From a plasmid: a stretch of DNA of 64,000 nucleotides. The translations under genes and the position numbers were made by a program. Below are positions 1-64,000 of this stretch, piece by piece. The notes under the pieces are model-generated. The model searched no databases. It had not been told where the DNA came from and was given only the letters and a program-made list of their open reading frames with translations. Numbering within the stretch: position 1 is the stretch's first letter; the number at the start of each line of letters is the position of its first letter. The DNA lies in sequence record NZ_CP012741.1; one strand, written 5' to 3'.

Positions 1-43
1 CGGTAGCAGCTGATACAGACACAACATATAGGGACTAACATCA

Positions 44-427
44 ATGGAACATTATCAACACCTAATTTTGAAAGGTTTAATCAATGGCGGCGGCAGCTCT
101 AGCGAAACGTATGTTTACCAGTTATTAACTGGCAATGTTTCTGACCAGGGGGGCTCGGTTTCTCACATGTGGGGATATTTAGACAACCCACTGAAAGAAA
201 CGCTAATCGAAATCTTTGCTGATATTTGCTCGCTCGATTTGACCAACAAAACAGACCGTCAAATCGTCCCTCTCTTGATTGATTACATGGCGGAGAAATC
301 AGGTCGAAGTGAGTTTTTTAAAGTGAATAACCGCCGCGATATTGAACGCATGAGTGATGATGAATATGAGGGTGGCATTCAAGATCTGATCCGAGCTAAG
401 AAAGTTCAGCTATTAGACCGCGAGTAG
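44..427 (+). CDS. hypothetical protein (127 aa), first gene of an operon of small co-directional ORFs
   Basis: ORF-track ORF; ATG preceded by gggactaac; tightly followed by further small ORFs that have good SDs. Confidence 0.4.
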   Translation: MEHYQHLILKGLINGGGSSSETYVYQLLTGNVSDQGGSVSHMWGYLDNPLKETLIEIFADICSLDLTNKTDRQIVPLLIDYMAEKSGRSEFFKVNNRRDIERMSDDEYEGGIQDLIRAKKVQLLDRE

Positions 428-438
428 AGGGAAAGTAG

Positions 439-603
439 ATGTTTGAAGCACAGCAAAACGTTCACGTTTACATACCGGATTCAGTGAACGGCAACGCAGT
501 AATTTTAGAGCGCATTGAGCGTGATTATGGCGTTGTTTATTCGGTTCAGTTGGATGGTTCAGACGAGACTATGATCGTCAATGAATCTCAACTAATGGCA
601 TAG
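439..603 (+). CDS. small hypothetical protein (54 aa), not in ORF track
   Basis: ATG at 439 with SD agggaaag 6 nt upstream; stop tag 601-603; packed 11 nt after the preceding ORF. Confidence 0.35.
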   Translation: MFEAQQNVHVYIPDSVNGNAVILERIERDYGVVYSVQLDGSDETMIVNESQLMA

Positions 604-613
604 GGGGTGTAAG

Positions 614-910
614 TTGTCACGTCCATTGCTCGATGATGCTGTACTAAAGCTGATTGATGCAAAACTGCTGCTAAACGGTCACGTTACCAGTAAAGATATT
701 TATCGTCATTTGGGCTTAGGCCGTCAAAAGGTGAGTAAGGTGTTTCAAGACTATTTAGCCGCTAATCCAGATTCGATGATCTACGTTCCTGCCAAGAAAA
801 AATACATGGCTACCGACTCTTTCAAACCGTGTTTTCTCGGTGACGTTAAAGCGGGTGAGTTTGTCGATGCATTAGTCACAGTTTTTGGAACATTCACTAA
901 CAACGAATAA
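614..910 (+). CDS. hypothetical protein (98 aa, TTG start)
   Basis: ORF track; aggggg SD before TTG. Confidence 0.4.
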   Translation: MSRPLLDDAVLKLIDAKLLLNGHVTSKDIYRHLGLGRQKVSKVFQDYLAANPDSMIYVPAKKKYMATDSFKPCFLGDVKAGEFVDALVTVFGTFTNNE

Positions 911-923
911 CGAGGGAAATTAG

Positions 924-1151
924 ATGCAGTATGAAACAGATCCAAAAGGTTTGTCATGGCCAATCAAGCCTTCACTTATCATTGATGATATTGCCGCAGG
1001 AAGCGTACATGTTTTCTTATCACCAGAGGTTCCGGTGTCCACTTTTTCACTTAAGCAATCATTCGAACATATGACATTTAAGGGTGAAGCCAAAGAAAAA
1101 TGGATCGAGGTACTTCGTGGCATCGCTGACGAACTAGAAAAACAGGGGTAA
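924..1151 (+). CDS. hypothetical protein (75 aa)
   Basis: ORF track; SD gagggaaa upstream of ATG. Confidence 0.4.
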   Translation: MQYETDPKGLSWPIKPSLIIDDIAAGSVHVFLSPEVPVSTFSLKQSFEHMTFKGEAKEKWIEVLRGIADELEKQG

Positions 1152-1188
1152 AAACACGGGTATATGTAGGCTTTATAGGGGGATAAGT

Positions 1189-1527
1189 ATGGCTGATATT
1201 TTTATTAACCTGGATGAACCATTGTTTGTTCCTAGCGTGGATATTTCACTTCTCGATATGGTGAAATTTGGCAATTTTACTTGGCCTACAGGTGCAACTT
1301 GCGTTACTCAAGAGTGCGATGGTGAATTGCTTTGGTGGAGCGCGTCTGTTGGTGATGTTACGGCTGCTCGACAAGTAGCAAAACCAGATACTGGTTTGAT
1401 GCCTCTTATTGGCTTAGGTGCTCAAGTACATGCTGATTACTACCTGGCGAATGGTCAAGAAGTGGTTGCAAATGACTGGCAAAAAGCTGTAGTTACGATA
1501 GAACAATTCACTGGTTTGGAGTCGTAG
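1189..1527 (+). CDS. hypothetical protein (112 aa)
   Basis: ORF track; SD aggggga upstream. Confidence 0.45.
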   Translation: MADIFINLDEPLFVPSVDISLLDMVKFGNFTWPTGATCVTQECDGELLWWSASVGDVTAARQVAKPDTGLMPLIGLGAQVHADYYLANGQEVVANDWQKAVVTIEQFTGLES

Positions 1528-1533
1528 GAACAT

Positions 1534-1818
1534 ATGAATCTTAAATTTTCAAGAACACAGCATGATCAGGCTCTTGTTTTATCTACTTTAAAAATTCAAG
1601 CTGCAAAGATGCAAGGTCTTGAGGGGCTAGTAAATTGTTTACGTGATCTGCAATTGAGTTATGAGGCTGCTTTGCAACAAGCCATTCAATTTACCACCGA
1701 CAATAACGGCACAGTTGAAACTTTAGATGATGGGGTGACTCGGTTAACATTGAGTGATTTTCAGGTTGATTGCTTTCGTCCTTATTCTGACATCGATCGT
1801 TTTTATTTTGAGTATTGA
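1534..1818 (+). CDS. hypothetical protein (94 aa)
   Basis: ORF track; SD aggaa upstream; 6-nt spacing to preceding ORF. Confidence 0.45.
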   Translation: MNLKFSRTQHDQALVLSTLKIQAAKMQGLEGLVNCLRDLQLSYEAALQQAIQFTTDNNGTVETLDDGVTRLTLSDFQVDCFRPYSDIDRFYFEY

Positions 1819-1919
1819 TAACATTTAACTTATTTTATTTATTTAACTTATTTAGCTTATTTTTTTTGTTTAATTCAATTAACCTATTCCTCATGCCGGT
1901 CTAAATTTCCTTGTTTTAT

Positions 1920-2358
1920 TGGCCAGTGCGTTACCGCTGCGCGGTCGGGCTTTTCGCTGGGCGGCACACCGCTGCGCTCGTATCGCTAACCTGAGCCGCG
2001 ATATCGAGCGAGCTCGATGCGTCTCTAGGTTCCAGATACCCAATCCCTAACGCCTCCGCTACTGCGTAGCTGCGCCTCGTCGTGCCTCCTCGTTGCGTTT
2101 AACTGATTTCAACTAAGTTCGAGTAAGGGCTTGGTTTTTTATGCGCGAGTTTTCCTTTCAACTCGCATCACATTACGGGCTCGCAAGCTGTTAAACCGTC
2201 TCTCAACACAACCTGGTTTGCAAGGGAAGTAAACGCTGCATCCCTAAAGCAACAAGTTGCTAAGGGCTGCTAGCCCCTTGTCAATCCAGAACGATGTTAA
2301 GAGGCCGGACAGCTAAGCGGCTCCGAAAAGTGATACTCAAACAGAAAGGAAACTCCTC
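1920..2358 (+). repeat. Copy 1 of a conserved ~430-nt GC-rich, hairpin-dense non-coding leader, preceded by an AT-rich tract (1819-1919); the identity continues into the first 34 codons of the downstream gene (to 2460)
   Basis: Near-identical to 4877-5300 by direct comparison, with one 15-bp indel and a few substitutions; multiple stem-loops such as gcgagtt..aactcgc and caacaag..gggct.gct.agccc..cttgtc; no conserved ORF on either strand. Confidence 0.8.
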
Positions 2359-2862
2359 ATGGCGCAACAAAACACAACCCCAACTCTCACTAACTTGAAT
2401 TCAGCAACCAGCGTCTCGCCGCTGGACCGCGAAAGCTCACCTAAAAATGATATCTCTTGTCTGGCTTTGTTGAATGCTCGTCGCGCTATCAAACGAGCGC
2501 ACTCTTTGAGTTATGTCGTGAAAAAAGTGCGTCTTGCCAAGGAGCGTTTGAGCCAAAAGGAAAAGCAAAAACGTATCGCTATCGCTGAACTTAAGCAATC
2601 AACACTCTATCCATGTATTCAAAAACTGATTGGAGAAAAGCGCTGTTTCACTTTTAAGGAGGTTGAGCAGCTATCTCTATCTCTTTGTGAAAGTGGCCTT
2701 GATTGCTGGACTGTGGTGATGGTAGGCAGTGCGCTTTCTCATGGGGCGGTAGTGTTTGCTCACTATAAAAGTATTGCGCCGGCACTGGCATTTAGAGCCA
2801 CTGAAAACGGGTATCAACTAACGTCATTTCATTTCAATTATCTAGATAAAAAAGAGGCTTAA
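2359..2862 (+). CDS. N-terminal part of an ArdC-N (DUF1738)-like ssDNA-binding protein; starts with the shared 34-aa leader MAQQNTTPTLTNLNSATSVSPLDRESSPKNDISC; likely continues into 2865-3173 after a -1 shift
   Basis: SD aaaggaaa; C-terminal part (LCESGLDCW..., NGYQL) resembles the N-terminal half of the ArdC-N domain; the stop lies 3 nt before the next ATG. Confidence 0.5.
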   Translation: MAQQNTTPTLTNLNSATSVSPLDRESSPKNDISCLALLNARRAIKRAHSLSYVVKKVRLAKERLSQKEKQKRIAIAELKQSTLYPCIQKLIGEKRCFTFKEVEQLSLSLCESGLDCWTVVMVGSALSHGAVVFAHYKSIAPALAFRATENGYQLTSFHFNYLDKKEA

Positions 2863-2864
2863 TT

Positions 2865-3173
2865 ATGTGCAATATCAATGCTGTCACTCAGTCTGTTTAT
2901 TCCGCAAAAAACCAAGAACTTTTAGACGAACACAAGCAAAAATTCGCGCTTTCTTCTGAGCAATGGGCGGGTTTTCGTCAATGGGTTGAGGCTGGTCGAA
3001 AAGTGAAAAAGGGCGCGAAGGGCTGCGAAATCATGATGGTTTGCGAAAAGAAAGTGGAAAGCGAAGGCAAACAAGAGGGAGATGAAAACAAAAAACGCCA
3101 GGTGATTAAATCTGTTTATGTGTTTAACAAAGATCACACCGAAGCGTTAGAGCAATCTAGCAAGTCACACTAA
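2865..3173 (+). CDS. C-terminal half of the ArdC-N / DUF1738 domain (WAGFRQWVEAGRKVKKGAKG ... VIKSVYVFNKDHTE)
   Basis: Motif match to ArdC-N W.TFKQA..GG.VRKGEKG ... Y.VFNADQ; frame 0 is open from 2850, upstream of the ATG, consistent with joining to 2359-2862 through the A6 run at 2848-2853. Confidence 0.6.
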   Translation: MCNINAVTQSVYSAKNQELLDEHKQKFALSSEQWAGFRQWVEAGRKVKKGAKGCEIMMVCEKKVESEGKQEGDENKKRQVIKSVYVFNKDHTEALEQSSKSH

Positions 3174-3239
3174 AAAAGAAGCCTTAGCTTGGTGCAACAA
3201 GCTAAGGCGGTACTCACTACCCAAATAAAGGTAATAGCT

Positions 3240-3563
3240 ATGTACAGCACCAATGTAATCGAAAATAAAGAACAATGCTACTTTCCAGCGTCCATTGATT
3301 TTGATTTAGGCGAAATCGTCGTGACTCAAGGCGTTATCAAGATGCTCGATATTCTGCCAGTGGATCTATTGCAACCTTTCTTAGCTCGCCACAAAGGCGG
3401 TGATTGGGGGCATGTCTGTGTTCAAGATAAGCAGCAAAATGATCATGCAACACGTTACGGCGACCGCATCCTTTCTAGTTATAAGTTCTGTGAACAGTGT
3501 ATTTGGATTATTACCGAAGCTGACCGCAGCGTAACCACTATCTTACTTCCTAGCGAATACTAA
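3240..3563 (+). CDS. hypothetical protein with conserved-looking C-terminus (HKGGDWG ... IWIITEADRSVTTILLPSEY); start adjusted to MYSTNV
   Basis: ORF track 3189-3563; internal ATG at 3240 has SD aaagg 9 nt upstream. Confidence 0.45.
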   Translation: MYSTNVIENKEQCYFPASIDFDLGEIVVTQGVIKMLDILPVDLLQPFLARHKGGDWGHVCVQDKQQNDHATRYGDRILSSYKFCEQCIWIITEADRSVTTILLPSEY

Positions 3564-3600
3564 CCACGGAGCGGAGGGCGAAGCCCTCTGAAAAATGCAT

Positions 3601-3753
3601 ATGATCACTGTCAATTTCTGGAGCGAAAAAGAACAAGCGTATTCTTGTGTCTGGGAGCAAGGGGGGCGCGTAGTGAGCGGCTATCTAACCGAGGCTCAAT
3701 TAGAAGAAGAGAAAAGGTTAGGTGAAGAAATTCAATGGGAATGCTGCCCTTAA
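3601..3753 (+). CDS. possible small ORF (50 aa, Cys-rich C-terminus ECCP)
   Basis: Open frame not in track; weak SD; low support. Confidence 0.2.
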   Translation: MITVNFWSEKEQAYSCVWEQGGRVVSGYLTEAQLEEEKRLGEEIQWECCP

Positions 3754-3797
3754 AAGACACGGTTAAACGGGCGGCGTTGCCGCCCTAAGTAGGTTGT

Positions 3798-4016
3798 ATG
3801 AGTCAAAACAATTCGTCATTGATTGGTGAATTTTCTTCCTTGGATTCTAGAATTGCTGAAACAGAAGAAAATATTCGTCGCCTTAACGTCACACTCACTA
3901 AAACGTATTTTCACCCTCAGTATTTGGAACATTGCAGAGGTTACTTAGCTCACTATGAAACCGTTTTAGAGGAGTTAAAATCTCTCAAAAAGGCAAAAGA
4001 AAAAAGTGAGTTGTAG
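3798..4016 (+). CDS. hypothetical small protein (72 aa, charged/helical)
   Basis: ORF track. Confidence 0.4.
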   Translation: MSQNNSSLIGEFSSLDSRIAETEENIRRLNVTLTKTYFHPQYLEHCRGYLAHYETVLEELKSLKKAKEKSEL

Positions 4017-4046
4017 CTTGAAAGTTACGTAACTTTCAAGCTACAA
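4011..4046. promoter_or_regulatory. 36-bp perfect palindrome ttgtagcttgaaagttacgtaactttcaagctacaa, located 7 nt upstream of the higB-like toxin ATG; candidate TA operator and/or terminator hairpin
   Basis: Every position verified as symmetric about 4028/4029. Confidence 0.6.
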
Positions 4047-4053
4047 TAAGGGC

Positions 4054-4353
4054 ATGATATATAATATCAAGCGCACCGAAATCTTTAATGATTGGCTGAG
4101 GGAACTAAAAGACCCTCAAGCGCGAGGTTCAATCGCCGCGCGAGTGCAACGACTTACCCAAGGATTGAACGGAGACGTGAAACCTGTTGGTGCTGGTATC
4201 AGTGAACTCAGGATACATGTCGGAAAGGGTTACAGGGTTTACTTTAAGCGAAGCGGCAAGCAGATCATTGTTTTGTTGTGTGGCGGTAACAAGAAAACTC
4301 AAAACCAAGACATTGAACTAGCAAAGCAGCTTGCTCAAGAACTTGGACTGTAA
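4054..4353 (+). CDS. higB: Type II toxin, HigB/Gp49-like addiction-module killer protein (RelE/ParE superfamily)
   Basis: 99 aa; strong family pattern EIFNDWL..L.D..AR..I..R..RL..G..GDVKPVG.G.SELRIH.G.GYRVYF...G..I.LLCGG.K..Q..DI..A. Confidence 0.8.
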   Translation: MIYNIKRTEIFNDWLRELKDPQARGSIAARVQRLTQGLNGDVKPVGAGISELRIHVGKGYRVYFKRSGKQIIVLLCGGNKKTQNQDIELAKQLAQELGL

Positions 4354-4428
4354 CCATAAGATAAAGCCAGCTAATCACTGGCTTTTTGCTCAAACCTTGA
4401 TTTCTAAACACGACTATTTGGAGTCTCT

Positions 4429-4725
4429 ATGTCTAAAAATACAGCTATGCTCGCAGATTTTGACCCTGCTGAGTATCTTGATACCCCAGAAGCTATACAG
4501 GCGTATCTCGATGAAGCTGTAGCCTCTGGTGATGCAGCTTTTATCAGTCAATCTCTTGGTGTGATTGCTCGCGCTAAGGGTATGACAGAACTTGCAGAAC
4601 AAACAGGATTATCCCGAGAAGCGCTATATAGAACGCTTAGCCAAAAGGGAAACCCTAATTTTAAAGGATTTATGGCCATCATTTCTGCTTTGGGCATCTC
4701 TTTGAAATTGAACGTTCATGCTTAA
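4429..4725 (+). CDS. higA: Type II antitoxin, HigA-family HTH addiction-module antidote protein
   Basis: 98 aa; FDPAEYLDTPEAIQAYL..A...GD.A.I..SLG.IARAKGM...A..TGLSRE.LY..LS..GNP.F family pattern; toxin-then-antitoxin order typical of HigBA. Confidence 0.8.
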   Translation: MSKNTAMLADFDPAEYLDTPEAIQAYLDEAVASGDAAFISQSLGVIARAKGMTELAEQTGLSREALYRTLSQKGNPNFKGFMAIISALGISLKLNVHA

Positions 4726-4733
4726 AAAAGAAA

Positions 4734-4758
4734 GGCCGCTAACGCGGCCTTTTTTATT
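4734..4758 (+). terminator. Rho-independent terminator ggccgc-taac-gcggcc + T6
   Basis: 6-bp GC stem, 4-nt loop, then ttttttatt. Confidence 0.7.
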
Positions 4759-4876
4759 CCCATCATTCCGGATAGATGCCATTTTTAACGTTATCTTATT
4801 TTGCTTAATTATTTTATTTTCATTATTTTAATTATTTGTTTTATTTTCCCTGTTTACCTCGACTTTGCTGTTTTAC

Positions 4877-5300
4877 TGGCCAGTGCGTTACCGCTGCGCG
4901 GTCGGGCTTTTCGCTGCGCTCGTATCGCTAACCTGAGCCGCGATATCGAGCGAGCTCGATGCGTCTCTAGGTTCCAGATACCCAATCCCTAACGCCTCCG
5001 CTACTGCGTAGCTGCGCCTCGTCGTGCCTCCTCGTAGCCTTTAACTGATTTCAACTAAGTTCGAGTAAGGGCTTGGTTTTTTATGCGCGAATTTTCCTTT
5101 CGACTCGCATCACATTACGGGCTCGCAAGCTGTTAAACCGTCTCTCAACACAACCTGGTTTGCAAGGGAAGTAAACGCTGCATCCCTAAAGCAACAAGTT
5201 GCTAAGGGCTGCTAGCCCCTTGTCAATCCAGAACGATGTTAAGAGGCCGGACAGCTAAGCGGCTCCGAAAAGTGATACTCAAACAGAAAGGAAACTCCTC
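4877..5300 (+). repeat. Copy 2 of the conserved structured leader, preceded by an AT-rich tract (4756-4876); identity continues through codon 34 of the downstream gene (to 5401)
   Basis: Direct comparison with 1920-2460; lacks the 15-bp ggcggcacaccgctg insert present in copy 1. Confidence 0.8.
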
Positions 5301-6683
5301 ATGGCGCAACAAAACACAACCCCAACTCTCACTAACTTGAATTCAGCAACCAGCGTCTCGCCGCTGGACCGCGAAAGCTCACCTAAAAATGATATCTCTT
5401 GTGCGGTTGATGGAATTAAGCAAAGTGAAAAAAATTTATTCCTGGCGTCATTCAAAGCAGGAAAGCTTCGCAAGAACGCGAAGAAAGTCATTCAAAAGCT
5501 ACTTGATTGCTGTGACTCGTTAATCTTGAAAACGCAATCTATGGGGCTTGATGATTGTTGGAACGCAAACGAGCCGCAAGAGTATGACAAAGCCAAGTTT
5601 TGGGAGTGGTATGAGAGCAACTATAGCGAAATGGTGATTTACTTAAAAACTCGTGATGGCTTTCTGTCAAAGGTCGAAATTTGCGATTGTATCTATCATT
5701 TTTCTGATGATCTTGTTATGCACTTTTCCATTGATCAAGAGGAGCCAGCAAAGCCTAAAGTTTCATTTGCACAAGTTTGTGAGGCGCTTGCGCAAGGGTA
5801 TATCTCGCCCCTCAATCATGATGGTAAATATCCGTCACCCGATCCAGAAAAGAATAACAGTGATGATTCTAGACGTGTTGTCAGTTTTGGTGATTATCAA
5901 GCGCGTATCGAATCTAAAAAAGAACGATTTAGCGAGCTATCTAATAAGGCTCAAAATGAATCTGTCCTTTTTTATCAGGCGTCGAAAGATAGAGCCAGTT
6001 TAATTCCATTCGGTCAGCCAATTTTAGTTGGCCATCATTCAGAAAAACGAGCGAGAAAAGATGCTGAACGTATTTGGCGTGATATGGGTAAATCTGTTCA
6101 TGCTCAAGAAAAAGCCGACCATTACGAAAATAAAGCAAATAATGTCGGTTCGGCTGGTATTGCTTCCGATGATCCCGAAGCCGTTAGTAAACTAAAAGAA
6201 AAATTACTGAGTTTGCAAAACAGTCAAGAGGTTATGAAGTCAATCAACAAAGTGATTCGCTCTCATAACTTAACAGATGAAGATAAAATTGAGTTTATGG
6301 TTCACACTCACAGATTTTCAGAATCGCACGCTAAGAATATCTTGTTTCCTAAAACGGGCTCACCTGGCTTTGCTGATTACGCATTGAAAAACAATAATGC
6401 AAATATCAGGACGATAAAACAAAGAATTGAAGAACTTGAAAAGCTTCATAGTCAAAAACCGTTTGATCAAAATGGTGAAGTTGATGGTTTTAGTTATCAT
6501 CTTTATGAAGAGGAAGGTCGCATTAAATTTCGTTTTGATGAAATACCCAGCGATTCCGTGAGAAGTATTTTAAAGTCAAACGGTTTTAAGTGGTCGCGAT
6601 TTAGTGGGGCGTGGGTTAGAAAAATAACGGCCAATGCGGTTTCTTCTACGCGATACATCTTAAAAATGTTCACAACCCTTTGA
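5301..6683 (+). CDS. DUF3560-like plasmid protein (460 aa) carrying the same 34-aa N-terminal leader as 2359
   Basis: Motifs GQPILVGHHSEKRARKDAERIW, ASDDPEAVSKLKEKL, MKSINKVIR and C-terminal RIKFRFDEIPSDSVRSILKSNGFKWS...GAWVR recall the DUF3560 family; assignment is from memory. Confidence 0.45.
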   Translation: MAQQNTTPTLTNLNSATSVSPLDRESSPKNDISCAVDGIKQSEKNLFLASFKAGKLRKNAKKVIQKLLDCCDSLILKTQSMGLDDCWNANEPQEYDKAKFWEWYESNYSEMVIYLKTRDGFLSKVEICDCIYHFSDDLVMHFSIDQEEPAKPKVSFAQVCEALAQGYISPLNHDGKYPSPDPEKNNSDDSRRVVSFGDYQARIESKKERFSELSNKAQNESVLFYQASKDRASLIPFGQPILVGHHSEKRARKDAERIWRDMGKSVHAQEKADHYENKANNVGSAGIASDDPEAVSKLKEKLLSLQNSQEVMKSINKVIRSHNLTDEDKIEFMVHTHRFSESHAKNILFPKTGSPGFADYALKNNNANIRTIKQRIEELEKLHSQKPFDQNGEVDGFSYHLYEEEGRIKFRFDEIPSDSVRSILKSNGFKWSRFSGAWVRKITANAVSSTRYILKMFTTL

Positions 6684-6764
6684 ACGCATGACGCCTCATT
6701 GTTAAAATGGGGCGTTTTAATTTTCACGTACTTCAATCTAAATAGATTGGTTTGATGGTGGTTT

Positions 6765-7211
6765 ATGAAAAAGATTTCACTGTTGCCTTTGCTTATCGTT
6801 TCTCAATCTGTAAGTGCATTTTGTTTTGATGAGGCGGGGGCGTATTACAATGTTGATCCTACATTATTAAAAGCTATCGCAAAAGTTGAAAGTAGTCTTA
6901 ACCCGTCTGCTTACAACGAAAATAAAAATGCTGCTGGTAAAATCATTAGTCAAGATTTTGGTTTAATGCAAATTAACTCAAGTTGGTTTGAAAAGCTTTC
7001 GGATTTTAATGTGAATGAGCAGAATGTTTATGAGCCTTGTTTTAATGTGTCTTTAGGGGCTTGGGTGCTTAGTTCTAACTTTGCTAGTCACGGTTATAAC
7101 TGGAATAGTGTCGGGGCGTATAATGCGGGTTTCTCCAAGCGCACTGAGAACGCCAGAAAAATATACATCCAAAAAGTTAAATCTGCTTATTATTCTGAAA
7201 AAGTTAAATAA
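6765..7211 (+). CDS. Conjugation-associated lytic transglycosylase (Slt domain; F orf169/P19/IagB-like) with signal peptide
   Basis: MKKISLLPLLIVSQSVSA signal; AKVESSLNP...GLMQINSSW catalytic-Glu and GLMQ motifs. Confidence 0.8.
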   Translation: MKKISLLPLLIVSQSVSAFCFDEAGAYYNVDPTLLKAIAKVESSLNPSAYNENKNAAGKIISQDFGLMQINSSWFEKLSDFNVNEQNVYEPCFNVSLGAWVLSSNFASHGYNWNSVGAYNAGFSKRTENARKIYIQKVKSAYYSEKVK

Positions 7212-7768
7212 CACACCTTGCACCGTCATGGTGCAAATTTGATCCTCTTCAGCCTTTTGGCTCCCTCTTTGTTTCAACCTCGATCCTCTCAGTTACACTC
7301 TATTCAATCGCCATAGTGCGGCTTTTTTGTGTTGCCCTGGTCAATTTCTCTCGGGCCCGCACAGTTGAAGCCGGTGATGTCATGCTGACTTTTTACTTTC
7401 TCTGAAAGCGACCACACACCACGGCGCATTGTAAACAATGCGAATGGTTGTCTGAGAAATCAATAAGTGCATATAAAACAATGACTTAAATTGCTGTTTT
7501 GAGAGATATTGCCATTAGGAAAAATTTTCAAAATCCTAACTAAATAGCCGACAAAATCCCAATGTAAAATCATATATATAGAATGAATTGTCATTGATCC
7601 CTTTTGGAGTAAGGCTCCAACCTTGGTTTCAATGCAAAAATATTTAAAATTAATTGAATTGTAATTTAACCCTTGTGACATAAGGCTATGGAGGTGATTT
7701 TAAAGGAGTGATACAATGGTTTTACATTGATAATTAATTGGTTTTCATTGAGGAGAAAAAGCTAAATT

Positions 7769-8128
7769 ATGTCGCGTTCTTACCCTTTACAAAGCTCCCT
7801 GCGAGGGAAGCTAGAGCAAGATTTTAAGAAGTTCCGAGATAGAGAAAGGTTAAGTGATGCCGAGGCAACTCGTCAGCTTTTCACCCTGGCACTGCGCATC
7901 AAGTTGAACGATAGTGACGATGATAGACCGTCCAACCGTGAGTTGATGGAAGAGACTTATCGCAGGGTTAGGCAAATTCAAGGAGTGTTAAATTTAAATT
8001 TGGCACATAGCTTTGATGGTGAGAGTTATTATAAGAACAAAGCCGAATCTATTGAGCAAAGAAAATCGAATACTGCATTGGTAGATAAAAGTGTTGATGA
8101 ATATCTTTCAGGCGAAAAAAAAGGGTAG
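7769..8128 (+). CDS. hypothetical protein (119 aa), convergent with traI
   Basis: ORF track; SD gaggag; shares a terminator with traI. Confidence 0.4.
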   Translation: MSRSYPLQSSLRGKLEQDFKKFRDRERLSDAEATRQLFTLALRIKLNDSDDDRPSNRELMEETYRRVRQIQGVLNLNLAHSFDGESYYKNKAESIEQRKSNTALVDKSVDEYLSGEKKG

Positions 8129-8146
8129 CCGTAGCTACCCTTTTTA
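8123..8146. terminator. Bidirectional rho-independent terminator (gggtagc-cgta-gctaccc flanked by an A-run and a T-run) between convergent genes 7769-8128 and traI
   Basis: 7-bp stem, A8 upstream and T5 downstream. Confidence 0.7.
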
Positions 8147-11100
8147 TTATCGTTCTAACTCTCTGTCGATTTCTCTGTCCTCCCAATCACTTTCTTTCTC
8201 TTGATGTTCAAAGTTCATCTCTTGCTGAGGTGAATATTCTTTTGGCTCAAAGTGTTCAAGTGATTGGCTATCGGTTTCTTTTTTCTCATCAAAGTTCAAT
8301 GTATCTAATCCACTTTCTTGATGAGTGGAATGTGTTTCACTTAATTCAATATCGTGTACGATGTTGTCCCTCTCTAGTTTTTCAATGCACGCCTTAATGT
8401 CTTCCTTGAGATTATCATCTGACATGAATTGAATATCTCTTCCATTGAAGTTTTCGATGATTTTCTCAATGTTATTTGGGTTTAAGTCGTGATTGCCTTG
8501 GTTTAGTACAATAATGATGTTCTGTCTCAGTTCATCGATGTTGATGTTTTGAATGTCGTTCTTGTGATTGACATTAATAATGTCAATTTGTCCTTGTGTT
8601 TGCTCTCGAATTAAAAATGAATTTTCAATCGAGGTGCTGATGATGGTCGTGTTTAAATTCTCTCCTTGGTGAAAATTTGTTAACTGTTTGGATTTGGTGC
8701 CCAGCGTTCTTGGATTAATGTCTAGCGTGTTATCTCTATTTCCTTGTGAATCTAAATAGGTTACTTCAATGGCTTTTGTTTCACCTTGTTTGTTGTGGAT
8801 GTTAGTTAACATGGCAGGGTGATAAGCTTTATCTTCGGATGAGTATACCGAAGGGTGAAATTTCACATTGTCGTTTTCAATGTTATTAATACCAAGGCTG
8901 TTTAAGTACGTCTGCGCCAAAGTGTTATTGATCGGCTGGCTTTGACTTATGTACTCTTTGGCTCTTTCTTCAAACTTAGCAATATGCTTTGGTGTGGTGC
9001 TCAGTAATTTTTCGTGTTTGCTGTTTTCCTCTAGTTTGTATTTTTCTGGCTCATTGAGCATTTTATGGGCTTCATTCATCGCCTCTTTATAACTCATGCC
9101 GTTATGGCTCATCATTAGGTTGATGAGTGAGCCTTTTTCGCCCGTTGTGTAGTCTTTAAAATAACCACGATGCTCACCTGTTAAAGAGACTTTAATGGCG
9201 GATTTGCCGATGCCAAAGGTTAAGTAATCGCGGTCTGACTTGGATTGGTTTGGTCTGCCTAATAACTGAGTGGCAAGGCTTTCGGTGTATTTTGGTAGCT
9301 GTGTATTGATGTGCTCCCTAAATTTATTGTAGTCAAAGTCACCACTTTTATTTTGGAACCGGACGTCCTCATGCGGAAGCGCGTTTCGGTTAAAGTAGGT
9401 GGTGTCTTTGGGTGGAATTTGGTTAATGGTTTCAATGGCACTGGCTTTATGGCTTTCTTTGGATAGCCAACTTTTGACCAATTGTGTGGTGTTATCGGTA
9501 TAGAGTCGGATGTGTTGACTGGCACGGGTGACATCGATACCGGCGCGTCTTAGGTTGGTCAATGCGCCTTTGCTCTGAATGGCGGTAATGACATGGGGAT
9601 AGGTGGCCCCTTGCGCCATGTCGGCGGTTCGACTGTAAGCGTAATCCCAATGCCCATCTTTAAGCTCGCTCGGGTTGATGGTAAGCGTCTCTCCTGTTTT
9701 CGTTTGCGCAATGATGCCGTCTGAGCTTGCTTGTGTGATGCGATATTCCACGTTGGCTTTAATGTCACGGCTTTTATCGGTAAAGCGTGTCACTATCTTA
9801 TCGCCCGTTGAAAGTGGCTTTTCTGACACGCTAAACAGTGTCGTGAAGGTATGATCTCGATGACGAGGTAAGAAGGGCTTGCTCTTACCATTTTGATCCT
9901 GGAGCGTCACCACGCCATGCTCTGAATCTACGTGGGTAATAGTGGTGTATTCCCCAGGCTTGGTACTCAGTACCAAGCCTTTTTGGTAGGGCATCATGGT
10001 AGACAGTTCTTCCCCTGTTGCCCCGATAGAGCGCAGCCTGGTGGTGATGATGTTTTCTTTGCCTATTTCTTGGGTTTTCATTAATCCGACACGGATGTGT
10101 TCGGTGATGGTGTCACGCTCCTTGTTGGTGTACGCGATGATAAGCGTATTCTCTCGCGCCTCTGGAGTGCGCTCTAGATAATCTTTGGCCACAACAAAAG
10201 GCAGCTTTTCAGTGGCTTCTAACTGCGCTTTGCGTCTGTCTTTGTTGTTTTCATCCAGCGTAGAAATGACATGTTGGCGGTTGCCTTGACTGTCAGGGGC
10301 TTGCTGCTGGAGTTTGTCCAGGGCGCTTTGAGGCTGCTTATCAATGGTGTTTTGCGCCGCATTCAGTAAGGGGTCGTTTTGCTGACGAATGATGTCTGTC
10401 ATGTACGCGGTATCGATATCGCCTTTACTTATGGCCAGCTCAAACGGCTTACCGGCGCTAAGGGACAATAGCTGCTCTTTATCACCTAAAAGTACCGCTT
10501 TGGACTGACTGGCATTGACCAGTTCGGTAAACTCCTTAGCTTGTTTGTTGCTGACCATCGAGCTTTCATCAAGAAAGAACAGGGTGTGTTGATAATCGCT
10601 GGCGTCTCGATTGCCTTGCCTGATATCGGACAGCAAACTTTCCAGCGTTTGTGCTTTTACCCCTTTGCTTTCAAGCTCTGCCACGGCGGCGTGAGTGGGC
10701 GCAAGTCCAATCACGTTTTGCTCGGGCAACTTGCTGGCTTCTCTCACCAATTGGATAAGCTCAATGTTGGACTCTAGCATGGTGGACTTACCCGTGCCGG
10801 CTAAACCTTGAATGGCCACAAAGCTGTCTTGAGTGGTTGAGGTTAGCGTGATGGCGTCCTTTTGTCCGTGGGTTAAGCGAGGTTTGGTATCGAGAAAGGT
10901 TTGCACCTGCTTAGGGGTAGCAAAAGGCTGATGTCGGTCTTTGCCATCGACGATGTTTTGCAAGATGCGTTTTTCCGTCTCTAGCGCCGCTTGTGTCGTC
11001 CAGCGTGTCCCGTCGCTGTATTCCGCAGAGAGTGTGTCACTGCGTTTGGCCAGATCGATTTCAATTTGGTCTTTGGTGATAGAGCCACCGGCTTCTTCAA

Positions 11101-13921
11101 AAGCGTAACGAACCGCTTCGACCACTAATGCTTTTTGGCTAAATGCCGCCTCTCGCTCTGAAAGGTGGTTAAGGGCAAAGCTGACCGCTTTCTCGATGAG
11201 AGGGGTGTTTTGCACTTTCGCCAGTGCCGATAACGCCTGACTGACATCTTGTTTTAACAAAGCTTGGGTGGTGTCGTTTAGGTAACGGTCATTGACGTTT
11301 TGTGTCTGTAAGACACGCTCAATCGCTGACGGGGAAACTTGCTCTTTTTCCAATGCGCTTTGGGCTTTATCGGGTTTATCGGTGAAGATATCAAGTCGCT
11401 GCGTTTTTTCGGTCAGATCATTTATCAGTGGTTTAGAAAGGGTAAACGCTTTGGCTGAGAGTAAGGTATGCGCCTTTTTCTCAATATGGCTGGCACCTCG
11501 GACGTAATCATATTGCAAAGGTGCGTCTTTTAGACTTTCTAAGCTTAGGTGTTGTGACTTGCCTTCGCTTTCTAGCGTGATACCTGTCTTATTGATATTG
11601 GTGACAAGGTAACTTTGATTGGTGTCCAAACCGGAGGGGTAGTGCTTTCCTAACGTACTAAGGCGCTCACCTTTGGCAATGTTCAAACTTTGCGGTTTAC
11701 TGATTTGCATCTTCATGGCTTTAAAAGCCCGAGTGGATGGGTCGAACGTGTGTGACTGTCCGTCGTGTTTGCTGAGTGTTGTCATGGTATTGCTCTCTTT
11801 ATCGATACTGGCAATAACAAAACTTTGAGGTTTGCCTTTGTCCCAATGAGTCAGCGTCATGCCAGGCTTGTAGTGTTGAACGAGCGGTTGCTGCGCTTTA
11901 GAGAGGTAGTGGGGGACTTGAGTGAACAGCGTCGTTTCATGGCGAGAAAGCGTGCCGGTGTTTTTGAGTCTATCCCGAATGGCTTCGGTTAATCGCCGTT
12001 GCTCGACACTGGATGTTGCTATCACTTGTGTGTTCGCTTTATCGGGGAGGTCAGCGTAAACGCGCGCTATCCTATCGGTATCACTCTCATGCAGTTTTAC
12101 GTCTGTTTCGATGGGTTTACTGCTCACCCAAGTATGGCTCTCCACATTGCCTTTTTGATACAGCGAGATAGCGTTATTGGCTTTAAAACCTTGACGGCTA
12201 GAAACACGGTTTAGCATTACCACTTTGCTGTTTGATTGCTTGGCTTTATCGGTCAGCGCTAACAGTTCATTGGCGCTCATCTTGTTGGCGTCATCGATGA
12301 GCAAGACGTCCTTGTTCGTGAGTGGTATATCACTTTGCAGTAAGCTATGGGTGGTGTGGCGCTGCTCTGGGGAAAACACATTGGCTATCCATGTCCCAAG
12401 GGTTTGGCTTTTGCGCTGTACGTTCTCCATCCCTTCTGCTTTGGTTTTGGCACTTTGTGAGACAAACTGAACCCGTTTACCACTGTGATTACCCGCGTTA
12501 AGCAACTGCTGAGCAATCCCTTGTGATGAGCCATGCACATTCACCACATGGAACTGTTTGGTGGAGTGGTACAATTCGGTAAGAAGACGCTGCTGGCTTT
12601 CAGGAATAGCCAGTTTATTGAGCATCTTGGGTTCAACGTGAGTACGCATATGGTGCGCTCGTCCTTGAGTGCTGTCGATAAGCGCCTTCTCGTTGTCAAT
12701 TAAGCCTTTGGTGGTGTATTGCCCTTTTTGGCTAAGTCCTATCAACTCTCCTGTTTTTATCATCTCATCGGCGGCTTTTTTGATATCAAGTGCGTTTAAT
12801 TGCACGGCCCCTTTAGTGAATTCTGAGGCGGTGAGTTCAATGATTTTTTCTAGATGCAAAGCGGTGCTGTATTGACCTAAGTGGTCGATGGCTCTGCTGA
12901 TGGCGGCTTTCGTTTCATCGAGCGAGGGTATTGTTTGTTGCTCCTTTGCTTTCTGCGCAAGACCAACGAGTTGAGAGGGCTCATACCCTTGTTCTCTGGC
13001 GGTGTTCTGCCACCGTTTATTGAGGCTATCATTGCTTTGATAGGTTTTGCTTTTACGGGTGTCTAGAGTGGCCACATCGCGAGCGGCGCGAGACTCAAAT
13101 CCCAAATCGAGCGTGCGCTGGTCAATTTGTTGTTTGCGAGTTGAGGAAGCGTCAATAATGGATTGAGGCACGCCACTGACTTCAAACTGGCCATTGCCGA
13201 CGCCTCGCGTTGCATAGCCTAAGTCCTGTGCCTCTTTTGCTAGTTGGCTTTGGTATAAGATGCCGTAGTATTTTTGGAAGTTGTAGATGCGCTCGCCAGT
13301 GCCGTTAATGACGCCCCCTTTTTGTTTGATGCTAGATGCCAGCGTGCGAAGTTGCCCTTCTTGATCGCGGGTCATATTGGCCGCTAGAGCGTGAGAATGG
13401 ACTTGCATGTCATTTTCACGGCTGGTCTTATGGCGCACGACCGCAAATATCATGGAGTTTGTATTGTGGAACTCACGCTCTCCTTCTTTGTTGATGGTGG
13501 TGATTTGCGCCACGTCTTTCTCAAGCTCTGTGAGAGCGAATTTAACCGCGTTGTTATGCGCTTCAATAAGGCGGGTGTCACCGCCAGTAAGCGCAAGAAT
13601 GCTGATGGATTTAGGAGCGGAAAAGGTGAGATCAAATCCTGATTTATGATCGTCTCGCTTCCCCTTGATGGTTTCATCGCCAAGGTTACCTGATAGCACT
13701 GACTCTAATGTGCTTTGGTCCACGGCTTTGCCAGCCAGTCCCGCCTCGACAGCAAGCTTGCCGTGCCAGAAGGTGTTTTCTCCCTGATCTTTTTCTTTGA
13801 GGTAGTAGTTGTCACCGGCATCTTTCTCTAAAGAGACATCTGGCAGATCTTTGGGGTTTTCTTCGCTGAGGTAGTATTTTGCAGCGCCAGACGCGGATTT
13901 GAGTGGGCTAATAGAAAGCAT
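8147..13921 (-). CDS. traI: TraI relaxase-helicase (MOBF, F-like), 1924 aa; start adjusted to MLSISPLKSASGAAKYY, unusually long low-complexity N/I/E/D-rich C-terminal tail
   Basis: N-terminus aligns with F TraI (MMSIAQVRSAGSAGNYY; GFDLTFSAPKSIS ~ GYDLTFSAPKSVS; HSHALAAN ~ HTHAVVAN); helicase Walker motifs GLAGTGKST; SD aagga before ATG at 13921. Confidence 0.9.
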   Translation of the reverse strand: MLSISPLKSASGAAKYYLSEENPKDLPDVSLEKDAGDNYYLKEKDQGENTFWHGKLAVEAGLAGKAVDQSTLESVLSGNLGDETIKGKRDDHKSGFDLTFSAPKSISILALTGGDTRLIEAHNNAVKFALTELEKDVAQITTINKEGEREFHNTNSMIFAVVRHKTSRENDMQVHSHALAANMTRDQEGQLRTLASSIKQKGGVINGTGERIYNFQKYYGILYQSQLAKEAQDLGYATRGVGNGQFEVSGVPQSIIDASSTRKQQIDQRTLDLGFESRAARDVATLDTRKSKTYQSNDSLNKRWQNTAREQGYEPSQLVGLAQKAKEQQTIPSLDETKAAISRAIDHLGQYSTALHLEKIIELTASEFTKGAVQLNALDIKKAADEMIKTGELIGLSQKGQYTTKGLIDNEKALIDSTQGRAHHMRTHVEPKMLNKLAIPESQQRLLTELYHSTKQFHVVNVHGSSQGIAQQLLNAGNHSGKRVQFVSQSAKTKAEGMENVQRKSQTLGTWIANVFSPEQRHTTHSLLQSDIPLTNKDVLLIDDANKMSANELLALTDKAKQSNSKVVMLNRVSSRQGFKANNAISLYQKGNVESHTWVSSKPIETDVKLHESDTDRIARVYADLPDKANTQVIATSSVEQRRLTEAIRDRLKNTGTLSRHETTLFTQVPHYLSKAQQPLVQHYKPGMTLTHWDKGKPQSFVIASIDKESNTMTTLSKHDGQSHTFDPSTRAFKAMKMQISKPQSLNIAKGERLSTLGKHYPSGLDTNQSYLVTNINKTGITLESEGKSQHLSLESLKDAPLQYDYVRGASHIEKKAHTLLSAKAFTLSKPLINDLTEKTQRLDIFTDKPDKAQSALEKEQVSPSAIERVLQTQNVNDRYLNDTTQALLKQDVSQALSALAKVQNTPLIEKAVSFALNHLSEREAAFSQKALVVEAVRYAFEEAGGSITKDQIEIDLAKRSDTLSAEYSDGTRWTTQAALETEKRILQNIVDGKDRHQPFATPKQVQTFLDTKPRLTHGQKDAITLTSTTQDSFVAIQGLAGTGKSTMLESNIELIQLVREASKLPEQNVIGLAPTHAAVAELESKGVKAQTLESLLSDIRQGNRDASDYQHTLFFLDESSMVSNKQAKEFTELVNASQSKAVLLGDKEQLLSLSAGKPFELAISKGDIDTAYMTDIIRQQNDPLLNAAQNTIDKQPQSALDKLQQQAPDSQGNRQHVISTLDENNKDRRKAQLEATEKLPFVVAKDYLERTPEARENTLIIAYTNKERDTITEHIRVGLMKTQEIGKENIITTRLRSIGATGEELSTMMPYQKGLVLSTKPGEYTTITHVDSEHGVVTLQDQNGKSKPFLPRHRDHTFTTLFSVSEKPLSTGDKIVTRFTDKSRDIKANVEYRITQASSDGIIAQTKTGETLTINPSELKDGHWDYAYSRTADMAQGATYPHVITAIQSKGALTNLRRAGIDVTRASQHIRLYTDNTTQLVKSWLSKESHKASAIETINQIPPKDTTYFNRNALPHEDVRFQNKSGDFDYNKFREHINTQLPKYTESLATQLLGRPNQSKSDRDYLTFGIGKSAIKVSLTGEHRGYFKDYTTGEKGSLINLMMSHNGMSYKEAMNEAHKMLNEPEKYKLEENSKHEKLLSTTPKHIAKFEERAKEYISQSQPINNTLAQTYLNSLGINNIENDNVKFHPSVYSSEDKAYHPAMLTNIHNKQGETKAIEVTYLDSQGNRDNTLDINPRTLGTKSKQLTNFHQGENLNTTIISTSIENSFLIREQTQGQIDIINVNHKNDIQNINIDELRQNIIIVLNQGNHDLNPNNIEKIIENFNGRDIQFMSDDNLKEDIKACIEKLERDNIVHDIELSETHSTHQESGLDTLNFDEKKETDSQSLEHFEPKEYSPQQEMNFEHQEKESDWEDREIDRELER

Positions 13922-14133
13922 GGGTATTTTCCTTATGAAAATACCGCGAGCCAAAAAAGTGCACCCAAAACGAGCAGAATCAACTAACAAGATTAAAGAG
14001 AATGGCCATTCTCTTTAATACTACAAAGGAGGTAAGACCTGTTTGGTTGATAAGTTTTGGGTGCGATAGGGGTATATCAGAAAAATGAGTTTTGGCTAGC
14101 GGCTAGGAGGTGGAGTAGATGTCGTGAGTAATG

Positions 14134-14643
14134 TTATTGCAGCTCTTTTAGCCGCAATGTATTCATTTTGCTTGAATAATGCACAAAATCAGTGGGTGGT
14201 GTATCGGTTGCAGAACAAAAAATATTGAGACAGTTTTGTATCTTTTCTAATGATTCATCATGTCCAGTTAACGATGCGGGTGCTCTTACTGATAGTTCTT
14301 GGTGTGTGATTGTTAGTATTTCTTCTAGTGCATTGGGATCTATCTTGTTTTTAATACCAATATCGTCTAACGAACTAACAATGATGTTGATCGCGAAAAA
14401 AACCATGCGATTTAATTCCCTATAAGCCTCTGAATACAATAAAGTTGGATGTATTTCTGTGACTTGCTTTGTCGCGATTTGATTGACTATTTCCCAGTAC
14501 TGTTCATCGATGTTGCTACCACGAGTGAAATGCGCGGTTATGGTTTCCTCCCAGTAGGGTATATCGATAAAATGGCGTTTTAATTCTTCCATACACCAGT
14601 TGACGTCTTGTTCAAATTGAGGGGTATCAATGTGTTTTTTCAT
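14134..14643 (-). CDS. hypothetical protein (169 aa) between traD and traI (trbH-like position), AT-rich
   Basis: ORF track; local GC is lower than the flanking tra genes. Confidence 0.45.
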   Translation of the reverse strand: MKKHIDTPQFEQDVNWCMEELKRHFIDIPYWEETITAHFTRGSNIDEQYWEIVNQIATKQVTEIHPTLLYSEAYRELNRMVFFAINIIVSSLDDIGIKNKIDPNALEEILTITHQELSVRAPASLTGHDESLEKIQNCLNIFCSATDTPPTDFVHYSSKMNTLRLKELQ

Positions 14644-14773
14644 TTTCTTTCCTTATGCAAGGCAAATTGCCGCTGGCAGCAACGCTGAGCGGTGTGTAGT
14701 GGCTAAAATGAAATTAAAAAGCCTTGCTGTAACAAGGCTTGGATGAGCATGAAAATGGAGAAGAACCTCTGTT

Positions 14774-16879
14774 CTAATCCACCATTTCTTCTGTGCTCAT
14801 TTGGATATCTTGGGAGATAGCGGCTTCTTCCAACTCTTGCTGAGCTCGCTCTTGATAGTCGCCATCGGATTTGAGTTTTTCCGCATCCTCGGTGGCCAGC
14901 TCTTTGACTGTATCACTTCGCTGCGCCTCTCTGATTTGGTCTGTTTCCAGCTTCATCTCTTCGGGTGTTTCAAACTGCTTGGCTTGGATTTCGGTCAATG
15001 CATTGCGATCTTCGTCATTGAGGAAAATGCCAGGTGCAACACACTCACAATAAATCGCTTCTTCATACGCTTTGGTCATCGCCGGTGATGGGGTGTAATC
15101 GCGTTTGATAAAGGCGGCGCTGACATCTCGCATCTTATCAAAGTGCAAATCCAGTTGAGTGATGAAACTGCTGCCTGGTACGCGAAGGTAGCATTGCAAA
15201 TCATCCATGGCTTGAATTTCGCTACTCGATACGACAGGGCGGGTGATGGTTTGGTGGCCAATCGATACCCCATCACGCAACGTATTCGCACCGTAAGAGA
15301 TGTTTTCTCTTGATACATCGACTTCTTGTTCGCCCAAATCTTTGGAGGAGATTTGCGCCATCTGCGCCGAAGGTGCGCGGAAGTAAAAGCGAGAGTTGAG
15401 CAAATCAAAAATTACATCTGCGGTGTTTTTGCCGTAGGTTTTCACCAGTTGCGCATACGACTGGAGACCAATCACATAACAGCCACCAAACTTACGTACC
15501 TCAGCAATGATGCTATCGAGTTCTGGCAGTTTATGCAGACTTGGCATTTCATCCATAATCACCCAAATCCGTCGGTCGTCATCTGGATCGAGTCCTAAGA
15601 TGGCGTTAGATGCAATCGCCAGCCAAGTCGAAATCAATGGTCTCAAGGAAGCGTGTTGTTGTGCGTTACTCGATAAGAACAAAAAACCTCGTTGTTTATC
15701 ATCGAGCACCCAATCGGTGATGGAAAACGGCTGGCGTTTGAGCTTGCCGTGCTCATCTTTTTCATCCAGTCCATCCAGAAAGCGCAAACTCTTAATGTAG
15801 GTGGCCAAAACGGATTTAATCGAGATGGCGGTTTTTTTGATGTCTTTAGAGACAAGAGATGCCGATTCTGTACCTTGTAAAAAGTTACCGAGGGTTTCGA
15901 GCTCTGAGGTGAGGATCAGACTAAGCAATCTTGCGGTCGAGCAAGGCTTATTGTCTTGGCTCATGCGATACGCGGTACTAGAGAAAATGGTACGAGCGGA
16001 ATCTACCCAGAACGGATCACCTTCACCGTGCTGTGGAATAAGGGCATTGGCAATGTTCTCAAAGTCAGGGGCTTCCTTGGCATCGCACCACACATCCCAA
16101 TTGGCGCAGCGCTCATCAAATGGGTTGAGTAAGATATCTTGGCTAGGGTCAAAAAACTTACTGGTGAAGGTGCAGCCCTTATCATAAACAATCGCTTTGT
16201 CGCCTCGTTTGCGTATCCAGCGCAGTAGTTTGCGCAGCATGACAGATTTACCTGCTCCGGTCGTGCCATCGATGAGTATGTGCTGAACTTCAAATTCATG
16301 CTTAAACAAGGCAAGGCCATCGACTTTAAAATCAGAAATCTTTCCGTTGCCTACGCCTTGTTTTTTCAGCTTTTTGGCACGCTGTTTTAAATCTTGAGTG
16401 AGTCTTTTGGGCTCTGCGTATTGAAATCCCCGAACGTGAAGATCTTCACTTTGCTTTTCCCCCTGGCGTTTGAAAAAGGTCATTGCGCCCATCAAGATAG
16501 CGAAAGCAATCGCGAGGGCAATTAAGAAATTGATTTGGGCTTGGCGTATGACGTTGTCGTAAAGGGTAATGAGCTGTGTGTTTTCGAGCTGTGAGGCAAG
16601 GGTGCCAACGTAGCGCTTACCATTCCAGAAGGTCGTTACTTCACTGTTTAAGTCATGGCCAAGGTTGGCATAGAGTTGGTTGCGCCAGTAGTAGAATACA
16701 GACCAAAAGGCATTGTCAGGGGCGCGCAACCAGGTGAGAAATCCGGTTAACGCAATCACCGCCCAAATAGCAGCGTAAACTAAGGTATTGTTGACTTGAA
16801 AGAACATTCGGATGGAGTGAAAGGTGATTTGTCCACCACGGGTAAAATGATTGCCTTTGGAGCGTGAAGGTCTAGACAT
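14774..16879 (-). CDS. traD: TraD type IV coupling protein
   Basis: GGQITFHSIRMFFQVNNTLVY ~ F TraD [21 protein letters not shown]; Walker A GTTGAGKS; acidic C-terminus. Confidence 0.9.
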   Translation of the reverse strand: MSRPSRSKGNHFTRGGQITFHSIRMFFQVNNTLVYAAIWAVIALTGFLTWLRAPDNAFWSVFYYWRNQLYANLGHDLNSEVTTFWNGKRYVGTLASQLENTQLITLYDNVIRQAQINFLIALAIAFAILMGAMTFFKRQGEKQSEDLHVRGFQYAEPKRLTQDLKQRAKKLKKQGVGNGKISDFKVDGLALFKHEFEVQHILIDGTTGAGKSVMLRKLLRWIRKRGDKAIVYDKGCTFTSKFFDPSQDILLNPFDERCANWDVWCDAKEAPDFENIANALIPQHGEGDPFWVDSARTIFSSTAYRMSQDNKPCSTARLLSLILTSELETLGNFLQGTESASLVSKDIKKTAISIKSVLATYIKSLRFLDGLDEKDEHGKLKRQPFSITDWVLDDKQRGFLFLSSNAQQHASLRPLISTWLAIASNAILGLDPDDDRRIWVIMDEMPSLHKLPELDSIIAEVRKFGGCYVIGLQSYAQLVKTYGKNTADVIFDLLNSRFYFRAPSAQMAQISSKDLGEQEVDVSRENISYGANTLRDGVSIGHQTITRPVVSSSEIQAMDDLQCYLRVPGSSFITQLDLHFDKMRDVSAAFIKRDYTPSPAMTKAYEEAIYCECVAPGIFLNDEDRNALTEIQAKQFETPEEMKLETDQIREAQRSDTVKELATEDAEKLKSDGDYQERAQQELEEAAISQDIQMSTEEMVD

Positions 16880-16953
16880 GGTGATTTCCTATAGTGTTAA
16901 AGTAATACTGAATGATTATTGGTTGATGATATTGCTGTGCAGGGGGGCTGATA

Positions 16954-17492
16954 TGAAAACAAAATTCACACATGCAGAAGTAGCCAAGCTGCCTTTTGCT
17001 CGTCGTGTTCTTTATATGGGAAGCAATATCAAGAAGGAAAAACTGATTGATGCAGAAGGTAAATATTGGCATATCACCGATGTGTATCTCCCCGACGTGG
17101 TGGGAAGTCTAGATCCGCGACATGCTGGCAGGACGTGGTTGGCTTTATTTCCTTGCACTGATGAGCCTTACGGTCTCGAACGCGGTCAGCGTTATGCTCA
17201 GTACCTTCACAACAACCATGATTACTATTTTTCTGAAGAAGAAAAACGAAACTGGTTTCTTTGTAATATTGATGGAGAACTTTATATTGATGACGGGCAT
17301 CACCGGACAGTAATTGGTCGTGTATTTTTGGAGGCAAATGGTTTTGAGCCTGTCATTAAAGGCGTCCTCATTGCTTATTACACTGGAGGGTTAATCCATC
17401 GTATTCGTATTTTCCCGCGCCGCTTCAAACACCGATTGATAAGTCGTTTCAATGTCTTCAAGCGAAAGATAGGTAGAAGGACCATTTCTTGA
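16954..17492 (+). CDS. ParB/Srx-fold-like protein with IDDGHHRT motif (DGQHR/DGQQR-like), transcribed divergently from traD
   Basis: ORF track 16851-17492; start adjusted to MKTKF with SD gggggg; motif resemblance only; C-terminal ~40 aa may be spurious (overlaps 17391-17981). Confidence 0.4.
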
Positions 17493-17981
17493 TCCCCATC
17501 GAGTTCTTGGTAGTGCTTTCCATATCGTGTCATCATCGATGCCGAGTTTTCGGTAGTGCTCAATTAATGCCACGTCGATGCACTCTCCTTTTTTATGACA
17601 CTGGCTGCACCATGAAGTATCAGCAACCAAATAACCGTAGTGCTTGAATAACCCTGGTGCGCAGTTATCACACACCTGACAAGGAAAGGCTTGTTGCTCA
17701 GGATGGTTCATCGCAGAGAAAAACGAAGCCGGACCAAGATTAAAACAAGTCATTGGCGATAAGTGTGTTTTCAATAGTCGAGTGGCTTCTATACGGGAAA
17801 GTTTGAGTGGTTTGATGAGTGTTTTTAACTGATACGTTTTACTTTGGTCTGCAAGTAAAGACAAACGAATGTTTTGCTTATGGCATTGAGTTAAAAAGGT
17901 ATGGAGTTTGTCTTCTTGGGTTGCAGAGTCTTGAAATAAGAGTCTTTTAATTGCAGATGCCGCTTTGAGGATGGCGTTCAT
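17391..17981 (-). CDS. hypothetical Cys-cluster protein (CQVCDNC ... CSQCHKKGEC), 196 aa, upstream of traD
   Basis: ORF track; putative Zn/Fe-S binding cysteines; 100-bp convergent overlap with the 16954-17492 ORF. Confidence 0.4.
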   Translation of the reverse strand: MNAILKAASAIKRLLFQDSATQEDKLHTFLTQCHKQNIRLSLLADQSKTYQLKTLIKPLKLSRIEATRLLKTHLSPMTCFNLGPASFFSAMNHPEQQAFPCQVCDNCAPGLFKHYGYLVADTSWCSQCHKKGECIDVALIEHYRKLGIDDDTIWKALPRTRWGSRNGPSTYLSLEDIETTYQSVFEAARENTNTMD

Positions 17982-18575
17982 ATCACTTCCTTTGAATAAG
18001 AGTTGCAGGGGCGAACGGTTGTATTACGTTGTAAAGGCTCAATCAGGGAAACAAAGAGTCCCGTTTTTTTGAGCCGTTATTTTGATGAGTACACTTGCGT
18101 TAAATCCCTCTTTGAGAGGTTTTTGAGGTAGAAAAATATCGCTTTGTTACCGTGTTACAGTTACTGGTGTTAAAGGTGAAGATTAAGTAAGATGAGGGAG
18201 TTGCTTGGCGCTCATCGGAACAGGGAACGTTTTCTTTAGGGAAAAGTCTTGAGTTGCGAGAGTCTGAAATGCGCTTTCGCTGCCAAGCAGCCATGACGAT
18301 TAATCATGAATAGACGCTCTTATAACCAGTACTAGGCTCTCTCGCGTGCTGGTTTTTTTGCCTTAAATCTAGAGTGGGAACGAAAAAAGCCTTAGAATCG
18401 CCGTGGGTGCTTTTGGTGTTCGACCAAAAGTAGTTCGAAAGATTTGCTGGCGGTAGAAAATCAAAAACCCCGAATGAACTGTAAATTCAAACGAGGTTTT
18501 AGAAATGTTCCTAAGCAAAACAGATCTTAGCCTCTATCTCGATTTATTTCAATGCAAAATTGAAGGAGGCAAGTT

Positions 18576-18728
18576 ATGCCAAAAAGTACGATTGCATTTG
18601 CAAGCCTAGTGGTGGTGAGTCTCACCCTGCTTTGTTCTCTCTGGATAGTTCGTCACTCGCTTTGCGATGTGCGCTACTTAGATGAGAGAGTGGACTTTCA
18701 GGTAACCCTTGCCTACGAATCAAGATAG
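18576..18728 (+). CDS. hok: Hok/Gef-family type I toxin (50 aa) of a hok/sok-like post-segregational killing locus
   Basis: MPKSTIAFASLVVVSLTLLCSLWIVRHSLCDVRYLDERVDFQVTLAYESR vs Hok ...[37 protein letters not shown]; strong SD aaggagg; overlapping upstream 34-aa mok-like frame at 18504-18608. Confidence 0.8.
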   Translation: MPKSTIAFASLVVVSLTLLCSLWIVRHSLCDVRYLDERVDFQVTLAYESR

Positions 18729-18736
18729 TTGCTAGC

Positions 18737-18768
18737 CAGGGAGAGGGTCACAGGAAGCCCTCTCCCTG
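18737..18768. terminator. Perfect 11-bp stem hairpin (cagggagaggg-N10-ccctctccctg) directly after the hok stop; likely the stable 3' stem-loop of the hok mRNA, also closes the convergent 95-aa ORF
   Basis: Verified arms 18737-18747 and 18758-18768. Confidence 0.6.
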
Positions 18769-18770
18769 AA

Positions 18771-19058
18771 CTAGTATTGCAAGGGCACATCATAAGCACC
18801 CATATCATCTGATCCCATTTCCAATTCAAGCGACACGACGTGATTGAGCGGTAAACCAGTGACGGTCGCCACTAATTCAATCGGCATCCATTCATCGAGC
18901 ATCCACTTTGCAACGTCGGTCTGAGACTGCGTTGTACGAATGAATCGACCCTCAATAAGAGCCAAACTGTCGTGGTCGAGTGTGCCTTTGAGTTTGTCTT
19001 GCCAGTCTGTTTTCATTTTCTCACCACCGAGCTTGTCATTCGATATTGGACTCAACAA
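18771..19058 (-). CDS. hypothetical protein (95 aa)
   Basis: ORF track. Confidence 0.3.
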   Translation of the reverse strand: MLSPISNDKLGGEKMKTDWQDKLKGTLDHDSLALIEGRFIRTTQSQTDVAKWMLDEWMPIELVATVTGLPLNHVVSLELEMGSDDMGAYDVPLQY

Positions 19059-19064
19059 AAGCCG

Positions 19065-19667
19065 TTAAAACAAGTGAATACCGCCAGAAGAAGAGGTCGG
19101 GTAATTCACATTCGAAACCTTTCCTTCCGTATCGAACGTGACTGTCATCGTATTCCAGCGGTTCGTCCAATAAACCCAAGTTTGGGTTGCCATTGGTTTG
19201 GGTGTTCTAAAGGCCGGTGGGTAACCCATAGCCTGTATCACGGCCGCCTTTGTCATACCGATTTGTGCCGTTCCACTGCTGATACCTTGTTTGTCAATGT
19301 CGGATAGTGATGCAGATAGTGGTTCACACGACGTGCCAAAGTATTTTTGAATGTTTTGAGCAAAGTCAGGAGTACGTTTATGCCAGTAATAGTGATAGGT
19401 TTGGCCTGTCTCTTTGATGGAGAACTCCATGACTTTTTTGGTGGCAGAGTGTATATCGACTTCGGTGCAACGAGGAATGAAACCGCCTTGCTGGTAGTTT
19501 AGGGAGAAGAGTTTGGCGCGTGTTGCATCTGGGTGCAAATTTACAAGGGTATACACGGGCTTGTTGGTGTCCACTAAATTATTCTGTTGTGCATCTTGTA
19601 TGTCTATCGTTGAGGCGCAGCCAGCTAACGTAAGGACAACGCCGAGTGCGGTCAATTTTAGTTTCAT
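19065..19667 (-). CDS. Lipoprotein (LAGC lipobox), 200 aa; possible surface-exclusion analogue at the TraT position
   Basis: MKLKLTALGVVLTLAGCAS lipoprotein signal; location between traG and traD; no sequence similarity to F TraT. Confidence 0.5.
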   Translation of the reverse strand: MKLKLTALGVVLTLAGCASTIDIQDAQQNNLVDTNKPVYTLVNLHPDATRAKLFSLNYQQGGFIPRCTEVDIHSATKKVMEFSIKETGQTYHYYWHKRTPDFAQNIQKYFGTSCEPLSASLSDIDKQGISSGTAQIGMTKAAVIQAMGYPPAFRTPKPMATQTWVYWTNRWNTMTVTFDTEGKVSNVNYPTSSSGGIHLF

Positions 19668-19801
19668 GTCAGTATTCCTTTGTGTTATCGCAATTAAAGT
19701 CCGTTTTCATTAAGACGGACATTTTTCATCAATTCCTTTTCTCTTGTTTTTACTTTTAGGTCAATGAAAATACGCTATCTAGTCCACGCCATGTGCTGAG
19801 G

Positions 19802-20338
19802 TTAATATTTCCAGCCATTAAATTGCAGCGACTTTGGAATGGGGCTGTAGCAAGGGTATTCGGTTTGAAGACCATATGCGATGATATAATCGATAGATAC
19901 GCTGAAAGCACCGGCAAAATTTGCTCGTCTGAATTTTTGAGGGTCATTCTTGGCGGTTTTTTCGAGCACTTTCCAGATAAGGTCTACAAAAAACTCAGGG
20001 TGACGGTCTGGATCAAGCGTCATGGTGTCACGCATGCAGAACCAAAGTCCTCCCCCTGTTTCTTTTTGGTTATAGGCGTTGTCAAAATAAGCGGTTTGTA
20101 ATCCTAACAAGTAACCTTGTAGGCGCATCGATTCAACCGTATCCGTCTCATCAATGTGCTGCAAAAAGTAAGGCAGTTTGGTGACATTGGATAGGTCTTG
20201 AGAATAGGGTCTTTTAGTTATTACAGCCTGTTCGTACTGCTCATGTATCTCGCTCAGCAGTTGAGTGAGCTCAGGAGAATGCGTTTGCGCTTGTGCACTT
20301 GCGCAGGTAAGCAGCAGCAAAGGTAGGACTTTTTTCAT
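19802..20338 (-). CDS. Secreted/periplasmic protein (178 aa), immediately downstream of traG (TraS/entry-exclusion position)
   Basis: MKKVLPLLLLTCASAQA signal peptide. Confidence 0.5.
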   Translation of the reverse strand: MKKVLPLLLLTCASAQAQTHSPELTQLLSEIHEQYEQAVITKRPYSQDLSNVTKLPYFLQHIDETDTVESMRLQGYLLGLQTAYFDNAYNQKETGGGLWFCMRDTMTLDPDRHPEFFVDLIWKVLEKTAKNDPQKFRRANFAGAFSVSIDYIIAYGLQTEYPCYSPIPKSLQFNGWKY

Positions 20339-20420
20339 AATAACGCTCCTTTTAGATACCTGATCATAATACCAGTATTTTAAGGGTGCATAAAGTCCTT
20401 TTTATGCACCATGATCAATA

Positions 20421-23234
20421 TTATTGGTTTGGATTTTGGGTGTATCTGGGTGCCGCAGGGTAGGATTGGTCGGAGGTGACGTATTCCGTCCTTTCGGGTT
20501 TTGTTACCTCTGCTTCTACCTGTGACTTGATGGTCAGCGCAATGATGGGTTCTGGTTTGGCGATCGACTGCTGAGCGTCGCTTTGCTGCTGCCTTGCGTT
20601 ATCCGTGACCCCGTCGAAGCGATCTTGGTTAAACAGCCCGCCGGTGCCTTTATTGTGCATCACAGCGGTGCGGGTGGCGTCTACTGCACCTTGTGTTTTA
20701 TCCCATTCATTCTCCATGGTTTTACTTTGCTCTGGGGTGAGCTGAGGCGGTGTTGTTGGTGTTGTGGTTTGATAGTCTTGGTTCATCTTGGCCACGACGC
20801 GTGCGCTGTCACCATCGAGTCCTGCCATGGTGGCAAAGGCTTCGGTGCGAGTAAATTCTTGCCAATGCTTCTTCGCATCCGCAATGTCTTCTGGTTGGTA
20901 AGCGGTCATGAGGCGTTGAACTTGTTGTTGCTTGAGCCCTGCATTTTCCTCCAAGTAGTTTTGGAATGCGCCATCGGCTTTAGCAGTAAAGCTGCCGCCA
21001 ACTGATTCCAAACGCGTTTGGGTGTTGGAGAGTGCGTTCAAATCCGATTGGCTTTGCATCACGCTGGCACCCAAGGACTTAGTGTTGCTGGCGTTAATCG
21101 CAAAGTCATGCGCAAACTGCTCAACTGACGTGCGCGTGTCTTTGTTATCCACTTGCGTGCCGGCAGTGGTGACCGCATTCGCCCCCTCAGTGTATTGCTT
21201 GGTCGCTTGCTCAAGCTGCTGCTTCTGCTCGCTGCTCATGTTGCTGTAAGCGGTGCGTTCTTCGTCTGACCATTTCACCCCAGCGTTAGCGCTGGCGCTA
21301 AATGGAAGAATGCTTTTTCCTGAACCTACGCCCACATCCACGCCAGCATAAGCGCTTTGCAAGTAAGCTTGCGATTGGTCTTTCGTCCAACCCGTTTGTT
21401 TGCTGACGTTGTCAATGGCGCTTTGCATGTTGCTCATACCTTGGCTGACTTGGGTATTAAAGCCCGTGGTGCTGCCTTCGCCATAGTTTAGGTTTTTACC
21501 TACGCTGTCATGCCAACGATCACTCAATGCCGCGCCAGCTTGAATGGTTTGGCCAAGTTGAGTGCTGGTTTGCGCTAGGTTTTGCTCTGTTTGACTGCGA
21601 GCATTGGCCACACTTTCTTGCAGCATAGCGGAAGTGTTAGTGGATATATTACCTCGGCTGACCATTTGCGTACTGTCGTAAGTGGTGCGTCCATCGCCGT
21701 GTTGTGTGGTCACCGAACCGTCTTGGTTTTGGGTGTAGCTATGTCCTTGGTTAGTGAGTGTGTTGGTATCAAACTTATTGGCATGGGTGTTGTTCATGCT
21801 GTGGTTATCAATTTGCATACTGCCAAAGTCCAGATTACCGGTTGATGCTGCCGCGCTCGCTCTGGCATTGGTGGAATTAATCATGCTTGATAACTGGTAG
21901 TTCATGCTCGACATGACCGATTGCCCGCCTTTGAGTATGCCACCGGCAATTAACGGTACGCCTATCATCAAGATGCCCGTCATCCAGGCAAAGCGGCTGT
22001 GTAGTTCATCGGCTGCATTGGCATTGGAGAGAACCAGCCCACCAAATTTACCAGAGACATCGGTGGAGAGAGATTCTAGCCCCCACAGTTGGAAGCCATT
22101 GATGATGGCAAAGAGCGCTGGCCACGTCGCCAGAAACGCAAACGTACCAACGTAGTTTTTCAATACCATTAGGGTTAAGCCTGGAATGACCGCCGCGCCA
22201 GCAACAAAAAAGCCCAAACAAGCAAAGAGCATAAACAGCATAGTATGGAGCATGGGCAAGTATTCCCTTGCCATTAAGCCAAGAGAGGCCCACATCGAGG
22301 TGGTTTGCAGTTTGTTGGTGGTATAGGCGTAATTGAGTGCAGCTTGGGTGGGGTTAAGGCTATCTATGTTGTAGCGAAGCTCATTCATCAACATGTTTTG
22401 CTTAATCGTGTTGGAAGCGCTGGTGCTGATGGAAAAGAATTTGTTGTAACTGCGTTGGAGCGATTGAACAATTTGGGGCTTGTAGCGATTGGCCTCCTTA
22501 CCGAGTAAATGATGCGCTAACAAGGTGACGTTTTCGTTCGACGCAGCATCAAAGCGCTGTTTTACTATGGGGTACGCTTCTTCACACAATTTATAGCTGA
22601 TTTTGCCGCCACCCTCATCAAGATAAAGCGCGCGCAGCGGGCTTTGTTTGATGCCATCGAGAAAGGTAAAAATATTCGGGGCGGCAAAGAGTTCATCCCA
22701 CGTGTATTTGTGGTTAATTCTCACATCGCCAATCATGCAGTTTTGAAAATAATCACTCCACAGCTTTTTAAGTCCTATTTCGCGTACGCTTGATTGCCTT
22801 GAGAGCTGATAGAGCTCAGAGCCAAACAACATGCCTGTACGCCCATAACGCTCATCGTCTGAGGTGGTGAAAATGGCTTCGACCCCCTCTGTCATCCCCA
22901 CCATAATAGAAGAGAAAAAGTAAGTCGGTACCGCGACAAGGTAGGGTACGTTATCGACTTTGTACGCTTTCCCTGGTTGGGTTTTGTCAATGATGAGCAT
23001 GTCGGCTTTCATGTTGATAAGAAACAAGGGCACAGCAAAGAAAACCACCATCCATTTGATGAGGTCTTTGGGGTTACGAGAGAGCATGAAGATAAACAAG
23101 CTGGTGATAAGACCTAGCATCATGCACATCTGTAAGTAATCGCCAAAGGTATTGGTTTTAAAAAAGGTGGCCAGCGCGTTAAAGGCTTTATTGACCACCT
23201 CGCCAGAGGTGTAGGTGTAATACTCAAGTATCAT
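20421..23234 (-). CDS. traG: TraG, F-type mating-pair stabilization / pilus assembly protein
   Basis: N-terminus aligns with F TraG (KAYKVDNVPYLVAVP ~ KVHRVDNVPVGLAMP); 937 aa, polytopic N-domain. Confidence 0.85.
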   Translation of the reverse strand: MILEYYTYTSGEVVNKAFNALATFFKTNTFGDYLQMCMMLGLITSLFIFMLSRNPKDLIKWMVVFFAVPLFLINMKADMLIIDKTQPGKAYKVDNVPYLVAVPTYFFSSIMVGMTEGVEAIFTTSDDERYGRTGMLFGSELYQLSRQSSVREIGLKKLWSDYFQNCMIGDVRINHKYTWDELFAAPNIFTFLDGIKQSPLRALYLDEGGGKISYKLCEEAYPIVKQRFDAASNENVTLLAHHLLGKEANRYKPQIVQSLQRSYNKFFSISTSASNTIKQNMLMNELRYNIDSLNPTQAALNYAYTTNKLQTTSMWASLGLMAREYLPMLHTMLFMLFACLGFFVAGAAVIPGLTLMVLKNYVGTFAFLATWPALFAIINGFQLWGLESLSTDVSGKFGGLVLSNANAADELHSRFAWMTGILMIGVPLIAGGILKGGQSVMSSMNYQLSSMINSTNARASAAASTGNLDFGSMQIDNHSMNNTHANKFDTNTLTNQGHSYTQNQDGSVTTQHGDGRTTYDSTQMVSRGNISTNTSAMLQESVANARSQTEQNLAQTSTQLGQTIQAGAALSDRWHDSVGKNLNYGEGSTTGFNTQVSQGMSNMQSAIDNVSKQTGWTKDQSQAYLQSAYAGVDVGVGSGKSILPFSASANAGVKWSDEERTAYSNMSSEQKQQLEQATKQYTEGANAVTTAGTQVDNKDTRTSVEQFAHDFAINASNTKSLGASVMQSQSDLNALSNTQTRLESVGGSFTAKADGAFQNYLEENAGLKQQQVQRLMTAYQPEDIADAKKHWQEFTRTEAFATMAGLDGDSARVVAKMNQDYQTTTPTTPPQLTPEQSKTMENEWDKTQGAVDATRTAVMHNKGTGGLFNQDRFDGVTDNARQQQSDAQQSIAKPEPIIALTIKSQVEAEVTKPERTEYVTSDQSYPAAPRYTQNPNQ

Positions 23235-23237
23235 TGG

Positions 23238-24644
23238 TTAGTTCCCATAAGCCTGTGTTGGTTTAGTGGTGATGCCGATGTCCTTTTGACTGCGCTGCGC
23301 CGTTTTTCGTTGTGACTCGATAAGCTGGTTACGCTGGTTAAGTGTCTCAATGGCTTTGTCGGCAAGTCCGGTTGTAAATCGTTTGGCGTTATCGATATCG
23401 CGCGTGATGAGGGCAATATCCTCGACACTGTTATTGGTATTAGCCAATGATTGGCTGGCGATACTCAACATATTGGTGAGGTATTGATTAAGCAGCTCTA
23501 CCGCTATCATGCGTGAGTAACTGTTGATGTCGGGGGTTTGATTGGCTGACAGATCATCCATGAAAAATTTGAGTACCGGTGTCTGGGTCAGCTCTAAAAA
23601 GCTTTTTTGTTTATCCGTCAGTTTTTGGTCGGTCGCGATATGACGTAGTATCGATTCCAGCTGTTTGCTTATCTGGCTTTGAATGCCGTTGGCCTGGCTG
23701 ATGGATAAGTTGTTGGGCTTGGTGATGGTAATGCACGCTTTCGGATCTGTGTTTCTGCATTGGTAAATGTCGGCTTTGCCACCTTCCAAAAGTACGTTGA
23801 CCAGGTTGTTATTATCGGTCAAAAGACTTGGGTAGTAGCGAGGGTTGCCGTTGGCATCGTAAACGTATGTCCCTGATAGGCTCATCATAAATTGCGCGAG
23901 GTGTTTATCTGCCGATAAAAACGCGTTGTTCATAATGGCCGACCACACCACATTATGATTGGTTTTGGTGATGTCTTTCAGTGCAGGATCGTTTTTTGCG
24001 TTGGCCAGTTGACCGGCGGCTTTACCGCCTGCCCCACATTCATGCTGAGCTTGTACCCAATCCGAGAACGCATTGTTTTGTGTCCCGAGCGTGGCACAAA
24101 CATGCTTTTTTGTGGCCGGTGCAGCAAAGGCCGCAAGTCCACCAATGGCGGCTTGTGCGGCTTCACAAGAGTTCACGGATTGGTTTAAGTATTTGTCGGC
24201 AATGGCTTGCAGATTATCTAGGTTTTGTTTGAGCTGCGGGGCCCAAGTTTGCAAAGCTAGGTTGACAATGAAAGGAGGCGCGTTGTGGATAATGGCTTTG
24301 CCCACTTTTACCAACTGATCCGAACTGACATGAGAGAACCCCCCCATAAACATGTCAATCCCAGAACAGCCCGCACTGATAGAGGGTACGGTGACACTGA
24401 CCAATTGTGCGTCAACGATGGGGGTGCGCACAAACAAGCTGCCCCCTGTGTAGTAGTTGGCCGATTGGCCTTGGTAGGCGCTGGGGTTAGAGACGTTCGC
24501 GTTATAACCCGAGCTATCAAAAAAGCGCGCTAGTGCGTTGTTGGTGTCTGCGTGACTCGTTGCGGGTAACGCAATGAACAATAAGGGAATAATATGCTTA
24601 TGCACCGAAATGGTGGATAAGTGGTGAGTAAGTGAGCGCCTCAT
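23238..24644 (-). CDS. traH: TraH, F-type pilus assembly protein
   Basis: F TraH-like (GGSL.ART, SAGCSGIDMFMGGFS ~ NAGCGGIDAYLGSFS); ATGA overlap with trbB. Confidence 0.85.
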   Translation of the reverse strand: MRRSLTHHLSTISVHKHIIPLLFIALPATSHADTNNALARFFDSSGYNANVSNPSAYQGQSANYYTGGSLFVRTPIVDAQLVSVTVPSISAGCSGIDMFMGGFSHVSSDQLVKVGKAIIHNAPPFIVNLALQTWAPQLKQNLDNLQAIADKYLNQSVNSCEAAQAAIGGLAAFAAPATKKHVCATLGTQNNAFSDWVQAQHECGAGGKAAGQLANAKNDPALKDITKTNHNVVWSAIMNNAFLSADKHLAQFMMSLSGTYVYDANGNPRYYPSLLTDNNNLVNVLLEGGKADIYQCRNTDPKACITITKPNNLSISQANGIQSQISKQLESILRHIATDQKLTDKQKSFLELTQTPVLKFFMDDLSANQTPDINSYSRMIAVELLNQYLTNMLSIASQSLANTNNSVEDIALITRDIDNAKRFTTGLADKAIETLNQRNQLIESQRKTAQRSQKDIGITTKPTQAYGN

Positions 24645-25054
24645 TGCAATGCCTCCTGTACCCGTGGGTCATTGAGCGCGTTTTGAATGCTCTGAGCCAG
24701 TGTTCTTTCTGGCACATCGCCGATGCTCAAGCGGGAAAACTTGCGGCTGTTTACGTTCATCAAAAAGAGGGCGGGCATGAGGGCTTTCGTAATGTCAGGG
24801 AAAAAGGTGTTGGCAATTTCAGGGGTGACAGGGATAGGAACCTCAAAACCAGCAATGCCCACACCATCAACAGAAAAAGCGTATACTGGCAGCTCAAAGC
24901 GTTCGCTAAGGCGCGTGATTTTTGGTGATGCCTTATGGCAGTACGCGCAAGTGCTTTGAAAAAAGAATACTAGGGCGTATTGGTTTTGCATGGCAGCGTG
25001 CGCGCTGCCAGCGAATAGCGAAAAACTCAGCAAAAGGGTACGAAGAAACGGCAT
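24641..25054 (-). CDS. trbB: TrbB thioredoxin-like disulfide isomerase (CAYCH)
   Basis: CxxC motif CAYCHKASP ~ F TrbB CPYCHQF; signal peptide. Confidence 0.75.
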   Translation of the reverse strand: MPFLRTLLLSFSLFAGSAHAAMQNQYALVFFFQSTCAYCHKASPKITRLSERFELPVYAFSVDGVGIAGFEVPIPVTPEIANTFFPDITKALMPALFLMNVNSRKFSRLSIGDVPERTLAQSIQNALNDPRVQEALQ

Positions 25055-25071
25055 GACGCCTCCTTAAATTT

Positions 25072-25857
25072 CTAAAAATCGGATTGTTCAAAGTTGGTGG
25101 CGACGTTGTAAAAACGCCCAAGTAGCTCGTTTTGGCTTATCCAGCCATACGCCAGTGGCTTCATCTCTCCAGTGCTTGGGTGTACTAAAATCAATGCGGG
25201 GGTAAACGGCACCGAAATCTTGCCTTGGTTGTGGCGGTTTACGGTGATGTTCGTGATGAAAGTTTCATCATTGCTGATCCCAAGAAGTTCAAAGTGGTAT
25301 TGGTCAGCAAATGCTTGAATGGATGGGGCAAGTTGCTGGCTAAGCTTGTCTTTGCCGTCATAGACAAAGAAAAAGCCCCAGCCTTCTTGCTTCATCTTTT
25401 CAACTGCATCGGTTTTCTTTTGGTTTTCGAGATCGAGATATACCTGTCTTGCCGCTTGCTCGGTCGGGTGCTCTTTGGTGTAAGAGAGCTCCGGTTTTTC
25501 CAGTAGTAAAGCCTTAAAGGTCATGCCTAGCTGATCGGTTTGGTCGGTAATAAATCGATTAAGCGCTAGGAACCTGGCCAATTTTTCTTTGTCTTTCGGA
25601 TGGATGGCGGCGTCGTTTTGCGCCTCCTTGTGCATGGTGTGGAACCAATCCATTTGTTCGGTCGCTGACAAGGTTTTGGGGCTTGATATGGTGGTTTGTG
25701 TGTTGCTTGGCAGTGGCTCGACTTTAGGCGCTTGAAGTGCGGGTTTCGGCTCGTTGTACCATCGCCACCCTGGTGGTGTTTCATTAGCCAAGGTGGGATG
25801 GACTTGAATAAGCAGCACTAGGGGAATGACGTAAAGCAGTCTTTTTTTCATCATCAT
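25072..25857 (-). CDS. traF: TraF, thioredoxin-fold pilus assembly protein; start adjusted to MMMKKRLLYV
   Basis: GWRWYNE and C-terminal GWISQNELLGRFYNV ~ F TraF GWQWYNE ... GFISQDDLAKQFLNV; the track ORF is extended upstream into traN. Confidence 0.85.
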   Translation of the reverse strand: MMMKKRLLYVIPLVLLIQVHPTLANETPPGWRWYNEPKPALQAPKVEPLPSNTQTTISSPKTLSATEQMDWFHTMHKEAQNDAAIHPKDKEKLARFLALNRFITDQTDQLGMTFKALLLEKPELSYTKEHPTEQAARQVYLDLENQKKTDAVEKMKQEGWGFFFVYDGKDKLSQQLAPSIQAFADQYHFELLGISNDETFITNITVNRHNQGKISVPFTPALILVHPSTGEMKPLAYGWISQNELLGRFYNVATNFEQSDF

Positions 25858-25897
25858 AAACCTTAGTTGTATGAGGCGAAGTGATTCAGCGTGGGGG

Positions 25898-27631
25898 TTA
25901 ATTGCCCGTTGCGCTTTGAAGTCGCTTCTTGATTTCATCAAAGTTAGGGAGTTGGGTGTTGGCGTGCATCTCTGGGTAAAACTCTTTAAAGTCGATGTAC
26001 TCAAAGTTGATTTGTCCCAATTCTTCGGGGGTTATCGCGGCGCAGATAGGGCTTTTTGCACTGCCAAGCCCCTTGCCTAATTGCCCGATAGACCCTTGCT
26101 CTTGAATGATTTTGGCAAGCTTGCTGTCATAGACGCAGTAGCTGCGTTTTTTGCGTGTGCAAACCCCAAGGACTTTCTTGGCGCAGTATTCCCCGACATA
26201 GAGGGTTAATCCTTTCTCTTTGGCCTTGCCTAGTGCCTCTTCGGCTTCGCTGCATTTAGCGCCAAGGTTTTGTCCCCAGCCCGAGTCTTTGCAACAGTCG
26301 TTAAAGCCGGCGAGTTTTTTGTCGCACTTCATGGGTTTACCCGTAAAGATTTGTGGCGGGTCGCCAATGTCTTTGACGGCTTCGGAAAGCCCCGCTAACG
26401 CCGCAACCGATTTATCAAAGTTGCCATTGAGTTTGGGCTCCTCTGTATAACAATCGCCATCAAGACAAAAAGATTGTTCGCCACATTGCATTTGAGTGGT
26501 GCGACACGACTTTTCAAAACAGTTTTTAGTGACTTCTTGCTCAACGCACACGCCATTTTGTTTGAGGCGACACTGCGTTTTTACTGTTTCACATTCGCTG
26601 GGTAACGACTGGCAGGTATCTGTCATTTGGCATTGATAAAATGATTGGTATTTCCAGCATTCTAATGTCTCTGGGATGCCATTAATGATGCGGGTTTCCT
26701 TTCCTTCAATGCAGGTCTCATGGGTCATATGGCAATTTTTGATTAAGGAGCATTCTGTTTTCCAAGAAAACGTATTTTTTATGCAGTTCCCCCCAGATAA
26801 AGAGAATCCTTCCTCGCAAGTCAAAATGAGAGGGGTAATATCAATCTCTTGTTTGCATATTTCTAGCCGCCCTCCATAAGAGCCCCATGTCGCTCGTTCG
26901 CCTTGCCTGTAGTAGTTTCCGTCAGAAGCTTTTATCCACTTTGGTCCGATTGGTCTTCTATCAACGCGCACACCATTCCAAAAGGAACCTATATTTGACC
27001 AGTTTTTACCAACTTCAATGTAGTGGAGGTGGTCGAATTTGCACTGCTCTGTCACAAGCTTGCATTCTCTACCCTCTCGACTCCATCCCTCGTTACATCC
27101 TTCAAAAACAGTGGAAGTTATGACCGTGGCGGACGGCGTTTTGAGGCAGGGGACAGCATTGTTGGTTGGCATATTGCAGACCCTTGGAGTGCTTTTCTGT
27201 AAGCATTGCTGACCCGTATTGCAATCGACGTATTGGTTTGAAATGCCATGGGTAATTTCAAAGGCATTTTCTTGGCCGAGTAGGGCAAAGCGCAACGCTG
27301 GATCGTTTTTGATGTCGGGTCGGCCTTGGTTGAAATTGGCGTTGATGCTTTGCGCTATCTCATCGCTGGCAAAGGCCGCGCCTTTTTGGGCATTGATGTC
27401 ACTGTCAGACAGGTTTGCTTCTTTAGGCGCGCGGATATCTCGACGGCAGGTAGCATCGGCACAATACTCATCGATATTGAGCGGTAGCGCGTTGGGTGTG
27501 AGCGCTTGACTCGCGGTTTGCTTTGCCCAATTGGCGCTGTCGGTAAAAGTTTGTTGGTCGTCGGCGAACGCCAAAGTGCAAAACAGGCTGAGCGCGAGCG
27601 CAGTCCAAAAATACAGGCGCATAGGAAACAC
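25898..27631 (-). CDS. traN: TraN, Cys-rich outer-membrane mating-pair stabilization protein
   Basis: 577 aa, signal peptide, very high Cys content in the TraN-typical C-terminal half. Confidence 0.85.
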   Translation of the reverse strand: MFPMRLYFWTALALSLFCTLAFADDQQTFTDSANWAKQTASQALTPNALPLNIDEYCADATCRRDIRAPKEANLSDSDINAQKGAAFASDEIAQSINANFNQGRPDIKNDPALRFALLGQENAFEITHGISNQYVDCNTGQQCLQKSTPRVCNMPTNNAVPCLKTPSATVITSTVFEGCNEGWSREGRECKLVTEQCKFDHLHYIEVGKNWSNIGSFWNGVRVDRRPIGPKWIKASDGNYYRQGERATWGSYGGRLEICKQEIDITPLILTCEEGFSLSGGNCIKNTFSWKTECSLIKNCHMTHETCIEGKETRIINGIPETLECWKYQSFYQCQMTDTCQSLPSECETVKTQCRLKQNGVCVEQEVTKNCFEKSCRTTQMQCGEQSFCLDGDCYTEEPKLNGNFDKSVAALAGLSEAVKDIGDPPQIFTGKPMKCDKKLAGFNDCCKDSGWGQNLGAKCSEAEEALGKAKEKGLTLYVGEYCAKKVLGVCTRKKRSYCVYDSKLAKIIQEQGSIGQLGKGLGSAKSPICAAITPEELGQINFEYIDFKEFYPEMHANTQLPNFDEIKKRLQSATGN

Positions 27632-27658
27632 CTCATTAAACGTAATGGCAAGAAATGG

Positions 27659-28372
27659 CTATTGTGAATACAGGGTGTGCAGTAGGGGGCGAACATTTTG
27701 TTGTGCGTCCCCATCAGCGAGGTAATCCAGCGCTTGATAAAGCGAGATGTTACCGTAAAGAATGTCGTAGTCCGTGGCGGTGCAAGGTCGCTCTGGTAGG
27801 CAGCGACCTGGTTTTACTGAGACAAAGGCGGGCACCTTGGTGATACCAAATTGCTTAAACCAATCAGGGCTGATGGAAAATCCGCTCTTAATGGGAGCCT
27901 TGTTGGGGGAGCGTATCAACGACTCGATGCGTTTTGCGGTGGCAGGAAACCCGTCTGGTAAGACGCCGCGTATCACAAGAGGGACTCCGAGATGTTCGCT
28001 TTGCATTAAGAGCTGTTTGAGCGCGTTCTCTGGCATGGTCAACGACACAAAGACCATCACCCCTTTGGGCGCTTGGTCTGGATTGCGTGTTGGTTTTTGA
28101 ATGCCGAGCAAGGGAGAGAGACTTTCTTCTTTCACTAGGGCTTGGATTTTGCGGCTGGCATCAAGCGCCTCCTGTTGATAGGCTCTGGCTTGATTTTGCA
28201 CTTGGTCAATTCGAAACGAATGCGTTGCGCTGCTTTGTTGGCTGAGTTCTTGCTCAAGCTTGGCAAAGGCTTTGAGTTCTTCTTCTGTATAAGCCTGGCT
28301 TGGCAGTGAAACAACCAAGCACAGAAAAAGGAGAGAGCGCCAAAGGGCGCTCTCAAACGATGGTGCTTTCAT
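27659..28372 (-). CDS. trbC: TrbC, F-type periplasmic pilus assembly protein; start adjusted to MKAPSFE
   Basis: VMVFVSLTMPENALKQLL...GVPLVIRG ~ F TrbC LYFVSFSIPEEGLKRML...GIPATLRG; SD aagagg. Confidence 0.8.
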   Translation of the reverse strand: MKAPSFESALWRSLLFLCLVVSLPSQAYTEEELKAFAKLEQELSQQSSATHSFRIDQVQNQARAYQQEALDASRKIQALVKEESLSPLLGIQKPTRNPDQAPKGVMVFVSLTMPENALKQLLMQSEHLGVPLVIRGVLPDGFPATAKRIESLIRSPNKAPIKSGFSISPDWFKQFGITKVPAFVSVKPGRCLPERPCTATDYDILYGNISLYQALDYLADGDAQQNVRPLLHTLYSQ

Positions 28373-28385
28373 GCTGACCTCTTCG

Positions 28386-28619
28386 CTATGGACGTTTGAA
28401 GGGTGGATAGAGAGTGTGAGCGTCTTGAAAACTGATTGAACACACCTTGCGGGCATTGAGCTCTTTGTAAAATGAGAACGGAAAGCTCATCAGTGGAAAA
28501 CTGCAATAGATATGCTTGTGATTGGCGATATCTGTCTTTAAAAAGTCTTCGAGAGAGCTCAAGTTGCTGGCAATAAAGAGTTCTGACTCGCCTTGTCTTG
28601 TTGGTGATGAAAAAGTCAT
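28386..28619 (-). CDS. possible small ORF (77 aa) exactly filling the traU-trbC gap
   Basis: ORF track only; no homology recognised. Confidence 0.25.
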   Translation of the reverse strand: MTFSSPTRQGESELFIASNLSSLEDFLKTDIANHKHIYCSFPLMSFPFSFYKELNARKVCSISFQDAHTLYPPFKRP

Positions 28620-28628
28620 GATTGCCTC

Positions 28629-38829: not shown

Positions 38830-39660
38830 ATGGTCAGTACTAAGCCCTCCCCTACCCTCGCCAAATCGCAATACGATAAAGAATATCGGGCTAAGCGCAA
38901 AGAGCGTAAGCAAGCGCTGGTCGAGTTCCATCACGCGGTTCTGGCCGATAAGCGCGAGCAAGAGCCGAATTTTCAGATAGGTTTTACCGCGCGTCGATTG
39001 CTTCGTAGTGGTGACGTTGTCAATCTTCCGCATGAATACGCTTTTATTTTAAAAGGGTGTGAAGAGTTTATCGATAACCCACAGCGTTTTTCCTCCCTGT
39101 TTTCTTGGGGGGGCGAAGCAATTAATAATATCAGTTGCCGAACCCTGATTGCTAAAGTACTGGCGTGTCTCTTACCTTGCACTGATTTGATTGGTGGCCG
39201 GATTGGGACGCCGACCGAAGCAGGACTGAAAACCCTCAGCTATGACCAGCTTCAAGAAGATTATGCCTTGCGCTTTGGGGAGTTTATCGCCCCGAAATCC
39301 TTTGCAAAAGTCGTCACCTATCTCAAGCGCGCAGCGTACCTTCACACCGAGCGTATCAATGTGTGTGTGGATGAGGAAGAGGGCACAGTGCGCAGTGCGG
39401 CGGCTTACAAGCAACTGACCGAGGTATTCTTTCGGGATTTGAAAGTGGTGCGCTACCCAAACATTTGCGATCTCATCATCGCCACGCGTAAAAGAATGGA
39501 AAAGAAGGGACTCAACTTCAACTGGATGTCATTTCGTGCGATCGCTAACGGGATACAAGACATCTTTAATGCCAGCAAGCTTAATGAGTTCGCGCAAACC
39601 ACGTCGATGGTCTTCCGTGCCCACATGAGCGCTTCTCAGCTTTCTCTCTCTCCTCATTGA
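38830..39660 (+). CDS. repA: Replication initiator, IncFII RepA-like; start adjusted to MVSTKPSP
   Basis: Segmental resemblance to IncFII RepA1 (LIAKVLACLL...TEAGLKTL ~ AIDALLQGLC...ECGLATES; KRMEKKGLNFNWMSFRAIANGIQ ~ KQRKKQGLDTLGMDELIAKAWRF); AT-rich block downstream at 39890-39960. Confidence 0.5.
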   Translation: MVSTKPSPTLAKSQYDKEYRAKRKERKQALVEFHHAVLADKREQEPNFQIGFTARRLLRSGDVVNLPHEYAFILKGCEEFIDNPQRFSSLFSWGGEAINNISCRTLIAKVLACLLPCTDLIGGRIGTPTEAGLKTLSYDQLQEDYALRFGEFIAPKSFAKVVTYLKRAAYLHTERINVCVDEEEGTVRSAAAYKQLTEVFFRDLKVVRYPNICDLIIATRKRMEKKGLNFNWMSFRAIANGIQDIFNASKLNEFAQTTSMVFRAHMSASQLSLSPH

Positions 39661-39989
39661 CCTTCTGGGCTGGTATCCGCTTCACGGCGGAGGATAACGC
39701 ACGTCTGTAGTTCAGCGGTGCTCAAATTTCCACCAGTTTTACTCTTGTTTGTCCTGTCTTTTGTCTTACGATCGCCTTCGATTTTCCCTGTTTAACACGG
39801 AACGCGTCATTTTCTGTTTATCCACACAAAAGGTAGTGCAAGAAAATAGTTCAAGAAATAAGAGCAAGAAATGGGTAAAAAACTAGGCGGGTCTTATGTG
39901 TACTTCGTATTAGAACTACGTATAAAAATAAATATAGAAATAAATATTAAGAAAAGAATAAGAGCATCGCTTCGCTCAACAATACCCTC

Positions 39990-40297
39990 AGCCAGCATCA
40001 AGACAGAGTATTCACTTTAGTTCATTACACTTGCTGGCTGCGCTGAACCTTTCTTTTGTCATCCGACAGGAAACTATCGTGTTAATACGCATGAACCAGT
40101 GGAATAACACAAAAAGCCATATTAAAAATGGAAAGAATCACTGACCACATTTCCGCTTCGCGGGCCTAGCAAGGCAAAGGGGCAAATTTTGTACCGTTAC
40201 CTTAGTGGTTAACCATCACGCTAGGAGAAAGGTTTTACTCCCCTCTTACTCGCTGCGCGAGCGCGTTCTGGTATTCGTCGCACTGCGACTCATGAAA
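39990..40297 (+). repeat. Direct repeat DR1 (~308 bp), about 90% identical to 56782-57089
   Basis: Direct comparison; includes gccagca..tgctggc inverted motif and a divergent internal block. Confidence 0.75.
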
Positions 40298-40459
40298 TGA
40301 AAAAGTGACAGGACAATCGATCCAATTCGATCTGTGCAGATCTTTTGTGTGGCAAACCAATGGTGAAGAACATATATCAATTAACAAGGTTACACTGTAA
40401 CAAATGTGAGCTATAAAAATAGCGAAATGGATGGATTTCGCTATTAAAAAGAGAAGTGA

Positions 40460-41414
40460 TCAGTTGATCAGTGCTGACAGCTCTTGCTCTGACAAGCCTG
40501 TAGTTTCCGAGATCAACGCTTTATCGAGACCTGCGGCCAACATCTTTTTCGCGATAGCGACTTTGGCTTCTTGTTCACCTTCTTGACGGCCCTTTTGTAA
40601 ACCTTCTTGACGGCCCTTTTGTAAACCTTGCTGTAAACCTTGTTCGCGACCGCGCGCTTCTAATTGCTCTGCTACTGTCATGAATTTTTCCTCATGCTCT
40701 GGGACTTGCTTCGCCAAGGTTCGCATCAAATCTTCTAAATTCGACGTCTCCCCTACTCTCAGCAAATACTCCACTAAACTGTCTAACTGACTTGCTGTGA
40801 TTAAACGTTCTAACAACAGTGTAACCACTGTCTCTGTAAAATCCAATAAGTCTCTTTGTCGTACATGCTTTTGGACCAGCTCTAACAGTGCCACTCTCTT
40901 ATGCTGAATGATTTCATCATCCGGTATCACCGTTACATCCACCAAGGGAAAGTCCTGGCTATACAGAGCTTTCGCTATCTCAGGGTGGTCAAATTCATCC
41001 AGCCAATTGGTGCTGTATGGGTAAGGACTCGTTTGGCCATGATAGAACAGTAACGGCACCACTAAAGGGAGCGTCTCATTTCCCGCATCCAGGTGTTGTT
41101 TCATCGCTGCGATGGCATAACGCATCATCCGAAAGCCCATGTGTTTGTCTGGGCGACTTTGATGCTCGATGAGCGCATACACATACCCTACCCCACTTTC
41201 TGTTTCCATCGAGCACATCCGAATAATACGGCACTAACTCTTCTTCCAAAAATGAACTTGATTGGAGCTGGAGCGTATTGAGATTGCAGATTTTTTTGAT
41301 GTGCCCTGGTAAGTGTACATCGAGAAAGTCTCTCGCTGTATCTGGTACGGTCAGGAACGACTTAAACAATCCATCATGTATTGATGTTGGTGCCTTCACT
41401 GTACTTATCCCCAT
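40460..41414 (-). pseudogene. Rpn/YhgA-like (PDDEXK_7) recombination-promoting nuclease/transposase-like gene, frameshifted
   Basis: N-terminus HDGLFKSFLTVPDTARDFLDVHLP...YYSDVL in the frame of 41076-41414; the remainder, including the C-terminal QGLQKGRQEGLQKGRQEG repeats, in the frame of 40460-41218. Confidence 0.7.
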
Positions 41415-41515
41415 TTAATCTGGCGATACTATACCAACTACTCTTATTCGTATATAGCATACGTTTTCGTTCCATTGGGCTTCAGCCCCCTCATAGGAGG
41501 TAAAGTTTCCACAAT

Positions 41516-41620
41516 AAATGAGCTGTAATTTAAGTGTAATACATATGTATTATATAAATGTATTGACAAGCATTTCACTTTACGTAAGATGTGTATTACA
41601 CATGTAACACACGGATGAAT
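41516..41620. repeat. Centromere-like palindromic repeats upstream of parA (taatacatatgtatta; gtgtattacacatgtaacacac)
   Basis: GTATTAC / GTAATAC half-sites repeated. Confidence 0.5.
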
Positions 41621-41624
41621 TATA

Positions 41625-42395
41625 ATGAAAACAAAGATTATAGCCACTGCAAATCAAAAGGGAGGGGTTGGTAAAACCACGACCGTTATTAATCTAGGGG
41701 CTGAGCTAGCAAGACGGAAAAAGGTGCTTATTATTGACCTTGACCCGCAAGGAAACTGTTCAAAAACCTTAACTGCACAGCGTACTTTTCCATTTGAAGA
41801 AACTATAGCGGCTATGTTCGATAGACCAAAAGTTGTTTCGATAGCTGATTTGATTCGACCTGCTTTAGTACATAACTCTCAAATCGAGAACCTAGATCTG
41901 GTTCCTGCGGACTTCCAGTTGTCCCGTATCATTGAAACATCGCTGACCAAGATTAATCGTGAGCGTATCCTCGAAAAGCAATTAGCAAAGCTGGAGGGGA
42001 TTTATGACTTTGTTATTTTAGATACACCTCCGAATCTATCGCTTACAACGCTAAATGCTATTCAAGCATCCGATCTGATTTTGATTCCTGTCGATTCTGG
42101 TGCGTTTTCTCTGGATGGGATCTCTCCTCTTCTTGACGCTGTTTCTGAAATAAAAGACGAAGATGCACACTACCTTATATTGAGAAACGAGGTAGATTCT
42201 AGAAATTCGATCATTAATGAGTTTATTGATGAAGAGTTAGAAGTTGCACAAGATAGAGTACTACCTGTTTCTATTCGTAAATCAGAACATGTAGGCCAAG
42301 CTAATGCTGTTTCTGCTCCAGTGCGTTTCTATAAGTCAGGATCGCTAGTCAATAATGACTATCGCCAGTTAGCTCTATTTATTAATGATATGTAA
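41625..42395 (+). CDS. parA: ParA/Soj-family partition ATPase
   Basis: KGGVGKTTT Walker A; 256 aa. Confidence 0.85.
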   Translation: MKTKIIATANQKGGVGKTTTVINLGAELARRKKVLIIDLDPQGNCSKTLTAQRTFPFEETIAAMFDRPKVVSIADLIRPALVHNSQIENLDLVPADFQLSRIIETSLTKINRERILEKQLAKLEGIYDFVILDTPPNLSLTTLNAIQASDLILIPVDSGAFSLDGISPLLDAVSEIKDEDAHYLILRNEVDSRNSIINEFIDEELEVAQDRVLPVSIRKSEHVGQANAVSAPVRFYKSGSLVNNDYRQLALFINDM

Positions 42396-42411
42396 TACAT
42401 AGGTAATACAC

Positions 42412-42711
42412 ATGAGTAGGCTAAAAAATCATGGAGCTAGTACATCTATATCCGAATTTAACAATAAGGATAGAGGTAAACAGAGTGGAATCACCACAGT
42501 TAAGAAAAAGGTTACCACTTCATACAAAATCCCCCCTTTGACACTAAGAATGTCTCTCTCAGATAAGAAAGCCATTGGCGATTGGGTGGATGAATTGCAA
42601 GAGCTATCAGAGCGAAATGTCTCTGCCGCCAAGCTGTTTCGAGCGTTAGTCTCATATCGAGATAAGATAGATAATGAAGAGTTGATCGAACTTATTAATA
42701 AAATGAATTGA
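42412..42711 (+). CDS. Small partition adaptor / DNA-binding protein (ParB/ParG-like, 99 aa)
   Basis: Immediately downstream of parA; basic N-terminus. Confidence 0.5.
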   Translation: MSRLKNHGASTSISEFNNKDRGKQSGITTVKKKVTTSYKIPPLTLRMSLSDKKAIGDWVDELQELSERNVSAAKLFRALVSYRDKIDNEELIELINKMN

Positions 42712-42805
42712 TGTGTATTACCTATGTATTACATTGTCGCTATGCTGGTTTCTTAGTAATATGATTACGGTTTTTAGTGTATTACATGTGTAATACACGT
42801 ATTTT
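42707..42805. repeat. Downstream copies of the GTATTAC palindromes (tgtgtattacctatgtattaca; gtgtattacatgtgtaatacac)
   Basis: Same motif as the upstream cluster. Confidence 0.5.
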
Positions 42806-42927
42806 AAAATATTTCAAACTTGCACTGATATCTGTTTGTTTGTTGGGGTAGATTAGATACATACTGTTAAATGAGTGATAGCTAATTAAAAGGCTTGGGT
42901 ATTCGCCAAGCCTTTGGTATGTAATTA

Positions 42928-43287
42928 TTACTGACACCCTTCTTTTGTCTGATTAGACGATTTGATGAGCTCTGTCATATAGATTAAACCAACCGTTTCT
43001 TCTTCAAAGCCTACTGCTTTTCGGTTTTCTGGAAATCCTGAAAACAGTACATAGATTTCCTGATACGGCTCTCCGACCTTTTGAGCTTTTGCTAGTGAAG
43101 CTTGCTCAATGATCTCCATTTGTTTTTGTTCACCATTTAACCAAAAAGTTTCGTTTGTTCCACATGAGCGAAAATCAGAAACTTCACTCCCATATGTAAA
43201 ATATCCTTCATATTGCTGTTTGTTGGAGATTGAACAACCGGATACTAAAAGTAATGCTATGAATAGTATTGTATTTGATAGTTTCAT
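42928..43287 (-). CDS. Small lipoprotein (LLVSGCS lipobox); start adjusted to MKLSNT
   Basis: SD aaaggga; the track ORF overlaps the resolvase 3' end. Confidence 0.5.
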   Translation of the reverse strand: MKLSNTILFIALLLVSGCSISNKQQYEGYFTYGSEVSDFRSCGTNETFWLNGEQKQMEIIEQASLAKAQKVGEPYQEIYVLFSGFPENRKAVGFEEETVGLIYMTELIKSSNQTKEGCQ

Positions 43288-43303
43288 TATTAATCCCTTT
43301 AAT

Positions 43304-43921
43304 TTACAACTTTGTTTTCGATAATTTTTGTACAGCTGCAATGGTTGAGCGGCTACATCCTAAGAGTGATTGCACTTGCGACCAGCTCTTGCCTTCTGCA
43401 AGTAAAAGCTGAATGTTTTCTCTCAACTTAACGTTTGGTTTTCGCCCCTGGTATTTTCCTAACGCTTTGGCTTTCTCTATCCCTTGAGCTTGGCGTTTTT
43501 TTCTTGTTTCGTAATCATCCCTTGCCATTGCTGCCGCTAAATCAACCATGAATTCGGTGAGTACCCTAGAAATCATGGATGTTTGTTGATCAGTATGAGT
43601 TAGCACTGCGTGAGTCATTGGTTGATCGAGAACGACTATATTGATACCAGCTTCGACGAGTTGTTGTTTGAGTTCTTTCCACTGGTCATAGGGTAGGCGA
43701 GATAGACGGTCAACTTTTTCAATGAGTAACACATCCCCTCTATGAGAGTCATCAATCAAACGCGATAATTCAGCTCTTTCTAATTTAGTCCCTGATAAAT
43801 ATTCAGTATAAAAACTTGCAATGCGTACGTTGTTTTTATTAGCGAAAGTTTGGAGTTCACTTTTTGCTCGATCAGCATGTTGGTCTGTTGTTGAAGCTCG
43901 TAAATAGGCTCTTATAAACAT
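43304..43921 (-). CDS. Serine recombinase (resolvase/invertase family)
   Basis: N-terminal catalytic domain (RASTTDQ ... VDRLSR); C-terminal HTH. Confidence 0.8.
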   Translation of the reverse strand: MFIRAYLRASTTDQHADRAKSELQTFANKNNVRIASFYTEYLSGTKLERAELSRLIDDSHRGDVLLIEKVDRLSRLPYDQWKELKQQLVEAGINIVVLDQPMTHAVLTHTDQQTSMISRVLTEFMVDLAAAMARDDYETRKKRQAQGIEKAKALGKYQGRKPNVKLRENIQLLLAEGKSWSQVQSLLGCSRSTIAAVQKLSKTKL

Positions 43922-44097
43922 AGTTGCTTACTGTTGGTTCGGTTTGAGTATGGTTTTGTATTTTGGTGTGCGTAGGGTTGTAAATCAATACTTATCGAAC
44001 CAAAGTTAGGTCATGGTTTGGTGGTTTGCATAAGGTATACCTCACTCAAACCAATTCAGATATGCAACCAACCCTCTCGATGAATCAGCATTAGCTA

Positions 44098-44270
44098 CCT
44101 ATCAAAACATTGGATTTGATAGGTAATGCCTATATAGCTCGTTAAGGTCATTTTTTAGACAAAGTAGCCCTCACTAAATTAGTACCATCTTAATAACTAA
44201 AAAAAAAACTCCTATCAATTTGTATACTTTTTGATAGTTCGTGAAATTATCTATCAAAAGTACTATTATA
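44098..44270. promoter_or_regulatory. Candidate res/crossover subsites with TGATAG half-sites (cctatcaaaacattggatttgatagg at 44098-44123; ctatcaatttgtatactttttgatag at 44212-44237)
   Basis: Inverted 7-8-bp half-sites at resolvase-typical spacing between two divergent recombinase genes. Confidence 0.5.
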
Positions 44271-44308
44271 AATGCCAAATCAAAATATCTTAGAGTTATT
44301 GATAGATT

Positions 44309-44911
44309 ATGGAGAAAATCGGATACGCTCGAGTGAGCTCTACTGGTCAAAGTTTAGACGTTCAATTGGAAAAACTAAATCATGTAGGTTGTCAACGCAT
44401 TTACCAAGAAAAAAGAAGTGGTCGAACCTCTAACCGACCAGAATTTCAATCTTGTATGAATTATCTTCGAGAGGGAGATACGTTAGTCATCACTCGATTA
44501 GATCGCCTTGCTCGATCTGTTGTCCATCTGGCACAACTCGCTAAACGTTTTGAGCAAGAAAAAATTAACTTAATCGTCATTGATCAAAATATCGATACCA
44601 GCACATCAACTGGTAGATTGATGTTTAACATGTTGGCATCCATTGCTGAGTTCGAAAATGATTTACGAACTGAGCGGCAAGCCGAAGGTATTGCCAAAGC
44701 AAAAGAGAACGGCGTGAAGTTTGGGCGCCCAGCAAAACTTAACGAGCAAATATGCCATGCAATACGTACTCGTCGAAATGAAGGGGCAACCATAGGTCAA
44801 ATTGCGAAAGAATTTAACCTAGGAGAGGCGACAATTTATCGGGCGTTAAAAATAGCAATAACAAAAGAGTGTGAACCACATACTCCATCTGGTGAAACTG
44901 GTGCTTTCTAA
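44309..44911 (+). CDS. Serine recombinase (resolvase/invertase, Hin/TnpR-like)
   Basis: IGYARVSSTGQSLDVQ catalytic-Ser motif; C-terminal HTH GATIGQIAKEFNLGEATIYRAL. Confidence 0.85.
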   Translation: MEKIGYARVSSTGQSLDVQLEKLNHVGCQRIYQEKRSGRTSNRPEFQSCMNYLREGDTLVITRLDRLARSVVHLAQLAKRFEQEKINLIVIDQNIDTSTSTGRLMFNMLASIAEFENDLRTERQAEGIAKAKENGVKFGRPAKLNEQICHAIRTRRNEGATIGQIAKEFNLGEATIYRALKIAITKECEPHTPSGETGAF

Positions 44912-45076
44912 ATTGGAATTGCCCTAAATTAATTCACGGTAAAGACTCATACTCTGTCTATTATTATGTACCTTGGCACCTTTTGAAGTCAGTCATGCAG
45001 CACAACATATTAGAAAAGTGACACTAGAGTGCCTGAATTCTTAAATTTTGCAATAGAGCCCCAAATTACGGTAACT

Positions 45077-47302
45077 CTATAACTTAACTTCAAGTCCAAT
45101 TTTCCAGTTTATGCCAGGGGCAGTAAATCTATTTAAGCCAAGTCCATCCTGATCTACCATGTTGGTAGAACCGAACTTTGGTATGCTACGTACTGAATCC
45201 CAGGTCTTGTATTTTTTATCCAAGATATTAAAAATGCCTGCGTTCATAGTGAAGTTTTTAGTTATTCTGTAGTTTGCGATTAAGTCAAGCAGAAAGACGC
45301 TGTCGTTAACGTAGCCCCACTCTTTTCCATCTCGGATGGTATCTTCCGCTTTCTTCTCACTTATATACATTGAACGCAAATTCAAATCATAGTTATTGGA
45401 GACGTATTTAAAGCTGCCATTGACCTGCCAAGGTTGTACACTAATTAATGAATCACCATCGCTGCCCTTACCCTTACTGTAGTTAAACGCGGAATTGAAC
45501 CAAAGTTGATTGTCTAAAAGCAAATATGTCGATAGATCCACTTTGAATCTCAGATCGATGCCGTAAATGTATGCAGAGTCAACGTTTTTGTACTGGAGAT
45601 GATTTTGTTCGAGGTACTTCTTTGGGAAAGTAATTGGATCATACCATGGGTTAGGCACCAGTTTTTGCTCTGCTTTCAAGTCGATAAAATCTTTGTAAGT
45701 TGTATAAAATGGACTAACCGACCAAGCAAGATCCTCTTTGCTATATCGAATGAGTATTTCATTAGTGATCCCCTTCTCATCCTTTAGATCGGGGTTTGGC
45801 TCAACTCTATTGGCGGCAATTTCGTTACCATAAGAAAAATACAGTTCATTTGGGTTAGGTGCTCTAAATCCAGAACTGACTTTATATGACAATCGCAAAG
45901 GATCGTTTACCTGTAAATCATATCTCACTGAAGCACTAATTCCATCAAAACTAGTATCTTCCGGTTTGGGGAAAGACTTACTGTAATGAGGTGTCGATAT
46001 TGATTTTCCGTTAGTTTTCACTTTGTTTCTATAGTTGTCGTACCTTACGCCCATCGAAAACGTTTGAAAGTCAGAAACATCAAACTCATTTAGATAAGCA
46101 AAGTGATAATGTTTCGTATCCACTGGCTCAATAATACTATTATTTGTAACGTAAGTTTTATTCAGGAATAAAATATCCGTATTATTATTTTCAAAGCTTT
46201 TTTTATTGAACCCGTAAATCAATGTTTGTGTAAACGGTAATGATATAACGTTCATCTTAGAAAATTCAAAATTCTGATTGAATCCAATCGATTTTTGGTC
46301 TTGAGAACGGTCGTATATTTGTTCTAATTCATTATTATCAAATTTATAAACAGAGCTTATTTTTTTTTGTTTTATTTCCTGGTAAAAGATTTTTGTGTCA
46401 ATATTTTGTATGTATTTACCATCTTTATCATAATTCCAATCTATAGAGTATCTCGTTCGTTCTCCTTCACTAGTATATAGCCTATGGTTAAACCCAAATA
46501 ACTCCCACGAACGTTCATCAACAAACTTATCAACAGAGAAGTTTTCGTAAGTTAATTTCAAAATATGATTATCGTTAAGTATGATATTTGACTTTACTAA
46601 AATATTGTCAGATTTTTTTCGGAGTGGATCAGGTTTCGAACGTGCTTTTCCATAAATATCATAACCACTATCTTTCGTCTTTTGCTCACGTCCTTTTGTA
46701 TATGTATACAGGAGCAGTAAGTCACCGTAATCTTGCTGCAGAGCAATACCTGAAGTCGTTTTAAACTCCGAGCGACTACTACTGTAAATAGTCTTATTAT
46801 ACAAACCGAAATCCTTATTAGATGAAATAAGATCACTCGCCTCTTTGGTTTCGTAAGACACTGCACCACCTAAACTACCGGAACCGGTGAAGAGAGAATC
46901 AGTCCCTTTGTTAATATTGACAGTTTTAACAGAATCCAATTCTATTTCATTAATCGAACCATCGAAATATCCGTATCCAACGTAAATGTCATTTTCGAAG
47001 GTTTCACCTTGATGGATACCATCTACAAGAATTGCGACCCTGTCCTGTTCGACACCTCGAATATTGAATCCACTTGTTCCAGAGTTAGATTTTTGGACAA
47101 CACTAACCCCAGGTTCATTACTCACAAGGTCATTTACATCTGACACTAAATTAGCATTGATTTCATCTTGTCCAATGCTAACATCAGACTCCTTTAAAAC
47201 AGCATCTTTCGCACCTAAAACTAAAACTTCGGAAAATTGACTGACATCTTCTGCATAAAGATTAAAACTCAAAGGCACTAAAATAAATAATAAACTTTTC
47301 AT
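45077..47302 (-). CDS. TonB-dependent outer-membrane haem/haemoglobin receptor (FRAP/NPNL family); low GC
   Basis: Plug domain; FRAPNPNEL motif; start adjusted to MKSLLFILVPLSFNLYA signal peptide. Confidence 0.8.
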   Translation of the reverse strand: MKSLLFILVPLSFNLYAEDVSQFSEVLVLGAKDAVLKESDVSIGQDEINANLVSDVNDLVSNEPGVSVVQKSNSGTSGFNIRGVEQDRVAILVDGIHQGETFENDIYVGYGYFDGSINEIELDSVKTVNINKGTDSLFTGSGSLGGAVSYETKEASDLISSNKDFGLYNKTIYSSSRSEFKTTSGIALQQDYGDLLLLYTYTKGREQKTKDSGYDIYGKARSKPDPLRKKSDNILVKSNIILNDNHILKLTYENFSVDKFVDERSWELFGFNHRLYTSEGERTRYSIDWNYDKDGKYIQNIDTKIFYQEIKQKKISSVYKFDNNELEQIYDRSQDQKSIGFNQNFEFSKMNVISLPFTQTLIYGFNKKSFENNNTDILFLNKTYVTNNSIIEPVDTKHYHFAYLNEFDVSDFQTFSMGVRYDNYRNKVKTNGKSISTPHYSKSFPKPEDTSFDGISASVRYDLQVNDPLRLSYKVSSGFRAPNPNELYFSYGNEIAANRVEPNPDLKDEKGITNEILIRYSKEDLAWSVSPFYTTYKDFIDLKAEQKLVPNPWYDPITFPKKYLEQNHLQYKNVDSAYIYGIDLRFKVDLSTYLLLDNQLWFNSAFNYSKGKGSDGDSLISVQPWQVNGSFKYVSNNYDLNLRSMYISEKKAEDTIRDGKEWGYVNDSVFLLDLIANYRITKNFTMNAGIFNILDKKYKTWDSVRSIPKFGSTNMVDQDGLGLNRFTAPGINWKIGLEVKL

Positions 47303-47546
47303 TAAATTTCTGACATCTATCTTCAAAAAAAGAAGTTTTTAGACGTCCTCCTCATTTATAAAATTAGTATTTAGATACGAAACCGAAACCGCGTAATTTC
47401 GTACGGATTATATCAAACTATTAAATACTTTATTATGGAAATATTACTTAAACCTAAATATTAATGATATAGTATATGGTTATAATTAAACCATTAAATA
47501 AAGTCTTATTTAAAGGCGAGAAACACAATAAAATTTCAACTGTTAT

Positions 47547-48161
47547 GTCGTTCTAGCCTCAATGTTGTTACATTATCCCTTCCCCCGATTAAGACTCATC
47601 AACGACTATTATTTATACAAATAAAGCATTGATCCATTTAACAAATGTTAACATCTAGCAGTGTTATGACTATGACGCCGTCATATTGGCATAGTTATGC
47701 CAATCAATCAATAATGATTATCATTATCACTATTGTTTAAATGCGGCTTTTTGCGTAAGTTTAACTAGTTTGTGCATTGTAATTTTTTAGGCTTTGATGT
47801 GATGGACACTCCTCCCTTCCAGCTCCGATGTACCAAACTAATGGTGCAACCAGTAAGAACAGGAGTAATAATCATGTCGATTAAATCACTGCGGAGTCAT
47901 TTACCGTTAGCGATTGAAGATGCTGAGAATCAGTTGTCTCATGTTATGAGAAGTTTGCTTTAAACGCCGTACTGTAACCTTATCAATACCAGCGACGAAA
48001 TTGATGAAGTTACTCAAAGCATAACCAGATTGAGCCAACAAAATCCAAGGTGTGAGGCAGTTAAGAATATCCCTGGTTTTGGTCCGACTTTGACTGCTGC
48101 AATTGTTAATGAAGTAGGCTCTGGCAAATAGTTTCAAAATGGTCGGTAATTCTCAGCTTGG
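47547..48161 (+). mobile_element. 3' half of an IS110-family element (degraded transposase C-terminus ...NIPGFGPTLTAAIVNEVGSGK*, then FQNGR*FSAW) forming inverted repeat A
   Basis: ~615 bp, inverted-identical to 50979-51592. Confidence 0.65.
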
Positions 48162-48371
48162 CGTGTTTTATCAACCGGCTTTGAATAGACAGTGAGGAGC
48201 GGATTACATCATGGCGCTGGTCTGTTATTGACCTAGATAGACGTCGGATATATGTTAGCGACCGTACCATTCAATTAGCAATTACAGCCAGAGGTTCGTC
48301 CATATATGTTGCTTAAATCGATGGAACTAAATCAAGAAGCCACGATCTGATCGGTTACTCTCATCAGTCGT

Positions 48372-48551
48372 CATAGCCTCATGCCTAAAGCTCGTTACAA
48401 AACAACCAACTGGAAGCAGTACAATCCAGCCTTAATCAACCGTGGTTCTCTGACCTTTTGGATTGATGAGGAAGTGATCGCTGAGTGGAAACAAAGCACG
48501 CGGCTTGGGCATGGATCATGCGATATTACAACGCTAGATACAAGAAAACTC
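48372..48551 (+). pseudogene. IS5-family (IS903-group) transposase N-terminal fragment
   Basis: MPKARYKTTNWKQYNPALINRGSLTFWIDEE... matches the IS903-type N-terminus; truncated after 59 codons. Confidence 0.6.
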
Positions 48552-49189
48552 CCTAACTAGAAAGGACATTCAGACGGCAGAAACATCCAGTCTTACCTTC
48601 ATAGCGCACCGGCGAAAACTACGTGAAAATCAAGGGCATTTGGTGTACCTGTATCCCATCTGTGAGCCGTTCTATGTGTTCGCAGGCTAATTGTATCTAA
48701 TAAATAGGCTCGTCCCGCGATTTTTCAAACTTTACGACACTACCTTTTTTGTGATAATCCACGACCCAAAGCACACAATTGCTTCATTAGCTTACTAACA
48801 TCTTTGCGCCAAATTACGAGTGCATGTCTTGGTAAGTTCCAAGCTTCAAAAAAAGTTGCTTATGAAGATTTATGGGAAATTACGACCATAAAGAAGAAGT
48901 TGCACTAAGCGAGGATAAAACACGATCATGAATATGCGAAGTGCAACTAAACTCATAATAGAGTAAGAAATGCAACTTGCCAAGAACAACCTTATCCCTT
49001 CTATACAATATCCCAGAGAGGACATTTTAACATGGGATTGGCAGATTTTTGATCGGTTGAGCATCATTCATATTTTAGGACTGATGCCCGTTTTGCTGGT
49101 GCAGAGCAACTAAAATATTGACCATGAAAGAAAACCTCTAATTTTCCGGTCGCTACTTATTTGTATTTATTGTTCATAGGAATTTCTCC

Positions 49190-49576
49190 ATGAAAAAACT
49201 AAAAATCACGCTTCTGACATTATGCTCTATTTTTGCAACTCCTGCTTTTTCGGATATAAGCGTGCATGTTTTGGACACCAATAGAGGATTACCAGGTACT
49301 GGCATTGAGGTTCATTTGTTTGAGAAGGTGGATGCTGAATGGAAGCTTTTGGCAACAAAGACGACAGGTAAAGATGGACGTATTAAGCATTTTGATATCG
49401 GTGAAGGTAAAGAATACCGAGCTGTATTTAATGTTGATTCATTCTTTAAGGGACAAAAAGTAGAATCGTTTTATAGAAGTATTCCTGTTGATTTTAAAGT
49501 AGAGGATAAAAAAGCGCATTACCACATACCGTTGCTGTTAAGTCCTTATGCTTATTCAACATACCGTGGTAATTAA
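49190..49576 (+). CDS. Periplasmic transthyretin-like protein / 5-hydroxyisourate hydrolase family
   Basis: Signal peptide; HVLDTNRGLPGTGIEVHL; C-terminal YRGN (family YRGS tetrapeptide). Confidence 0.7.
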   Translation: MKKLKITLLTLCSIFATPAFSDISVHVLDTNRGLPGTGIEVHLFEKVDAEWKLLATKTTGKDGRIKHFDIGEGKEYRAVFNVDSFFKGQKVESFYRSIPVDFKVEDKKAHYHIPLLLSPYAYSTYRGN

Positions 49577-50053
49577 ATGCGCTATAGATAAGTATTTAAC
49601 GTAACTACACTTAGTGCGAACCTAGATTTAGACGCAAGAACAACTCCCAATTGGGAGCCGTTCTTCGTTACGGAGTCACGCAAGTGCGATTTTACTCATC
49701 GTATTAGCTCTTCACAACCCACTTTGCCATACCAGTAGTTTTTTCAGTCTTTGCTAATGTTCGACTTTCCGAAAATGATAATTGTCCAAAAACGTGTTAC
49801 ACCGCCAAATTTTTCAACTCCTTGCTGCGTGGGTTTACATTTTAATTTCGCATTACGGATGATATGTTAAATGAGTGGCTGTTAACAAAAAGGCTTGATG
49901 GTTAGGAATTTCAATCCCTAACCACCAAGCTTTCGGGCGAGATAAAGCATTGTTTAATGAGTGATCGCACTAAAGGTAAACTGAACTAATGAGGATTTAA
50001 CCAGCTAATTGGTCGTTTTTGCGTCTATTTTCCTGATTTTAGATAGATTTATC

Positions 50054-51000
50054 CTAGGCTGGCACACCAAGACGCCGTGATTCGCGTATGCTCATTCGGC
50101 GATTATTCAGTAGCTCTCGATTTTTTGAACCCGCTGTAAAACCGGTAAACACCATTCTTTTTCCGCACAATACACACTGATACGGGTCGTTACCTGTAAA
50201 GCCTTTGTATTGTTTCGCATACGTGAGCAGCTCTGGCTGCTTTGGTGCTTTCTCTCCCAGAGCTAAATACACCAGAGGAAGCAACCGCCCCCGTTTTCGG
50301 TTCGACAGAAAACCGTAGTAACGCACCATTTTCAAATGGTGCTGTGGGATATGGCTCACGTACCGCAATATCATTTATTCTTGTGTCAACGTTTTCGTTT
50401 TGTATTTGCCATCTCGATGGTCTAGATACTTAAACACCACTGTGCTTCCACTGTAATGACGCAGTCTCGATGCGGATATCGGGGGGCGCTTCAGGTAACG
50501 ACCCAGATAATTTACCGTCTGTTTTAGTTCTTGCGTTTTCTGAGCAAATTCCAGTAACGTTGGTATTGGCGCTCTAAGAAGAAGTGCCATTGGCGAGAGT
50601 CCTGGGTGTGGTTTGTGCTCGATGTCAATAAGTTAAGCTCGCCGTACTTTCGTCTGAGTAACCCGATTAAGCATCGGCGCCAGTGGTATTCCACATGCTT
50701 CTTTTTAAAGTAGATGGACCGCCAGATGTTGTGCTTATCTAACCCTCCTCGTGTCACGGATAAGTGAATGTGCGGATGCCAGTTGAGACCGCGACCGTAG
50801 GTATGGAGCGCACCGAATATACCAACTTCAAGCCCATGCTTCTTCGCCCACTTCAGTAGTGTGTCTGCCGCCAATGAGAACAAGTCATTGAGCAGTGTCG
50901 GATTGGCTTCGAAGATAGGCCTGAGCTCGCTCGGCATGGTGAACGTGATGTGTTGATGCTCACAGTATGGCATGGCATCAAGCTGAGAATTACCGACCAT
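50054..51000 (-). pseudogene. IS91-family (HUH Y2) transposase, frameshifted and N-terminally truncated
   Basis: ALHTYGRGLNWHPHIHLSVTRGGL motif; three consecutive ORFs in different frames; abuts inverted repeat B. Confidence 0.7.
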
Positions 51001-51592
51001 TTTGAAACTATTTGCCAGAGCCTACTTCATTAACAATTGCAGCAGTCAAAGTCGGACCAAAACCAGGGATATTCTTAACTGCCTCACACCTTGGATTTTG
51101 TTGGCTCAATCTGGTTATGCTTTGAGTAACTTCATCAATTTCGTCGCTGGTATTGATAAGGTTGCAGTACGACGTTTAAAGCAAACTTCTCATAACATGA
51201 GACAACTGATTCTCAGCATCTTCAATCGCTAACGGTAAATGACTCCGCAGTGATTTAATCGACATGATTATTACTCCTGTTCTTACTGGTTGCACCATTA
51301 GTTTGGTACATCGGAGCTGGAAGGGAGGAGTGTCCATCACATCAAAGCCTAAAAAATTACAACGCACAAACTAGTTAAACTTACGCAAAAAGCCGCATTT
51401 AAACAATAGTGATAATGATAATCATTATTGATTGATTGGCATAACTATGCCAATATGACGGCGTCATAGTCATAACACTGCTAGATGTTAACATTTGTTA
51501 AATGGATCAATGCTTTATTTGTATAAATAATAGTCATTGATGAGTCTTAATCGGGGGAAGGGATAATGTAACAACATTGAGGCTAGAACGAC
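50979..51592 (-). mobile_element. IS110-family 3' half, inverted repeat B (mirror of 47547-48161)
   Basis: Direct comparison of reverse complements. Confidence 0.65.
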
Positions 51593-52200
51593 TTGGTTAT
51601 GACTCAAATAGATTGATGGGTGTTAATATAGCTACCTGATTTCTGATGTTTTTTAACTCATTGCTACTATCCAAGTTCAATGTTGTTTCTGTAATAAAAC
51701 TGAGCCTGTCCGTAAACATGGAAACGGGCATTCTGGCTTTCCTCGTTTCAGGAGTGTCGAAAGAGCTTTCAACTCTATTACGTTTACGAAGTCCGCAAGC
51801 TAGATGTAAAAGAAAAAATCGCCGATTGCTTTGGTATGCATAAGAGCTACGTTATAAGCGCATCATTACTCATGCATTTAGTAAACGTAATACGGATGCA
51901 TTGCGAGCGCTACTAACTTTACTAAAGCCGTTCGAAATCAGCTTTTTTCTCCGATGACTTCAGTGCCTACACGAAAGAGCGACCAAGAGAGGAGCACGTT
52001 GTAGATAAAAGGTTCACTCAACGAATTGAGTGAACCCATCTGACATTACGTTCAAGATTGAAGCGCCTTGTTCGTAAAACGATTGGCTTTTCAAAATCAA
52101 AATAGATGCATGATAACGTTATAGGGACGTTTATTGAGCGGGAATTCTACATTTGAGTCATGACCAAACCATTTATGGAAACTACGGAGTTAAATTAAAA

Positions 52201-53598
52201 ATGAACAGAATCAAAAACATATCTTTACTCATATTAATTAGTATAGGGTTAGCCGGATGTAATGGCTCATCAGAAGGCAAAAATTCTTTAGATGGGGCTG
52301 GGGAAGATGGGAAGGCTATTATTATACCTAAACCTTTATCCTTCGACAAAAACATGAGGAAAAACCATCTAAATCTATCTCCTGACTCTCCTCTAGGCGA
52401 TTACCGTGTATCTTTGAGTTACCAAGGAAATGTAATGGCAGTGGTTAACACTGGTTCTAAAAACTCTAACGTGAGAATGTACACCAAATCGAATAGTAAA
52501 TGGGTTCTCTCTAATAGCATTGTATCCGATAGCCGGACTTTCGGGGCTGGCGTTACGGTTAGTTCGAATGGTAAATACGTATTTATCACTGATAAATATG
52601 AGGATAACAATGGTGTCGAAAATACAGGTAAGGTTCTAGTCTATAAATATAACGGAAAAGAATTTTTCGTCGCCCAGGAATTAATTAGGACAGATACAAG
52701 AGAAAATGGAAATTTTGGAAGCAGCATTTCTGTTAGCTCTAATGGAAAGTTATTAGTTGTAAGTGCAGCTCAAAACACCCCCTCTGAAGGTAAGAAGGGA
52801 GGAGTTTACACATATAAACTTAACGAAAACCTCGATATGTGGGAATTTGCCCAAGAATTAGATTTTAATAAAGACGAGCCTTACTTCGGGGATGACTTAG
52901 CAGTTAGCGGAGATGGAAGCACCATTATCGCTTCAGACATATACGGGAACGTATATATCTATGGCAACGACAACGATAAGTTTGTTAGAAAAGCGACTTT
53001 AAGAATAGAAGCGCCTGTTTCTTCCATCTCTATAAATCAAAACGGAACGTCATTCACAGTATCAGATTTTAATAGTCAGCTATTTCACTACGAAACAAAA
53101 AATGGTGCATACTCAAAAACATTAATAACTAAACCTATCAGCGATAAGGTTTACGATAGTTACCCAGGTTACAAGTTTGCGGAAAAAGCACAGATAAGCC
53201 AAAGCGGAGATGTAATTTTAGTTTCTGCAAATTCAGATTTCTACGCTCCTCCTGCCGATTCTATAGTTAGCGGAAAAACCTTGACAAATATACTTACCAA
53301 GAAAGAGGAATGCTCACCTAAATATTCTTGGAGTAATGAAACAACTAAGATTAAGACTGGCGCTATCCTTGTTTACAAACGAAACGCGAGCGGCGATTGG
53401 ATTCTACATCAATATATGAAGCCTGATCTATCTAAAATTCGTTCATACAAAGGAAAGGATATTTGCGATCAAGATTATTTGAACGGTTACAAGGGAGAGC
53501 GCTTTTTAGAGAACGGAATTTCATTCTCTCTTTCCGGCAGTTCTTTGGTTCAGACGACGATCAATGGGAATATATTCGAATATACCAACCAGCAATAG
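52201..53598 (+). CDS. Lipoprotein with FG-GAP/integrin-alpha-like beta-propeller repeats; low GC; start adjusted to MNRIKN
   Basis: LAGC lipobox; repeated FGxxVxVSxNGkxxxV...G.VYVY units. Confidence 0.55.
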   Translation: MNRIKNISLLILISIGLAGCNGSSEGKNSLDGAGEDGKAIIIPKPLSFDKNMRKNHLNLSPDSPLGDYRVSLSYQGNVMAVVNTGSKNSNVRMYTKSNSKWVLSNSIVSDSRTFGAGVTVSSNGKYVFITDKYEDNNGVENTGKVLVYKYNGKEFFVAQELIRTDTRENGNFGSSISVSSNGKLLVVSAAQNTPSEGKKGGVYTYKLNENLDMWEFAQELDFNKDEPYFGDDLAVSGDGSTIIASDIYGNVYIYGNDNDKFVRKATLRIEAPVSSISINQNGTSFTVSDFNSQLFHYETKNGAYSKTLITKPISDKVYDSYPGYKFAEKAQISQSGDVILVSANSDFYAPPADSIVSGKTLTNILTKKEECSPKYSWSNETTKIKTGAILVYKRNASGDWILHQYMKPDLSKIRSYKGKDICDQDYLNGYKGERFLENGISFSLSGSSLVQTTINGNIFEYTNQQ

Positions 53599-54450
53599 GC
53601 ACTTAGAACCTATATCAATAGGATTTGTCTGAGTTAAATCAACACCTATTGAGAAAAGAGTCCTGAAAAAGTAGCGAAGAACACCTTGTTGAAGCTCAAA
53701 AACTGAGTGCGAAGCTAGAAGGTCAATTAATGCAAAATCAAAAGAAGTAAGAGAATATTAAAAAATATTTACACCTTAATCGTATGCATACGATTAAGGT
53801 GTAAATTATATTATGAAATCATCTTTACATGAAATCATAGCTCGCTGATAGAAAAGAGAAAATGCTGATTAATTCGGGTGTACAGCGATATGCGCTTGAT
53901 GTGTTTCTGCATTCCTCTCTTTCATTTCAGCAAGGAAAAGTCCGTGCTGATTTATCGAGTTGATAAGTTCCGGTGCTATCATCCAACTGGATGAGCATTG
54001 AAAGCAGAGCAACTTATTTTTGCTGATGCTCAAAGCCATACTCTCTGATCTTCATTATCTAAACGTTCTTGCTCTGTCATGGCGAACTTCAACACTTCTC
54101 GTAACCGCTTGAAGGTAAGGAGTCTTTGAGTTTCCTTACCTTCAAGATAGCGATGCTACGCATCGAGCTAGGGCGCTATTAGTCCATTGATTTTATTATC
54201 ATTCAGAGTGCGCTATCCTCCCCCTTTCAGAAAACAATTCAACCTATCAACACTCTCATGAAAAAAGTAAAACTCGGCTTCTATGCCGTAAAATTCGGCT
54301 CGGTCGCACTTTGCCACGGCGCATCTTTGGTTGTCACTCACGATAAAAGCACATTGCGAGAACTGGCTCCGGTCAACAAAGGTCATGTATAGAGCGTCAA
54401 CTAGCTTGACCGATCCAGCGTCAATTAGCTTGGCCGGTTGAGACCCTGTT

Positions 54451-55200
54451 TTATAGTAGGTTTCGTTGCGCTTCTTTCCTCCTGTAACTTTCCCCTTGGC
54501 ATTGCAAGATTTTCGCGTGATGGATCAGTCTATCTATGGCTGCCACCGTCATCACTGTATTGTCGAACAGTTCATCCCACTCCTCGAACGATTGATTTGA
54601 TGTAATGATTAAGCTATATCGTTCATAGCGATGGGCTATTAGCTCGAACAGCACGCTTGTCTCCTCACTCGTTTTTTGGACATAACCTATATCATCTAAG
54701 ATAAGCACACTGTACTTATCCAGCTTCATTAAGGCTTCTGATAGTTTCAGCTCTTCCTTCGCTTGTTGAAGTTGCTGTACCAGTAAGTTTGCACTCATGA
54801 ACTTAACCCGCTGACCATGCTCGATCAGCTTGTATCCAAGCCCAGCAGCTAAATGCGTCTTGCCTAACCCACTGGCTCCGAACAGTAAGAGGTTGTCGCC
54901 CGTTTTCACCCATTCTCTATGGTTGGCTAAGTGCCACACTTGTCCTTTGTCTATCCCTCCCACCGCGGTAAAGTCATAGTTATCAAGGTACTTGCCCGCT
55001 GGAAGGTTGGATTCCTTTAAGTGGCGCTGCAAGCGCTTTTCTTCTCGGCTATCTAGCTCTAGTCGGCATAACTCAGCAAGGTAACGTTCTACCGACCAAC
55101 TTTGCTCGCGAGCCTTATCTGCCATTGGCTCCCATTGGGAGACAAGACTACTGAGGCGTAACGATTTGAGAAGAAGAGGGAGGATATGCTGCTCTGACAT
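54451..55200 (-). CDS. istB: IstB, IS21 helper ATPase
   Basis: Walker A GASGLGKTHLA; 249 aa. Confidence 0.85.
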   Translation of the reverse strand: MSEQHILPLLLKSLRLSSLVSQWEPMADKAREQSWSVERYLAELCRLELDSREEKRLQRHLKESNLPAGKYLDNYDFTAVGGIDKGQVWHLANHREWVKTGDNLLLFGASGLGKTHLAAGLGYKLIEHGQRVKFMSANLLVQQLQQAKEELKLSEALMKLDKYSVLILDDIGYVQKTSEETSVLFELIAHRYERYSLIITSNQSFEEWDELFDNTVMTVAAIDRLIHHAKILQCQGESYRRKEAQRNLL

Positions 55201-56732
55201 TAGTTTACCCCCTCTAAGATTTGTTGATAGCTCGACAGTCTGTGCTGCTCTACCTTAGGGCTCTCCGCCCAGCTTTCATCTTTTAAGAACCTATCTTCGC
55301 AGTCGAACAGTGTTGGTAGGCGGCCTATACGTATCCCATCAAGCACGAACCTGCCAACAGTATCTTCTCTCTCCGATTTGTTGGCGATATTCAATAATCT
55401 CACCATGTAGAGGCTTGCCTCATCCATCGTAAGATGCGTATCAACGTACTGCCAGATTTGGCGGTAGTCATCGCTAGGAAGCATCTGATCTCGCCACTGA
55501 CATCCCCTGAACGCTCGTGGCTTCTTCATTAAGGAGCCAATAATATGTCTGTAATCAATTTGATGCCCACGACGACAGGACTGGGTATGTACCCTCTCTA
55601 GACTTAAGGTGTGTTCATCATGGCAGTAGATTTCTAGTGTTTTGTCATAGAGATGAACACGGACGGTTCCGCCGATAAGGCGGGACGGCACTGAGTAAGT
55701 GACTCTCTTAAGTTGGATCGTACTTGTCGTCGAGACTTTCAGTACATGAACTGTGTAATTGACGCTGGCGAACTTTGGTAGTGGTTGTAATTGTCGCTGC
55801 TCGTCAATTAGAAGCGGCTTAGAGCGGCGATTACGTCGCTCAACGAGTTGTTCTACGAACAACTCGTACTCTTCTTTTGTGTTGAAGTCATAAGAGCCTC
55901 GTATTGCTAAGGCTTGGCGGACCTGATTTTTTAGGTGGTTATTCGCACTTTCTATCGCCCCATTCTCATGTGCGACACCGGTATTATTTTTCGTTGGCTT
56001 GAAGCCATAATGCATGGCAAGTTGTTGGAAGTTATCAGTAAACTGACGTTCACTGGTGTTATTTTTATACGCAGCACTTAAGCTGTCCGTTCTAACCTCA
56101 AGCGGAACACCACCTGAACGTTCAAAAGCCCCTTGTAGCCCCGTCGCAACCGCTGTAAAGCTTTCTCCACCATAAACAACCTCGGCATGGCTCCAGCCAC
56201 TGGCAGGTAAGCGATAATTGAACAGGCGATGCTCAAGCGTTTCACCTTGTATCGTGACGGTGAAATCAGCCCAGGTAAAATCCATGATCCCTTGCCGTCC
56301 AAACTCCTTTTCCTGTCGAAAGATCACCTCCTTATCTTCACCATGCAGAAGGCGCCATTTACGGACACGACGCTCTAACGTACGTCGATGTTTCGGTAAG
56401 AATACGTCGCTATGCTCTTCACATAAGTGATCGAAAATACCGACAGGGGTAATTGTCGCGCTTCGCTCAAGGAGCGGAACGACGACAGGCTCCCAAACTG
56501 CTTCAAGAGGGTCTTTTCGTGTTCGGTATTCTCTAGGTTTGAGTGGACCTAATTGTCGTTGGCCTGATTCAATGCGACGAGCAGAGCGCTCAGAGAAGCC
56601 AGCCTTAGCGGCAGAAGTGGTTTGTGTTTTGTCTTTACGATTAGCCATGTATAGCCTTATTTGTTGATCTGTAATTCGTTTTCCTGGCACAAAGCTTTCC
56701 AATAGAGAGTTTGTCCCAATGTAGCAGATCAA
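55200..56732 (-). CDS. istA: IstA, IS21 transposase
   Basis: 510 aa, DDE region, 1-nt overlap with istB. Confidence 0.85.
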   Translation of the reverse strand: MICYIGTNSLLESFVPGKRITDQQIRLYMANRKDKTQTTSAAKAGFSERSARRIESGQRQLGPLKPREYRTRKDPLEAVWEPVVVPLLERSATITPVGIFDHLCEEHSDVFLPKHRRTLERRVRKWRLLHGEDKEVIFRQEKEFGRQGIMDFTWADFTVTIQGETLEHRLFNYRLPASGWSHAEVVYGGESFTAVATGLQGAFERSGGVPLEVRTDSLSAAYKNNTSERQFTDNFQQLAMHYGFKPTKNNTGVAHENGAIESANNHLKNQVRQALAIRGSYDFNTKEEYELFVEQLVERRNRRSKPLLIDEQRQLQPLPKFASVNYTVHVLKVSTTSTIQLKRVTYSVPSRLIGGTVRVHLYDKTLEIYCHDEHTLSLERVHTQSCRRGHQIDYRHIIGSLMKKPRAFRGCQWRDQMLPSDDYRQIWQYVDTHLTMDEASLYMVRLLNIANKSEREDTVGRFVLDGIRIGRLPTLFDCEDRFLKDESWAESPKVEQHRLSSYQQILEGVN

Positions 56733-56781
56733 CCGGCCAATCTAATTGTCGCTGAACCGGTCAGGCTAATTGTCGCTCAAT

Positions 56782-57089
56782 AGCCAGCATCAAGACAGAG
56801 TATTCACTTTAGTTCATTGCACTTGCTGGCTGCGCTGAACCTTTCTTTTGTCATCCGACAGGAAACTATCGTATTAATACGTATGAGCCAGTGGAATAAC
56901 ACAAAAAGCCATATTGAAAATGGAAAGAATCACTGACCACATTTCCGCTTCGCGGGCCTAGCAAGGCAACGGGGCAAATTTTGTGCCGTTACCTTCTTGG
57001 CCAACAATAACACCTGGAGAAATCTTAAGTCCCCTTCTTACTCGCTTTGCTCGCGCGTTCTAGTATTCGTCGCGCAGCGACTCATGAAA
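56782..57089 (+). repeat. Direct repeat DR2 (copy of 39990-40297), immediately abutting the IS21 end
   Basis: Direct comparison. Confidence 0.75.
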
Positions 57090-57175
57090 CACTAGGTGAC
57101 GCCGTCACATTGAGCGGAATGAAAAAATGGCGAAATGCCTTAACACTTCGCCATCATGTCTAATGAGTCAAGTTG

Positions 57176-57601
57176 TCAACAAAGTTCATTTCTTGCTGCT
57201 ATAGCCAAGAAATGACTTCTGTCTCGATAGAGGTCGCTATTCTCTACTTTACGATCGATTACCGCTAGTAACGATTCTGGTAGAGAAATATTGACCCTTT
57301 GGCTTTTTCCGCTGTATCTGCTTACGTCAATTTCTATCTGTAACCAAACATCACAAAAACGGTAGGCTTCATCTTCTCGATAAGCCAGTGCTCCTTGGTC
57401 TTCGAGTCCTAACACATCAAAGCCATCGGCAAGCATTTCTTCTAAAATACTTTCTATCGCTTCTGCTGAATGTGCCGCTATCTCTTTACTGCTATCTGAT
57501 GCGCTATAGCAGGAATAACGGTCATTACAAAGAGCTGGAACGACGATCCCGTAAGAGGAATCTTTATCTTTTGGTGTTTCTACACCCAATGTAAACCACA
57601 T
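57176..57601 (-). CDS. hicB: HicB-family antitoxin; start adjusted to MWFTLGVE with SD ggaggt
   Basis: MWFTLGVE...GIVVPAL RNase-H-like N-domain; C-terminal RHH. Confidence 0.75.
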   Translation of the reverse strand: MWFTLGVETPKDKDSSYGIVVPALCNDRYSCYSASDSSKEIAAHSAEAIESILEEMLADGFDVLGLEDQGALAYREDEAYRFCDVWLQIEIDVSRYSGKSQRVNISLPESLLAVIDRKVENSDLYRDRSHFLAIAARNELC

Positions 57602-57622
57602 CGTTACCTCCAAGTGCGCGGG

Positions 57623-57805
57623 CTAGATGCCCGCGTCTTTTTTGATAGAACGTACTGTGCCTATTGGTAAGGAGCCTTTCGGGTGAGGCACCGGAAATTT
57701 TTTACCAGAGATTGGAGATTTCCAGATCTGGTGACTTCCTTTGCCATGCCTTACAAACTCACATCCTGCGGCGAGTAGTTCATCTATTAGGTCTTTAGAT
57801 TTCAT
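57623..57805 (-). CDS. hicA: HicA mRNA-interferase toxin
   Basis: 60 aa; GKGSHQIW ... PHPKGSLPIGTVRSI YcfA/HicA pattern. Confidence 0.75.
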   Translation of the reverse strand: MKSKDLIDELLAAGCEFVRHGKGSHQIWKSPISGKKFPVPHPKGSLPIGTVRSIKKDAGI

Positions 57806-57988
57806 ATTGCCTCCGACCTAACAAGCATTATACACACGCGTGTGTATAATGTAAAGTTCGTCTGTTATATCTATTCTAAGTTGATTTATTTGTCATTTAA
57901 CATGCTGTTTTTATTCAATAAAAACAGCATGAGACAAACCATGAATCTATAGAATATTTTTCTTGAACTCTTAGTTATTCAGCGTATA

Positions 57989-58102
57989 GTAATTGAGTAA
58001 TTGAGTAATTGAGTAATTGAGTAATTGAGTAATTGAGTAATTGAGTAATTGAGTAATTGAGTAATTGAGTAATTGAGTAATTGAGTAATTGAGTAATTGA
58101 GT
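57989..58102 (+). repeat. Tandem array of 14 copies of GTAATTGA (TAATTGAG unit) immediately upstream of parA
   Basis: Counted directly; runs into the parA start codon region. Confidence 0.9.
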
Positions 58103-58738
58103 ATGGCTAATATTATTGCAGTTTTGAATCCGAAAGGTGGTGCAGGAAAAACCACCATTGCTTTACATTTATCTAGAGCGTTGAAGGAACACGGCTCTGT
58201 TCTTATGGTTGATTCTGACCCTCAAGGATCAGCACGAGACTGGGCTGAACAAGGAGGTGGTGATTCTTTTCCTATTGTTGGAGTTGACCGAGCAGGGGCA
58301 CTTAAAAGTACGATACAGCAAATAGCGCCTTCGTATGACTGGGTTGTTATTGATGGTGCAGCTAAGCTTGAAGAAATGGCCGCTCATGCTGTGAGTATTG
58401 CTGAGCTTATCATAATTCCAGTGCAGCCATCCCCATTAGATCTGTGGGCTTGTGAAACTTTAGTTAGTCAAATTAAGCAACGTCAAATTATTACTGACGG
58501 TATTCCGACCGCTGCATTCCAAATCTCCAGAGCTAAAAAGGGGACGACTTTGGCAAAGGATGTTCGAAAAGTTGTTGCTGAGTATGATCTTCCTTTGCTT
58601 GATGGAAATATCCATGATCGCACCGTTTTTGCTAAATCCTTATCAGAGGGCTCTACTGCTATCGATGTTGAACCTAATGGTGCAGCGGCGTTTGAAATTC
58701 GTCACTTAGTGAAGCAAATAGTTAAAGGGTTTGAGTGA
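58103..58738 (+). CDS. parA: Small ParA partition ATPase (type Ib-like, ~212 aa)
   Basis: KGGAGKTT Walker A; no N-terminal HTH; ATG start at MANIIAVLN. Confidence 0.85.
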   Translation: MANIIAVLNPKGGAGKTTIALHLSRALKEHGSVLMVDSDPQGSARDWAEQGGGDSFPIVGVDRAGALKSTIQQIAPSYDWVVIDGAAKLEEMAAHAVSIAELIIIPVQPSPLDLWACETLVSQIKQRQIITDGIPTAAFQISRAKKGTTLAKDVRKVVAEYDLPLLDGNIHDRTVFAKSLSEGSTAIDVEPNGAAAFEIRHLVKQIVKGFE

Positions 58739-58958
58739 AATGTTGAAGATAAAAAAAACAGGGGAAGGGCACCAACATCCACAAATAGAGGAGATTAAGA
58801 AGGTGATAACTAAAGAAGCTACAAAACGTTTAAATGCAGAACTACCCAAGAGTTTTTATTTGCAAGTTAAAAATTTCGCCGCTGAAAACGATATGTCTAT
58901 CACCGACTTAACTAAGAAAGCCTTGACAGAGTTTATGTCTCAATCAAAAATTGAGTAA
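58731..58958 (+). CDS. ParG-like ribbon-helix-helix centromere-binding protein (75 aa)
   Basis: C-terminal RHH-like PKSFYLQVKNFAAENDMSITDLTKKALTEFM; overlaps the parA stop; its stop lies inside the first downstream repeat. Confidence 0.6.
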   Translation: MSEMLKIKKTGEGHQHPQIEEIKKVITKEATKRLNAELPKSFYLQVKNFAAENDMSITDLTKKALTEFMSQSKIE

Positions 58959-59052
58959 TTGAGTAATTGAGTAATTGAGTAATTGAGTAATTGAGTAATT
59001 GAGTAATTGAGTAATTGAGTAATTGAGTAATTGAGTAATTGAGTAATTGAGT
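58951..59052 (+). repeat. Second TAATTGAG tandem array (~12.7 copies) immediately downstream of the par operon, same orientation
   Basis: Counted directly. Confidence 0.9.
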
Positions 59053-59113
59053 CCTCTCAGTGCAATCGCCAAATCCCACTGAGAGGGCATCCGACCCTAT
59101 AGGAGAGACCAAG

Positions 59114-59290
59114 ATGCAAGTGAATTGTAGCATTAACCACACCCTAAACCAAAGCGCTACTAACGAAGAACTCGATATGTTGCTCAGTCTGATGAAGCGC
59201 AACTACTTTCGTCCCAACCAGCAAGAAGTGATTGCTGCCTTTGTTGGTCGACAAGCCATTAAAAACTTCCTGGAAGAGTTCGAGCATTAA
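59114..59290 (+). CDS. small hypothetical protein (58 aa; start adjusted to MQVNCS with SD ggagag)
   Basis: ORF track 59060-59290. Confidence 0.3.
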   Translation: MQVNCSINHTLNQSATNEELDMLLSLMKRNYFRPNQQEVIAAFVGRQAIKNFLEEFEH

Positions 59291-59963
59291 CTTGTTATAT
59301 AGAATGCCACTCCGTGGTGGTGATTAGATACAATATGTTAAATAGAGGAATTTGCCCTGACTTTTGCCGCTTAGGGAGCAGACCGAGCGACAACCTGGTG
59401 AAAGTAGGGGCTTTCCTCTCTAAGAACCCTCAAAACCATTCTGAAAGTTAATTACAGTTTTTGGCCAAATGTTAATTGATTGTGATGCGTTTTCATTTCG
59501 TCGTGATCTTGTCTCTTAATCCCCAAAATGATCGGTTTTCCTTTCTATTTGATAGGGCTTCAAAATGAAACTCGGATGTAAGTCGTTTTTGGACATAAAC
59601 GTGTTTATAGTTTGCTCTATTTGGTCTGATAGGTATTAGAAAAAGTATGGATATTGCCTCTATGAAGTACTTTTTGGGATACAAAAAGACCGCCACGATG
59701 GACGGCCATTTAACAACACCCAGATCAGTATAAGTCTGATTTTTTCGTTCAGTATCTTTATGAGAATAGCTAACGCGTGTGTACAACCTTGCAACTTTCA
59801 TCGATGGGCAGCCAAATAAGGTATAGCTCATTTGAGCTAGTGCATAACGTTAAAATGTATAATAAAACACAAAAACTATACACGATGCGTTAGATATGTA
59901 TAATTTAAGGGGATATTTATACATTAACTTGTCGCCAAGTATAAAAAAGGAAGCAATTTAGCT

Positions 59964-64000: not shown

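Follow-up and report, generated by a model that had tools for sequence, protein, structure and literature searches.

The closest described systems are the class 1 single-stranded DNA (ssDNA) promoters, namely Frpo1 and Frpo2 (ssiD) of the F plasmid and ssi1-3 of ColIb-P9/pESBL, which sit 5' of early-entry genes on the transferred strand of the leading region. They occur as two to three near-identical dispersed copies per plasmid, each an imperfect hairpin of ~300-330 nt flanked upstream by additional GC-rich hairpins. Of the two strands, the transferred one is the better-folding, and its mismatches are rich in G. Frpo was originally recognized as a signal for priming (Masai & Arai 1997, cited in PMC9849209 and PMC7736820), an additional role as a replication roadblock is described for an F ssDNA promoter (bioRxiv 10.64898/2026.01.09.698686), and in F the flmAB genes lie between Frpo1 and Frpo2 (PMC9849209). 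Other leading-region hairpins, unrelated in sequence, have been proposed as ssDNA promoters or shown to be such (by 5'-RACE in PMC12672017), namely class 2/3 (ssp2; klcA/ardA and M.EcoGIX of pESBL) and the Frpo'/Frpo* candidates (Samuel et al. 2024). Here, we analysed a 64,000-nt stretch (the window) of record NZ_CP012741.1, which its sequence assigns to a Vibrio vulnificus MOBF/MPF_F conjugative plasmid. The window carries a duplicated element that resembles class 1 elements in its probable leading-region location, dispersed near-identical copies, hairpin form and strand bias, and here too a toxin-antitoxin pair lies between two near-identical copies. We propose, with a probability of roughly 0.65, that each copy is an ssDNA promoter cassette of the leading region, working like Frpo/ssi but belonging to a sequence family specific to Vibrionaceae.

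The duplication reported in the preliminary description was confirmed by alignment, with bounds (Table 1) slightly different from the 1920-2460 and 4877-5401 given there and an identity above its ~97%: of the 534 ungapped columns, 5 hold substitutions (99.1% identity; positions 1919, 2094, 2097, 2149 and 2160), and one 15-nt indel is the only other difference. As stated there, the indel is an insert between CGCTG direct repeats in copy 1, preceded by CGCTG (1955-1959) and itself ending in CGCTG; nearly the same 15-mer follows another CGCTG elsewhere in the module of p.J383 (L003 10919-10934). Also in agreement with that description, the 330 nt upstream of the ATG contain no conserved ORF, an Rfam search of the element returned no family match, and the RBS, the ATG and the first 34 codons (MAQQNTTPTLTNLNSATSVSPLDRESSPKNDISC) are identical at the 3' end of both copies, with unrelated proteins past codon 34 (BLASTP E 0.44). 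The DUF3560-like cargo of copy 2 was correctly recognized, whereas an ArdC-N-like cargo had been wrongly assigned to copy 1: the 167-aa ORF fused to this copy has no Pfam family match, and the ArdC-N protein is encoded by the separate next ORF (2865-3173). The tracts upstream of both copies are AT-rich as reported (10-12% GC), but a consensus scan found no sigma-70 site in them. No equally extreme tract precedes the homologous copies, and the conservation of the element does not extend to these tracts.

Table 1. Positions of the two modules, their parts and neighbouring features in the window
Feature	Position	Strand	Remarks
Module, copy 1	1912-2460	minus	Folding strand (= probable transferred strand); repeat, alignment, homologues, nhmmer copies
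Module, copy 2	4869-5402	minus	Offset +2942 relative to copy 1 after the indel; without the 15-nt insert
5' accessory hairpins, copy 1	1912-2101		Followed, in plus coordinates, by main hairpin, small hairpin and conserved tail
15-nt insert GGCGGCACACCGCTG	1960-1974		Copy 1 only; 1955-1974 with flanking CGCTG
Main imperfect hairpin, copy 1	2102-2405	minus	~300 nt, apex near 2254; minus-strand MFE, covariation
Main hairpin, copy 2	5044-5347	minus	Fold of copy 2, copy 1 offset
Candidate -10 GACGGT	2195-2200 (copy 2: 5137-5142)	minus	17 nt from the -35
Candidate -35 TTGCAA	2218-2223 (copy 2: 5160-5165)	minus	3' arm; pairs with TTGACA of the 5' arm
Predicted 5'UTR	2312-2358	plus	Predicted start ~7 nt past the -10, ~2312 (copy 2: ~5254); ladder geometry
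Leader ORF, copy 1	2359-2460	plus	In-frame fusion to the 167-aa protein (ORF 2359-2862)
Leader ORF, copy 2	5301-5402	plus	Fused to the DUF3560 protein (5301-6683)
Small hairpin CCAGCG-TCTCGC-CGCTGG	2408-2425 (copy 2: 5350-5367)		Within codons 17-23
Conserved tail	2426-2460		Codons 23-34, ends in AAAAATGATATCTCT; alignments, flat entropy
RelE/ParE-type toxin; antitoxin	4054-4353; 4429-4725	plus	Between the repeats; annotation of the near-identical plasmid pVv180806
Terminator-like stem-loop	4725-4758		3' of the antitoxin gene, just upstream of copy 2
Putative oriT core	7405-7441	minus	Nic-like GTGGTGTGT/GGTCGCTTT (7422 down to 7405; slash, predicted nick) and inverted repeat

The minus strand is probably the transferred one, because an F-like nic motif is found on it at ~7413/7414, and this analogy would place copies 1 and 2 within the leading region. 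The motif lies between the SLT gene and traI, and in minus-strand reading the inverted repeat GCATTG-TTTA-CAATGC (7426-7441) comes just before it. In F, the motif GGTGT/GGTGC is likewise on the minus strand, beside the SLT gene, and three related Vibrio plasmids (L003, L006, L008) keep the window motif in the interval from the SLT gene to the traI side. By analogy with F, we take the nick to fall between 7414 and 7413. Every gene between 44 and 7211 is encoded on the plus strand, and the transferred strand would therefore be their template.

The search for relatives of the module gave 149 places spread over 80 plasmid records, every one from Vibrionaceae, with 2-7 copies per plasmid, and 8 of the 10 matches in a scan with one genome per species were from Vibrio. 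Within 10 loci every copy is co-oriented with the leading genes that it precedes; each full copy adjoins a conserved RBS and ATG at a constant distance, and short forms of ~150 nt, with the same core, stand directly 5' of radC and other genes. The restriction to Vibrionaceae and the existence of a short form distinguish the family from class 1 elements, as does its promoter role, which is here predicted. No description of the family was found in the ssDNA-promoter literature searched, and the known Frpo/ssi elements and published candidates show no significant similarity to it (best nhmmer E 0.16). At the sequence level, no homology to Frpo is detectable apart from a shared 12-mer, GTTCAT(A/T)TACCC, present in 7 of 24 Vibrio copies, in F Frpo2 and in Salmonella Frpo*7; in the ladders of L008a, L010a and F Frpo2 it occupies the same 3'-arm bulge, below the apical stem.

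In copy 1, the right arm of the main hairpin extends over the predicted 5'UTR, the RBS and the ATG as well as codons 1-16. The search for homologues and covariation, proposed earlier as a check, yielded many homologues and strong covariation in both hairpins. When 120 pairs were scored in 24 copies, with slid alignments and 500 shuffles as controls, 80.8% of cells were paired (39-45% in the slid controls), 69 pairs had changed on both sides and compensatory cells numbered 295, against 46-106 in the controls; none of the 500 shuffles reached the observed value. The small hairpin is 98.5% paired in the 24 copies, with the compensatory variants CCAACG/CGTTGG, CAAGCG/CGCTTG and CCACG/CGTGG. Folding z-scores of the module range from -5.5 to -8, and ladder drawings gave the same hairpin architecture for divergent copies. 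A local stem noted previously, gcgagtt/aactcgc, did not survive: it is broken in copy 2 by the substitutions at 2149 and 2160 and lost in homologues, and its bases belong instead to the long-range hairpin. The analysis supports the initial view of a modular, structured, non-coding regulatory cassette placed before different conjugation-associated genes, and among the options then considered the evidence favours an ssDNA-structured element.

The best promoter candidate in this hairpin combines the boxes listed in Table 1. Its -35 occurs at the homologous position in most copies (TTGCAA, TTGTCA, TTGTTA, TTGAAA) and contains the invariant or near-invariant columns T249 and A253. Within the predicted fold, the candidate -10 has its A (2199) in a mismatch and its T (2195) in a TTTA bulge (2192-2195) kept in all ladders drawn; these bases would be A-11 and T-7, and their columns are invariant (A272) and near-invariant (T276). 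The same -10 is found in the short forms upstream of radC, and some copies have a second candidate (TTAACA, 17 nt, AATGAT or TGTGAT) near a 7x5 internal loop. GACGGT is a weak match to TATAAT (2-3 of 6 positions), and a simple sigma-70 consensus scan of both strands of the element found no site; the same scan found none in the validated F Frpo2 either. The supplement sequences of several class 2/3 and Frpo'/Frpo* elements show, on the transferred strand, a 3' arm with CCCTTG(C) and then a -10-like box, in the orientation of the Vibrio candidate, although sequence, spacing and host group differ. The predicted 5'UTR includes the most conserved block of the module, GCGGCTCCGAAAAGTGATACTCAA, and the RBS AAAGGA (2345-2350), and RNA 2312-2470 is unstructured (z +1.1), with the RBS free.

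The weakness of these boxes is one argument for regarding the hairpin as a functional ssDNA structure other than a promoter, such as a priming site, a roadblock to complementary-strand synthesis or a protection against SSB or nucleases, with ordinary promoters at work. Structure, strand bias and leading-region context fit such a role equally well, Frpo was first discovered as a priming signal, an F ssDNA promoter doubles as a roadblock, and the small hairpin and tail (2408-2460) are outside what the promoter model explains. This role alone, however, sits poorly with the constant distance between full copies and a conserved RBS and ATG, and with the position of the short forms directly 5' of gene starts. 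In addition, the operon of copy 2 needs its own promoter, because an intrinsic-terminator-like hairpin lies just upstream, where no consensus duplex promoter was found. We therefore regard this explanation as unlikely, although the two roles are not mutually exclusive, one and the same element serving both in F.

The comparison of strands bears on two RNA-based explanations. The DNA fold of copy 2 reaches -83.8 kcal/mol (z -8.0) on the minus strand against -73.2 on the plus (mRNA-sense) strand, and the minus strand is the more stable in 23 of 24 copies when DNA parameters are used (mean -9.1 kcal/mol); with RNA parameters this holds for all 24 (mean -27.7 kcal/mol). Its 1x1 mismatches contain G in 132 cases and C in 23, the same mismatches being C.T, C.C and A.C on the plus strand, and GC skew flips only within both modules; counted by alignment column, G:T and A:C pairs (125 vs 102) do not differ significantly. 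G-rich mismatches on this strand are the signature of known ssDNA promoters: F Frpo1 and Frpo2, together with the ColIb ssi repeats (two) and the candidates of Samuel et al. (seven) that were tested, showed the same strand signature, by 6-20 kcal/mol, which was absent from F ssiE, an element with no long stem-loop.

These data argue against the earlier suggestion of a riboregulator or long structured leader in the mRNA, which would start in the AT-rich tract and control translation of the fused gene. The read-through plus-sense RNA does fold well (-129.8 kcal/mol, z -6.3; z -4.1 in a further fold), with the RBS and first codons paired, and both window copies follow AT-rich tracts. As in leader-peptide attenuators and structured 5' leaders, a short ORF, placed 5' of the regulated gene or fused to it, is embedded in sequence with extensive secondary structure, and the read-through RNA would bury the RBS. 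Unlike in attenuators, the structure under selection belongs to the complement of the mRNA, with no Rfam match; the plus sense folds worse in every copy with RNA parameters and carries the C-containing mismatches, the AT tracts are neither as extreme in homologues nor endowed with a consensus promoter in the window, and members of the family occur only in leading regions of conjugative plasmids, in transfer orientation. A riboregulator thus seems improbable. The minus-strand bias would fit equally well an RNA transcribed from that strand, for example a cis-antisense RNA over the RBS and start codon that represses the leading genes as sok or FinP do, and the TATCAT of the conserved tail, in minus-strand reading, resembles a -10 box. 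Such an RNA is still less probable: the expected -35 region is cargo-specific and unconserved, the minus-strand 3' end has no terminator-like T-run, a ~300-nt hairpin is unlike known antisense regulators, and the signature is also that of known Frpo elements, where no antisense RNA is involved.

The leader codons, up to the sharp module boundary at the end of the tail (2460), evolve, according to the alignments, as structured nucleic acid rather than as a peptide. Entropy is flat over codon positions (0.49/0.48/0.52, 0.28/0.42/0.36 and 0.35/0.39/0.39 bits), with no third-position excess of changes in the 34 codons; compensated frameshifts rewrite the middle of the peptide (SDQRFAAGH instead of ATSVSPLDR); compensatory changes in the small hairpin alter codons; and in two plasmids (L004, L005) the leader is a stand-alone ORF of 35-40 aa, the cargo having its own RBS. 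The shared residues are accordingly very doubtful as a targeting or regulatory peptide (a T4SS translocation, degradation or localisation tag), even though the frame is open in every copy, frameshifts being compensated, and leading-region proteins of an F-like plasmid reach recipients by translocation (PMC8406263).

The position of the start codon sets the module apart from related systems. The F repeat ends ~20 nt before the ATG and each F gene has its own RBS, whereas in Vibrio the RBS, the ATG and 16 codons are part of the stem and the module reaches 34 codons into the ORF, hence the shared N-termini; none of the class 2/3 and Frpo'/Frpo* descriptions has a translation start and leader codons embedded in the stem. 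Integron attC sites, common in Vibrio, are also strand-specific folded ssDNA hairpins with conserved extrahelical bases and modular gene cassettes. However, attC sites are integrase recombination substrates of 50-150 nt located 3' of cassettes, while the Vibrio module is ~550 nt long, upstream, overlaps the start codon, always lies in plasmid leading regions and was not seen associated with an integrase.

Returning to the ssDNA promoter cassette, transfer would start at nic (~7413/7414) and the minus strand would enter the recipient 5' to 3', copy 2 first and copy 1 after. The single-stranded minus strand of each module would fold into a ~300-nt imperfect hairpin with accessory hairpins, whose stem would imitate a duplex promoter, TTGCAA, a 17-nt spacer and GACGGT being the best candidate, with two key -10 bases unpaired beside the conserved TTTA bulge on the non-template arm. 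Host RNA polymerase would initiate near 2312 (copy 2: 5254) and transcribe the 5' arm outward, producing a short mRNA that lacks structure and leaves its ribosome site accessible, until complementary-strand synthesis removes the hairpin and turns the promoter off. The lower stem would have to complement the DNA just past the start, so that the module would bring its own 5'UTR, RBS, ATG and leader codons, and the cargo behind it would be expressed by in-frame fusion or translational coupling. On our best reading, these cassettes form a new Vibrionaceae family of Frpo-like ssDNA promoters, each bringing along a 5'UTR, RBS and leader ORF, and unrelated early-entry genes would have one N-terminus because the hairpin overlaps the RBS and first codons.

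Comparison of the sequence with itself revealed a direct repeat whose two copies, hereafter called modules, differ by 5 substitutions in 534 ungapped columns (99.1% identity) and by one 15-nt indel; the duplication with a common 34-codon start that a preliminary description had noted is thus real. Both copies end with AAAGGA, 7–8 bases, an ATG and the 34 identical codons, beyond which the cargo proteins are unrelated. In copy 2, the leader continues into a DUF3560 protein, as had been proposed, whereas the ArdC-N protein that had been assigned to copy 1 is encoded by a separate ORF, next after the copy 1 fusion ORF, which itself encodes a 167-aa protein without a match in Pfam. The claim that no ORF is kept within the element also holds, as no frame is open across the copies over the 330 nt upstream of the ATG. 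A near-identical 15-mer, GGCGGCAC(A/T)CCGCTG, occurs in copy 1 (1955–1974) and in the related locus L003, after CGCTG in both cases and at different module positions. The insert forms a mini-hairpin (GCGG-CACA-CCGC), and recurrent templated insertion or gene conversion could be the cause of its presence at two sites.

Matches to the element were found only in plasmids of Vibrionaceae, with 2–7 copies per plasmid, and most of these plasmids are conjugative and of the MOBF/MPF_F type; V. vulnificus pVv180806 is nearly identical to the window. Four full or near-full copies were observed in the mobilizable MOBP plasmid pMBL96 of V. alginolyticus, upstream of ParB-like, DUF3560, RadC and DinI-like gene clusters, indicating that the cassette is not bound to one relaxase type. 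Chromosome 2 of Vibrio sp. F13 also contains an 18-mer identical to part of the conserved 5'UTR block, possibly inside an integrated conjugative element. A mobile element or MITE was set aside from passing observations, namely the strictly fixed orientation of the copies with respect to the genes and, in the fetched annotations, no transposase beside them. Elsewhere on the plasmid, a match to the sok antitoxin RNA of Rfam, above the gathering score, implies a hok/sok-type locus; Hok/Gef genes are annotated in pVv180806.

Positions of the features in the window and in loci fetched from its relatives (L numbers)
Feature	Locus	Position	Strand	Remark
Module, copy 1	window	1912–2460
15 extra nt of copy 1	window	1960–1974		preceded and closed by CGCTG
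Main hairpin of copy 1	window	2102–2405	minus	apex near 2254
Small hairpin	window	2408–2425		next to main hairpin
Conserved tail	window	2426–2460
Candidate −35, TTGCAA	window	2223 down to 2218	minus	17 nt to candidate −10
Candidate −10, GACGGT	window	2200 down to 2195	minus
ArdC-N ORF	window	2865–3173
Palindrome TTGTAGCTTGAAAGTTAC/GTAACTTTCAAGCTACAA	window	4011–4046		perfect, 36 nt
Toxin–antitoxin pair with terminator-like hairpin	window	4054–4758
Module, copy 2	window	4869–5402
Lytic transglycosylase gene	window	6765–7211	plus	SLT domain
Putative oriT core	window	7441 down to 7405	minus	inverted repeat GCATTG-TTTA-CAATGC, then GCC GTGGTGTGTGGTCGCTTT
F-like nic motif GTGGTGTGT/GGTCGCTTT	window	7405–7422	minus	between SLT gene and 119-aa gene beside traI
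Possible alternative pairing, copy 1	window	1980–1999 with 2317–2336
Possible alternative pairing, copy 2	window	4922–4941 with 5259–5278
sok RNA match	window	18405–18569	plus	63.9 bits
15-mer	L003	10919–10934
Full or near-full modules	L004	16212–26803
18-mer	L022	7638–7655
Annotated CDS	L007	7086–7598		leader ATG at 7275
Short form	L002	34777–34885
Short form	L005	17993–18104
Short forms	L006	23220–23373; 23998–24182
Short form	L010	26730–26873

Used as an nhmmer query, copy 1 matches its own reverse strand over 2097–2407 and is thus a large imperfect palindrome. When the minus strand was folded as DNA, this region gave a single long hairpin, followed by a small one, with folding z-scores of −5.5 to −8. 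To assess conservation of the fold, we aligned 24 copies, which came from 11 plasmids. As RNAalifold retrieved no more than a portion of the stem from the MAFFT alignment, the fold of copy 1 was mapped onto the alignment. Over the 120 pairs scored, 80.8% of the cells were paired, against 39–45% when partners were slid by 1–3 columns, and compensatory cells numbered 295, against 46–106 in the slid controls. Both sides had changed in 69 pairs and none of 500 shuffles reached the observed pairing values. The small hairpin is paired in 98.5% of the cells (variants CCAACG/CGTTGG, CAAGCG/CGCTTG and CCACG/CGTGG), another small covarying hairpin (ATCGAGC-GA-GCTCGAT) lies in the 5' part of the module, and the internal loops and bulges are unchanged in the divergent copies drawn as ladders. 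The homologues (149 places in 80 records) and the covariation by which the preliminary description had proposed to judge the element are therefore both present, the latter strongly so. The element had not been recognised as a named RNA family and, in agreement, Rfam gave no match to it at the gathering threshold; within 1700–5500, the weak matches obtained at E<=10 miss both copies. An alternative pairing is possible for the most conserved block, GCGGCTCCGAAAAGTGATAC, as 20 nt in the 5' portion of the module are 75% complementary to it.

Perfect Watson–Crick stacks have equal energy on either strand, so that any difference between the strands arises from mismatches and loops. With DNA parameters, 23 of the 24 copies folded more stably as minus strand than as plus strand (mean −9.1 kcal/mol); with RNA parameters, all 24 did (mean −27.7 kcal/mol). 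With the skeleton folded without G-T pairs, its 1x1 mismatches are G.A (78), T.T (35), G.G (34) and G.T (20), those containing G outnumbering those containing C by 132 to 23, while the mRNA-sense strand would carry at the same positions C.T, C.C and A.C, the least stable mismatches. The GC skew, positive across the flanking genes, is negative inside the two modules only; the bias is thus local and not a background composition. Counted per alignment column, G:T and A:C (125 vs 102) did not differ significantly, the divergent copies being probably misaligned, and strand tests on each sequence were used in place of this count. A long structured 5'-UTR or riboregulator, as had been suggested, should have its best structure on the mRNA-sense strand; as this strand is the less stable one in every copy with RNA parameters and its mismatches would be C-rich, a structured RNA leader is unlikely.

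Known ssDNA promoters provide a comparison. In plasmid F (Frpo) and in ColIb-P9 (ssi), the transferred strand forms hairpins of ~330 nt that recruit RNA polymerase for early, transient expression of the leading genes (PMC9849209, PMC12672017, PMC11541004), and further classes, unrelated in sequence, were recently defined through RNA-seq and 5'-RACE (PMC12672017). Our controls comprised 13 published sequences: F Frpo1 in two overlapping versions, Frpo2, ssiE, two ssi repeats of ColIb-P9 and seven candidates of Samuel et al. In all except ssiE, the transferred strand was favoured by 6–20 kcal/mol and the mismatches were G-rich; F ssiE, which is without the long stem-loop, showed no strand bias. 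From its strand bias, the Vibrio element groups with ssDNA promoters, although an RNA of the minus strand would formally fit as well; such an antisense RNA is considered unlikely.

The genes from 44 to 7211 are all on the plus strand and head into a 560-nt gap, bounded by the lytic transglycosylase gene on one side and on the other by a small minus-strand gene followed by traI and traD. The F-like nic motif of this gap is kept at the equivalent place in three related Vibrio plasmids. In F, the nic region (GCGTGGGGTGT/GGTGCTTTT) lies on the minus strand with the leading genes on the plus strand and adjoins the SLT gene. By analogy, the segment listed as putative oriT core is likely to be one, and the minus strand would be the transferred strand, entering from 7413 down to 1. 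Both modules would then belong to the leading region and lie on the strand that serves as template for the genes behind them, a layout described for leading regions generally (PMC11541004). The position and template strand typical of class 1 Frpo/ssi elements would therefore be found here, by analogy with F, together with a stable stem-loop of ~300 nt on that strand.

The Vibrio element resembles Frpo/ssi in position, orientation, size, copy pattern and strand signature. Frpo1 and Frpo2 are 92% identical, 5 kb apart and have flmAB between them; the Vibrio copies are 99% identical, 2.9 kb apart and have a RelE/ParE-type toxin and antitoxin, with a terminator-like hairpin behind them, exactly between the direct repeats. 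This pair would be lost if the repeats recombined, and flmAB has been proposed to guard F against such a loss. A perfect palindrome lies directly upstream of the toxin gene, and may be an operator of the pair or a terminator. The two systems differ in that the F repeat stops before the RBS, whereas the Vibrio stem takes in the RBS, the ATG and leader codons.

At the sequence level, an nhmmer profile of the element gave no match in the F leading region, and its best E-value against 11 known or candidate Frpo/ssi sequences (PMC11541004 supplement) was 0.16, which is not significant. Homology as sought with BLAST by Samuel et al. (2024) thus does not link the families, which have one 12-mer in common, GTTCAT(A/T)TACCC, present in 7 of the 24 Vibrio copies, in F Frpo2 and in one Salmonella candidate. 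Drawn as ladders, two Vibrio copies (L008a and L010a) and F Frpo2 have it as an unpaired bulge of the 3' arm, just below the apical stem; in the window copies it has diverged to GTTTACTTCCC. The Vibrio family itself was not found described in the literature searched.

In the other plasmids, the homology spans the ATG and stops sharply at the same point, after AATGATATCTCT. The partners of the leader are ParB-like proteins of ~605 aa, DUF3560 proteins and many small proteins without family, and in two cases the leader ends after 35–40 codons, with a separate gene and its own RBS behind it. The preliminary description had considered a targeting or regulatory peptide, for which an excess of third-position changes and a strictly kept frame would be expected. 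Instead, variation, measured as entropy, is equal at all three codon positions, and in copies of L003, L004 and L010 the small hairpin is flanked by one inserted and one deleted nucleotide, a change that keeps the nucleotides but converts ATSVSPLDR into SDQRFAAGH; these features, with the leaders that stand alone, make a functional peptide unlikely. A database search with a 40-aa leader ORF gave no match, such a query being too short for that database. As its variation shows, the leader is constrained as nucleic acid, and the frame that stays open indicates that translation from its ATG matters. Codons 1–16 form the lower right arm of the main hairpin and codons 17–23 the small hairpin, while the role of the conserved tail is unexplained by a promoter model. 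In V. cholerae pSA7G1 (L007), the annotated CDS begins inside the hairpin, 189 nt upstream of the leader ATG, a start that is probably too far upstream.

In a scan with the sigma-70 consensus, the two copies and the AT-rich tracts were all negative; the scan equally missed the validated F Frpo2 and so does not discriminate. Inspection of the 3' arm revealed a candidate −35, TTGCAA, paired with TTGACA of the opposite arm, and a candidate −10, GACGGT. Among the 24 copies, the second T and last A of the former and the A and last T of the latter are invariant or nearly so; in the fold, this A (A-11) is mismatched and the T (T-7) is the first base of a TTTA bulge kept in every copy. A similar site recurs in most copies, with spacers of 16–18 nt, and some have a second candidate (TTAACA, 17 nt, then AATGAT/TGTGAT) next to a 7x5 internal loop that is conserved; the TTGCAA and GACGGT boxes are weak by consensus. 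By our own reading, promoter-like boxes can also be found on the 3' arm of the published candidates in transferred-strand orientation. These boxes are conserved and −35/−10-like, whereas the 5' arm shows no conserved boxes, and a promoter there that points to the apex was therefore dropped. Short forms of ~110–185 nt, limited to the upper hairpin, immediately precede radC, a JAB-domain gene and others; the candidate −35/−10 site and the GACGGTTTAA bulge region are kept in them and the leader ORF is missing.

If the boxes are right, transcription would use the 5' arm as template and proceed from the apex side to the base and into the gene. The start, ~7 nt past the candidate −10, is predicted at G2312 (5254 in copy 2) and would leave a 47-nt 5'UTR holding the most conserved block of the family. 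With the second candidate, the start would instead fall near 2340–2345. RNA from this start is predicted to be unstructured (z +1.1), while in RNA with both arms the hairpin refolds and the RBS is paired (−129.8 kcal/mol, z −6.3). One could imagine a self-contained two-state switch, a model that we consider rather doubtful, whereby the cargo would be expressed at entry only: the hairpin of the incoming ssDNA would act as promoter for a freely translated transcript beginning in the right arm and, once the plasmid is double-stranded, read-through RNA with both arms would refold and bury the RBS and start codon. In this model, as the stem encodes 5'UTR, RBS and leader ORF, the cassette would be a portable plug-in unit, and homologous recombination from copy to copy could exchange genes for anti-defence and establishment between plasmids of Vibrionaceae. 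The GTTCATnTACCC bulge found in both families would then be a core signal that these ssDNA promoters share with enterobacterial Frpo.

Taken together, the element is a conserved and strand-specific structure, folded by the transferred strand within the leading region of a conjugative plasmid. We propose, with a probability of roughly 65%, that it represents a new family of ssDNA promoters in Vibrionaceae, in which the translation start is built in; the main alternative is that the folded ssDNA serves a role other than that of a promoter.

With ssDNA promoters, conjugative plasmids express anti-defence and establishment genes ahead of complementary-strand synthesis. To our knowledge, such promoters have so far been characterised only in enterobacterial IncF and IncI plasmids, mostly without comparative evidence. 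With its dozens of diverged copies, the Vibrionaceae family supports a folded transferred strand unusually strongly, through both covariation and strand bias. It also yields a simple computational signature, a more stable transferred strand with G-rich mismatches, that is valid for F and ColIb too, and the motif in common with Frpo may point to a functional core. A promoter hairpin overlapping the translation start would offer a structural explanation for the common N-terminus of unrelated leading-region proteins. The genes behind the copies, among them those of DUF3560 proteins, ParB-like proteins, an ArdC-N operon and many unknown small proteins, are likely to act early on entry, on plasmids carried by pathogens of fish, shellfish and humans.

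Follow-up and report, generated by a model that had tools for sequence, protein, structure and literature searches.

The hok/sok systems are textbook stabilisers of large conjugative plasmids. The closest described relatives of the locus considered here are hok/sok (parB) of plasmid R1 and the related srnB/srnC of F and pndA/pndB of R483/R16, with which it has in common a toxin of about 50 amino acids, an N-terminal transmembrane helix (predicted in our case) and the core SLC-x-[IV]RY...AYES. The R1 hok mRNA is known to carry a stem-loop that acts as a road-block in 3' processing (PMC1635323). Hok clusters and loci on Vibrionaceae plasmids have already been catalogued (bioRxiv 10.1101/2025.08.07.668861; PMC7409025). 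The cassette family of our locus includes the pndA/hokC locus of the AHPND plasmid pVA1 of V. parahaemolyticus, described as ORF7 and published as pndA (PMC7409025), and other plasmid Hok clusters of Vibrionaceae and Shewanellaceae (bioRxiv 10.1101/2025.08.07.668861). According to the pVA1 review, the antisense RNA of that locus "has not been determined" (PMC7409025).

We analysed a stretch of 64,000 nucleotides (the window) of the conjugative V. vulnificus plasmid pVv180806. Judging from the sequence, the region at about 18365-18803 is very probably an apparently intact hok/sok-type type I toxin-antitoxin cassette. This is a system of an already known kind, and its toxin gene carries a Hok/Gef label in public databases: in RefSeq NZ_CP044208.1, an identical plasmid, the CDS 18576..18728 is named "Hok/Gef family protein" (WP_081280404.1), contrary to the original prediction, which had called the locus unannotated. 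Its siting between traG and traD, on the strand opposite to these genes, was correctly described, and both flanks are identified by Pfam and RefSeq. That the cassette "interrupts" the tra operon is an overstatement, because the 3.5-kb gap between traD and traG contains, besides hok, five ORFs of unknown function, one of which is also on the plus strand. The flanking genes and the toxin gene are as follows.

14774-16879, minus strand: traD (Pfam and RefSeq annotation of the identical plasmid).
20421-23234, minus strand: traG (Pfam and RefSeq annotation of the identical plasmid).
18564-18569, plus strand: SD of hok, AGGAGG.
18576..18728, plus strand: hok ORF, encoding the 50-aa toxin MPKSTIAFASLVVVSLTLLCSLWIVRHSLCDVRYLDERVDFQVTLAYESR.

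Direct reading of the sequence gives an exact match of the 50-aa ORF to the motif SLC[DE][IV]RY.D....[VF]...[LM]AYES on which the prediction had relied, and the strong SD that it noted is the AGGAGG located 6 nt upstream of the hok ATG. The ORF product belongs to the Hok family by both Pfam and HMM comparison. Its score for Pfam PF01848 HOK_GEF is 24.7 bits, compared to a gathering cut-off of 22 (E 1.8e-5), which alone is modest given the many small ORFs in 64 kb and could be taken to mean that both the ORF and the hairpins arose by chance in a spacer between tra-region genes. We consider this explanation to have virtually no chance of being correct. An independent family HMM, built without sequences from the window's own clade, found one match in the whole window among 1,452 six-frame stop-to-stop segments, namely the hok ORF (75 bits, E 1.3e-22; next best E ~1); therefore, chance is excluded for the match to the Hok family. 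The chance explanation is also refuted by the adjacent, correctly oriented match to the covariance model RF01794 (E 2e-13) and by the conservation and covariation across 15 loci from four genera described below.

Compared to R1 Hok, the toxin is divergent (39% identity, E 8e-11). The NCBIfam Hok models NF007279 and NF007290 yield 33.2 bits versus a cut-off of 73 and 27 versus 89, respectively; these scores, far under both cut-offs, indicate that the toxin has diverged from the enterobacterial Hok subfamilies. Thus, by sequence comparison, it is a member of the broad Hok family that falls outside the named enterobacterial subfamilies or equivalogs NF007279 and NF007290. Residues 6-25 (IAFASLVVVSLTLLCSLWIV) read as an uninterrupted run of hydrophobic and small residues followed by the charged RHSLCDVRYLDERVD, and the peptide is predicted to be a single-pass membrane protein with an N-terminal transmembrane segment. 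The residues conserved in the family are M1, C16, T18, L30, C31, E32 and Y/C48 (bioRxiv 10.1101/2025.08.07.668861); the toxin has M1, T17, L29, C30, D31 (conservatively replacing E) and Y47 (followed by E48) at the corresponding positions. The position equivalent to C16 is a Cys in more than 80% of Hok peptides (bioRxiv 10.1101/2025.08.07.668861), as in R1 Hok and in all other Vibrionaceae homologs examined, whereas the window clade, and only this clade, has Ser15.

For the comparative analysis we used 15 homologous loci from plasmids of Vibrio, Aliivibrio, Photobacterium and Shewanella. A GTDB scan with the 50-aa protein returned one related locus only, and a plasmid collection was used instead. 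At E <= 1e-3, tblastn detects the window toxin in just 9 plasmids of this collection; these 9 conjugative Vibrio plasmids (V. vulnificus, V. harveyi) all carry an intact hok ORF with an identity of 98% or higher. Only the leader DNA makes the wider family visible, with matches of 72-82% identity in over 140 plasmids. Each locus fetched contains a Hok/Gef ORF of 48-53 aa, accompanied by the same tac/fbi, ucb/dcb, hairpin, mok ATG and Sok elements. It should be noted that the 15 loci are related, and the covariation counts given below are not counts of independent events. The elements of the hok transcript are the following.

18370-18375 and 18393-18398, plus strand: putative hok promoter, weak -35-like TAGAGT and -10 TAGAAT, 17-nt spacer.
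18405..18801, plus strand: predicted body of the hok mRNA in full-length form, starting at the 5' end G18405 and finishing with the fbi box, 397 nt.
18405..18419, plus strand: tac-like 5' element, pairing with the fbi box.
18528..18544, plus strand: ucb-like box, pairing with the dcb-like box.
18709..18714, plus strand: anti-SD segment UUGCCU, pairing with AGGCAA 18567-18572.
18718..18734, plus strand: dcb-like box, covering the final codons of hok with the stop, plus 6 nt further.
18737..18768, plus strand: 3'-UTR stem-loop (18737-18747 / 18758-18768; inverted repeat I7), perfect 11-bp stem, 10-nt loop.
18787..18801, plus strand: fbi-like fold-back inhibition box, whose sequence complements the 5' end of the mRNA.

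The original prediction had proposed, as a check, a search for Rfam families and for the fold-back elements of the hok mRNA. Both are present. The leader at 18405-18569 matches Rfam RF01794 on the plus strand, that is, the hok strand (63.9 bits compared to a gathering score of 59), with position 1 of the model at 18405; in the R1-type locus and each of the 15 related loci, this model position falls on the equivalent GGGUGC. The score is the lowest of 16 matches. The match of a "sok" family lies on the plus strand because RF01794 models the hok-mRNA leader in the sense orientation, rather than the Sok gene. Placement of Sok on the plus strand was rejected: a scan of the R1-type locus gives the same orientation and extent, as do the 15 related loci. 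Low-scoring Rfam matches (UPD-PKc, MIR2680, rli40) were far under their gathering scores and were disregarded. Upstream, a -10 hexamer (TAGAAT/TATAAT-like) is kept 6-7 nt before an invariant GGGTGCT in the 15 loci; a simple sigma-70 scan did not pick up the hok -10, which is too weak. The predicted weakness of this promoter agrees with the R1 paradigm, in which the hok promoter is weak. The layout is close to that of the R1-type locus: the leader measures 171 nt here and 168 nt there, the span from the 5' end through fbi 397 and 391 nt, respectively, and the fold-back is common to both.

The hok mRNA folds with 5'-3' closure and an MFE of -141.4 kcal/mol (z = -6.45 compared to shuffles). When this fold was projected on the 15 sequences, the structure was 79% paired, compared to 36-41% in slid controls, and we counted 131 double-change cells versus 40-64 in the slid controls, with double changes in 46 pairs. 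The tac and fbi elements form inverted repeat I2, complementary at 14 of 16 positions and paired in the MFE fold; across the 15 loci this helix (helix 1) is 91% paired, and 5 of its 14 pairs show compensatory changes. For example, a U-A > A-U compensation is seen in pVA1/pVPWZ1, and the GCACCC of fbi is invariant except for the compensated GCUCCC of these same plasmids. Sequence conservation between loci ends 3-5 nt 3' of the fbi box. An alternative local hairpin at the 5' end (18410-18417 / 18423-18430) is 89% paired, compared to 32-58% in slid controls, with a U-A > C-G change in five sequences. The 5' tac element differs from that of R1 in that the GAGGCU present in R1 is missing; therefore, the tac-ucb refolding step is not directly readable.

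The anti-SD pairing (helix 11), which is in the MFE fold and hides the SD and start region of hok, is 93% paired across the 15 sequences. The ucb and dcb boxes form inverted repeat I4 (82% over 17 nt), the helices of which (8 and 9) are 86% and 76% paired, and their compensatory changes follow the C-terminal codons, SR* versus VK*. RNAalifold alone gives the ucb box a local partner, the hok SD, in place of dcb; both the ucb-SD and the ucb-dcb pairings may form, perhaps as alternative states.

The perfect 11-bp-stem hairpin that had been noticed 3' of hok was found at 18737-18768. It corresponds to helix 18 of the projected structure, 89% paired with compensatory changes in 8 of 12 pairs across the 15 loci, and a stem-loop (road-block) just 3' of hok is common to this locus and R1. 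By analogy, the hairpin is predicted to be the road-block that sets the 3' end of the processed, active mRNA. We rejected a role of this hairpin as a terminator, either of hok or of the convergent ORF 18771-19058: the U-tract is absent on both strands, and covariation ties the hairpin to the hok cassette, also where a locus does not have the neighbouring ORF 18771-19058. A simple terminator scan identified no terminator of the hok mRNA, there is no T-run between fbi and 19010 on the plus strand, and the region 3' of fbi overlaps the convergent ORF; in lacking a terminator hairpin 3' of the fbi box, the locus differs from R1. A plus-strand terminator call at 18611-18626 was dismissed, being inside the hok ORF and devoid of a convincing U-tract.

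The elements that would control translation of hok, together with a clade-specific insertion discussed below, are located in the leader.

18493-18496, plus strand: SD of the mok-like frame, GAGG.
18505..18609, plus strand: mok-like coupling frame (ATG ORF, 34 codons), sharing 34 nt with the beginning of hok; translation presumed.
18552-18547 and 18529-18524, minus strand: Sok promoter, -35 TTGAAA and -10 TAAGAT, 17-nt spacer.
18456..18517, minus strand: predicted Sok-like antisense RNA of ~60 nt, ends placed from promoter geometry and the U-tract.
18544..18563: 20-nt palindromic insertion TTATTTCAATGCAAAATTGA, forming a 7-bp hairpin (18547-18553 / 18559-18565) and bearing the new Sok -35.

The overlapping mok-like frame had been placed at 18504-18608, one base off its actual position. 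As in R1, it is a mok-type upstream frame with a GAGG SD; compared to R1 it is short (34 codons, 34-nt hok overlap). Its ATG is invariant in the 15 loci, and in 15/15 the ORF passes the hok ATG or ends within 1 nt of it. The frame relative to hok is 0, 1 or 2, the peptide is unconserved among the loci, and a Pfam search with the mok-like peptide gave no match.

The antisense RNA had been expected somewhere in 18420-18580, which was right but loose. The predicted Sok promoter is the sole sigma-70-like site in 18200-19000 on both strands; every locus retains a -10 (TAAGAT, TAGTAT, TATAAT or TACTAT) separated by a 16-17-nt spacer from a -35, and this -10 directly adjoins a GAGGC box, as in the R1-type locus. 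The candidate RNA begins with a single-stranded 5' tail that complements the mok start region; a terminator hairpin (18461-18503) follows, and the RNA closes with U5GAU4. It folds as a hairpin with a U-tail at -17.2 kcal/mol (z = -3.86). In R1, too, an antisense RNA of 64 nt is composed of a 5' single-stranded tail and one stem-loop/terminator (PMC1635323). The alignment of 14 Sok sequences contains 12 pairs, 4 of which have compensatory changes, and the ACAU opposite the mok AUG is invariant. Our alignment predicts the pVA1 Sok at 917-856 (minus strand) of the pVA1 locus sequence (L007). Taken with the Hok ORF, the RF01794 match on the same strand as in the R1-type locus, the mok-type frame and the fbi/tac fold-back, this antisense promoter and terminator support the hok/sok-type reading of the locus.

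The 20-nt insertion is confined to the window and two of the fetched plasmids, pC4602-1 and V. harveyi p3, and appears as a 20-column gap in the other 12/15 loci. Its hairpin is helix 10 of the projected structure. Loci that do not have the insertion have as their Sok -35 the hexamer TTGCCT, which is complementary to the hok SD region and lies at a spacing of 16-17 nt. The insertion displaces this ancestral -35 yet brings its own -35 at exactly 17 nt, so that, unlike R1, the clade has a relocated Sok -35; compared to the pVA1 type, its plasmids combine the insertion, the new Sok -35 and Ser15. Because the insertion keeps the reach of mok to hok and restores the -35 spacing, it suggests continued selection on Sok expression and, hence, on a toxin that needs repression.

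The locus also has in common with the chromosomal hokB-E of E. coli, which undergo A-to-I recoding by TadA, the motif TACG, formed by the Tyr47 codon and the following GAA. A TACG-in-loop pattern has been described for Hok position 48 (bioRxiv 10.1101/2025.08.07.668861). CTACGAA is invariant in the 15 loci and sits in a 7-nt loop, the closing stem of which is 84% paired with compensation. For Vibrio or plasmid-borne copies, in contrast to hokB-E, TadA editing is only hypothetical, and the conservation of CTACGAA could be explained without it because the anti-SD and dcb helices also involve these nucleotides. We tentatively raise the possibility, itself rather doubtful, that the clade represents a rewired hok/sok defined by the following features: (i) an uncoupled -35/SD overlap; (ii) a -35, TTGAAA, closer to consensus; (iii) a hairpin abutting the SD; (iv) loss of Cys16; (v) a retained UACG site of the TadA type at Tyr47, located in a loop like that of tRNA-Arg.

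Several chromosomal hok loci of E. coli K-12 are inactivated, and a cassette may be structurally hok/sok yet functionally decayed or attenuated, a relic that does not kill. Ser15 in place of the highly conserved Cys16, the 20-nt insertion between the ucb-like box and the hok SD, the lowest RF01794 score among all loci, NCBIfam scores under the cut-offs, and the lack of a recognisable terminator 3' of fbi could each be read in this manner. However, the ORF is intact and nearly invariant in the 9 conjugative Vibrio plasmids, all regulatory elements are intact, the fold is still far better than that of shuffles, and the insertion retains the reach of mok and a correctly spaced -35, arguing for continued selection. 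Decay is, accordingly, very unlikely in our estimate, and an intact cassette is the reading we retain.

The sequences themselves show that the ORF is a Hok family member, where each element lies and how it is conserved, and covariation in favour of the helices. By homology with R1, from which we infer the start and end points of the transcripts, the relative promoter strengths, the RNA half-lives, processing, coupling, toxicity and plasmid stabilisation, such a cassette would operate as follows. The weak promoter (-10 18393-18398) would produce a stable hok mRNA from G18405. In the full-length RNA, 18405-18419 would pair with fbi 18787-18801, ucb 18528-18544 with dcb 18718-18734, and the SD region with 18709-18714, and the folded molecule would be neither translatable nor open to the antisense RNA. 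Slow 3' exonucleolytic trimming to the hairpin 18737-18768 would remove fbi, upon which the 5' end would refold and the mok start would become exposed. The stronger antisense promoter (18552-18524, minus strand) would yield an unstable Sok-like RNA of ~60 nt, running from 18517 to 18456, whose 5' tail would cover the mok AUG at 18505 and whose body would cover the mok SD, blocking mok directly and hok through translational coupling; the Sok-mRNA duplex would presumably be cut by RNase III. In a plasmid-free cell, Sok would decay first, mok and hok would be translated, and the 50-aa membrane peptide would kill the cell.

It is established that hok/sok of R1 excludes phage and that chromosomal hok loci exist without a role in plasmid maintenance. 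Hok is, in addition, enriched in prophages (bioRxiv 10.1101/2025.08.07.668861). With these precedents, the circuit could be hok/sok while its selected role is something other than post-segregational killing, namely abortive-infection phage defence triggered by shut-off of host transcription, or stress and persistence. No sequence feature discriminates between these roles, and some pVA1-type plasmids have two places that match the hok leader, so that the function may be redundant. Conversely, all cases examined are on plasmids, mostly large conjugative or mobilizable ones, which is the classical setting of post-segregational killing. The host of our plasmid is Vibrio, rather than Enterobacteriaceae as for R1. 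On balance, we regard a different selected role as unlikely. Post-segregational killing and the alternative roles of hok/sok are not mutually exclusive.

The analysis is mainly a sanity check, in which a type I toxin-antitoxin cassette under ORF-size cut-offs was recognised from sequence alone; neither the comparative map nor the replacement of the Sok -35 alters current understanding. The replacement of this -35 by an insertion can be viewed as a natural experiment, in which selection keeps the antitoxin promoter. If the clade is indeed rewired, its regulation would differ measurably from that of R1, with stronger Sok expression, extra occlusion of the SD and a toxicity dependent on Y47C editing. 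The comparative map predicts Sok, mok, tac/fbi and the road-block for the whole Vibrionaceae cassette family, including the shrimp-disease plasmid pVA1, and the predicted coordinates may be usable for anti-Sok strategies or for the curing of pVA1-type plasmids.

The ORF at 18576..18728 (+) encodes a 50-aa protein that matches exactly the Hok/Gef motif of the original prediction, and the strong Shine-Dalgarno sequence (SD) predicted with it, AGGAGG, lies 6 nt before the start codon. The ORF scored 24.7 bits against Pfam HOK_GEF (gathering cut-off, 22), and it matched the NCBIfam Hok models with scores far under their cut-offs, which indicates a divergent Hok. To control for chance, we constructed an HMM with nine Vibrionaceae/Shewanella homologs and the Hok of plasmid R1, the paradigm of hok/sok, leaving out the window clade (the window, pC4602-1, V. 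harveyi p3 and close relatives). Among all 1,452 stop-to-stop segments of at least 25 aa in the window, the hok ORF was the sole match (E 1.3e-22); the runner-up had an E of about 1. The identity to R1 Hok was 39% (BLASTP, E 8e-11). Codon 15 (18618-18620) encodes Ser in the window clade and Cys in all other Vibrionaceae homologs examined; Cys at this position, C16 of the family logo, is kept in >80% of Hok peptides (bioRxiv 10.1101/2025.08.07.668861). Residue 33 is R in the window vs H in the other eight plasmids of the clade.

As predicted, hok runs opposite to the tra genes, which were assigned with Pfam:
8147-13990, minus strand, traI
14774-16879, minus strand, traD
20421-23234, minus strand, traG
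The 3.5-kb traD-traG gap contains the plus-strand hok cassette and five ORFs without Pfam assignment. The segment 17800-18765 is 100% identical to the conjugative (MOBF/MPF_F) V. vulnificus plasmid pVv180806 (NZ_CP044208.1), the match stopping where the linear record ends, and hok is also found in the equivalent gap of V. vulnificus pC4602-1 and V. harveyi QT520 p3. The description of the locus as unannotated did not hold: RefSeq names the pVv180806 ORF 'Hok/Gef family protein' (WP_081280404.1).

The Rfam search proposed originally gave a match above the gathering score to RF01794 ('sok') at 18405-18569 on the plus, i.e., hok, strand (63.9 bits vs 59). In an R1-type locus, identified by a Hok 100% identical to what we take to be the R1 sequence, RF01794 also lies on the hok strand, from mRNA +1 to the hok AUG; therefore, the model represents the hok-mRNA leader (the Sok target) in sense orientation, and a plus-strand match is expected. 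The leader DNA is kept in 146 plasmids of Vibrio, Photobacterium, Aliivibrio and Shewanella (distant blastn). We compared 15 related loci, 14 fetched from plasmids and one from a Vibrio contig found in a genome-collection scan. RF01794 was present in all 15, each match starting exactly at the conserved GGGUGC, and 13 of the 14 plasmid loci have an annotated 'Hok/Gef family protein' of 49-53 aa downstream of the leader. The remaining plasmid locus, L012 771-1140 (P. damselae pWMD-P3-1, NZ_CP146975.1), had the highest RF01794 score of all (107 bits). It adjoins traD and has complete tac/fbi architecture and a divergent 48-aa Hok ORF, MPKKVLFIAVAVMVITVLSLGIFNRSLCSVEIGGLGLTFKAVLAYES, for which the PLSDB gene table has no CDS entry; the 5' end of the locus, GGGTGCTTGAGGCT, is closer to R1 than those of the Vibrio loci are.

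In the alignment, the invariant GGGTGCT follows a -10 box, TAGAAT, at a distance of 6-7 nt, which places the predicted mRNA 5' end at 18405. An AGCCUCU box lies between the mok ATG and the hok SD, and the last element is a GCACCC box complementary to the mRNA 5' end. Beyond this box the loci are similar for only a few more bases, so that the conserved unit extends from promoter to fbi, about 18365-18803. The 402-nt RNA has an MFE of -141.4 kcal/mol (z = -6.45 vs dinucleotide shuffles), and its MFE fold pairs the 5' and 3' ends (tac, 18405-18419, with the fold-back box fbi, 18787-18801, an element that the original prediction proposed to look for), pairs 18528-18544 with 18718-18734 (ucb-like/dcb-like) and sequesters the SD (18567-18572 with 18709-18714).

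MFE structure projected onto the 15-sequence alignment, with slid controls
Cells paired: 79% observed, 36-41% in slid controls
Double-change cells: 131 observed, 40-64 in slid controls
tac/fbi helix: 91% paired
ucb/dcb helix: 86% paired
SD helix: 93% paired
3' hairpin: 89% paired; 8 of 12 pairs compensated

The end pairing was also recovered independently by RNAalifold, with a U-A to A-U swap in pVA1/pVPWZ1. For 18410-18417, a second, local partner at 18423-18430 is conserved too (89% paired); thus, two mutually exclusive pairings are available, as expected of a hok refolding switch. The dimensions are close to those of the R1-type locus (leader, 171 vs 168 nt; 5' end to fbi end, 397 vs 391 nt), and both MFE folds are closed 5' to 3'. 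The tac-ucb refolding step is not directly legible in the window sequence.

The perfect 11-bp 3' hairpin predicted at the locus is present (18737-18747 / 18758-18768), and its stem sequence varies among loci with pairing kept. A role as terminator was rejected since any U-tract is missing; no terminator was found downstream of fbi in the window. In R1, a stem-loop immediately after hok halts 3' trimming at its base, so that the 398-nt RNA becomes the active form of 361 nt (PMC1635323). Given its equivalent position, we read the hairpin as a predicted road-block for 3' trimming.

The predicted mok-like frame was found at 18505..18609, upstream of and overlapping the hok start. Its ATG, with GAGG just upstream, is invariant, and in all 15 loci the ORF either stops no more than 1 nt from the hok ATG or runs past it, even though the two frames are offset by 0, 1 or 2 and the mok peptide is not conserved. 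This pattern fits selection of mok for ribosome delivery (coupling) rather than for its product. In L003 5743-5964, L004 1447-1653 and L013 850-1056 (Vibrionaceae/Shewanella), and likewise in L017 from +112 (an R1-type variant from E. coli IncFII), mok and hok share one frame with no stop codon between the mok ATG and hok, predicting an N-terminally extended Hok (68-73 aa) instead of a separate Mok peptide.

An antisense Sok-like RNA had been placed within 18420-18580, and a candidate lies there. The sole sigma-70-like promoter in 18200-19000 is on the minus strand (18552-18524; TTGAAA, 17 nt, TAAGAT), and the predicted RNA, 18517 to 18456, consists of a hairpin followed by U5GAU4 (z = -3.9). 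Across 14 loci, the predicted Sok is 57-65 nt long. Its 5' tail, about 20 nt, has ACAU opposite the mok AUG in every case, and the 12-bp stem of its terminator includes 4 compensated pairs; this agrees with the published architecture of Sok, a 64-nt RNA in which a single stem-loop is preceded by a single-stranded 5' tail (PMC1635323). Most loci have TTGCCT, complementary to the hok SD region, as the Sok -35, and the -10, at a spacing of 16-17 nt, is TAAGAT, TAGTAT, TATAAT or TACTAT. In the window clade, a 20-nt palindromic insertion (18544-18563) parts the ancestral boxes and supplies a new -35 at exactly 17 nt, which argues that the Sok promoter is under selection. For pndA of the shrimp AHPND plasmid pVA1, the antisense RNA is undetermined according to a review (PMC7409025); in this locus (L007 810-1185, NZ_KP324996.1), the alignment predicts one on the minus strand, at about 917-856, with -10 TAGTAT and a -35 TTGCCT overlapping the pndA SD. 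In some pVA1-type plasmids, two sites match the hok leader.

The Tyr-Glu codons of hok, CTACGAA, are invariant in the 15 loci. At 18708-18724 (A18715), the Tyr47 codon UAC followed by GAA forms the TadA motif UACG, and CUACGAA, identical to a tRNA-Arg(ACG) anticodon loop, is closed by a small stem (84% paired, compensatory changes); the same bases belong to the anti-SD and dcb helices. A-to-I recoding is described in E. coli hok genes (bioRxiv 10.1101/2025.08.07.668861), and the site suggests possible Y47C recoding.

Adjoining traD, two ~200-aa ORFs on opposite strands, 16851-17492 (+) and 17391-17981 (-), overlap by ~100 nt; RefSeq lists both as hypothetical proteins, and neither has a Pfam match. 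The former contains a DGHHRT motif that may resemble ParB/Srx-type nucleases. A convergent 95-aa ORF, 18771-19058 (-), is annotated as hypothetical in related plasmids and shares ~30 nt with the fbi box and the predicted hok mRNA 3' end, so that transcription of both would collide or give complementary 3' ends. Three hairpin-plus-T-run motifs occur in the 420-nt spacer that precedes the hok promoter:
~18046-18070, plus strand
18107-18119, plus strand, then T5
18324-18354, plus strand, then T7 (inverted repeat I20)
No plus-strand gene is evident in this spacer, which has no Rfam match; 18026-18134 shares 96% identity with an unannotated part of V. vulnificus pYJ016, and 92% with a plasmid of V. 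navarrensis. The hairpins could be insulating terminators or a small RNA.

On sequence evidence, the hok/sok-type interpretation is supported, save on two points, the annotation status and the hairpin's role. Plasmid-borne Hok clusters of Vibrionaceae and Shewanellaceae have been catalogued, and plasmid prevalence is highest in Vibrionaceae, at 18% (bioRxiv 10.1101/2025.08.07.668861); the homolog on pVA1 has been described as pndA/hokC ORF7 (PMC7409025), and 'sok' ncRNAs are auto-annotated on V. harveyi plasmids (PMC12088062); the locus is thus a correct rediscovery of a known, annotated element. For the Vibrionaceae cassette family, our analysis adds a map, supported by covariation, that places Sok, mok, tac/fbi and the predicted road-block; it also adds a promoter rewiring specific to the window clade.

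Follow-up and report, generated by a model that had tools for sequence, protein, structure and literature searches.

Features of the locus

Within the 64-kb stretch of plasmid DNA that was analysed (hereafter the window) a small parA gene and a gene for a predicted RHH protein are enclosed by two tandem arrays of the octanucleotide TAATTGAG and followed by a predicted hairpin and a short open reading frame (Table 1). This region is 98-99% identical to the Vibrio vulnificus plasmids pYJ016 (NC_005128.1) and pVv180806 (NZ_CP044208.1), both of which are MOBF/MPF_F conjugative plasmids, and on both of them the RefSeq labels for the gene pair are 'ParA family partition ATPase' and 'hypothetical protein'. 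On pYJ016 the putative replication region is close to the cassette. No published description of the two arrays was found in the literature searched.

Table 1. Coordinates of the par cassette and its neighbours in the window
Feature	Coordinates	Strand	Remarks
hicAB toxin-antitoxin pair	57176-57805		divergent transcription; upstream of the par cassette
Candidate sigma-70 promoter	57963-57990	+	TTGAAC, 16-bp spacer, TATAGT (consensus scan)
Upstream array	57988-58103	+	Tandem Repeats Finder (TRF): period 8, 14.5 copies, 100% matches, score 232
parA/parF-like gene	58103-58738	+	211-aa Walker-type partition ATPase, without an N-terminal DNA-binding domain
parG-like gene	58740-58958	+	72 aa; starts 1 nt past the parA stop
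Downstream array	58949-59052	+	TRF: period 8, 13.0 copies, 100% matches, score 208
Predicted hairpin	59051-59088	+	12-bp stem, conserved loop GCAATCGCCAAA; directly 3' of the downstream array
58-aa ORF	59114-59290		conserved; downstream of the cassette, with its own Shine-Dalgarno sequence

The ParF-like ATPase

The first gene of the pair was described in the initial annotation as encoding a small ParA, and both its length (211 aa) and its matches bear this out. Judged by sequence, it is a full-length ParF homologue of the type Ib form: it aligns with the structure of TP228 ParF (PDB 4dzz) over residues 4-211 (E 6.9e-27), and BLASTP against the ParF of a TP228-like Salmonella plasmid gave 33% identity over 206-211 aa (E 2e-33). 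The protein scores 232 bits against the NCBIfam model NF041546 (ParA_partition; cutoff 180), matches AAA_31/CbiA in Pfam, and carries a deviant Walker A motif, KGGAGKTT, at residues 11-18.

The ParG-like protein

The second gene can be read as 75 codons from an in-frame upstream TTG (58731), which is the length originally assigned to the product. The 72-aa form starting at the ATG at 58740 is preferred because it is the RefSeq call on the identical plasmids and because all homologues start with MLKIKK, a Lys-rich N-terminus that is invariant among them. While the length thus had to be corrected, the assignment of the protein to the RHH class held, on the evidence of ParG-profile comparison and predicted fold.

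Direct scans gave little. The 72-aa protein had no significant match in Pfam, whether to ParG (PF09274) or to any RHH model, or in NCBIfam; PF09274 gave no match at E <= 0.1, and a search of the PDB sequences returned only a marginal match to a CopG-family RHH protein (9kkd, E 0.05). Homology to ParG therefore had to be sought with profiles. In a pairwise comparison with ParG (1p94) the identity is 20% (E 0.001), with the RHH domains in register. With hhalign the score against ParG was 83.5% for an alignment of 13 sequences and rose, for an alignment of 64 family members, to a probability of 95.9% (E 5e-9), again with the RHH domain in register. A word-indexed homologue search had returned only 12 close Vibrio relatives; it was an exhaustive HMM search of representative sequences that revealed the wider RHH family of 143 clusters, mostly of 65-80 aa. 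When 64 members of this family were scanned singly, ParG PF09274 was the commonest Pfam match (15/64) and the rest were nearly all to RHH families, the Omega_Repress model being touched by a single member.

The AlphaFold2 model of the protein has a mean pLDDT of 66, with values of 80-87 in the helices. Residues 1-28 form a disordered Lys-rich tail, and helices span residues 37-49 and 54-69, so that the predicted fold is a tail followed by a beta-alpha-alpha layout, as in ParG. The top Foldseek matches in the PDB are nearly all RHH proteins, superposing over 36-40 residues with an rmsd of about 2 A, at insignificant E-values, the RHH domain being tiny. The predicted ribbon reads KRLNAELP, that of ParG KRVNVNFD (PMC3413123), and the ribbon residues R30 and N32, which the two have in common, are nearly invariant across the RHH family. 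Sequence and profile comparisons thus support the identification of the small protein as a divergent ParG-like RHH protein.

The two repeat arrays

The arrays are by far the top-scoring tandem repeats that Tandem Repeats Finder reports in the window. An exact search located 14 contiguous copies of TAATTGAG at 57990-58101 and 12 at 58956-59051, all on the + strand; GAGT boxes in the same 8-bp register number 14 upstream and 13 downstream. The arrays account for 26 of the 29 copies of the octanucleotide in the window, as against 2.8 +/- 1.5 copies (maximum 7) in shuffled sequence, and the three copies lying elsewhere are at about the chance level. The initial annotation had described perfect arrays of 14 and about 12.7 copies, in the same orientation, the first running into the parA start and the second containing the stop codon of the RHH gene. 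Its counts and coordinates are essentially right, and TRF and the exact search agree with it on perfection and orientation. The parA ATG at 58103 stands right behind the last GAGT of the upstream array (..TAATTGAGTATG), and the downstream array supplies the RHH stop codon, the TAA (58956-58958) of its first full unit.

Since stop codons occur in all three + strand frames of the array, homologues that enter the downstream array in differing frames nevertheless stop at once; their C-termini vary (..KIE, ..KLSN and ..PKD). Two perfect direct repeats of about 100 bp, separated by 850 bp, would be expected to recombine, which could lead to loss of the operon.

Read on the minus strand, and in register, TAATTGAG is ACTC followed by AATT, i.e. 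ACTCAATT, so that the upstream array presents 14 ACTC boxes with AATT spacers. The OF operator and the parH centromere of TP228 contain 8 and 12 variant 5'-ACTC-3' boxes, respectively, with 4-bp AT-rich spacers, and one ParG dimer is loaded per box (PMC3130281). In that system more boxes give higher centromere activity and affinity, and a synthetic parH in which the boxes all have the same orientation is a proficient centromere (PMC3130281). The 20-mer AATTACTCAATTACTCAATT, which was employed as a test oligonucleotide in a study of ParF (PMC5389482), equals two and a half array units. By its sequence, each 8-bp unit is one ParG-type site, consisting of an ACTC box and a 4-bp AT-rich spacer. 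The comparison with parH that had been made for this locus is therefore right, but its view of the 8-bp unit as a departure does not stand, periodicity and box being identical in TP228.

Promoter, leader and hairpin

The -10 element of the candidate promoter (Table 1) extends into the first bases of the upstream array. By itself the match is weak, since the five such promoter matches in the region equal the shuffle expectation. A -35/-10 pair with a spacing of 16-17 bp adjoins the first unit in seven lineages, the upstream sequences of which otherwise differ. The same order, promoter and then boxes, is found in the promoter-operator region of TP228 parFG, where the eight OF boxes sit downstream of the putative -10 (PMC3413123). 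If the candidate promoter is used, transcription would start within the first repeats, and the whole upstream array would form the 5' leader of the operon. The V. vulnificus array runs into the ATG (GAGTATG), which leaves the GAG of the penultimate unit as the sole Shine-Dalgarno-like element; in other lineages a GAGG linker precedes parA. From its sequence and position we propose that the upstream array is operator, first centromere site and parA leader in one, and that the downstream array is a second centromere site.

The hairpin has a minimum free energy of -22.7 kcal/mol (z -2.8). Its stem covaries at three pairs in five sequences while the loop is conserved. It lacks a T-run, and hence is not a classical intrinsic terminator. 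Possibly it marks the 3' end of the par transcript, as terminator or stabiliser, and with it the boundary of the cassette.

Related cassettes

Cassettes with related par genes were gathered from plasmid records, assemblies and metagenomes. We counted phased boxes, defined as GAGT/ACTC with a neighbour exactly 8 bp away, from -200 to +3 relative to parA (upstream) and from -40 to +250 relative to the RHH stop codon (downstream). The results are given in Table 2; shuffled controls had a mean of <= 0.06 and a maximum of 2.

Table 2. Phased boxes on the two sides of the window cassette and its relatives
Cassette	Upstream	Downstream	Remarks
Window	14	13	
V. tasmaniensis	7	7	
V. parahaemolyticus	15	11	
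V. mediterranei	11	9	
Metagenome L013	4	2	
Metagenome L009	8	3	mixed orientation
Pleionea	6	4	
Salipiger	4	4	GC-rich alphaproteobacterium
Acinetobacter sp. MB5	5	10	a further 5 at the parA/RHH junction

In nine lineages, including Vibrio, Enterovibrio, Acinetobacter, Pleionea, Salipiger and metagenomic sequences, phased boxes precede parA and recur at the 3' end of the RHH gene. The coding regions are free of phased boxes in eight of the nine cassettes, the exception being the junction cluster of Acinetobacter. Perfect tandem arrays occur in Vibrio, in Enterovibrio and at the downstream site of Acinetobacter, where the array lies 140 bp past the stop codon, behind a hairpin, and is inverted. 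In the distant relatives the boxes are few, their AT-rich spacers are variable and both orientations occur, as in L009 (GAGTaattACTCatttGAGTtcatACTCatatACTCaaatGAGTaaaaGAGTatatGAGTatg), the degenerate and mixed boxes of which are in the style of TP228 OF. Against the GC-rich background of Salipiger the AT-rich boxes stand out. The boxes accompany the par genes beside unrelated replication genes (Rep_3/RPA, RepA and the pYJ016 type).

Other cassettes annotated as ParG depart from this pattern: in Proteus the 8-bp phasing is kept with another tetramer (unit ACAC+ATAA), and in Aeromonas there are palindromes instead. A simple code relating ribbon residues to box sequence was looked for, but no clear rule came out: the Proteus ParG has R-x-N and yet ACAC boxes, and the Aeromonas protein combines K-x-Q with an absence of ACTC boxes.

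Variation in the number of units between isolates, which had been suggested as a point to check, was found. Among the finished plasmids, which are 98-99% identical, there are 11, 14 and 18 full units upstream and 12, 12 and 14 downstream in pYJ016, the window and pVv180806, respectively, and the arrays remain perfect. Ten more assemblies with an identical RHH protein have 4-13 upstream and 6-15 downstream units, although these draft counts are indicative only because in two assemblies runs of N fall inside an array. Such change in copy number is what one would expect of a microsatellite that is prone to slippage and selected to stay a binding site.

Comparison with characterized partition systems

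TP228 provides the closest parallel. The two systems have in common the full-length homology of the ATPases (33% identity), a small RHH partner with a flexible N-terminal tail (predicted in the window protein), an ACTC box with a 4-bp AT-rich spacer repeated with 8-bp periodicity, boxes which start directly downstream of the -10 element and run to the first gene, and a total of about 12-20 boxes. They differ in that boxes and spacers in the window are identical and in a single orientation, whereas the TP228 boxes are degenerate and mixed; in the polymorphic copy number of the window arrays; and in the RHH protein, which in the window is too divergent for the Pfam ParG model, unlike TP228 ParG. 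The window also has a second array, over the RHH stop codon. A TP228-like plasmid has seven strict phased boxes upstream, in addition to degenerate ones, and none downstream, so that the downstream site is a real difference between the window subfamily and TP228.

The par2 system of pB171 has the order parC1-parA-parB-parC2 (PMC4270457). It is likened to the window cassette by layout alone, in that both have a small ParA and a small ParB lying between clusters of short direct repeats. The pB171 repeats are 6 bp long and not perfectly tandem, its ParB belongs to another RHH lineage, and par2 uses both flanking sites. Of the two architectures to which the locus had been compared in the initial annotation, the two-sided layout is thus pB171-like, but this two-sidedness is absent from TP228-like plasmids.

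The third parallel is the delta/omega system of pSM19035, in which the RHH protein omega coats contiguous 7-bp heptads in arrays of 7-10, and these arrays serve as operators and centromeres at several sites (PMC5016525). An RHH protein with contiguous short repeats is the feature in common, coating being predicted in the window; pSM19035 differs in its 7-bp rather than 8-bp unit, in having the genes in separate operons and in its Firmicute host.

A ParF/ParG-type cassette with a probable centromere on each side

We consider it highly probable (roughly 85%) that the locus, carried by a pYJ016-like F-type conjugative plasmid of V. vulnificus, forms a complete ParF/ParG-type (type Ib) partition cassette, with RHH-coated centromere arrays on both sides and autoregulation. 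The original description of a type-Ib-like partition operon is borne out by the ParF homologue, the ParG-like RHH protein and the ParG-type boxes on both sides, all of which recur in distant cassettes.

On this reading each box would be occupied by one RHH dimer, with cooperative coating of the two arrays by as many as about 14 + 13 dimers. Since the upstream array lies directly downstream of the -10 element and covers the leader as far as the ATG, its coated form would repress transcription of the parA-parG operon, and both coated arrays would serve as centromeres. The Lys-rich N-terminal tail (MLKIKK...) may contact, recruit and stimulate the nucleoid-associated ParF-like ATPase in the manner of the tail of ParG (PMC5016525). 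The ATPase would position the plasmid copies ahead of division.

The arrays themselves may have arisen by homogenisation, through replication slippage or unequal exchange, of an originally degenerate cluster of boxes in mixed orientation, a suggestion based on their being both perfect and variable in copy number. The degenerate, mixed state is still present in the metagenomic, Pleionea and Salipiger relatives, and each slipped unit would stay a consensus site.

A more ambitious version, which strikes us as rather unlikely, holds that the hypervariable arrays are a tunable centromere and operator, adjusted by slippage, and that they also ease loss or exchange of the par cassette. If it were true, repression, the size of the segrosome and the incompatibility of sister plasmids in the same cell would be adjusted through unit number; the presence of three unrelated par cassettes at one shared backbone position in sister Vibrio plasmids would be explained; and it would be a rule throughout the subfamily that the gene for the centromere-binding protein ends inside its own binding site.

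Role of the downstream array

The downstream array might not be a centromere at all. The upstream array alone could serve as centromere and operator, the downstream one being regulatory or insulating (a roadblock or transcript end) or a reservoir titrating the RHH repressor; as a regulatory element it would separate the par operon from the conserved 58-aa gene. That it directly precedes the conserved hairpin, with the Shine-Dalgarno sequence of the following gene beyond, would suit such a role, as would the displaced and inverted downstream array of Acinetobacter, and in TP228 all sites are upstream and suffice there. Set against this is the finding that downstream boxes occupy the same place in nine lineages, even where the conserved downstream gene and hairpin are missing (L004, L005 and L009). 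The use of both flanking sites in pB171 par2 is a further objection, and in TP228 any cluster of boxes of enough length works as a centromere (PMC3130281). We regard this alternative to the two-sided centromere as distinctly improbable.

Arrays away from par genes

A scan of one genome per species for (TAATTGAG)x3 returned at least 120 stretches, a figure that is not usable for counting par-linked arrays. Most of the matches listed are short arrays from Chloroflexota, Bacteroidota, Acidobacteriota and cyanobacteria that have no ParA in their vicinity; in many of them variant units are interspersed, or an inverted copy follows. Undibacterium has an array of 15 units between convergent chromosomal genes, and one Vibrio has six units in a chromosomal intergenic region after narL. 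A scan of viral contigs gave three matches, none of them with ParA. Since (TAATTGAG)n is thus also found without par genes, the array alone is not diagnostic.

These observations raise the question of whether the window arrays are simply neutral microsatellites grown from short seeds, similar to the STRR of cyanobacteria, their length and perfection having no role. Two points favour this: among the matches listed, unrelated genomes contain runs of 3-17 copies of the octanucleotide without par genes in the neighbourhood, and unit number is unstable between near-identical plasmids. However, the seed itself is a ParG-type box; in all the relatives examined, GC-rich Salipiger among them, arrays or degenerate boxes stand at the same two places with respect to the genes; and at least four units are present on each side in every cassette with the identical RHH protein. 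Nor are the units dispersed in the manner of STRR, three window copies lying outside the arrays and the position relative to par being conserved across lineages. A neutral origin with no role is very improbable in our estimation.

Relation to replication and recombination

Least probable of all is that the arrays are iterons, copy-control or incompatibility repeats, or else recombination substrates for excision and exchange of the par cassette. The location near the putative replication region of pYJ016, the different par cassettes at the same backbone position in sister plasmids, and the very fact that direct repeats flank the par genes are in its favour, but boxes co-occur with the ParA/RHH pair beside at least four unrelated Rep types, which argues against iterons, as do the contiguous 8-bp units; a plasmid in which the arrays had recombined would have lost par, with no obvious route of re-insertion, and no circular or solo-array derivatives of these plasmids were seen. 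Iterons are about 17-22 bp long and spaced. The iteron reading was accordingly rejected, on the contiguous 8-bp unit and on the boxes following the par genes across unrelated Rep types.

Two further readings were considered and rejected. Phase variation would require frame switching, which is precluded by stops in all + frames and by the location of the 8-bp changes outside the coding sequence; the other was that the arrays are the ends of a mobile element.

Significance

The preferred reading, a partition cassette with a centromere array on each side, gives a putative function to a 'hypothetical protein' and to two repeat arrays carried by conjugative plasmids of a pathogen of humans and fish. 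With it, the code of ACTC boxes phased at 8 bp by which ParG recognises its sites would extend to a divergent subfamily in Alpha- and Gammaproteobacteria. The natural arrays approximate to an idealised parH in which all boxes are direct and of consensus sequence, a form previously built synthetically, and for this reason they offer a clean substrate for structural and single-molecule study of RHH coating and ParF recruitment. Through the conserved second site over the stop codon, the ParFG paradigm is connected with the pB171 par2 layout of two centromeres. This is a system of an ordinary, known kind in an unusually tidy form, and current understanding is not overturned by it; of mild interest are the conservation of a second site where the RHH gene ends and the fact that an 'idealised parH' occurs in nature.

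Other par genes

On pYJ016 the parA/RHH pair are the sole annotated par genes. The window contains a second ParA-like cassette, at 41625-42711, and the cassette described here is therefore not necessarily its sole partition system.

Apparent exchange of the partition cassette

Downstream of the second repeat array lies a hairpin in which the loop, GCAATCGCCAAA, is conserved while the stem covaries, and this is followed by a 58-aa ORF whose product begins MQVNCSINHTLNQ. No family match came up for the ORF. Conserved copies, 81-97% identical in nucleotides, are present on 46 or more other Vibrio plasmids. On pC4602-1 and V. harveyi pvh4, both sister plasmids, it stands after two unrelated cassettes, each of a ParA plus partner; it therefore looks as if one par cassette has replaced another at a single place in the backbone. 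The pC4602-1 cassette repeats the same two-ended pattern of putative binding sites, built from TAGCTAGCTA-centred palindromes, with the last site inside the 3' end of the partner gene.

A second partition-like cassette, which two resolvase/recombinase genes adjoin, is present in the window; the plasmid may therefore carry two par systems. Its ParA-like ATPase shares 23% identity (E 5e-8) with the 211-aa ParA of the first cassette.

Coordinates of partition-related and neighbouring features
Feature	Replicon	Position	Strand
Hairpin, then 58-aa ORF	window	59051-59290	
Four TAGCTAGCTA-centred palindromes, upstream of parA	pC4602-1	1290-1385	
Fifth TAGCTAGCTA-centred palindrome, over stop codon of parA partner gene	pC4602-1	2435-2455	
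ParA-like ATPase, 256 aa	window	41625-42395	
99-aa ORF, next after ParA-like gene	window	42412-42711	
Short 11-bp repeats near second par-like cassette	window	42388-42410 and 42777-42797	
Palindrome TATACACACGCGTGTGTATA, overlapping predicted hicAB promoter	window	~57829-57848	
Perfect 13-bp inverted repeat, CATGCTGTTTTTA ttcaa TAAAAACAGCATG	window	57901-57931	
IS21-family istA-like transposase ORF, 510 aa	window	within 55200-56777	minus
24-bp x2 repeat, 5' end of istA-like ORF	window	56731-56777	
Fic-domain protein, 359 aa, downstream of first par cassette	window	59964-61043	
252-aa ORF	window	40460-41218	minus
Perfect 24-bp x2.2 + 12-bp tandem repeats, 3' part of 252-aa ORF	window	40577-40642	

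Similar arrays in other bacteria

Acinetobacter sp. MB5 carries a homologous rep-parA-RHH cassette on one 40-kb high-coverage contig (L039, 4653-4700, and L042, 2560-3830, are sequences of this strain), with box clusters at the parA/RHH junction and upstream, and a perfect 9-unit array in inverted orientation 140 bp downstream. Elsewhere on the contig a further 6-unit array touches the ATG of an ORF starting MRTLTRQKYNKVMGELAKLNGVS, the product of which we take to be similar to a P2 GpN-type capsid protein. Possibly this contig is a phage-plasmid, with other genes also under the control of its RHH protein.

Among the matches listed from the genome-contig scan, short (TAATTGAG)3-6 arrays are scattered at many sites within single genomes of Chloroflexota, Acidobacteriota, Bacteroidota, cyanobacteria and Patescibacteria, none of them near a ParA. 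Of these listed matches, many carry TAATTGGG/TAATTTGG variants or precede an inverted copy, and array sites number over 25 in one Bacteroidaceae MAG, where many are at contig ends. These dispersed arrays seem to be something distinct, comparable to the short tandemly repeated sequences (STRR) of cyanobacteria.

Other repeats and genes

Between the par promoter and the hicA promoter region lies the 13-bp inverted repeat, and the palindrome TATACACACGCGTGTGTATA is probably the HicB operator. The istA-like ORF, immediately upstream of hicB, is absent from the corresponding position in pYJ016 and pVv180806, two V. vulnificus plasmids. The 252-aa ORF product contains a QGLQKGRQEG repeat, and a similar 12-bp repeat occurs in an Rpn-family nuclease/transposase gene of pC4602-1 (398-460).
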